From IMG/VR virus record IMGVR_UViG_2698536435_000005: a stretch of 4,503 nucleotides of DNA. The stretch is one strand, 5' to 3'. The position numbers and the translations under genes are program-made. The notes beneath the pieces are model-generated. The model was given only the letters and a program-made list of their open reading frames with translations, searched no databases and had not been told where the DNA came from. Origin of the DNA: a virus. Lineage: Duplodnaviria > Heunggongvirae > Uroviricota > Caudoviricetes. Shown here one piece after another: positions 1 through 4,503 of this stretch (positions are counted from its first letter, which is position 1; each line of letters starts with the position of its first letter).

Positions 1-25
1 GGGAAAAATATCATCAGATGGCTGC

Positions 26-379
26 TTAAAAAAAGAACAAATGGTAGTGTCCGCTATTGCCAGTACACCTCAATTGCTCTGCGGCTTCGCTCAGAGCTGG
101 CGTATGTTCCCGGCCTACTGATTCACACAGGTAATCAACGAAACCGGACACCAGTTTTCGTTCGCGAGGCGTGATCGCCCCACCGACCGGAGTCCAGTAA
201 TCGAAACCCAGTTGCAGGAGTTTGAAAAAACGCTTGTGGAATGCGTAGTTACACACACGCTTAAAGTCTGCGTGTATCCACTCACCTATTTTGATTTGAT
301 GCAGAAAATCGCAACTCTCCGGCGTCGCCGGGAGAAGTAATCCGGAAGAGGTTTGTTTGACCAGTTGTATATGTGCCAT
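26..379 (-). CDS. hypothetical protein (117 aa from ATG at 379; the track ORF extends to a TTG at 421). Second gene of a two-gene cassette, Cys/His-rich, no family recognised
   Basis: Open frame ending at TAA 26-28. The ATG at 377-379 is preceded by GGAG with a 7-nt spacer (minus strand CCGGAGAAAGCCG-ATG). The alternative TTG at 421 overlaps the upstream stop as TTGA but has no comparable SD. Start choice is uncertain. Confidence 0.5.
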   Translation of the reverse strand: MAHIQLVKQTSSGLLLPATPESCDFLHQIKIGEWIHADFKRVCNYAFHKRFFKLLQLGFDYWTPVGGAITPRERKLVSGFVDYLCESVGREHTPALSEAAEQLRCTGNSGHYHLFFF

Positions 380-417
380 CGGCTTTCTCCGGTGGCACGG
401 TGTTACACAGCAGGAGT

Positions 418-705
418 TCAATCCTGCTCAAGATTGTAGATGAGTTTATTCTTCAGCAAAAGCAGAAAACCAGCCTTAAAACCAATCTCTTTCAAAACCC
501 GTAATGATGTGACAAATTCGTCCTCACGCAAAATAAAACCGTCCGTCAGAAGTCCATTACAAAAATAAAATAACACAGCACCGCTCTTCCTTTGTTGAGA
601 TTGCAAACATCTAATGCGGCAATGGCTGACAATCGCTCCATTCTCAACGCGCACAGCATAGAGGCCATTTTCACTAAAAATTTCACGCAATTCTTCGATT
701 TTCAT
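418..705 (-). CDS. hypothetical protein (95 aa), first gene of the two-gene cassette downstream of hok
   Basis: ATG at 703-705 preceded by GGAAGGA with a ~8-nt spacer; TGA stop at 418-420 overlaps the next start region. Sits downstream of a sigma70-like promoter at 787-814. No family recognised from sequence. Confidence 0.55.
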   Translation of the reverse strand: MKIEELREIFSENGLYAVRVENGAIVSHCRIRCLQSQQRKSGAVLFYFCNGLLTDGFILREDEFVTSLRVLKEIGFKAGFLLLLKNKLIYNLEQD

Positions 706-786
706 CTTCAGAATCCTTCCAGATAAATAGCTCTCCCCTGTTCGGGGTCCATCCCTCTTCTCCCTGCGCGCTACTTAAGTGAGTCG

Positions 787-814
787 ATTCTATCTGCGAA
801 GGTGCGCGAATCAA
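787..814 (-). promoter_or_regulatory. sigma70-like promoter for the downstream two-gene cassette (-35 TTGATT, 16-nt spacer, -10 TAGAAT)
   Basis: Minus-strand TTGATT (revcomp of + 809-814) and TAGAAT (revcomp of + 787-792), just past the hok terminator and ~80 nt upstream of the ATG at 705. Uses the same two hexamers as the hok promoter. Confidence 0.4.
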
Positions 815-825
815 ATTCACCGGAA

Positions 826-877
826 ATAAACAACAAAAAACCCGCCGAAACGCTGAGAGATCACAGCGATGGGCGGG
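826..877 (-). terminator. rho-independent terminator at the 3' end of the hok transcript
   Basis: Minus-strand RNA CCCGCC-CAU-CGCUG-UGAUCUCU-CAGCG-UUUC-GGCGGG (nested GC-rich stems, + 841-877) followed directly by UUUUUUGUUGUUUAUUU (+ 826-840). Confidence 0.6.
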
Positions 878-881
878 TTAA

Positions 882-946
882 GTGCGGGTGCGTTGAGGAT
901 GCCTGACACATCAGAGGTGGGCGGGGATGGGATCAGCTCCCCGCCC
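882..946 (-). promoter_or_regulatory. hok mRNA 3' fold-back region: stem-loop plus an fbi-like element complementary to the mRNA 5' end
   Basis: Perfect 9-bp stem GGGCGGGGA / TCCCCGCCC with a 10-nt loop (919-946), 9 nt after the hok stop. Plus-strand 886-898 GGGTGCGTTGAGG matches the minus-strand leader start GGGTGCTTGAGGC (+ 1268-1280) apart from one extra base, so the mRNA 3' region can pair with its own 5' end as in the fbi/tac arrangement of plasmid R1 hok mRNA. Confidence 0.45.
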
Positions 947-954
947 GGTCACTC

Positions 955-1110
955 TTACTTCCTGGATTCGTAGTCTACGAAGACAGCGACCTCCGTCTGG
1001 CCGGTTCGGATTCGTACCTCACAGAGGTCTTTCCTCGTTACCAGTGCCGTCACTATGACGGTTAAACAGATGACGATCAGGGCGATTAACATCGCCTTTT
1101 GCTGCTTCAT
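955..1110 (-). CDS. hokD: Hok/Gef-family type I toxin (51 aa): MKQQKAMLIALIVICLTVIVTALVTRKDLCEVRIRTGQTEVAVFVDYESRK
   Basis: From memory, near-identical over the first ~45 residues to E. coli HokD (RelF) and Gef (HokC), with a single TM helix and the conserved RKDLCE motif. ATG at 1108-1110 is preceded by AAGGAG with a 9-nt spacer; TAA at 955-957. The frame is open in-frame upstream to an ATG at 1167 (70-aa track ORF), which I read as a mok-like frame fused in-frame to hok. Confidence 0.85.
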   Translation of the reverse strand: MKQQKAMLIALIVICLTVIVTALVTRKDLCEVRIRTGQTEVAVFVDYESRK

Positions 1111-1114
1111 AGCC

Positions 1115-1200
1115 TGCTTCTCCTTGCCTTTCGGCATGTAAGAGGCTAACCTACATGTGCAAAGCATGAAATTGGCCTCAGATTAATGTTAAGCGTCTTG
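1115..1200 (+). ncRNA. candidate Sok-like antisense RNA region (approximate coordinates, not resolved)
   Basis: Inference only. In hok/sok loci Sok is transcribed antisense across the mok start region; here the mok-like ATG (1167) and its GAGG SD lie ~114 nt into the predicted hok mRNA. I could not pin a convincing plus-strand -35/-10 pair or terminator. Confidence 0.25.
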
Positions 1201-1286
1201 CCGGACGCGTAATGTTAACTGGGGCTTTTCTCTATCTGCCTTTTGGTGTTCATGCCTGAAGCAGATAGCCTCAAGCACCCGCAGTC

Positions 1287-1316
1287 ATTCTACTTACCTC
1301 GCCAATATGAAATCAA
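1287..1316 (-). promoter_or_regulatory. hok promoter (-35 TTGATT, 18-nt spacer, -10 TAGAAT)
   Basis: Minus-strand TTGATT (revcomp of + 1311-1316) and TAGAAT (revcomp of + 1287-1292), ~7 nt upstream of GGGTGCTTGAGGCTATCTGC. That leader start resembles, from memory, the 5' end of R1 hok mRNA (GGCGCUUGAGGCUUUCUGCC). Lies 22 nt downstream of the QueH-like stop. Confidence 0.5.
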
Positions 1317-1337
1317 TCAGAAAGGTGCCCCATAAAA

Positions 1338-2024
1338 TCACTCCTTCTCTTCTTTACCGTAGTGGAGTTGACCAATTTTGATAAGAGGGCGTCCCTGAGA
1401 TTTGCGGTGTAGATTGGTATCGCGCAGAGAATACACACAGCCACAATATTCCTGCTGATAGAATTTTTCGCGCTTGCTGATTTCAATCATACGGGACGAG
1501 CCGCCCTGCTTGCGCCAGTTATAATCCCAGTACACCATGCCCGGATAATGCGCGACGGCTCGCCGCCCACAGTCGTTAACCTGCTGCATATTTTTCCAGC
1601 GTGAAATGCCCAGTGAACTGCTGATCACACTGAAACCATTTTCAGCGGCGTACAGCGCTGTCCGCTCAAAACGCATGTCAAAACACATGGTGCAACGGAT
1701 CCCTCGTTCGGGCTCCCATTCCATTCCTTTGGCTCGTTCAAACCAGTTGTCTGTGTCGTAATCAGCATCAATAAACGGCACGCCGTGTTGTTCAGCAAAG
1801 CGAATATTCTCATCCTTACGAATTAAATACTCTTTCTGAGGATGAATGTTCGGGTTGTAGAAAAAGATGGTGTAGTCGATTCCCGAGGCCTGAAGCGCCT
1901 CCATCACCTCACCGGAACATGGAGCACAGCAAGAGTGCAGTAGTAGTTTGTTTGCCCCGTTTGGGAGCTCCAATTTGGGCCGTTTGAAATCAGCAACTGT
2001 CATAAATATGTTTATTGGGGTCAT
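1338..2024 (-). CDS. queH: QueH-like protein (DUF208, putative epoxyqueuosine reductase family), 228 aa, Cys-rich
   Basis: N-terminal [11 protein letters not shown] motif, which I recall as the DUF208/QueH signature, plus further Cys pairs (RCTMCF, YCGCV). TGA stop at 1338-1340. Neither the first ATG (2024) nor the in-frame ATG eight codons later has a recognisable SD, so the start is uncertain. Family call is from motif recall, not alignment. Confidence 0.6.
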
Positions 2025-2171
2025 AAAAATATCAAAGAGTGTAGCATTAGAACGGGGCTATCGGAAACAGATGTGTGACTGCTCCCCGCCCTTTCGGGTG
2101 GTCTCCTGATGATTTGAGGGTGCAGAAATCCCTCCGGTTAAGGATTAAATTTTTAACAGTGCTAAATTTAA

Positions 2172-2585
2172 TTATTCAGTTCTGGATTTTGTCGCCCTGC
2201 GTATCCGCGCTTTCGCGTTACGCTCAATCTGTATCAGCTTTTCTATATTTCTCCGCCTTTCCTGTTCCTCCTGGCGCAATAGCCTTACATCATCTGCCAG
2301 TCTGGTTTCTCTTTTTGCCACAGAGAGCATCCAGTCAAACGGCTCCACAACCGCACCGCAGATTTTACAGCGGACCTGACGCTCTTTTTCGTCAACCCGT
2401 ACAGAGGCGTGATGGCAATATGGTCTTTCCGATGGCTCATAAAGAAAATTAACCTGATTACGAGGGTTATCCTCTTTTACCGGAAATAAAACAATATTGC
2501 TTAACTCATCTTCTGGTTTTATTTCCATGCTCCTCTCCTTTGATGCGAATGCCAGCGGTAATTGAAGCCTGATAGCTAATTTCAT
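2172..2585 (-). CDS. hypothetical small protein with a putative Zn-ribbon (C-H-H...C-x-x-C) and a basic, coiled-coil-like C-terminus; alternative start at 2528 gives 119 aa
   Basis: The ATG at 2583-2585 abuts the upstream TGA (TGAATG). The in-frame ATG at 2526-2528 has a stronger RBS (AAGGAG, 6-nt spacer). Motif PYCHHASVRVDEKERQVRCKICG; C-terminus rich in R/K/E/Q. Confidence 0.55.
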   Translation of the reverse strand: MKLAIRLQLPLAFASKERSMEIKPEDELSNIVLFPVKEDNPRNQVNFLYEPSERPYCHHASVRVDEKERQVRCKICGAVVEPFDWMLSVAKRETRLADDVRLLRQEEQERRRNIEKLIQIERNAKARIRRATKSRTE

Positions 2586-3008
2586 TCACAGTATCGCCTC
2601 CTGAAAATTACCCTGATAGAAAGCCAGTACACGCTGCATAGCTTCGCTCTTCCGGCACTCGCGACAGATTATATTCAGGCGCCTGTCGTAGCGGCGTATT
2701 TCTCCGTCAGGTAATGACCAGATAAGGTCCGGATCAACAACAACCGGTTTCCTCACCTTTACTCTCGAGAGTTTTTTGCGGGCGCTTTGCCAGTCCTTGC
2801 GAGCCTGTTCAGACGGGAATAAGCCGTAGCCAGAATTATATACATCACCACTTGCGACCAGTTCTATGCATAAGCGACCGACAGACGCACGACTGATACC
2901 TGTTTCATCTGACAACTGCCGAATCGTGACCCGACCGTCCTGATGCACGAGTTCCACAATTCGCGTCTTCAGTTCTTCCCGCTGTTCGGGAGTAAAAGGT
3001 TTCGCCAT
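2586..3008 (-). CDS. ren: HTH protein, probably Ren-like (lambda ren family), 140 aa
   Basis: Sits immediately after the P-equivalent gene, as ren does in lambda. The C-terminal motif CRECRKSEAMQRVLAFY resembles what I recall of lambda Ren (KECRQSAAMKRVLAVY), and the N-terminus has a helix-turn-helix-like segment (TIRQLSDETGISRASVGRL). AGGAGG 4 nt upstream of the ATG at 3008. Confidence 0.6.
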   Translation of the reverse strand: MAKPFTPEQREELKTRIVELVHQDGRVTIRQLSDETGISRASVGRLCIELVASGDVYNSGYGLFPSEQARKDWQSARKKLSRVKVRKPVVVDPDLIWSLPDGEIRRYDRRLNIICRECRKSEAMQRVLAFYQGNFQEAIL

Positions 3009-3022
3009 AAATCCTCCTGAAA

Positions 3023-3769
3023 CTACTTAACAACCCTCGAATGGCTAACATTCGGACGCCAGCTCTCCCAGTTAAAATTCACCCAGCGCCCGCCGTTCAT
3101 GACCATGCGATCCATCACCCGCTCGCCGAGCAATGTTTTCATCACCTCATAGTTCAGGTTTGTCAGCATCCCCACGCTGCGCATCGACGCTGTCCGGCGA
3201 TCAACAATCTGGTGCAGCACCACCTGCTCGTTTTTCGTCTCGCGCTGAATGCCAATTTCATCAAGAACCAGCAGATCCACTTCGCACAGCTCCCGCAAAA
3301 ATTTTTCGCCTGACTGCCCGTCGTCATAGCTGGCGTGCAGGGCGCTCATAACATCAGCCACGGTAACCACAATCACTGTCTGACCGTCTTTCAGCAGGCG
3401 ATTCCCGATAGCTGCCGCTAAGTGATTCTTCCCGGTACCAGGTTTTCCGCTGAACGCAAAATTTGTACACCCGGTCATCAGTTCATCGGCGATGGATTTC
3501 GCCTGGCTTAACGCGTATCGCTGGCCGTCGTTCTGCACCTGGTAATTCGCAAACGAGCATTTACGGTGCAACGGCTGGATGCCTGAGCGATTCAGAATTT
3601 TTTCCACCCGCAACTGGCGATTCAGGCGGTTGATCTCCTCGCTACGTTTCTGGCCTTCAGCAAGTTGCCACTCGCGCCACTCCGCTACCGTTCTGAATGG
3701 GGCGGTTACATGTGGCGGGGTCAGTCGGCGGATGCGTTCCAGAACGCCGCCTGTCGCAATATTTTTCAT
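3023..3769 (-). CDS. dnaC: DnaC-family AAA+ helicase loader (phage P-equivalent replication protein), 248 aa
   Basis: Clear similarity to E. coli DnaC along the whole length, from memory: Walker A FSGKPGTGKNHLAAAIG, Walker B DLLVLDEIG, and RSGIQPLH...CSFANY and MLTNLNYEVM...LGERVMDRM blocks. ATG at 3767-3769 follows the upstream TAA (3776-3778) by two codons. Confidence 0.9.
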   Translation of the reverse strand: MKNIATGGVLERIRRLTPPHVTAPFRTVAEWREWQLAEGQKRSEEINRLNRQLRVEKILNRSGIQPLHRKCSFANYQVQNDGQRYALSQAKSIADELMTGCTNFAFSGKPGTGKNHLAAAIGNRLLKDGQTVIVVTVADVMSALHASYDDGQSGEKFLRELCEVDLLVLDEIGIQRETKNEQVVLHQIVDRRTASMRSVGMLTNLNYEVMKTLLGERVMDRMVMNGGRWVNFNWESWRPNVSHSRVVK

Positions 3770-4123
3770 GGTCCGTTACCCCCTGAAGCCTGGCGGGATC
3801 GCACTGTCCGGCAACGAGACGGTGTTAACCTGTCGGAGCAACGTCTCAGGCCGAACACCTTTCGGCGCGAACAGGCCCTGGTATTCATTGGCGATGCTGT
3901 GTCGAATCACCTGCTCAGGTGTAAAACCCTGCTGACGGAATTTTTCCAGTTCCCGTATCGCCCCGTTAGCGCCCTGCTCCGTTCGAATCGGTTTTCGCAA
4001 TGCCTGTCTGAACCGGACCCACTCATGCCAGAGTGTTTCCGGCAACCAATCGGGCAGCTCAATAGCCTCCGGCTCGAATTTTTTAGACGCTCGTTTTTGG
4101 CGAGGGGGAGATCAGTATTTAGA

Positions 4124-4174
4124 TCTTCCTCTTCCTCTTCCTCTTCCTCTTCCTCTTCCTCTTCCTCTTCCTCT
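4124..4174. repeat. perfect hexanucleotide tandem repeat (TCTTCC)8 + TCT on plus, (GAAGAG)n on minus; encodes Glu16 in minus frame B
   Basis: Read directly: 8.5 identical units with no interruptions, 51 bp. Confidence 0.95.
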
Positions 4175-4198
4175 GGTAACGCTTTTTGATCCGTTTGT

Positions 4199-4217
4199 GT
4201 AACGCTGGCAGCGTTAC
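4199..4217. repeat. perfect 19-bp palindrome GTAACGCTG-G-CAGCGTTAC (dyad GTAACGC-N5-GCGTTAC), with an extra direct half-site GTAACGC at 4176-4182
   Basis: Read directly. Lies inside the initiator gene just upstream (minus sense) of the hexamer repeat. Candidate protein-binding site (iteron or operator). Confidence 0.5.
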
Positions 4218-4406
4218 CTTTTCGTTTCAGTTCGCGTATTTTTGTTACTCGCTCGTTTGTAACCGCCCGTTTTTTTTAGAGCTTTTTCCGTTATGACGTT
4301 CAAAGTTAGGTAGAGAAAGCCCTCCGTCATTTTCGACCAGCCATCCAACCTGAATTAACGCATCAGCAAAACCAGACATAAAAGTGATGCGATCTATTGC
4401 ACTTTT

Positions 4407-4427
4407 TGTAACGCCGCGAGCGTTACA
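4407..4427. repeat. second copy of the same dyad: TGTAACGC-CGCGA-GCGTTACA
   Basis: Read directly. Shares the GTAACGC-N5-GCGTTAC half-sites and spacing with the 4199-4217 palindrome, ~210 bp away, inside the initiator N-terminal coding segment. Confidence 0.5.
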
Positions 4428-4503
4428 ATCTGCATTACCGTCTGGATTTGCCCCTATATTTCCAGACATCTGTTATCACTTAACCCATTACAAGCCCGCT
4501 GCC

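Follow-up and report, generated by a model that had tools for sequence, protein, structure and literature searches.

The Qin prophage of Escherichia coli K-12 encodes Rem, a protein shown experimentally to counteract DicA, the repressor of this prophage, as an antirepressor (Ragunathan et al. 2023, PMC10448788). Ectopic Rem increased the activity of a dicBp-lacZ fusion, driven by the DicA-repressed dicB promoter, 165-fold (Ragunathan et al. 2023, PMC10448788). Overproduction of the protein is toxic and causes filamentation, but both effects disappear when either Qin or dicB/dicF is deleted (PMC10448788), hence Rem is a regulator rather than a toxin. The signal inducing Rem was stated to be unknown (Ragunathan et al. 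2023, PMC10448788).

Similarly, the Gifsy prophages of Salmonella are induced by small antirepressors, expressed from a LexA-controlled operon consisting of dinI, the antirepressor gene and, directly downstream of the latter, irsA (PMC3121763). Those encoded by Gifsy-1, -2 and -3 and by Fels-1 have been named GfoA, GftA, GfhA and FsoA, and antirepressors of this type act on short, non-cleavable repressors of the GfoR/DicA type (Lemire et al. 2011, PMC3121763). GfoA has been tied to Rem in the literature only via a PSI-BLAST intermediate (PMC10448788).

The locus considered here lies within a 4,503 nt stretch of viral DNA (IMG/VR record IMGVR_UViG_2698536435_000005), hereafter the window, in which a preliminary description identified two small genes beside hok as an unassigned cassette. 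These are very probably two genes from the ninR segment of a decayed Rac/Qin-type lambdoid prophage, namely the antirepressor gene rem and a DUF1367/IrsA-family gene broken by IS600. Both genes and their arrangement are already known, and are degraded in this instance by IS elements, such that the replacement of an 'unassigned cassette' by two known genes is of little importance as a discovery, although of some practical value. The points worth following up are confined to the conserved promoter and leader of rem and the recurrent frameshifts at its 3' end.

Prophage context and features of the window

All substantial ORFs of the window are found on the minus strand, and correspond to the early-right/ninR segment of a lambdoid prophage (Table 1). 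The window is an early-right/ninR piece of a Rac/Qin-type prophage in decay, with IS600 at one boundary and IS2 at the other. Among intact relatives, the closest is a prophage of the same type in E. coli FDAARGOS_944 (L002), which is about 99% identical over positions 73-4443. In this prophage, rem is followed by genes for DUF1367, ybcO (DUF1364) and DUF1133 (a Q-like antiterminator), then by tRNAs and lysis genes, with YdaT, Cro and a 135 aa helix-turn-helix repressor encoded on the upstream side. This repressor is DicA-like, with 62% identity to K-12 DicA.

Table 1. Features of the window, with positions numbered from its first base
Feature	Position	Strand	Evidence
IS600 (IS3-family) right end	1-72	+	identity to annotated IS600 copies
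ORF2 read-through tail, LRCTGNSGHYHLFFF + stop, IS600-encoded, not a phage gene	26-73	-	translation, alignment to intact homologues
DUF1367/IrsA-family 5' fragment, codons 1-102 of about 199, pseudogene	74-379	-	Pfam PF07105, phrog_319, alignment
GGAG Shine-Dalgarno of DUF1367, 7 nt upstream of ATG 379	387-390	-	sequence reading
rem allele (ORF1), 95 aa	418-705	-	BLASTP to K-12 Rem, phrog_340, PF27490
T4 run with 1 nt deletion (T5 in relatives)	466-469	-	DNA alignment with L033 (6226-6350) and Rac-442/2; protein alignment
rem 5' leader, ~75 nt, short CCCC/GGGG hairpin with variable loop	706-786	-	alignments
GGAAGGA Shine-Dalgarno of rem	714-720	-	sequence reading; kept in nearly all aligned rem loci
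Putative rem promoter, sigma-70-type, TTGATT-16 nt-TAGAAT	787-814	-	pattern scan and conservation
Intrinsic terminator, 3' end of hok transcript	833-879	-	fold -25.1 kcal/mol, z -4.25, then UUUUUUGUUGUUU (U-run)
mok/hok toxin frames (hok 955-1110)	955-1167	-	Pfam HOK_GEF E 9.8e-23; RefSeq hokD annotation in L002
sok	1105-1280		Rfam match
QueH homologue (epoxyqueuosine reductase)	1338-2024	-	Pfam E 1.9e-65
Zinc-ribbon protein	2172-2585	-	phrog_1621; weak TFIIB zinc-ribbon match
DUF977 Ren-like protein	2586-3008	-	
DnaC-like loader	3023-3769	-	
ydaU-like replication gene, fragments	3776-4469	-	
IS2 end, interrupting ydaU-like gene	4443-4503	+	matches annotated IS2 copies; L002 alignment breaks at 4442/4443

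Decay is evident at both ends of the segment. Relative to the intact prophage, the ydaU-like pseudogene has a 10 bp deletion near position 4120, a 2 nt insertion of T near position 4270 and the IS2 insertion at position 4443. Two further genomes (L007 and L008) match window positions 1-4443 with 99.7-99.96% identity and have the same IS600/DUF1367 junction. In both, an integrase fragment and then the mod/gal genes lie beyond this IS600, hence the whole late region has been lost. The DicA-like repressor gene lies outside the window, and is intact in L008, where its product is identical to that of the FDAARGOS_944 prophage at 135/135 residues; such near-identical genomes suggest that the source strain would also carry it.

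A number of other features of the segment were recorded. The ydaU-like gene contains an array of 8.5 perfect copies of the hexanucleotide TCTTCC (positions 4124-4174), encoding poly-Glu on the minus strand and 30 bp longer than that of L002. In L007 and L008, this gene is interrupted by IS600, rather than IS2, inserted 39 bp further on. The QueH homologue lies between the zinc-ribbon ORF, for which RefSeq calls a 118 aa version from an internal Met, and hok; the window contains no other queuosine-pathway genes. Outside the window, the intact relative has an Hfq-binding sRNA of the isrK type (Rfam RF01394; L002:12982-13058) where its Rha-family regulator gene starts, on the left side of the immunity region.

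Identity of the two reading frames

The two small ORFs are present on the minus strand as first described, ORF1 encoding 95 aa and ORF2 either 131 aa from a TTG (positions 26-421) or 117 aa from an ATG (positions 26-379). Each is preceded by a Shine-Dalgarno sequence, and they follow the hairpin and U-run of the hok terminator. However, whereas neither had been assigned to a family, both can be placed in one. The product of ORF1 is 68% identical to K-12 Rem over 80 aligned residues (BLASTP, E 2e-34), and a PHROGs profile search matched both proteins alike to phrog_340. The 95 aa product had no match in local copies of Pfam or NCBIfam, but a protein identical to it, catalogued in Shigella and E. 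coli, has a precomputed match to the Pfam family PF27490 ('Rem'). This identical protein is widespread in assemblies of these bacteria, being reported mainly from Shigella, which makes this genus the likely origin of the window. The allele is labelled 'hypothetical protein' by RefSeq; in GenBank MN652886 the orthologue is annotated as a 'prophage antirepressor' adjoining 'irsA'. The position of ORF1 is likewise that of the family, in the ninR region with the end of hok approximately 250 bp upstream and the start of the downstream gene, an occupant of the Orf slot discussed below, 38 nt away. The lead offered by the preliminary description, that the neighbourhood of hokD in Qin contains rem, is therefore borne out: ORF1 adjoins hok as rem does in Qin and, on these sequence matches, is almost certainly a copy of that gene.

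An AlphaFold2 model of Rem, consisting of an alpha helix, four beta strands and two further alpha helices, is weak (mean pLDDT 63), and a Foldseek search of the PDB with this model returned no structural match (best E 1.1); a sequence search of the PDB with Rem was also negative. A distant Rem-like ORF of 60 aa occupies the same slot in a Klebsiella phage, upstream of DUF968 and Q. Two long repetitive proteins matched by the Rem profile (P0105 and P0120) were treated as spurious, because their Pfam content is unrelated (Big_1, CarboxypepD_reg, mixed). A 127 aa protein from a public collection (P0078) appears to fuse a P22_Cro/YdaS-like N-terminus to Rem residues 5-83, and is probably a deletion chimera, in which a cro-like gene has been joined to rem in some prophage remnant.

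ORF2, described as a gene in its own right, is an incomplete one. Its product matches phrog_319 and, above the gathering score (E 1.5e-46), positions 1-102 of the 198 in the Pfam profile PF07105 (DUF1367). Over residues 1-102 it is the same as the intact protein of the FDAARGOS_944 prophage (WP_000940336, 199 aa) except for R43C, after which the two diverge. The window is 100% identical to annotated IS600 copies over positions 1-79; the terminal inverted repeat of the element ends at base 72, with the stop codon of the transposase at about positions 27-29, and from base 73 onwards the window resembles the intact prophage. The last 15 codons of ORF2 and its stop are therefore IS sequence. The reading frame of approximately 199 aa is broken at 72/73, and by these alignments ORF2 is an ordinary phage gene of the DUF1367/irsA family that has been cut in half by IS600.

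This identification also alters two properties ascribed to the pair. An overlap between the ORFs requires ORF2 to start at the TTG at position 421, but the PF07105 match begins at residue 15 of this 131 aa reading, and the start shared by the DUF1367 profile and every intact homologue is the ATG at position 379, which leaves a 38 nt gap after rem, as in the intact relative; ORF1 itself reaches position 418 only because of a 1 nt deletion in a run of T. Furthermore, the second protein is not characteristically rich in Cys and His, as these residues constitute 11.5% of the 131 aa reading but 4.5% of the intact 199 aa protein, the excess being attributable to the spurious N-terminal extension, the R43C change and the IS-derived tail.

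The full 199 aa DUF1367 gene is widespread in the ninR regions of Vibrio, Pseudomonas and enterobacterial phages, and STM1020, the irsA homologue of Gifsy-2, has 53% identity to the intact protein that corresponds to the fragment in L002. The label given by PHROGs to phrog_319, NinB/Orf recombination mediator, is also that of the PHROG containing lambda NinB. Direct comparison of DUF1367 with lambda NinB (Orf, PDB 1PC6) gave an hhalign probability of 0.1%, and sequence and profile searches found no match for DUF1367 among PDB sequences; the AlphaFold model (pLDDT 47) was unusable for fold comparison.

Promoter, leader and 3' end of rem

The preliminary description had proposed that the pair possesses its own promoter, consisting of the hexamers TTGATT and TAGAAT. 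By count alone, a single such site is at the level of chance, two promoter-like sites being found in the window against 1.7 expected, and for this reason approximately 100 rem loci were gathered from genomes and viral contigs and their upstream regions, 45 of which were distinct, were aligned. The pattern TTGAnn, a spacer of 16-17 nt and TAGAAT is kept in nearly all of these 45 regions, which bears out the proposal. Several unrelated spacer sequences occur, and the hexamers are kept even where DNA other than hok lies upstream; such conservation of the hexamers amid variation in the spacer and upstream DNA would be expected if the promoter works, and supports the candidate as such. Conservation of the promoter and leader extends across loci with different immunity types and upstream DNA, and in divergent pairs of rem loci the identity is higher in the leader (0.83) than in the coding sequence (0.75) or further upstream (0.70).

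Folded as a single sequence, the leader is no more stable than shuffled versions (z +0.88); an alignment-based fold yielded one compensatory pair, with little variation to test, and it contains no Rfam family, sok being the sole Rfam match. Three candidate regulatory features were rejected. Searching the window for CTGT-N8-ACAG, with at most one mismatch, gave two matches (positions 2900 and 3859), which is the level of chance, and neither lies near rem, disfavouring control by LexA. The leader shares no motif of 8 nt or longer with the dicC-dicA-type intergenic region of either the window-type or the K-12 prophage, as might have been expected of a DicA operator. An upstream ORF is present in the window's leader (MDPEQGRAIYLEGF) but, with only 3-8 codons at other loci, is not conserved at the peptide level.

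At the other end of the gene, the 1 nt deletion in the run of T shifts the rem frame after residue 80. The ending GFSAFAEE-stop of the 86 aa in-frame allele thereby becomes GFLLLLKNKLIYNLEQD-stop in the 95 aa protein, the SAFAEE tail having been exchanged for LLLLKNKLIYNLEQD. Six residues are thus replaced by 15 unrelated ones and the acidic C-terminus is lost, as is the tail GFSAFxxE that most members of the family keep. The activity of the allele may therefore be reduced or abolished.

The most serious alternative to a functional antirepressor gene is accordingly that the rem of the window is a dead remnant, inactivated by this deletion, with no function remaining beyond hok/sok and a persistence reflecting recent IS-driven decay. 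Such a history would fit the loss of a conserved tail, the presence of pseudogenes on either side of the region (DUF1367 cut by IS600 and the multiply damaged ydaU-like gene) and the finding that a second rem lineage (P0044/P0045) has independently shifted into the same alternative frame. It is nevertheless somewhat unlikely, given that residues 1-80 are intact, including the most conserved motif, GF-LR-DEFVTSL, which is common to distant homologues of 60-70 aa; that no change is seen in the promoter, leader or Shine-Dalgarno sequence; that the frameshifted T4 allele is common in its lineage, being found in 23 IMG/VR contigs against two with the in-frame T5 allele of the same sequence type; and that the tails of distant homologues vary. 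Because the conserved core survives, the frameshifted allele probably still acts as an antirepressor.

A further, more speculative suggestion, which we regard as doubtful, starts from the greater conservation of the rem promoter and leader: these might form a cis-regulatory element, either an operator or an RNA element with the small CCCC/GGGG hairpin, that senses the inducing signal of DicA-type prophages. Separately, and equally doubtfully, selection might have favoured the recurrent 3' frameshifts in Shigella because they tune or disable induction. Whatever the merit of these ideas, a search for the signal that induces Rem would most naturally begin with the conserved promoter and leader.

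The gene following rem and comparison with known antirepressor systems

The preliminary description proposed that the co-occurrence of the two genes be examined across prophages. Distinct rem neighbourhoods with sufficient flanking sequence numbered 71, among which the next gene was YdfU/DUF968 in 52, DUF1367 in 18 and another gene in one; rem is thus immediately upstream of DUF1367 or DUF968 in 70/71. hok was found no more than 600 bp upstream of rem in 52/71. DUF968 proteins have been characterised as fusions between an Orf-like domain and an HNH nuclease (Curtis et al. 2014, PMC4118853); given this, and the NinB/Orf label of DUF1367 in PHROGs, rem appears to precede an 'Orf slot' in the ninR region, the occupant of which is exchangeable. 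With DUF1367 it does not form a fixed, conserved pair.

These neighbourhoods bear on the possibility that rem and DUF1367/irsA constitute a functional unit resembling the dinI-antirepressor-irsA operon of Gifsy, with IrsA modulating induction. An antirepressor gene followed by irsA is indeed the order in Gifsy-1, -2 and -3 and in the type of prophage represented by the window, and the interval between the two genes is short (38-99 nt) and lacks a convincing terminator. However, Gifsy induction was unaffected by non-polar deletions of irsA (PMC3121763), a result that speaks against a Rem-IrsA unit; most rem genes precede YdfU/DUF968 instead; the Rem of K-12 functions although Qin has no DUF1367 gene; and DUF1367 has been destroyed in the window. 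Such a unit is therefore highly improbable. Weaker still, to the point of being barely credible, is the original suggestion that the ORFs make up an autonomous cassette for toxin-antitoxin activity, superinfection exclusion or anti-phage defence: a pair of small neighbouring genes under a conserved promoter of their own, located beside hok/sok in a part of the prophage that varies, one of them homologous to a protein toxic on overproduction (PMC10448788), might have this appearance, but the reading is unsupported because neither protein matches a PADLOC model, the partner of rem varies and Rem toxicity needs dicBF, while no toxin-antitoxin family was found for either protein in Pfam or NCBIfam, both instead belong to known phage families, ORF2 is a truncated copy of a widespread ninR gene and the overlap of the two ORFs is an artefact.

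The preferred reading is that of an antirepressor gene in a shrinking prophage, and it draws directly on the gene identities, the IS junction, the frameshift, the conservation of the promoter and the variability of the downstream partner. In this scheme rem would have a sigma-70 promoter to itself, immediately beyond the hok terminator, and be transcribed through the conserved leader, and its product would, by homology to K-12 Rem, be a small antirepressor. The protein is predicted to bind and inactivate its prophage's own immunity repressor, a short, non-cleavable protein of the DicA type, and thereby to derepress the remaining early genes (cro/ydaT-like). That this allele still has such an activity, and that the DicA-like repressor is its target, are extrapolated from sequence. 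DUF1367 has been destroyed by IS600, and the deletion of all late genes in the closest genomes is marked by this copy of the element. The remnant in Shigella-type genomes has lost its late genes but retained rem, hok/sok and the DicA-like repressor, providing a simple system in which to ask whether the host still uses the repressor/antirepressor switch.

The closest described counterpart is K-12 Rem (b1561) of Qin, with which the similarity extends over residues 1-80 of the window's protein. Both genes are found in the same position, about 220-250 bp downstream of hok, with the same -10 hexamer and nearly identical 5' leaders, and both types of prophage encode a DicA-type repressor, which in that of the window is a 135 aa protein only 62% identical to DicA itself. 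The two Rem proteins differ by a 4-residue insertion (the SQQR region) and in their C-termini, SAFSGE in K-12 corresponding to the frameshifted 15-residue tail, while the downstream gene is YdfU/DUF968 in Qin but DUF1367 in the window.

The resemblance to the Gifsy prophages is one of arrangement rather than of antirepressor sequence. Rem and GftA have no detectable sequence similarity (hhalign probability 0.2%), and whereas the Gifsy operon begins with dinI and is controlled by LexA, the window has hok/mok/sok upstream instead and no LexA box at the rem promoter. Of the DUF1367/IrsA protein, only the part matching profile positions 1-102 remains in the window, the C-terminal half being absent. 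Nevertheless, in both cases a small antirepressor ORF precedes irsA, as STM1020.1n precedes STM1020 in Gifsy-2 and rem precedes DUF1367 in the window, and in both the antirepressor occupies a slot between the replication genes and Q.

Follow-up and report, generated by a model that had tools for sequence, protein, structure and literature searches.

Genes and Features of the Locus

Comparison at the sequence level confirms that the minus strand at positions 826-1316 carries a complete hok/mok/sok type I toxin-antitoxin locus. Positions are those of the window, the whole stretch of 4,503 nucleotides of caudoviral DNA that was analysed (IMG/VR record IMGVR_UViG_2698536435_000005). The promoter, leader, mok frame, Hok coding sequence, 3' stem-loop, 5'-complementary element and terminator are all present (Table 1), in agreement with the preliminary description, which had proposed a hok/sok-type locus with this set of elements. 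The Hok protein matches the Pfam family HOK_GEF (PF01848) with E=9.8e-23 and 79.9 bits, against a cut-off of 22, along the entire profile (positions 1-42 of 42). A Hok-family subfamily model of NCBIfam also matches (E=5.5e-15), with a score of 55 bits that lies under its curated cut-off of 73. The leader was said to resemble the 5' end of the R1 hok mRNA, and this is borne out by a full-length match to Rfam RF01794 on the minus strand between 1280 and 1105 (model positions 1-157 of 157; 117 bits, gathering score 59; E=3.9e-27). The match is on the hok-sense strand, and therefore the model, although named "sok," here describes the hok leader.

Table 1. Position, strand and basis of the features assigned to the hok/mok/sok locus.
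Feature	Position	Strand	Basis
hok/mok promoter: -35 TTGATT (1316-1311), 18-nt spacer, -10 TAGAAT (1292-1287)	1287..1316	-	promoter scan
predicted full-length hok mRNA, ~449 nt	832..1280	-	5' end: RF01794 start and R1 homology; 3' end: terminator U-run
tac, mRNA 5' end GGGUGCUUGAGG, pairs with fbi in full-length RNA	1269..1280	-	MFE
ucb / anti-SD box AGCCCC, pairs with mok SD region	1221..1226	-	full-length MFE; R1 model (PMC9841398)
mok SD GAGG, 8 nt before mok ATG	1176..1179	-	sequence; invariant in all alignments
mok frame, 70 codons and stop; stop codon common to hok	955..1167	-	ORF list, frame calculation
hok SD region AAGGAGAAG	1116..1124	-	identical in 933W
hok toxin CDS, 51 aa, MKQQKAMLIALIVICLTVIVTALVTRKDLCEVRIRTGQTEVAVFVDYESRK	955..1110	-	Pfam HOK_GEF and homology
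3' stem-loop, 9 bp, GGGCGGGGA / UCCCCGCCC, just past hok stop codon	919..946	-	MFE helix
fbi (fold-back inhibition) CCUCAACGCACCC	886..898	-	MFE, relatives
intrinsic terminator: stem AACCCGCC/GGCGGGUU (879-872 / 846-839) and U6 run	832..879	-	MFE
predicted Sok promoter: -35 TTGCCT (1124-1129), 17-nt spacer, -10 TAACCT (1147-1152)	1124..1152	+	homology
predicted Sok antisense RNA, 71 nt	1159..1229	+	transferred from annotated sokW of 933W via alignment

The locus very probably represents an intact module of the hokD/hokW lineage, carried by a lambdoid prophage remnant, in whose early-right region it lies between queH and a DUF1367 gene. The closest characterized relative is the mokW-hokW-sokW locus of the Stx2 phages 933W and Sp5 (AF125520; Takada et al. 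2021, PMC8621323), with which it shares 92% DNA identity. A chance resemblance, in which a short hydrophobic ORF is flanked by fortuitous signals and no toxin-antitoxin system exists, has nothing but the small size of the ORF in its favor. It is refuted by the Rfam and Pfam E-values, by the identity to this annotated and tested locus and by the fold of the predicted mRNA (MFE -191.5 kcal/mol, z=-9.41, equalled by 0 of 100 shuffles), which leave it a negligible probability.

Transcript Ends and mRNA Folding

The hok/mok promoter agrees with the consensus at 9 of 12 positions in the promoter scan. Its -10 hexamer, placed 7 nt upstream of the start of the RF01794 match, is conserved in the aligned loci of 933W, FORC064, GB089 and 689R5. 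At the other end of the transcript, a generic terminator scan of 760-1400 called no terminator, because the loop of the one present is long and interrupted; it was recovered through folding and alignment to the compact terminator of relatives (AACCCGC-TTCG-GCGGGTTTTT). Relative to hokD, the loop contains an insertion of ~23 nt (~848-871) that forms a mini-hairpin in the MFE fold (868-864 / 855-851), and the 3' tail past fbi measures 51 nt with this insertion, compared with 27. Exact matches to the inserted variant are found in 27 IMG/VR contigs, and among the GTDB species-representative genomes there are none. Between the hok stop codon and fbi, a hairpin is retained in relatives at the site of the 3' stem-loop, with differing sequence (e.g., CGAGGGA/TCCCTCG in GB089). 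In R1 the last stem-loop of the truncated mRNA guards against exonucleases (PMC9841398), and the stem-loop at 946-919 is likely to protect the 3' end of the processed mRNA in the same manner.

In the full-length MFE fold, fbi is complementary to nucleotides 1-12 of the mRNA, forming 12 bp with one bulged C. The same end-pairing is independently predicted for six relatives (933W, FORC064, GB089, pRHB38, 689R5 and the R1-like locus). The tac sequence is invariant in seven aligned relatives, and the only fbi position that varies is the bulged base (C to U in pRHB38). Across the aligned relatives, pairing is kept in 91.6% of pair cells, compared with 34-41% in slid-partner controls; both sides have changed in 11 pairs, and in 2-5 pairs of these controls. 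Within the close clade all 12 pairs of the tac/fbi helix are invariant, so covariation there is uninformative; covariation support comes only from the comparison with the R1-like locus, where both partners are changed and compensate each other (GGCGCUU / AAGCGCC).

The AGCCCC box is likewise invariant between this locus and the R1-like one, and the full-length MFE fold pairs its region with that of the mok SD through two helices (1225-1223/1177-1175 and 1221-1219/1181-1179). In R1 the tac/fbi, ucb and 3' stem-loop elements have the support of mutagenesis (PMC9841398). For the 3'-truncated mRNA, the MFE structure is a local 5' hairpin, compared with which a forced R1-type tac/ucb fold is 5.9 kcal/mol worse; the tac/ucb refolding of the processed RNA is thus suggested by homology and not by structure prediction.

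The Predicted Antisense RNA

The annotated genes sokW and sokC, by homology, place a predicted Sok RNA on the plus strand. The preliminary description had looked for it on this strand at about 1115-1200; the strand stands, but the extent has to be revised, the predicted promoter alone occupying the first part of that interval and the RNA reaching beyond its end (Table 1). The predicted Sok folds with -28.6 kcal/mol (z=-4.71) and consists of a single-stranded 5' tail of 15 nt over the mok start codon, a long hairpin and a terminal UUUU. It overlaps the start of mok by 9 nt, as sokC does with the first 9 nt of mokC in K-12. The promoter hexamers are the same as in 933W, with one difference in the spacer. 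The Sok promoter was missed by a generic promoter scan, its hexamers being too weak and the -10 TAACCT a poor match to the consensus. A promoter-less sokW construct is described for the phage locus, and the oligonucleotide table of the same paper lists a mutagenic primer, YO-421, that alters the Sok promoter motif (PMC8621323). We infer that primer and construct belong together, the use of the primer being absent from the text of that paper.

The mok Frame

The upstream frame begins at the ATG at 1167-1165, which corresponds to nucleotide 114 of the modeled mRNA, exactly where the preliminary description had set it, behind the GAGG SD. The homologous GAGG of R1 mok is needed according to mutagenesis (PMC9841398). 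By frame calculation the mok ATG precedes that of hok by 57 nt and is in the same frame, giving an ORF of 70 aa, as had been read from the sequence. In the R1/R100-type sequence the offset is 58 nt and mok is out of frame, as the preliminary description had stated; 2654 plasmid records carry this sequence at ≥99% identity, the 100% matches including NC_002134.1.

The implication that an in-frame mok is unusual, by contrast, does not hold. GenBank annotates both mokW/hokW and K-12 mokC/hokC with a common stop codon, the 933W record listing mokW (213 nt, 70 codons as here) and hokW (156 nt) with a single stop for both. The 57-nt in-frame spacing occurs in six further loci, namely those of 933W, FORC064, GB089, 689R5, K-12 hokC and one IncFII hok. 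The 58-nt out-of-frame offset is found in hokD-like loci of IncHI1B plasmids (~86% identical) as well as in the R1/R100 type, in both cases with the DNA motifs unchanged. The frame relation is thus not fixed within the family: the offset changes between 57 and 58 nt even among close relatives. Neither PMC9841398 nor the hokW paper (PMC8621323) says explicitly that mok is in frame, so the evidence for this arrangement consists of database annotations and our own frame calculations. Since an in-frame upstream frame is the usual arrangement in the hokD/hokW branch, the locus is ordinary: its kind is already known, and its identification is correct without being novel.

Could the 70-aa, N-terminally extended Hok nevertheless be the main product, with properties of its own, and the locus a distinct variant? 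All 70 codons are open and preceded by a good SD, the in-frame layout is kept in the six loci named above, and a semi-conserved core, RLASY.PKGKEK, can be recognized in the 19-aa extension. However, the residues that appear conserved fall on the Sok promoter and hok SD, where the constraint is at the DNA level, while the frame itself is labile, as the 58-nt loci demonstrate. Hok synthesis in R1 depends on mok being translated as far as the hok start, and the Mok product is irrelevant (PMC9841398), an established view with which the flipping of the frame agrees. This reading is quite improbable, and even if true it would not be specific to the window, because the arrangement is already annotated in 933W and K-12. 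A novel fused toxin was considered and is rejected on these grounds. Mok was explicitly excluded from the analysis in a recent survey (bioRxiv 10.1101/2025.08.07.668861).

The 57/58-nt switch might also be functionally meaningful and not neutral, for which we see a very slight chance. In-frame loci would then make a 70-aa Mok-Hok with a basic N-terminal extension beside the 51-aa Hok, and this isoform would alter toxicity, membrane insertion or timing. With the same slight chance, and separately from the frame, the insertion in the terminator could slow down 3' processing, the "timer" for activation of the mRNA.

Relationship to Known hok Loci

Hok of this locus differs from HokW at one of 51 residues (R50 here, E50 in HokW). 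The tac, fbi, anti-SD, mok SD and hok SD sequences, the hexamers of the Sok promoter and the Sok hairpin are all identical in 933W, and both loci reside on lambdoid (pro)phages. Differences concern the -35 region of the hok promoter, the loop of the 3' stem-loop, which differs by an extra 5 nt, and the sequence directly past fbi, where 933W diverges and lacks the terminator found here. The genomic position is also different, the 933W locus being near attR. Several bases differ in the region of the Sok 5' tail and mok start (GCAAAGCAUGAAAUUGG here, GUUCAGCAUGGAUUGAG in 933W), and for this reason recognition between the two systems may be imperfect.

The Hok proteins of this locus and of E. coli hokD (relF) are identical through residue 44 and then diverge (C-terminal VDYESRK here, TAYEPEE in HokD). 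The hokD locus has the same fbi and homologous terminator stems, and a similar position between the replication region and a Q-like antiterminator of a lambdoid prophage. In the hokD locus of FORC064 the full leader, the in-frame mok and the sok region are all present. By contrast, K-12 hokD (Qin prophage) retains ~17 nt upstream of the hok ATG, relBE replacing the leader, the mok start and sok.

Alignment to the R1/R100-type, hokC and hokD loci, as the preliminary description had suggested, extends these correspondences. The R1/R100 type has the same order of elements (tac, AGCCCC, GAGG, mok ATG, a Sok promoter inside mok, AAGGAGAAG, hok, 3' stem-loop, fbi and terminator), and the codon of the C-terminal Tyr lies in an invariant TACGAA motif. 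The R1 Hok protein is only distantly similar (44% identity between HokW and R1 Hok; PMC8621323), and R1 hok/sok is plasmid-borne whereas the present locus lies on a prophage. The Sok target hairpin of the present locus is ~16 nt longer than in the Rfam consensus. The leader of the K-12 mokC-hokC(gef)-sokC locus aligns throughout, except that the Sok hairpin extension of ~18 nt is missing. K-12 hokC is chromosomal and lies outside a prophage, unlike the locus described here. The aligned 3' region of K-12 hokC is IS sequence, as IS186A is annotated with its end ~20 nt 3' of the hokC stop codon.

Proposed Mechanism and Activity

By homology to R1 hok/sok and hokW-sokW, the following mechanism can be proposed. 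The hok/mok promoter would give rise to a stable mRNA of ~450 nt, in which tac is paired to fbi and the mok SD is sequestered by AGCCCC, so that the full-length RNA would be neither translated nor bound by Sok. Slow trimming of the 3' end to the stem-loop would remove fbi, upon which the 5' region would refold and expose the translation start of mok. Ribosomes starting from the mok ATG would then traverse the hok SD and start codon, enabling Hok synthesis; with mok in frame, the 70-aa extended Hok would be made as well. As long as the unstable Sok is supplied, it would pair with the mok SD and start region, blocking translation and leading to cleavage by RNase III. Once the supply ends, because the element is lost or the prophage induced, Hok would be made and the inner membrane depolarized.

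The phage counterpart has been studied experimentally: hokW-sokW is a functional type I system in which HokW is toxic and is neutralized by sokW in an RNase III- and Hfq-dependent manner, and HokW appears upon prophage induction and roughly doubles phage release (PMC8621323). The present locus may instead be a structurally intact relic that is silent, being transcribed little or not at all or not activatable, as reported for several chromosomal hok loci. Earlier tests of chromosomal hokA, hokB and hokC revealed no post-segregational killing (summarized in bioRxiv 10.1101/2025.08.07.668861). The locus lies within an IS-bounded prophage fragment, and disruption is seen in related loci: an IS of ~921 bp sits right behind the mok ATG in two close relatives (L019 and L015), a 14-nt duplication is present in the leader of two others (L036 and L024), IS421 removes fbi in pEC20, and K-12 hokD has been truncated as described above. 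Against this, all cis elements of the present locus are intact and match the experimentally functional hokW-sokW. The 491-nt locus is moreover identical in 11 independent IMG/VR prophage contigs and one base off in seven more, which is not a pattern of decay. We consider a silent relic unlikely, and favor the intact module.

An intact prophage-borne hok/sok could aid retention of the prophage fragment, lysis on induction, or phage exclusion, none of which would be new in kind. With IS600 and IS2 at the borders of the prophage segment, a lysis-assisting role may no longer apply.

Distribution and Annotation

The locus is flanked by replication genes and queH on one side and by the DUF1367 gene on the other. 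It is 100% identical to chromosomal sequence of E. coli FDAARGOS_943/944, where it is named hokD by PGAP. Beyond correct annotation the locus matters little. The automatic annotation of the identical E. coli sequence contains the 51-aa hokD CDS and omits mok, Sok and the mRNA elements, so that the coordinates in Table 1 complete the picture.

Organization of the hok/mok Locus

All elements of a hok/mok/sok type I toxin-antitoxin module are located between positions 826 and 1316, with those of hok and mok on the minus strand (see table). A preliminary description made from the sequence had listed the hok and mok elements and read the stretch as a complete hok/sok-type locus; each of them was found, and the reading is supported. 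The locus is already known, both through annotation and through a close homologue characterized experimentally. The Rfam family RF01794 matches in full length from position 1280, 7 bases 3' of the promoter (117 bits vs. a gathering score of 59; E=3.9e-27). The match runs in the hok sense as far as the hok ATG; the family, despite its name "sok," describes the hok mRNA leader here. The mok ATG (1167) is nucleotide 114 of the mRNA, where it had been placed before, and the 51-aa Hok product matches Pfam HOK_GEF across the whole profile (E=9.8e-23).

Features of the hok locus and its surroundings
Feature	Position	Strand	Basis or remark
hok promoter-like site, TTGATT-18-TAGAAT	1316-1287	minus	promoter scan
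mok SD, GAGG	1179-1176	minus	
hok ATG	1110	minus	
Stop codon common to mok and hok	957-955	minus	
3' stem-loop, 9-bp	946-919	minus	MFE fold
Terminator hairpin, then U6	879-839	minus	MFE fold
Predicted Sok promoter, 17-nt spacer	TTGCCT (1124-1129), TAACCT (1147-1152)	plus	homology
Predicted Sok RNA	1159-1229	plus	sokW/sokC coordinates transferred via alignment
IS600 end (IS3 family)	1-72		
DUF1367 gene, truncated	26-421	minus	131 aa
95-aa ORF, unannotated function	418-705	minus	
QueH (epoxyqueuosine reductase) gene	1338-2024	minus	Pfam E=1.9e-65
Zinc-ribbon ORF	2172-2585	minus	
DUF977 gene	2586-3008	minus	
DnaC/IstB-like ATPase	3023-3769	minus	
O/YdaU-like replication gene		minus	
IS2 end	4443-4503		

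Relationship to Known Systems

Two E. coli chromosomes contain the 491-nt locus at 100% identity; all that PGAP annotates there is the 51-aa CDS, named hokD. Of 5426 complete E. coli genomes, 4713 have a related locus, and the median number of places in a genome is two. The mokW/hokW/sokW loci of 933W, Sp5 and other Stx phages are 92% identical to the window locus, and HokW differs from the window Hok by one residue. hokW-sokW is a functional type I system, in which toxic HokW is neutralized by sokW with the help of RNase III and Hfq; upon mitomycin C treatment sokW is lost and inner-membrane HokW builds up, with about two-fold higher phage release than from a deletion mutant (PMC8621323). In K-12 hokD (Qin prophage), relBE has taken the place of the leader, the mok start and sok, and no more than ~17 nt remain 5' of the hok ATG; the window locus is a complete version of this truncated K-12 locus. 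An E. coli-type hok locus (91.7% identity) is also present in PP818812.1, "Actinobacillus phage vB_Apl-pPE4," assigned to Actinobacillus pleuropneumoniae; this is unexpected in such a host, and a mis-assigned host or contamination may be the cause.

The mok Reading Frame

Frame calculation confirms that mok is in frame with hok (57-nt spacing, 70-codon frame). R1 mok is out of frame, as the preliminary description had stated: the R1/R100-type spacing is 58 nt. At least 99% identity to this sequence is seen in 2654 plasmid records, NC_002134.1 being among the 100% matches. The 57-nt in-frame spacing is shared by 933W, FORC064, GB089, phage 689R5, K-12 hokC and one IncFII hok locus, and the 933W record and the K-12 reference annotate mokW with hokW and mokC with hokC, respectively, with one common stop codon. 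On this comparison, an in-frame mok is neither rare nor new, and is what this branch of the hok family normally shows. The hokD-like loci of the IncHI1B plasmids pRHB38-C01_2 and pEC20-4B-2-1, which share ~86% identity with the window, are longer by one base between the two starts (58 nt), so that their mok, of 68 codons, is out of frame. Within a closely related clade, the frame relation thus flips between these plasmids and the prophage and chromosomal relatives. This fits the experimental conclusion from R1, where mok translation is needed up to the hok start, and the Mok product and translation beyond are irrelevant (PMC9841398). In the 19-aa extension, the partly conserved residues coincide with the Sok promoter and hok SD sequences, both of them constrained at the DNA level.

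At the other end of the protein, the C-terminal Tyr codon (Hok Tyr47) lies in a TACGAA sequence (967-972, minus strand) that is invariant from the window locus to R1-like hok. UACG is the TadA A-to-I editing motif. TadA Tyr-to-Cys recoding is reported in a preprint for hokB, and a comparable effect for hokC, hokD and hokE (bioRxiv 10.1101/2025.08.07.668861). No tRNA-like local fold is evident around the Tyr47 codon in the MFE structure.

Folding of the hok mRNA

The predicted mRNA (1280 to 832) has an MFE of -191.5 kcal/mol (z=-9.41 vs. dinucleotide shuffles). In this fold, nucleotides 1-12 (tac, 1280-1269) pair with 886-898 (fbi, one bulged C), and the mok SD with the AGCCCC box upstream of it (ucb, 1226-1221). 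In each of six relatives folded independently, among them the R1-like locus, the 5' end is joined to a 3' element that immediately precedes the terminator. The partners are GGCGCUU and AAGCGCC in the R1-like locus, and GGGUGCUUGAGG and CCUCAA(C)GCACCC in the window. When the window MFE structure is placed on seven aligned relatives, 91.6% of cells are paired vs. 34-41% with slid partners, and both members differ in 11 pairs (2-5 in slid controls). This comparison is limited by the derivation of the structure from one of the aligned sequences and by the invariance of the tac/fbi helix itself within the aligned clade. Folding of truncated RNA does not reproduce the tac/ucb refolding: the MFE is a local 5' hairpin, and a forced tac/ucb fold lies 5.9 kcal/mol above it. 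Refolding upon 3' trimming is thus proposed by homology with R1.

The loop of the 3' stem-loop is longer than in the nearest relatives, and the terminator loop carries a ~23-nt insertion (~848-871, minus strand) with its own CGCTG/CAGCG mini-hairpin; with this insertion the tail 3' of fbi is 51 instead of 27 nt long. By contrast, FORC064, GB089 and K-12 hokD display a compact AACCCGC-TTCG-GCGGGTTTTT terminator with a GNRA-like TTCG loop and no such insertion. The exact variant is present in 27 IMG/VR prophage contigs, 11 of them identical over all 491 nt and 7 one base apart, and has no match among GTDB species-representative genomes.

The Sok RNA and Activity of the Locus

Sok had been suspected around 1115-1200 on the plus strand, which is near but shifted; homology retains the strand and gives 1159-1229. 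The 933W record gives sokW as an antisense RNA of 71 nt, with a 9-nt overlap between its 5' end and the beginning of mokW; sokC and mokC overlap by the same 9 nt in the K-12 annotation. The predicted Sok RNA opens with a single-stranded 5' tail of 15 nt, which is complementary to the mok start codon, and continues with a long hairpin and UUUU (-28.6 kcal/mol, z=-4.71). Compared with the nearest relatives, this tail/mok start region is the leader's most variable stretch, and its divergence could limit cross-talk among the several hok loci of a genome. Both promoter hexamers are identical in 933W. A promoter-less sokW construct is described, and the oligonucleotide table includes a mutagenic primer, YO-421, that alters the TAACCT -10 motif (PMC8621323); we infer that the primer, whose use is absent from the text of that paper, belongs to this construct.

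The Sok -10 is weak by consensus, which calls for caution about activity. Earlier reports of no post-segregational killing by chromosomal hokA, hokB and hokC (summarized in bioRxiv 10.1101/2025.08.07.668861) point the same way, as do visibly decayed relatives: an IS of ~921 bp with a two-ORF transposase is inserted directly after the mok ATG in L019 (8664-9584) and L015, the 5' leader of L036/L024 contains GGCTATCTGCTTCA, a tandem duplication of 14 nt, and IS421 just 3' of hok has removed fbi in pEC20. A locus that looks intact but is silent is nevertheless improbable here. None of the cis elements is disrupted, and many contigs share the conserved sequence, which argues for a functional module. 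The window very probably contains an intact hokW/hokD-type locus working by the R1/hokW mechanism.

Prophage Setting

The sizeable genes of the window, all encoded on the minus strand, make up the early-right region of a lambdoid prophage. The E. coli FDAARGOS_943 chromosome, which carries the identical locus, shows the same gene order, flanked by cI/Cro-like regulators at one end and by holin and lysozyme genes at the other. Both window ends are IS ends, so the prophage segment (73-4442) is IS-bounded; they truncate the DUF1367 gene (600 nt in FDAARGOS_943) and the O/YdaU-like replication gene. The QueH gene directly upstream of the hok promoter is a tRNA-modification gene on a phage. Within the replication-initiator-like gene, a perfect (TCTTCC) repeat of 8.5 copies (4124-4174) encodes a poly-Glu run on the minus strand; alignments to two relatives (L020 and L038) are interrupted at 4144-4154, a sign that the copy number may vary. 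Directly 3' of the hok terminator and upstream of the 95-aa ORF, a second promoter-like site (TTGATT-16-TAGAAT; 787-814, minus strand) has the same hexamers as the hok promoter.

Follow-up and report, generated by a model that had tools for sequence, protein, structure and literature searches.

Gene organization of the locus

The DNA analyzed here, to which we refer as the window, is a stretch of 4,503 nucleotides from a virus of the class Caudoviricetes (IMG/VR record IMGVR_UViG_2698536435_000005). It contains part of a lambdoid prophage of the Rac/Qin type, with genes on the minus strand, among them a 228-aa open reading frame (ORF) that runs from position 2024 to position 1338, contains the motif HSCCAPCS, and is designated queH in the following. 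The features of the window are listed below, with the genes in the order of their transcription.

73 to 4443, minus strand: Rac/Qin-type lambdoid prophage piece
3776 onwards, minus strand: ydaU-like replication initiator
3023 to 3769, minus strand: DnaC-like ydaV
2586 to 3008, minus strand: DUF977 protein according to Pfam, labeled "Ren-like exclusion protein" in PHROGs
2172 to 2585, minus strand: 137-aa zinc-ribbon protein
2004 to 2024, minus strand: in-frame 7-codon extension of queH (MTPINIF) that begins with the first ATG and is probably noncoding 5' leader
1338 to 2003, minus strand: queH coding sequence (221 aa plus stop, probable start at ATG-2003), predicted epoxyqueuosine reductase QueH
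about 955 to 1300, minus strand: hok/sok type I toxin-antitoxin locus directly downstream of queH (Pfam HOK_GEF, E value of 9.8e-23)
1105 to 1280: sok (Rfam RF01794, 117 bits)
418 to 705, minus strand: 95-aa protein of unknown function
26 to 421, minus strand: DUF1367 gene (NinB-like label)

The original prediction, which was made from the sequence of the window, had placed the gene between ren and a hok locus within a prophage accessory region. The hok neighbor is confirmed by the HOK_GEF and sok matches, and the supposed ren corresponds to the DUF977 gene with its Ren-like PHROGs label; direct adjacency of this gene to queH does not hold, as the ORF of the 137-aa zinc-ribbon protein intervenes. 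The accessory location itself was borne out, queH being situated in a lambdoid cargo slot between the replication module and hok/sok. When Rfam was searched with a permissive E value, sok was the only RNA detected, and neither a riboswitch nor any different RNA turned up in the vicinity of queH. In a PADLOC search, no family matched QueH or the unknown neighbors at an E value of ≤0.01, the DUF977 protein giving nothing beyond weak HTH noise. In a composition profile, the GC content of the queH region (0.46 to 0.53) was like that of its surroundings, and composition therefore does not mark a cassette.

The window is a 4.4-kb IS-bounded prophage remnant that is most like Shigella and unable to replicate as a phage. 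Positions 4443 to 4503 represent the end of an IS2 element, which interrupts the ydaU-like gene; the remaining part of this gene shows two frame changes compared to an intact 262-aa version and an expanded repeat of glutamate codons (E16 versus E6). At the other side of the window, there is no prophage homology before position 73, and the DUF1367 gene is incomplete, with a match to profile positions 1 to 102 of 198. The corresponding flank in Shigella flexneri SFBU1023 holds IS3-family and IS66 elements. Within the remnant, queH, hok/sok, and several small genes are still intact, and for queH this preservation fits a benefit to the host cell, short of proving it.

The queH product belongs to the QueH family over its full length

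In a Pfam profile search, the queH ORF matched PF02677 (QueH, formerly DUF208; IPR003828) with a score of 220.6 bits and an E value of 1.9e-65. As the cut-off of this profile (gathering score) is 23.5, the match is far above chance, and it is full length, with residues 27 to 201 aligned to profile positions 1 to 174 of 175. The assignment to DUF208/QueH, which had been proposed on the basis of HSCCAPCS and additional Cys pairs and for which a profile search had been suggested as a check, is thereby substantiated, and the motif and the Cys pairs were found as described.

A QueH enzyme is expected to bind a [4Fe-4S] cluster with an adjacent iron. The queH product contains cysteines at positions 32, 33, 36, 111, 114, 194, and 196, besides a nonconserved one at position 161, and its further cysteine motifs read RCTMC and YCGC. 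To assess conservation, 35 and 40 diverse homologues with identities down to about 36% were aligned in two separate sets. Residues C32, C33, N59, E65, R69, E106, R110, C111, C114, K144, Q191, C194, G195, C196, and S199 are invariant in both alignments and present here. The same is true of R118, which is invariant in the second alignment, and of C36, which is invariant in the second alignment and found in at least 90% of the first, T. maritima being the exception. Alignment to a structurally characterized QueH had been suggested as a second check; the family alignments show the metal-ligand cysteines intact and all family-invariant residues kept.

AlphaFold2 was used to model the queH product, yielding a mean pLDDT of 94.5 and a pTM of 0.90. 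When compared by Foldseek, the model aligned with 7lc5 and 9d86 at a target-normalized TM score of 0.92 and an rmsd of 1.3 Å over 179 columns, whereas the next-best folds, TtuA and TilS with an adenine-nucleotide-alpha-hydrolase fold, reached TM scores of about 0.4 to 0.5 only. T. maritima QueH (7lc5) was also matched by sequence (E value of 5e-22). The likeness to this enzyme (PDB 7lc5, 7lc7, and 9deu) comprises the full-length profile, the predicted fold, and the CC.../CxxC/CGC cysteine clusters. Nevertheless, the T. maritima protein is only about 30% identical to the phage-carried one, its gene is chromosomal whereas the gene described here lies on a phage, and the phage-carried protein has a basic C-terminal tail of about 25 residues in common with gammaproteobacterial orthologues. 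Furthermore, T. maritima QueH has Asp13 where the protein analyzed here has Cys36. Cysteine is the family norm at this position, so that, as judged from the alignments, our protein is typical and the crystallized T. maritima enzyme is the exception. Because the latter is the only one with a solved structure, the ligand geometry in the phage-carried protein is extrapolated. Two T. maritima residues were mutated for later crystal structures, namely D13N (9dco) and C9S (9d86).

Taken together, the ORF is a real, full-length QueH family member. At the level of its sequence, the product has no unusual features, and it is likely to be an active QueH. A scan with the NCBIfam HMMs gave no model match for this protein, and the QueH name assigned by PGAP consequently rests on some other rule.

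Translational start of queH

The original prediction had let the gene begin at position 2024, and the annotators of HannyBb, an isolated temperate phage with a complete genome, likewise used ATG-2024. PGAP differs: in E. coli FDAARGOS_944, whose queH copy is 100% identical, the coding sequence (WP_012421537.1) comprises 221 aa and starts at ATG-2003. The latter codon is the start kept in chromosomal orthologues (e.g., MTIAKFERPKL...), whereas ATG-2024, among the copies examined, is confined to those of phages and prophages, is absent from the Enterobacter, Scandinavium, and Kluyvera orthologues, and is located just 13 nt past the −10-like element described below. Because the downstream start is conserved in the orthologues and the upstream one is missing there, positions 1338 to 2003 are the likely coding sequence, and ATG-2003 is probably the true start rather than ATG-2024.

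Two further statements of the original prediction about this region proved correct. The upstream gene ends at position 2172, leaving an intergenic gap of 147 bp to ATG-2024 (168 bp to ATG-2003), and no Shine-Dalgarno-like sequence precedes either codon. The chromosomal queH orthologues are likewise devoid of a Shine-Dalgarno sequence. The leader of queH is A/U-rich and predicted to be unstructured, with a folding energy of −0.9 kcal/mol that is no better than that of shuffled sequence, and these properties are compatible with initiation without a Shine-Dalgarno sequence.

Cassette boundaries and a conserved promoter-like element

Comparison of the window with other phage and prophage loci and with chromosomal orthologues delimited the following elements.

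1332 to 2074, minus strand: minimal queH cassette (about 741 bp), consisting of the promoter-like element, the A/U-rich leader, the gene, and 6 nt past the stop codon
2061 to 2066, minus strand: TTCCGA, a weak −35-like hexamer with a 17-nt spacer to TACACT
2038 to 2046, minus strand: TGCTACACT, an extended −10-like element (TGn + TACACT), 43 nt upstream of ATG-2003

The upstream junction falls exactly on position 2074 in 61 of 80 IMG/VR loci (the best 80 of 215), and also in HannyBb and in prophages of E. albertii, ST131, and O157. Homology with the chromosomal genes stops at position 2067 in E. hormaechei and at position 2051 in Scandinavium. The downstream junction is located at 1332 to 1334 in the minimal cases, represented by HannyBb, E. 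coli A10, and the chromosomal orthologues, while others are found at 1175 or, with hok/sok co-traveling, at about 873. The larger block of queH and hok/sok (positions 873 to 2074) is frequent, with left junctions at 873 to 876 in 44 of the 80 best IMG/VR loci (of 215). In phage vB_EcoS-666R9, both flanks are shared, the cassette is absent, and other genes are present instead.

The −35-like hexamer lies 8 nt inside the cassette as measured from the 2074 junction, the arrangement TTCCGA-17-TGCTACACT spanning positions 2066 to 2038, and TTCCGA is also found in the chromosomal copy of E. hormaechei. Each of the four phage and prophage flanks that were compared to the window has TGCTACA[C/A]T at −40 to −44. 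The sequence is found at this distance, too, in seven chromosomal orthologues, the flanks of which cannot otherwise be aligned, and additional genera (Sodalis, Acerihabitans, Pectobacterium, and others) have variants such as TGCTATATT and TGCTACCCT, among others, at −33 to −44. A scan of positions 900 to 2700 for the sigma-70 consensus called no promoter upstream of queH, as the −35 hexamer is too weak for the element to be picked up. We infer that this promoter-like element is the native promoter of queH and was captured together with the gene. The suggestion that queH might be independently expressed is in line with these comparisons, by which the gene looks independently expressible.

With regard to its organization, the cassette resembles a phage moron (as defined in PMC3594210) in several respects: a gene of foreign origin has been added between conserved modules, its junctions are sharp, sister phages lack it, and it has a putative promoter-like element of its own. 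It differs by the lack of a flanking terminator: a scan for intrinsic terminators on both strands of positions 900 to 2700 yielded no terminator-like site flanking queH. Since neither a promoter nor a terminator was returned by the scans, the cassette falls short of the textbook promoter-plus-terminator definition of a moron.

Distribution of queH and coexistence with queG

The gene is neither a rarity nor unrecognized in E. coli. It is present in 995 of 5,426 complete E. coli genomes, in 985 of these 995 at full length, and PGAP names the product "epoxyqueuosine reductase QueH." In IMG/VR, 215 viral contigs encode a relative, and the best 80 of these 215 are all at least 99% identical to the protein described here. 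The position within the prophage recurs: FDAARGOS_944 carries queH in a complete lambdoid prophage next to ybhA/modCBA/gal, and the gene occupies the same slot in a Qin-like prophage of ST131, in a Rac-like prophage of strain A10, in O157:H7 (Z1768), where an NgoMIV-type restriction-modification pair takes the place of hok, and in HannyBb, where it is labeled "hypothetical protein."

The expected redundancy with queG was found in every E. coli host. As queG is present in all 5,426 complete genomes, queH is always a second, non-homologous epoxyqueuosine reductase gene in this species. QueG has the same annotated reaction, the conversion of epoxyqueuosine (oQ) to queuosine (Q), in the same cells, and it is not homologous to QueH, PF02677 being the only family found by Pfam for the queH ORF. 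The two differ in their cofactor requirement: QueG needs cobalamin, as documented in PMC4646009 with reference to Frey et al. (1988), whereas QueH has been described as a cobamide-independent alternative (PMC6461909).

Origin of the phage-borne gene and selection on it

The statement that enterobacteria normally use QueG is valid for E. coli, yet not for the Enterobacterales as a whole. Chromosomal QueH orthologues with 77 to 92% amino acid identity are widespread and occur in Enterobacter, Kluyvera, Erwinia, Serratia, Pectobacterium, Rahnella, Proteus, and Providencia. In Erwinia, Serratia, Rahnella/Ewingella, and Pectobacterium, queH is found in genus-conserved, housekeeping-like synteny. 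The nearest non-phage relatives of the gene in the window are the chromosomal queH genes of Enterobacter, Scandinavium, and Kluyvera (87 to 92% amino acid and 78 to 85% nucleotide identity), whose neighbors are ordinary genes for LysR regulators, dehydrogenases, glycogen metabolism, and other functions. Specifically, the genes of Kluyvera ascorbata, Scandinavium sp., and Enterobacter hormaechei share with the phage copy the start codon, the extended −10-like element at −43, and the missing Shine-Dalgarno sequence; in contrast to their metabolic and regulatory neighbors, the copy described here is flanked by phage replication genes and hok/sok.

In neighbor-joining trees of codon and protein sequences, calculated without bootstrap, the phage and prophage genes form one clade nested within the chromosomal genes of the Enterobacteriaceae, with the chromosomal genes of Kluyvera, Scandinavium, and E. 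hormaechei as sisters. The monophyly of the phage copies points to a single capture from a non-phage chromosome and subsequent spread among lambdoid phages. Multiple independent captures were rejected on the basis of this monophyly in the non-bootstrapped trees.

Among the phage and prophage copies, dN/dS ranged from 0.025 to 0.054 at dS values of 0.15 to 0.45, compared to 0.027 to 0.034 between chromosomal orthologues. The dN to the Kluyvera orthologue was slightly higher for the phage copy (0.045 versus 0.030 to 0.033). Substitutions within the phage clade are few and conservative, and none of them alters an invariant residue. These ratios indicate that phage-resident queH is under strong purifying selection, and in combination with the unchanged invariant residues they argue against both a decaying passenger and a changed function. 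Consistently, the gene was rejected as a pseudogene or hitchhiker because of its dN/dS, and neofunctionalization was rejected because no invariant residue is changed.

Proposed function and alternative explanations

The explanation we favor, with a probability of roughly 0.7 for the whole of it, is that the window holds a functional queH that was captured once and is maintained as lambdoid cargo, i.e., a moron or auxiliary gene for B12-independent oQ-to-Q conversion that would affect the state of host tRNA modification. The product would be a cobalamin-independent iron-sulfur epoxyqueuosine reductase converting oQ to Q at position 34 of tRNA-Asp, tRNA-Asn, tRNA-His, and tRNA-Tyr. The gene would have been captured from the chromosome of a relative within the Enterobacteriaceae (Kluyvera/Scandinavium/Enterobacter clade) as a 741-bp cassette including its own promoter-like element, would have entered Rac/Qin-type lambdoid phages at the cargo slot that follows their replication module, and may since have been passed on by recombination between E. 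coli, Shigella, and E. albertii prophages. Expression is predicted to be driven by its own promoter in the lysogen and, after induction, additionally by read-through from the early rightward operon.

Since QueG needs cobalamin and E. coli is unable to synthesize cobalamin de novo, the likeliest benefit is a B12-independent completion of Q-tRNA, which would operate in the lysogen and during phage growth. That such a B12-related benefit is the reason why queH is kept is, in our view, a nearly even proposition, with the balance perhaps slightly against it. The more general statement that a working QueH, encoded by lambdoid prophages of E. coli and Shigella, makes the completion of tRNA queuosine independent of the B12 supply is offered tentatively, with odds a little under even.

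Among the other explanations, the one that survives best is that the enzyme serves the phage. Transcribed with the early operon after induction or infection, queH would top up Q for the translation of late genes when B12 is scarce, and any benefit to the lysogen would be incidental. Indeed, the gene has the same orientation as the replication and nin/Q genes in all contexts seen, there is no terminator between it and the genes upstream, and it is carried by a complete, isolated temperate phage. However, the cassette keeps a chromosomal promoter-like element, which would make expression independent of the phage program, and queH is intact in a nonreplicative, IS-bounded remnant, where only host-level selection acts. 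Moreover, one lytic cycle is presumably short for a change in the modification of the tRNA pool to matter. We therefore regard a role confined to phage growth as unlikely.

Far less probable is that queH is neutral and was merely dragged along with the adjacent hok/sok locus without any functional contribution. The frequent joint block of queH and hok/sok delimited above would be expected in that case, and hok/sok can stabilize linked DNA. Against this stand the long purging of amino acid changes documented by the low dN/dS at dS values of up to 0.45, the full-length ORF in nearly all E. coli genomes that have the gene, and the occurrence of queH without an adjoining hok in O157:H7 (Z1768), in E. 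coli A10, and in the chromosomal orthologues.

The least probable explanation, an activity on another substrate, either an epoxy-7-deazaguanine in phage or host DNA serving DNA modification and anti-restriction or some other epoxide, could draw on the use of the preQ0/7-deazaguanine pathway on DNA by phages (PMC6884629) and on the restriction-modification cargo found in the same slot of other prophages, but it is opposed by the retention of all family-invariant residues with only conservative substitutions in the phage clade, by dN/dS values as low as those of the housekeeping orthologues, by the missing PADLOC defense-system match, and by the annotation, in which no DpdA/TGT-like, QueC, QueD, QueE, FolE, or other preQ0 gene appears in either the 40-kb FDAARGOS_944 prophage region or the complete HannyBb genome. 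The different substrate that the original prediction had put forward as an option is thus unsupported, and a DNA modification role was rejected for want of annotated partner genes.

Relation to known phage-borne queuosine genes

Phage-carried genes of the queuosine pathway are known from the 7-deazaguanine (preQ0, G+) DNA modification clusters (Hutinet et al. 2019, PMC6884629). These clusters contain a DpdA/TGT-like protein along with FolE, QueD, QueE, and QueC and act on DNA, whereas here QueH occurs alone and is predicted to act at the level of tRNA. The same 2019 survey reported no homologues of QueA, QueG, or QueH in the viruses analyzed, and in literature searches combining QueH or DUF208 with phage or prophage, no paper describing a phage-borne QueH was found. 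Should the prophages indeed carry a working QueH that makes Q formation independent of B12, no phage-borne enzyme from the tRNA-specific portion of the queuosine pathway would have been described before this one. In B12-poor niches, roughly one in five E. coli strains would have Q on their tRNA where K-12 has oQ, the same difference would be seen after loss of the B12 receptor BtuB, and knock-on effects on the decoding of NAU/NAC codons and on fitness would be possible.

Given an active enzyme, a widespread prophage cargo gene would alter a universal tRNA modification step, and free it from the supply of an external vitamin, in an important group of pathogens including ST131, O157:H7, APEC, and Shigella, and the completion of tRNA modification would join the traits brought about by lysogenic conversion. 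Likewise, the rule derived from K-12 that E. coli needs B12 to make Q would fail for about 18% of strains.

Structure and role of the enzyme family are known, and so is the PGAP name; it is the phage-borne setting that has been under-noticed. Phage-centered annotation misses the QueH function, as exemplified by the label in HannyBb and by PHROG 3217. This family matches queH and is listed with "unknown function," and its profile starts at Met41, so that the CCAPC motif is lost.

The queH slot and its cargo

The queH slot, a cargo position that lies after the replication module in Rac/Qin-type lambdoid prophages, is flanked by two conserved phage open reading frames (ORFs) of unknown function, encoding proteins of 95 and 137 residues; PADLOC returned no match for either product. 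The annotated features around queH are as follows.

Features of the window surrounding queH
26-421, DUF1367 ORF (labeled NinB-like), matching profile positions 1 to 102 of 198 only
418-705, minus strand, 95-aa protein, phrog_340
955-1300, intact type I toxin-antitoxin locus hok/sok, matched by Pfam HOK_GEF and Rfam sok
2172-2585, minus strand, 137-aa protein, phrog_1621, weakly matching a TFIIB-type zinc ribbon
3776-4442, minus strand, ydaU-like replication gene, a pseudogene in the window

The hok/sok locus, whose Rfam sok match scores 117 bits at positions 1105 to 1280, is often co-inherited with queH as a single block spanning positions 873 to 2074. In the prophage of E. coli O157:H7 Z1768, the genes directly downstream of queH (positions 3806 to 5816 of that locus) encode a restriction endonuclease of the NgoMIV family and a cytosine methyltransferase in place of hok/sok, which marks the slot as a general hotspot for cargo.

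Just beyond the upstream junction of the queH cassette, a GC-rich hairpin (CCGCCC-TTTC-GGGTGG, positions 2086 to 2101) is located in sequence common to the window and the related phage vB_EcoS-666R9, which lacks queH. Since the minus strand carries no T-run at this site, the hairpin is not an obvious terminator for a rightward transcript.

QueH in Enterobacter chromosomes and phage collections

In Enterobacter hormaechei B56, an ORF for a 234-residue tyrosine recombinase-like protein (positions 7181 to 7885 of the comparison locus) lies directly upstream of the chromosomal queH gene, and the surroundings of queH vary among Enterobacter species. These observations suggest that Enterobacter queH may reside on small mobile islands, which may have been a stepping stone toward capture by phages.

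The window QueH (positions 1338 to 2024) belongs to PHROG 3217, which is labeled "unknown function" and whose profile begins only at residue 41 (Met41), so that the N-terminal CCAPC motif is absent from it; this is the likely reason why phage annotation pipelines name queH hypothetical. Matches in phage collections included "Acinetobacter phage MD-2021a" (328 to 379 kb) and "Staphylococcus phage SA 1306 Kay" (283 kb); these records (CAKLQH020000001.1, CAKLQF020000001.1, and OR844989.1) resemble misfiled bacterial sequence more than genuine phage-borne QueH. A further 18 short "Bacteriophage sp." contigs from human feces matched at 32 to 50% identity.

Ends of the window

Prophage homology starts only at position 73, and the DUF1367 ORF product finishes with unrelated residues. 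On the side matching this left end, S. flexneri SFBU1023 carries an IS3-family transposase gene (positions 10057 to 10875 of its locus), with IS66 after it. At the opposite end, positions 4443 to 4503 are the terminus of IS2, a member of the IS3 family: copies annotated "IS3-like element IS2 family transposase" share this sequence at 100% identity, and of the 5426 E. coli genomes, 3161 contain it. This IS2 end interrupts the ydaU-like replication initiator gene, which, to match the intact 262-residue protein of E. coli FDAARGOS_944, also needs two changes of frame. A hexanucleotide repeat encoding Glu (GAG/GAA) within this gene, at about positions 4125 to 4175, is expanded to 16 Glu codons in the window versus 6 in the intact version.

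Follow-up and report, generated by a model that had tools for sequence, protein, structure and literature searches.

A clone-wide pseudogene in Shigella sonnei, very probably the remnant of a lambdoid prophage replication-initiator gene

Three short open frames on the minus strand of the window (by which we mean the whole 4,503-nt stretch of viral DNA that was analysed) are, very probably, what is left in the Shigella sonnei lineage of a dead replication-initiator gene from a lambdoid, Rac-like prophage. The remnant (3776–4443, minus strand) corresponds to codons 49–260 of an intact 260-aa protein, split over three frames, and it carries three independent lesions, each of them disabling: an enlarged A run, a 10-bp deletion between short direct repeats, and an insertion sequence (IS) in the 5′ part of the gene. 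The gene is intact in other bacteria and in phages, and both indels recur in the assemblies that closely match the window.

An initial annotation had described the three segments, each open in its own frame (4469→4248, with its stop at 4245–4247; a Glu-rich segment; and 4111→3776), and had offered three readings of the arrangement: a pseudogene in a cryptic prophage, homopolymer under-calling by the sequencer, and slippage-dependent expression. The description of the frames is accurate, and it is the first of these readings that stands, while the other two fail on the evidence given below. When the window is aligned to the intact E. coli homologue used as the reference (L002:4077–4859), taking out two A and putting back 10 nt leaves a single uninterrupted ORF of 224 aa, whose product is the same as residues 49–260 of the intact protein apart from one S-to-T change and an extended Glu tract. 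The pieces lie in three frames because the two indels produce cumulative offsets of +2 and then −8. It had been calculated that one extra A at the first break, and one extra C or A at the second, would also join the frames, and this arithmetic is right. The ~235-aa protein expected from such a repair is a 5′-truncated fragment of a 260–266-aa protein and not a full-length product.

The prophage remnant

The window is a 4.37-kb scrap of decayed prophage with IS600 at one end (1–72) and IS2 at the other (~4443–4503), prophage homology being limited to 73–4443, and every gene between the two IS ends lies on the minus strand. The IS600 end, which was assigned because prophage homology begins at 73 and because its matches fall at annotated IS600 transposase genes, truncates a DUF1367 gene (~26–421) and forms the boundary of the remnant opposite the initiator gene. 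For the resulting IS600/DUF1367 chimeric ORF (117 aa), 521 blocks are listed in a public assembly collection, and this ORF may be a marker of the S. sonnei clone.

Beyond it lie a 95-aa ORF (418–705), whose identical gene in S. sonnei loci has a Pfam 'Rem' match, and the hok ORF (955–1167) with its sok RNA (1105–1280; RF01794, 117 bits), a type I toxin-antitoxin locus (955–1280) that appears intact and has been retained in the prophage scrap. They are followed by an intact gene for QueH, an epoxyqueuosine reductase (1338–2024; Pfam E 1.9e-65), which is a tRNA-modification gene carried as phage cargo within the lambdoid remnant, and then by a Zn-ribbon ORF (2172–2585) and DUF977 (2586–3008). 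Next come an intact DnaC-like helicase-loader gene of the ydaV type (3023–3769; NCBIfam model PRK12377, E 8e-154; Pfam IstB_IS21; PHROG 50), the initiator remnant and, finally, the right end (IRR) of IS2 (4443–4503), which matches the K-12 IS2 end exactly. In S. sonnei, the remnant (L022:7546–12354) adjoins the modCBA-acrZ-modEF genes and a fragment of an integrase, a site that presumably lies close to the classical attachment region of lambda, between gal and bio.

The intact gene and its family

Where it is intact, the gene consists of one ORF of 260–266 aa located just upstream of the DnaC-like loader gene. The closest E. coli genome, FDAARGOS_943, is 99.5% identical to the window over 73–4443 and has one 260-aa ORF at the position of the initiator, and exact or near relatives of 260–266 aa are found in E. 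coli, E. marmotae, Salmonella and S. dysenteriae. The gene is also present at full length and 95% identity in the phage genomes vB_EcoS-673R7, vB_EcoS-613R10 and vB_EcoS-666R9, where its annotation reads 'DNA replication protein O' and a DnaC-like gene comes next; in vB_EcoS-673R7, the order of the two genes (initiator, then loader) is that of the window. The spacing within the window also fits a lambdoid replication module, with ydaV starting 7 nt downstream of the initiator stop (3769 and 3776, respectively).

The intact 260-aa protein matches no Pfam family at E ≤ 0.01, so that its assignment to a family was based on PHROGs, synteny and the annotation of phage records. It matches positions 1–260 of the 277 in the profile of PHROG 2509 ('replication initiation protein'; E 1.9e-87), a similarity that covers its full length, and its gene is 99% identical in DNA to the remnant in the window. 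As the window copy lacks a complete translatable ORF, it is a pseudogene of the PHROG 2509 family and no functional member of it. Additionally, residues 82–234 match PHROG 678 ('replication initiation O-like'; E 4e-25), and PHROG 6451 also matches the C-terminal region, where the PHROG labels are 'O-like' and 'primosomal protein'. At the level of annotation homology and synteny, the view that an initiator gene lies upstream of the intact DnaC-like gene, already put forward in the initial annotation, is well supported by the PRK12377 and PHROG matches and by the gene order of the phages.

The C-terminal segment (3776–4111, minus strand) encodes a DnaT-C-like domain, since residues 168–260 of the intact protein (3776–4050 in the window) are similar to the DnaT C-terminal domain (PDB 2ru8_A, E 3.3e-4; 9zbt_D, E 9.5e-4), and it presumably contacts the loader or single-stranded DNA. 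The intact protein would consist of a presumed origin-binding N-terminal domain, a Glu-rich linker and the DnaT-C-like domain, the last of which would pair with the downstream DnaC-like loader. In public records, this intact family is poorly annotated, appearing in RefSeq as 'hypothetical protein' and without a Pfam family.

The first break: a longer A run

The first break is located at a run of eight A on the gene strand (4270–4277, minus strand; T8 on the plus strand), where the initial annotation had placed a one-base deficit. All the intact relatives have six A instead, so the window has gained two bases. The A6 state was found in the loci L001, L002, L009 and L010, in all ten metagenome contigs and in the phage homologues (L031–L033), and the codons that contain it (TCT AAA AAA CGG) are kept even in homologues with only 50–66% protein identity. 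Among 5,426 complete E. coli genomes, there was no A7, A8 or A9 allele with the exact flanks of the window, and the best E. coli matches to the A8 and A9 queries had gaps of 2 and 3 nt, respectively, which again correspond to A6. Judged from these alignments, the break is a +2 expansion from A6 to A8 and not the loss of one base from A9. Replication slippage within the run would account for it.

The run lies in the sequence A_AAA_AAC, which is in the zero frame at 4270–4278 (minus strand) and conforms to a slippery heptamer, and a −1 shift on it would rejoin the first segment to the frame of the linker. As A/T runs of 8–9 support transcriptional slippage in enterobacteria, a functional initiator could in principle be produced from the window by ribosomal −1 frameshifting or by transcriptional slippage on the A8 run. 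However, we consider this vanishingly unlikely. Outside the S. sonnei lineage, every homologue has A6 and is read in a single frame, and the frameshifted arrangement is therefore derived and not conserved. Furthermore, the second junction, which is the scar of a deletion, contains no slippery heptamer, so that not every junction has a recoding signal, and the native start and the 5′ 48 codons have been replaced by IS2. Even perfect slippage on A8 would give a truncated chimera that meets a wrong-frame stop after the Glu tract.

The second break: a 10-bp deletion

At the second break, the initial annotation had correctly placed the neighbouring runs (G5 at 4104–4108 and T5 at 4094–4098, plus strand) and had suggested that one of them had lost a single base. 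Instead, the intact sequence GATCT-CCCCCTAAAT-CCCCCTCGCC has become GATCTCCCCCTCGCC in the window, where CCCCCTAAAT is the 10 bp that was lost, and the loss, which lies between two 7-bp direct repeats, TCCCCCT, has its junction at 4103–4109 (minus strand). The ancestral A6 and CCCCCTAAATCCCCCT are both present in L002, L009 and L010. Homologues with A9 and C6 or A6 runs had been predicted, and those found have A6 and 10 bp more than the window. Among the 5,426 complete E. coli genomes, none matched the deletion junction over its full length, and the best hits with full coverage had a gap of 9 or 10 nt. The second break is a 10-bp deletion and not a change in homopolymer length. It has the classical footprint of a slipped-strand deletion, and we infer that the 10 bp were lost by such a mechanism between the two TCCCCCT repeats.

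The same stretch has also been hit elsewhere. In E. coli 2013C-4974 (L001:4077–4894), the gene has been inactivated independently by the loss of one C from the first C5 of CCCCCTAAATCCCCCT, and RefSeq labels this copy as frameshifted.

Between the two breaks, the Glu-rich linker is encoded by a hexanucleotide tandem repeat, (GAGGAA)n (4124–4174, minus strand; in TRF, period 6, 8.5 copies and 100% match). Its units are in frame, its length in the relatives varies between 9 and 48 nt, and it causes no break. In nearly identical S. sonnei genomes, its length is 18, 24, 36 or 48 nt, and the window has 48 nt versus 24 nt in the Logan contig L003; these differences may reflect real variation in copy number or, in part, the collapse of the repeat in short-read, k-mer-based assembly. 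The coexistence of this variable tract and the A run, both of them simple sequences, might suggest a contingency locus in which the gene is switched on and off reversibly. We find such phase variation very hard to credit, as changes in the number of hexamers are in-frame only, and the A run, read in seven assemblies, in L003 and in the window, is A8 throughout the lineage and is A6 elsewhere, with no intermediate or mixed states. In addition, neither the 10-bp deletion nor the IS insertion is reversible.

The 5′ end: an IS2 junction

The third lesion is an IS in the 5′ part of the gene, which is IS600 after codon 36 in most S. sonnei and IS2 in the window. Here, prophage homology ends at 4443, with an ambiguity of 1–2 nt in the IS2 boundary, and 4442–4503 agrees letter for letter with the end of IS2 in E. 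coli K-12 AG100, where it stands beside an annotated IS2 transposase CDS. On the minus strand, this end reads as the last 15 codons of the transposase and its stop (...QRACNGLSDNRCLEI*, stop at 4454–4456). Codons 1–48 of the initiator (MASNWIKLEV...ADQQMI) are absent from the window, with IS2 sequence in their place, a lesion that had been overlooked. The ATG at 4469, which had been taken as the start of the gene, and the eight codons that follow it (MSGNIGANP) derive from IS2, the ATG lying inside its terminal repeat. The ORF that begins there (4245–4469, minus strand) encodes 74 aa and is a chimera of nine IS2 codons, initiator codons 49–105 and an out-of-frame tail past the A8 run; it should not be counted as an annotated gene start.

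In the typical allele of S. sonnei, IS600 splits the gene after codon 36 with a 3-bp duplication (GTT), and codons 1–36 sit upstream of the element. In the window and in L003, IS2 abuts the gene 39 nt further in than the IS600 site, and codons 1–48 may have been either deleted or displaced by a simple insertion of IS2. The A8 run and the 10-bp deletion are common to the IS600-type and the IS2-type alleles and, consequently, both predate at least the IS2 event. The IS2 allele is rare: besides the window, the exact 74-aa ORF was encountered in a single public assembly, a Logan contig (SRR6248939), and was not found in an exact look-up among the members of protein clusters. The IS2/initiator junction, when looked for by exact match in the GTDB species-representative genomes, gave no hit.

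Expression of the remnant from an outward promoter in IS2 was also considered, and it was dropped when a promoter scan of 3700–4503 returned no consensus match.

Fixation in the S. sonnei lineage

Through the IS600/DUF1367 chimeric ORF, eight long loci were obtained, seven of which contain this type of initiator. These seven assemblies are 99.7–100% identical to the window, six of them with two mismatches or fewer over 4,144 nt. The A8 run is present in all seven (L022 and L024–L029), and the 10-bp deletion in the six where the site can be read (L022, L024, L025, L026, L027 and L028); in L029, the second site has been removed by a further, IS-associated deletion. Two of the seven are documented as S. 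sonnei: CP022457 (strain 2015C-3566, L024) and CP019689 (strain 75/02, L025). Additionally, the Logan contig L003 (SRR6248939) reproduces the IS2 junction, the A8 run and the 10-bp deletion.

The remaining locus, from GCA_001258575.1, has a DUF1376 (YdaU-type) initiator (L023:1747–2604) upstream of an identical ydaV, to be compared with L022:1902–2611. This could be the result of module mosaicism, of recombination between co-resident Rac-like prophages, or of a chimeric assembly.

Since homopolymers are error-prone sites on some sequencing platforms, and one break falls in an 8-base run and the other beside a C5 run, the frameshifts might have been introduced by sequencing or assembly into a gene that is truly intact. 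This is highly improbable, and the reading of the breaks as sequencing errors is effectively refuted. The same A8 was obtained in seven independent NCBI assemblies, draft and complete, and the same 10-bp deletion in six readable ones, and both lesions appear in a separate short contig of Logan. One of the assemblies, that of S. sonnei 75/02, was sequenced on Illumina MiSeq and in effect provides the check by an accurate short-read method that had been asked for; it shows both A8 and the 10-bp deletion. Besides, a loss of 10 bp is no error of homopolymer length, and the truncation by IS2 disables the gene whatever the lengths of the runs.

Neither lesion was found in the 5,426 complete E. coli genomes or in the ten metagenome contigs. 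Eight of these contigs have intact ORFs of 260–262 aa, and the other two encode 204 aa from the start codon, probably because these contigs, of 1.9–2.0 kb, end inside the gene. S. flexneri SFBU1023, which came from a search of genome contigs with the C-terminal segment of the window as the query, has the intact allele. With intact orthologues on one side and lesions repeated in independent genomes on the other, the lesions are genuine mutations that the S. sonnei lineage has fixed and that are specific to it.

A candidate origin within the gene

The gene contains a cluster of dyad-symmetric GTAAC/GTTAC sites (4199–4426), which are candidate origin iterons. The motif GTAACGC occurs six times in the window, versus 0.44 expected, and five of the six are inside the gene. 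The sites include two 19-bp palindromes, GTAACGC-N5-GCGTTAC (4408–4426 and 4199–4217), together with a GTTAC-N10-GTAAC element (4244–4263) and a half-site (4176–4182). In phage TL-2011b and a Klebsiella phage, the same palindromes are found at the same two positions of genes that are only 64–67% identical in nucleotides there (the corresponding regions of the homologues are L031:1649–1876, L032:1649–1888 and L033:2649–2909). The cluster looks like a putative origin that lies within the coding sequence of its own initiator, in the manner of lambda O, and the candidate origin of the intact family might merit a small separate study.

A stronger proposal would be that the palindromes are the iterons of a lambda-like origin for initiators of the DnaT-C-like type, and that the remnant is still competent in cis, so that a superinfecting phage might activate it in trans. 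We regard this as rather unlikely. If it were true, the S. sonnei remnant would keep a cis-competent origin together with an intact DnaC-like loader, and a superinfecting phage with a matching initiator could cause local over-replication or interference.

Consequences

Returning to the dead remnant, we infer that no functional initiator is made and that the remnant is unable to start its own replication. Fragments of the protein, such as the 74-aa IS2-initiator chimeric ORF, may be produced at low levels.

The main use of these results is in annotation hygiene, and they matter little beyond that: what had the appearance of a homopolymer sequencing error is a real, clone-wide pseudogene. Additionally, the two indels and the IS junctions are possible lineage markers for S. 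sonnei.

Comparison with known systems

Lambda O is an initiator whose origin (ori-lambda) lies in its own gene and which has a helicase-loading protein as its partner. The gene described here resembles it in several respects. It occupies the same slot in the module, after cro and cII/YdaT-like genes and immediately before the gene of the helicase loader; its product has two domains with a central linker and matches the O-like PHROG 678, and close homologues in phages are labelled 'replication protein O'; and dyad-symmetric repeated sites are found within the coding region. By contrast, there is no match to the Pfam domains of lambda O (nor to any Pfam family), the C-terminal domain is DnaT-C-like instead of lambda O's own, the partner is an AAA+ loader of the DnaC type and not lambda P, and the gene in the window is dead.

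The resemblance to DnaT of E. coli is restricted to one end of the protein. The last ~93 residues can be aligned to the DnaT C-terminal domain, and the alignment takes in the NTVS-PDS-IPPGFRG motif at the very end; as in the dnaT-dnaC operon of E. coli, the initiator gene is directly followed by a DnaC homologue. The DnaT_C motif has been described in O-like, phage-derived proteins (PMC5509034). However, the N-terminal two thirds of the initiator are unrelated to DnaT, and its score with the NCBIfam DnaT model PRK02854 is 16.2 bits, versus a cut-off of 201. With a score so far under the cut-off and an unrelated N-terminal part, the protein is no orthologue of DnaT.

A third comparison is with the ydaU-ydaV pair of Rac. 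In Rac-like prophages, the gene precedes ydaV; it is called 'ydaU' in some records, and initiators of the DUF1376 type and of the present type alternate at one locus in related genomes (L023). The intact homologue has no match to DUF1376 (PF07120), the domain expected of YdaU; the initiator is of a different type, a mosaic alternative that stands outside the YdaU family.

Finally, the state of the gene is that of other Shigella pseudogenes produced by IS and indels. It is flanked and interrupted by IS600 and IS2, it has frameshifting indels at short repeats, and it belongs to a fragmentary prophage whose lesions are fixed across the clone, with nothing that sets it apart from the general pattern. 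It is ordinary for Shigella and typical of the reductive evolution of this group.

Follow-up and report, generated by a model that had tools for sequence, protein, structure and literature searches.

A hexanucleotide VNTR in an IS2-truncated ydaU pseudogene coincides with the Shigella MLVA locus SF1 and, almost certainly, with SS10

The closest described counterparts of the repeat analyzed here are two MLVA markers of Shigella, SF1 of S. flexneri and SS10 of S. sonnei, the latter of which reportedly goes back to Liang et al. in 2007. SF1 has a 6-bp unit, "TCTTCC", and lies in the gene with the locus tag S0917, annotated as a "putative bacteriophage protein" (Wang et al., 2009, BMC Microbiol 9:278, PMC2806262, Table S1). 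Reference strains carry 2-3 copies of this unit, corresponding to amplicons of 242/248 bp, and S. flexneri isolates yield either no amplicon (scored as N) or 1-4 copies, with a typability of 49.6% (PMC2806262). SS10, which likewise has a 6-bp unit, was resolved into 9 alleles of 2-10 copies among 1,672 isolates, with an allelic diversity of 0.46-0.57 (Filliol-Toutain et al., 2011, PMC3310650). Koh et al. (2012; PMC3420240) give the sequence of its forward primer, and capillary sizing of its PCR products in independent laboratories has given 6-9 alleles (PMC3310650, PMC3420240).

The gene in which the repeat is located, ydaU, is annotated in phage Rac, and its RefSeq product name is "phage replication initiator YdaU family protein"; the initiator function is thus putative and comes from annotation. 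In phage lambda, the initiator-binding iterons of ori-lambda lie inside the O gene. The Rac prophage has been reported to have an active origin, oriJ, and ydaUVW were listed among genes of undetermined function in a 2023 paper.

In the window, the whole 4,503-nt stretch of DNA that was analyzed, the repeat occupies positions 4124-4174 and reads on the minus strand as (GAGGAA)8 plus a partial unit. Its description as a hexanucleotide VNTR draws on TRF, the reading frame, a chance test and published MLVA primers. For this interval TRF reports a period of 6, 8.5 copies, 100% matches, no indels and a score of 102, so that the perfect hexamer array without degenerate copies described in the initial annotation is exact. 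The unit on the plus strand is TCTTCC, giving (TCTTCC)8.5, and the minus strand has the sequence A-(GAGGAA)8-GA. In the window, perfect repetition with period 6 extends over up to 51 nt, whereas in 1000 dinucleotide-preserving shuffles it never exceeded 17 nt (mean 11.9). The array is not a chance product, and in its perfect head-to-tail short units, repeated far beyond chance, it is a bacterial VNTR or microsatellite. The same 51 nt form a pure purine run, the runner-up in the window being 15 nt long, and in the ancestral ydaU frame they read (GAG GAA)x8, that is, 16 Glu. Directly 3′ of the array, at 4110-4125, two GATC (Dam) sites surround an 8-nt AT-rich core and form a short dyad, GATC-TAAATACT-GATC on the minus strand.

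The array is the MLVA locus SF1, with which it shares the unit TCTTCC, the host gene S0917, the flanking primers and the 248-bp amplicon. Both SF1 primers match exactly in the array flanks of intact ydaU genes (L002, L003 and L126), and an allele of 3 units is predicted to give a product of 248 bp, which is the published size. The window allele differs from those of S. flexneri, in which 1-4 copies are found and about half of the isolates give no product, in having 8 copies and in having lost the forward-primer site, which spans a 10-nt deletion described below. Only one SF1 primer site is retained, at 4356-4375 on the minus strand, where the primer CTGGTTTTGCTGATGCGTTA matches exactly. The deletion may contribute to the low reported typability of SF1.

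The array is also almost certainly SS10, an assignment that rests on the forward primer, the unit size and the copy range. The S. sonnei SS10 forward primer matches at 4308-4327 on the minus strand with one mismatch, and in S. sonnei 53G with none; its site lies 134 nt upstream of the array, which is the only tandem repeat that TRF detects in the region. The unit is of 6 bp in both cases, and the published 2-10 copies bracket the 3-8 found in S. sonnei-type relatives. The copy-number variability of the array is therefore already known and used for Shigella subtyping, and PCR sizing across 4100-4200, which the initial annotation had proposed, has in effect been MLVA practice since 2007-2009. 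A full-text search found no further papers with the SF1 primer strings, and nothing specific that links ydaU to a VNTR was found in the literature.

BLAST searches of phage records and of complete E. coli genomes identified the host gene as ydaU, with 90-97% DNA identity to annotated copies, and its position between ydaT and the DnaC-like ydaV agrees with this family assignment by synteny. Alignment to two intact 789-nt ydaU genes (L002 and L003), which encode 262 aa, shows that the window copy (3776-4443, minus strand) is a remnant of a ydaU-family ("phage replication initiator") gene that is spread over three frames and lacks about 140 nt of its 5′ end. The missing part was lost to IS2, the terminal ~61 nt of which truncate ydaU at 4443-4503, with a margin of 1-2 nt on the boundary; in BLAST, annotated IS2/InsD ends match the initial 61-62 nt of the minus strand at 100%. 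Two further lesions lie on the minus strand. A run of A8 at 4270-4277 (T8 on the plus strand), where the intact genes have A6, causes a +2 frameshift, and a 10-nt deletion, TCCCCCTAAA, at 4101-4110 between direct repeats of TCCCCCT causes a second frameshift. The remaining difference from L002 and L003 is in the repeat itself, 8 versus 3 GAGGAA units. The ydaU of the window is a pseudogene, truncated by IS2 and twice frameshifted, and the intact ORF expected of a YdaU-family initiator is absent from it.

Translation of the minus strand illustrates the consequences of these lesions. A 74-aa ORF (4469-4245) comes to a stop, the Glu segment falls in a second frame, and the C-terminal part (...PPGFRG*, ending at 3776) falls in a third, and the minus strand of the window has no start-codon ORF over the array. 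Because the ATG of the 74-aa ORF sits within the IS2 end, this ORF is an artefact of the fusion. BLAST found the IS2::ydaU junction in no complete E. coli genome; a search with the 74-aa fusion ORF located it on just one Logan contig, SRR6248939_70 (1.8 kb), in which the repeat has 4 units. With the frames split three ways, the 5′ end replaced by IS2 and no start-codon ORF over the repeat, the Glu16 tract that had been taken to be encoded inside an initiator gene does not exist as such. Because it has no start codon and is joined to neither half of the protein, it is the ghost of an ancestral coding frame. The earlier observation is therefore correct for the DNA feature and incorrect for the protein feature in the window. 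An ORF on the plus strand (3665-4189, 174 aa), in which the array would be read as poly-Ser, runs antisense to both ydaV and ydaU, lacks support and was rejected as spurious. Among relatives the A-run also varies in length (A5 at 1 locus, A6 at 153, A7 at 9, A8 at 15 and A9 at 4) and is a second slippage-prone tract of ydaU; the A9 of S. sonnei 53G brings the sequence back into frame while adding one Lys. The 10-nt deletion allele is common to 20 loci.

The remainder of the minus strand carries a cargo of ordinary lambdoid-prophage genes. Directly downstream of ydaU lies ydaV (3023-3769), an intact gene for a DnaC-like helicase loader (Pfam IstB_IS21; NCBIfam PRK12377, 8e-154, and DnaC, 1.7e-91). 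A DUF977/Ren-like gene (2586-3008), a zinc-ribbon ORF (2172-2585; phrog_1621), the gene for the epoxyqueuosine reductase QueH (1338-2024) and a Hok/Gef toxin ORF (955-1167), all apparently intact, are accompanied by a Rem-like ORF and by a DUF1367 gene (ORF 26-421) that is truncated by an IS600-type end. A 137-aa ORF of the cargo is IS-interrupted in some S. sonnei relatives, such as L127. At the left end, positions 1-72 are identical at 71 of 72 nt to part of the 94-bp unit of SF5, which is annotated as "IS600 OrfB", positions 57-76 resemble the SS1 forward primer with 2 mismatches, and in relatives the sequence runs on into a transposase gene. At the other end, most relatives with the pseudogene allele carry a different IS about 45 nt further upstream than the IS2 of the window, presumably IS600, because its end sequence matches the IS600 inverted repeat.

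The exact YdaV protein of the window occurs in many assemblies. Among the ten places listed, which include HE616528.1 (S. sonnei 53G) and CP014099 (S. sonnei FDAARGOS_90), nine have the same ydaU pseudogene allele, defined by the 10-nt deletion and A8 (A9 in 53G). Because the pseudogene allele is shared and the YdaV protein is identical, the window is assigned to an S. sonnei-type lineage, and it appears to be a fragment between two IS elements of a decayed Rac-like prophage from an S. sonnei-type genome.

Within this lineage the number of units varies widely. Eleven sequences with the same pseudogene allele have 8 units (the window and L129), 7 (L130, from S. sonnei 53G), 6 (L125 and L133), 4 (L124 and L127) or 3 (L128, L131, L132 and L134, the last from FDAARGOS_90). 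Eight relatives are identical to the window over 269 nt upstream and 1400 nt downstream of the array (1,669 nt), and carry 3, 3, 3, 3, 4, 6, 6 and 8 units. Such length differences on identical flanks are direct evidence that whole units have been gained or lost recently, and whole-unit differences between relatives whose flanks are otherwise identical characterize a VNTR. The initial annotation had suggested ongoing slippage or recent expansion, and the presence of 3, 4, 6 or 8 units on 100% identical flanks bears this out; its expectation that copy number would differ between strains in frame-preserving steps of 6 nt likewise agrees with the 3-8 units of the pseudogene lineage.

The comparison of repeat number across related prophages and isolates, also proposed there, revealed variation at every scale examined. 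Across prophage contigs the array ranges from 1.5 to 8 units. In 120 IMG/VR prophage contigs, which were picked by an exact flank DNA pattern, the run of Glu codons is 3 to 16 codons long, most often 6, and window-type alleles with at least 10 Glu are all in broken genes. A set of 80 prophage loci was picked by the N-terminal protein module, without a DNA-pattern bias, and comprises only close relatives with 96-100% identity; here Glu6 predominates (51 loci), followed by Glu8 (12), Glu4 (7) and Glu3 (5), and single alleles of 12 and 14 Glu occur in truncated ORFs. In complete E. coli genomes, a spread sample of 55 full-length matches, in which the unit number was inferred from the length of the span, shows the 3-unit size in 48, 2 units in 3, 4 units in 3 and 5 units in 1. 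In intact genes the array is short and fairly stable; in the pseudogene lineage of S. sonnei it is long and hypervariable. Intact genes with 11 Glu occur in another YdaU subfamily, so that long Glu tracts are compatible with function.

The probable role of the tract can be read from intact relatives. Intact YdaU corresponds over its full length to phrog_2509, "replication initiation protein" (E=3.9e-89), and separate PHROGs cover residues 4-131 and residues 118-262 or 138-249 ("primosomal protein", "replication initiation O-like"). No Pfam family matches intact YdaU, and NCBIfam gives only a match to the DnaT tail, which is below threshold. In 13 diverse intact ORFs, residues 1-137 (ending in ...ALP) are common and are followed by a Glu run, a Pro-rich stretch and then unrelated C-terminal modules. 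Because the tract is located at the junction of a conserved N-module and interchangeable C-modules, it is reasonable to regard the repeat of intact relatives as encoding an acidic spacer or linker, usually Glu6; this role is deduced from sequence comparison. The linker proposed in the initial annotation is thus appropriate for intact relatives, where the tract marks the module junction, and does not apply as a Glu16 linker to the initiator of the window, which is a pseudogene. In several subfamilies the purine run is broken by TTA or AAA codons and acidity is retained, which suggests that the tract is conserved at the protein rather than the DNA level across subfamilies.

The C-module of the window's subtype resembles the C-terminal domain of DnaT, a primosomal protein of E. 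coli (PDB 2RU8, E=9e-5; also 9ZBT). Residues ~89-179 of DnaT align with YdaU 170-262, the C-terminal 93 residues, and intact YdaU shares the ...NTVS.PDS.IPPGFRG tail. The relationship is distant, however: the N-terminal module of YdaU is unrelated to DnaT, and DnaT lacks the acidic, proline-rich linker. In YdaU homologues such as L004, L005, L011, L023 and L025, the N-module (aa 1-137) is joined after the Glu tract to at least 3 or 4 unrelated C-modules. The DNA around GCGTTACCAGAGGAAGAG is conserved and may be a recombination joint for module shuffling.

Near the array, on one side of it, lie copies of another motif, the heptamer GCGTTAC. A 19-bp dyad, GTAACGC-N5-GCGTTAC, which is iteron-like and a candidate binding site, lies at 4199-4217, 25 nt from the array; a second such 19-bp dyad lies at 4408-4426, and a half-site at 4176-4182 on the minus strand abuts the array (GCGTTAC-CA-array). 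In the intact gene L002, the dyads and half-site correspond to gene nt 160-185 and 367-408. The array-proximal perfect 7+5+7 dyad is kept in 63 of 70 distinct upstream variants, which contain 22 different central pentamers, and depending on the subfamily it is read in two frames, as KGNAASVT or as KVTLAALQK, in a sample chosen by a DNA pattern that itself includes the last half-site. Because the arms are invariant over 22 pentamers and two reading frames, there is good evidence that the dyads are under a DNA-level constraint independent of frame, as expected of a cis-acting site, and it is plausible that they are origin or initiator-binding sites.

This arrangement recalls lambda in that ydaU is directly upstream of the helicase-loader gene ydaV, as O is of P, and in that 19-bp dyad-symmetric motifs lie in the coding sequence of a putative initiator near its interdomain linker. 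It differs from lambda in that the N-module of ydaU has no detectable sequence homology to O and no Pfam match, and in that two dispersed dyads with half-sites take the place of four tandem iterons, with no adjacent AT-rich region.

Very probably, the array is a hexanucleotide VNTR that is prone to slippage and selectively neutral, in that part of an IS-disrupted ydaU pseudogene which corresponds to the linker, within a remnant of a Rac-like prophage. One alternative is that the array is a working part of an origin internal to ydaU, in which the dyads would serve as iterons and the array as a spacer or unwinding element, so that copy number would tune both origin geometry and linker length. 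The window contains 6 copies of GCGTTAC against 0.47 expected, a number that was reached in 0 of 200 shuffles, and five of them (4176-4426) are no more than 250 nt from the array; relatives have the heptamer at a density of 11.1/kb within the first 450 nt of ydaU versus 0.78/kb outside, and some subfamilies have extra copies at 12-nt spacing. Together with the constraint on the dyad arms, the active oriJ reported for Rac and the parallel between ydaU-ydaV and O-P, these findings lend the dyads some weight as parts of an origin. The GC content of the array, however, is 49%, and a 30-nt stretch with at most 34% GC, as expected of an unwinding region, was found neither near the dyads nor near the array. 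The dyads are also ~200 nt apart and do not form a tight iteron cluster, and the retention of acidity where the purine run is broken points to conservation of the protein. The only retrievable oriJ positions, those of primers that De Paepe et al. (2014) used for semi-quantitative PCR, are at 3358-3376 and 3494-3512, ~600 nt away; because both map inside ydaV, they do not locate oriJ, and a sequence-level definition of oriJ was not found in the available literature. The reading as a whole is therefore doubtful, and a function of the VNTR as part of an origin is unlikely; in the window the matter is moot, because the initiator is dead and any origin there would be inactive.

Intramolecular triplex DNA (H-DNA) requires mirror symmetry. 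The tract might be thought to form such a structure and thereby to cause replication stalling or recombination that makes the site special, a notion favored by the 51-nt pure purine run, which far exceeds the next longest run of 15 nt, and by the location of the tract at a mosaic junction of gene modules. The repeat is homopurine and nonetheless not a mirror repeat: its longest perfect arm is 2 nt, its best fold-back identity is 68%, and the reversed GAGGAA is not a rotation of the unit. Since, in addition, most alleles contain just 18 nt of repeat and one-unit steps between identical flanks bear the mark of simple slippage, H-DNA is highly improbable here; of the initial suggestion of a polypurine/polypyrimidine tract capable of non-B DNA, the pure run of 51 nt stands, and the case for non-B DNA is weak. 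Assembly or sequencing errors in a low-complexity region would be another source of apparent copy-number differences, and the window does resemble a short-read contig bounded by collapsed IS copies, while sequencing errors might in theory account for the homopolymer differences from A6 to A9. At 18-51 nt, however, the array is shorter than a sequencing read, finished chromosomes carry 3, 4, 6, 7 and 8 units, A8 and the 10-nt deletion are found again in numerous independent assemblies, and the 6-9 alleles of SS10 were sized by capillary PCR in independent laboratories, so that an artefact is almost certainly not the explanation. A phase-variable contingency locus was also considered and rejected, given that the 6-nt unit is divisible by 3 and keeps the frame, the array is within the coding region, and the gene is already off.

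Under the preferred account of a neutral VNTR, ydaU in the S. sonnei-type lineage is dead through IS interruption, the +2 change in the A-run and the 10-nt deletion, and units would be gained and lost by slipped-strand mispairing during replication, the standard mechanism for perfect short tandem repeats. Because ydaU is dead in this lineage, such gains and losses would be selectively neutral, as gene decay implies, and the array, with no function in the window, would drift in length within a range of 3-8 perfect units (2-10 units are published). In intact relatives, the tract would act as a short acidic spacer between the conserved N-module and the C-module, which is DnaT C-domain-like in the window's subtype; this linker role is likewise read from sequence. 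Against the neutral account, the array abuts conserved DNA motifs and could have a cis role in functional prophages.

For Shigella typing, the 10-nt deletion of S. sonnei-type alleles and, in some strains, the IS2 or IS600 insertions a few hundred bases upstream affect PCR typability and short-read in-silico MLVA; beyond Shigella subtyping, the value of the locus is little. It is very unlikely that, in functional Rac-like prophages, the dyads are oriJ-type initiator sites and the abutting VNTR a dual tuning element, but if this were true, each slippage event would alter both the acidic interdomain linker and the spacing of the origin, and hence the capacity for prophage replication from strain to strain. 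The frame-independent dyads in ydaU offer a cheap, testable lead to the position of a Rac-type origin.

Follow-up and report, generated by a model that had tools for sequence, protein, structure and literature searches.

Conserved dyads and an adjoining polypurine tract as a candidate lambda-type replication origin within phrog_2509 initiator genes

What purpose is served by a set of inverted repeats with identical half-sites that lie within the coding sequence of a phage replication initiator? The question is raised by a stretch of 4,503 nucleotides (the window, here meaning the whole of the DNA analysed) that comes from a Rac-like lambdoid prophage and covers its replication and early region. 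The coding strand of the region is the minus strand, and the best database matches to the window are E. coli prophages with 90–97% identity. Apart from the remnant of the initiator gene and ydaV (Table 1), the product of which is presumed to be the partner of the initiator C-terminal domain, the window contains genes for DUF977, a zinc-ribbon protein, QueH, hok/sok and DUF1367. The gene for the epoxyqueuosine reductase QueH, located in the prophage early region, spans 1338–2024 on the minus strand (PF02677, 1.9e-65). The hok/sok-type locus, a type I toxin-antitoxin system, occupies 1105–1280 (minus strand) and 955–1167 (minus strand), with the sok RNA (Rfam RF01794, 117 bits) overlapping the Hok-like ORF.

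Table 1 Features of the window that relate to the proposed origin.
Feature	Position	Strand	Remarks
Dyad 1 (cluster 1), GTAACGC-N5-GCGTTAC with spacer CGCGA, GTAACGCCGCGAGCGTTAC	4408–4426		8-bp arms reach 4407–4427
Dyad 2 (cluster 2), GTAACGC-N5-GCGTTAC with spacer TGGCA, GTAACGCTGGCAGCGTTAC	4199–4217		9+1+9 symmetry
Terminal half-site GTAACGC (GCGTTAC on the coding strand)	4176–4182		adjoins the polypurine tract
Degenerate half-site GCATTAC	4432–4438		1 mismatch; neighbouring arm 12 bp away
GTTAC-N10-GTAAC	4244–4263		weak site
Polypurine tract (GAAGAG)8, poly-Glu	4124–4174	− (coding strand)	counterpart of the family-wide (GAGAA)4-5; putative site of unwinding or loading
Initiator remnant (ydaU position; phrog_2509 type)	3776–4442	−	5' 144 nt missing; two frameshifts
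ydaV, DnaC/IstB-like AAA+ helicase loader	3023–3769	−	PF01695, 1.1e-19
IS2 end	4443–4503		100% match to IS2 ends

An earlier note on this DNA, made from the sequence of the window, had described a perfect 19-bp palindrome, a second dyad with the same half-sites and spacing, and an extra half-site, all of which are indeed present (Table 1). The note also stated that the 7-mer is limited to these sites in the window, which is incorrect: GCGTTAC is found at 2215–2221 too, where the zinc-ribbon gene has its 3' end. This additional copy is confined to near-identical relatives (L004 and L005, at +2326), and hence probably reflects chance. The window contains six copies of GTAACGC/GCGTTAC compared with 0.44 expected, and none of 200 shuffled sequences reached this number. 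It contains two perfect 19-bp dyads, while shuffled sequences average just 0.16 matches when up to three mismatches are allowed.

Dyad 1 coincides with the codons for C-N-A-R-G-V-T, a predicted loop of the N-terminal domain (residues 50–56 in the structure model), while dyad 2 falls in the DNA of the inter-domain linker (G-N-A-A-S-V-T). The terminal half-site falls in another reading frame (GCG TTA CCA, encoding A-L-P). A comparison with enteric homologues reveals that the degenerate half-site corresponds to the third arm of their cluster 1 (order > > <). The weak site has as its counterpart in intact enteric homologues two direct copies of GTTACAAA, 15 bp apart, and the GGTTACAAAC motif of this site is conserved in the enteric footprint. 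It is possibly an auxiliary site.

The repeats had been placed inside the initiator gene, which is correct as to their location, but the gene itself is not intact. With ydaU of Rac 442/2 used as reference for the intact homologue, the window copy begins at nt 145, because the IS2 end fills the remainder of the window. The IS2 junction (4442/4443) falls at about codon 48, and the insertion has split off the first 144 nt of the gene from the part in the window, together with the upstream dyad that is found at −32 in close relatives. Two frameshifts are present in addition: an insertion of 2 nt in a T8 run at 4270–4277 (A8 instead of A6), and a 10-bp deletion at 4109/4110 between CCCCCT repeats. 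The copy furthermore carries 30 nt of additional GAAGAG units relative to Rac 442/2 ydaU. As a consequence of the IS2 truncation and both frameshifts, the initiator gene in the window is a pseudogene and an origin at this location could act only with initiator supplied in trans. The window module is an inactivated relic. Many copies from E. coli and Shigella have related frameshifted C-termini (e.g. P0001, P0010 and L001), so that decay of the initiator gene seems to be common.

The intact homologue is a protein of 262 residues that matches phrog_2509 ('replication initiation protein'), a family with members in epsilon15, TL-2011b, Xanthomonas CP2, PAN70, Ralstonia phages and many prophages. 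A literature search covering oriJ, ydaU/ydaV, epsilon15 and organiser-gene iterons retrieved no published origin for this initiator family. Profile searches of the N-domain gave no match to Pfam (PF04492 was also unmatched), the search of NCBIfam returned nothing for the initiator except a weak DnaT tail, and the N-domain had no match among PDB sequences. The structure model of the N-domain is confident for residues 10–90 and displays a helix-helix-helix-hairpin core, with weak winged-helix matches. Assignment of the initiator to the λ O family (Phage_rep_O) was considered and rejected, given the lack of a Pfam match and an hhalign probability of 0.1% against λ O. The N-domain is found fused to varied C-domains, i.e. 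DnaT-like PF17948, DUF1627 and the λ O-like C-domain of YdaU (P0017–P0030, epsilon15), and the downstream partner of N-domain genes varies between DnaC-like, DnaB and RuvC proteins. This pattern indicates domain shuffling around a constant, putatively origin-binding module.

We retrieved 74 loci using the peptide pattern PNF[ED][RK]HNG, which is located outside the dyads, and added six annotated phages. In about 40 loci, GTAAC-N9-GTTAC is present at +148..+160 and +337..+392 from the start codon, and a dyad at the first of these positions is a feature of most homologues. The loci with these dyads come from Enterobacterales, pseudomonads, Burkholderiales, Planctomycetota, Akkermansia, Ignavibacteria and others. 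Protein identity among dyad-bearing homologues is 40–70%, and the dyads are kept where the coding sequence has diverged to 40–55% identity; the conservation that had been proposed as a check of the iteron reading is thus observed. A repeated perfect dyad (6-bp arms) occurs in 43 of 79 gene windows, compared to 3 of 411 control flank windows, while about a third of the loci are without a repeated in-gene dyad. Half-sites with at most one mismatch are present at 13.7 per kb within −150..+520 and at 2.5 per kb outside. At least 542 relatives were found on viral contigs. Conservation of the arms is 98% or higher among 76 distinct enteric sequences, whereas the spacer and ordinary third codon positions vary.

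The half-sites fall into clusters. Cluster 1 contains two to four half-sites in the homologues, and cluster 2 contains three to seven, placed at 11–12 bp steps and typically in the order > > < <. Enteric copies possess an additional cluster at −55..−9, in the non-coding DNA upstream, that places a dyad 14–32 bp from the start codon and beside the ribosome-binding site. No such upstream dyad was found outside Enterobacterales, and the insertion of IS2 has removed this cluster from the window copy.

Are the dyads maintained as DNA, or by way of the protein they encode? In the codon alignment, the site takes the form GGT AAC GCn nnn nGC GTT ACn, and its synonymous positions do not vary. Codons were counted in 47 genes with GC3 values of 0.38–0.79. 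Within the arms, Val is encoded by GTT in 45 of 47 cases (179/614 elsewhere), Asn by AAC in all 47 (254/450 elsewhere), Gly by GGT in 33 of 39 (137/742 elsewhere) and Ser by AGC in all 28 (156/606 elsewhere); the sequences counted are related, and Fisher-test p-values for these contrasts therefore overstate independence. Judged by these alignments and counts, selection acts on the dyads at the level of the DNA and not at the level of the protein.

The half-site sequence itself differs between clades. Six clade-specific dyad variants can be distinguished, each of which is present at both sites in the gene. GTAACGC represents the majority class. Seven loci have GTCACGC-N5-GCGTGAC, in which an Asn-to-His change is paired with a synonymous change from GTT to GTG, and single loci have GTTGCGC-N5-GCGCAAC or CTAACG-N7-CGTTAG. 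Phage Raharianne contains GTAGACG-N6-CGTCTAC at +154 and +370, while TGTCCGC-N7-GCGGACA is found in both phiPSA1 (+65 and +365) and epsilon15 (+66 and +345). The dyad class tracks the N-domain tree. Furthermore, the initiator N-domain is the only feature that always accompanies the sites, as neighbouring genes differ across the phages. On the basis of this comparison, the dyads co-evolve with the initiator N-domain.

A second conserved feature adjoins the dyads. In all dyad classes, C[CT] and AGAGAAGAGAAGAGAAGAGAAG, i.e. (GAGAA)4-5, come in turn after the last half-site, and the repeat translates as REEKRREE. Cluster 2 and this tract both fall between the N-domain and the C-domain, in the DNA of the inter-domain linker. 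Among 79 loci, 51 have the tract as the longest purine run of the entire ~5.4-kb locus (median length 23 nt). It is GA-rich, with an A+T content of about 50–60%, rather than strongly AT-rich. When the motif is defined by peptide and not by purine content, Arg is encoded by AGA in 66 of 66 codons, compared to 121 of 1386 elsewhere. In E. coli-type copies the repeat unit is GAAGAG, and the purine runs of 8–49 nt form a microsatellite that is length-polymorphic among close relatives. The window copy is the longest allele, with five units more than Rac 442/2. The alignments indicate that the tract is part of the same conserved element as the dyads.

A verrucomicrobial clade (L035–L040, L045, L049, L054, L056 and L057) contains N-domain homologues that have neither in-gene dyad pairs nor a long tract. 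Alternative in-gene dyads were sought in this clade, and none were found. Single TGTAACGC half-sites are located ~57 bp upstream of the start in these loci, and in several of them also just past the stop codon. The sites may have been relocated in this clade, or the genes may have a non-phage role.

The arrangement of cluster 2 and the tract matches that of oriλ. Like the element described here, oriλ is embedded in the gene of the initiator, where it falls in the linker that joins the DNA-binding N-domain to the C-domain that binds the loader. The iterons of oriλ and the putative ones here are 18–19 bp long, are internally dyad-symmetric and fall at roughly +350..+430 of the gene; the lambda record shows four TCCCTC-N6-GAGGGA iterons at +349..+433 of O. 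Both elements have a purine run on the coding strand just downstream of the iterons (in lambda, 18 nt at a distance of about 20 nt), both have the helicase loader as the next gene, and in both the iteron type follows the N-domain type. For lambda O, the modularity of the N-domain and iterons with respect to the C-domain is known. The two differ in half-site sequence and in number and placement of the iterons: lambda has four in tandem, whereas two full dyads are present here in clusters about 200 bp apart, with the upstream one added in enterics, and one of the clusters is in the DNA that encodes the N-domain. The tract consists of a GA pentamer or hexamer repeat in place of the A-rich run of lambda, and the loader is DnaC-like in place of λ P.

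The reading as lambda-like origin iterons inside the initiator gene is hence supported by the conservation of the dyads, by the co-ordinated changes between clades and by the oriλ-like layout. From this comparative evidence, we consider it probable that the dyads are initiator-binding iterons and that together with the polypurine tract they constitute a lambda-type origin within the initiator gene. Our confidence is higher for the part that concerns binding sites than for the mechanism as a whole; the identity of the binder, the unwinding of the DNA and the firing of the origin are what we infer.

The Rac oriJ region of K-12 (ydaU-ydaV) shares both the genomic position and the initiator C-terminal domain, and the DNA of its ydaV is about 90% identical. 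In contrast, K-12 YdaU has an unrelated N-domain of the DUF1376 type and its gene is devoid of GTAACGC dyads, which rules out that the present N-domain and repeats are those of oriJ. The linker-coding region of K-12 MG1655 ydaU does contain direct and inverted ATGTTCAAACA repeats (record ~1421504–1421577). These repeats are candidate oriJ iterons, and would parallel the GTAACGC element. Initiator-binding repeats within the initiator's own gene also occur in Gram-positive phages with origins in replisome-organiser genes (SPP1 oriL in gene 38, and lactococcal phages), of which both the initiators and the repeats are unrelated to the GTAACGC family.

Could the dyads serve exclusively as autoregulatory operators, through which the initiator or another repressor throttles its own gene, with the origin located elsewhere? 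Iteron-binding initiators often autoregulate, which counts towards this explanation, as does the proximity of the enteric upstream dyad to both start codon and ribosome-binding site. Selection at the DNA level is furthermore compatible with any protein-binding role. However, a consensus scan revealed no promoter-like sites in 3900–4503, two of the three clusters are buried deep within coding sequence, and the upstream site is missing outside Enterobacterales. An operator function would also leave unexplained the arrays of half-sites at helical spacing and the polypurine tract that invariably adjoins them, and the layout is a copy of that of oriλ. A purely regulatory function thus appears unlikely. 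The upstream enteric site may have regulation as a side-role, and autoregulation may exist alongside the origin role.

A function at the level of RNA was also considered, with the dyads forming hairpins in the mRNA or in an antisense transcript that affect stability, RNase III processing, pausing or termination. The dyads do fold as 8–10 bp hairpins of −10.1 to −13.9 kcal/mol (z-scores −2.2 to −3.9), a single terminator-like match was found (plus strand, 4199–4217), and symmetric changes in the arms would preserve pairing as well. Yet direct half-sites that remain unpaired are conserved at the same 11–12 bp steps, and 33 of the 34 dyads with one mismatch have a non-wobble change, these changes occurring at arm positions 1 and 7 and being uncompensated. 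T-tails follow merely 3 of 85 dyads in the sense direction and 22 of 85 in the antisense direction, and no Rfam match was obtained at the dyads. We reject RNA hairpins as highly improbable.

The alternative raised in the earlier note, binding by a Ren-like or other HTH protein, finds no support. A winged-helix protein (DUF977) is indeed encoded two genes downstream of the initiator, and YdaT, a cII-like protein or a repressor could be proposed in the same way. The genes neighbouring the initiator are, however, wholly different among epsilon15, TL-2011b, PAN70, Raharianne and phiPSA1, ranging over methylase, Roi, repressor, DnaB, DnaC-like and RuvC genes, and the two-site pattern persists regardless. 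With the initiator N-domain as the constant partner and the dyad class following its phylogeny, there is very little probability that another protein of the module is the binder, and this explanation was rejected. Finally, the notion that a repeated peptide motif (N-A-x-S-V-T plus an acidic/basic linker) is what is selected, with the DNA symmetry as by-product, can be dismissed. It is true that G-N-A-x-[SG]-V-T hardly varies in the N-domain and is found again in the linker, and that REEKRREE is widespread. However, synonymous positions are fixed regardless of GC3, the Arg of the motif is always AGA, copies of the half-site exist in a second frame as well as in non-coding DNA, and the change from Asn to His is matched by a silent one.

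For the preferred reading, in which the dyads are iterons and the winged-helix-like N-terminal domain of the initiator, itself a product of this DNA, is what binds them, the following mechanism can be proposed. Initiator dimers would bind GTAACGC half-sites in the loop-coding part of the N-domain and, about 200 bp away, in the linker, each of which contains one cluster; intact enteric copies have a further cluster shortly before the start codon. The resulting nucleoprotein complex would destabilise the adjoining purine/pyrimidine tract, following which the C-terminal domain would recruit the DnaC-like YdaV and the host DnaB helicase.

It is conceivable, though we regard it as doubtful, that the (GAGAA)n/(GAAGAG)n tract is not a passive AT-rich unwinding element but the active device of a transcription-coupled origin. 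Transcription of the tract would yield a purine-only RNA that could form an unusually stable R-loop on the pyrimidine template; alternatively, the tract duplex could form H-DNA. Initiators with DnaT-like C-domains could exploit either structure for helicase entry, whether PriA-type or loader-mediated. If true, the DNA code of a transcription-coupled origin would have been stamped into protein ('NAxSVT', 'REEKRREE') across bacterial phyla.

The biological impact for the window itself is small, as its module is an IS2-disrupted relic. For the large and uncharacterised phrog_2509 initiator family, the element provides a candidate origin at nucleotide level, which may be of use in annotating prophage origins and in the design of phage-derived replicons. 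The six dyad classes can be matched to N-domain clades, and would thereby allow specificity determinants to be predicted. Since the synonymous constraint observed here is not translational, it also serves as a warning for codon-based tests of selection. The element represents a case of overlapping codes, in which a putative DNA-binding site and a purine repeat would dictate conserved peptides and rare AGA codons across phyla.
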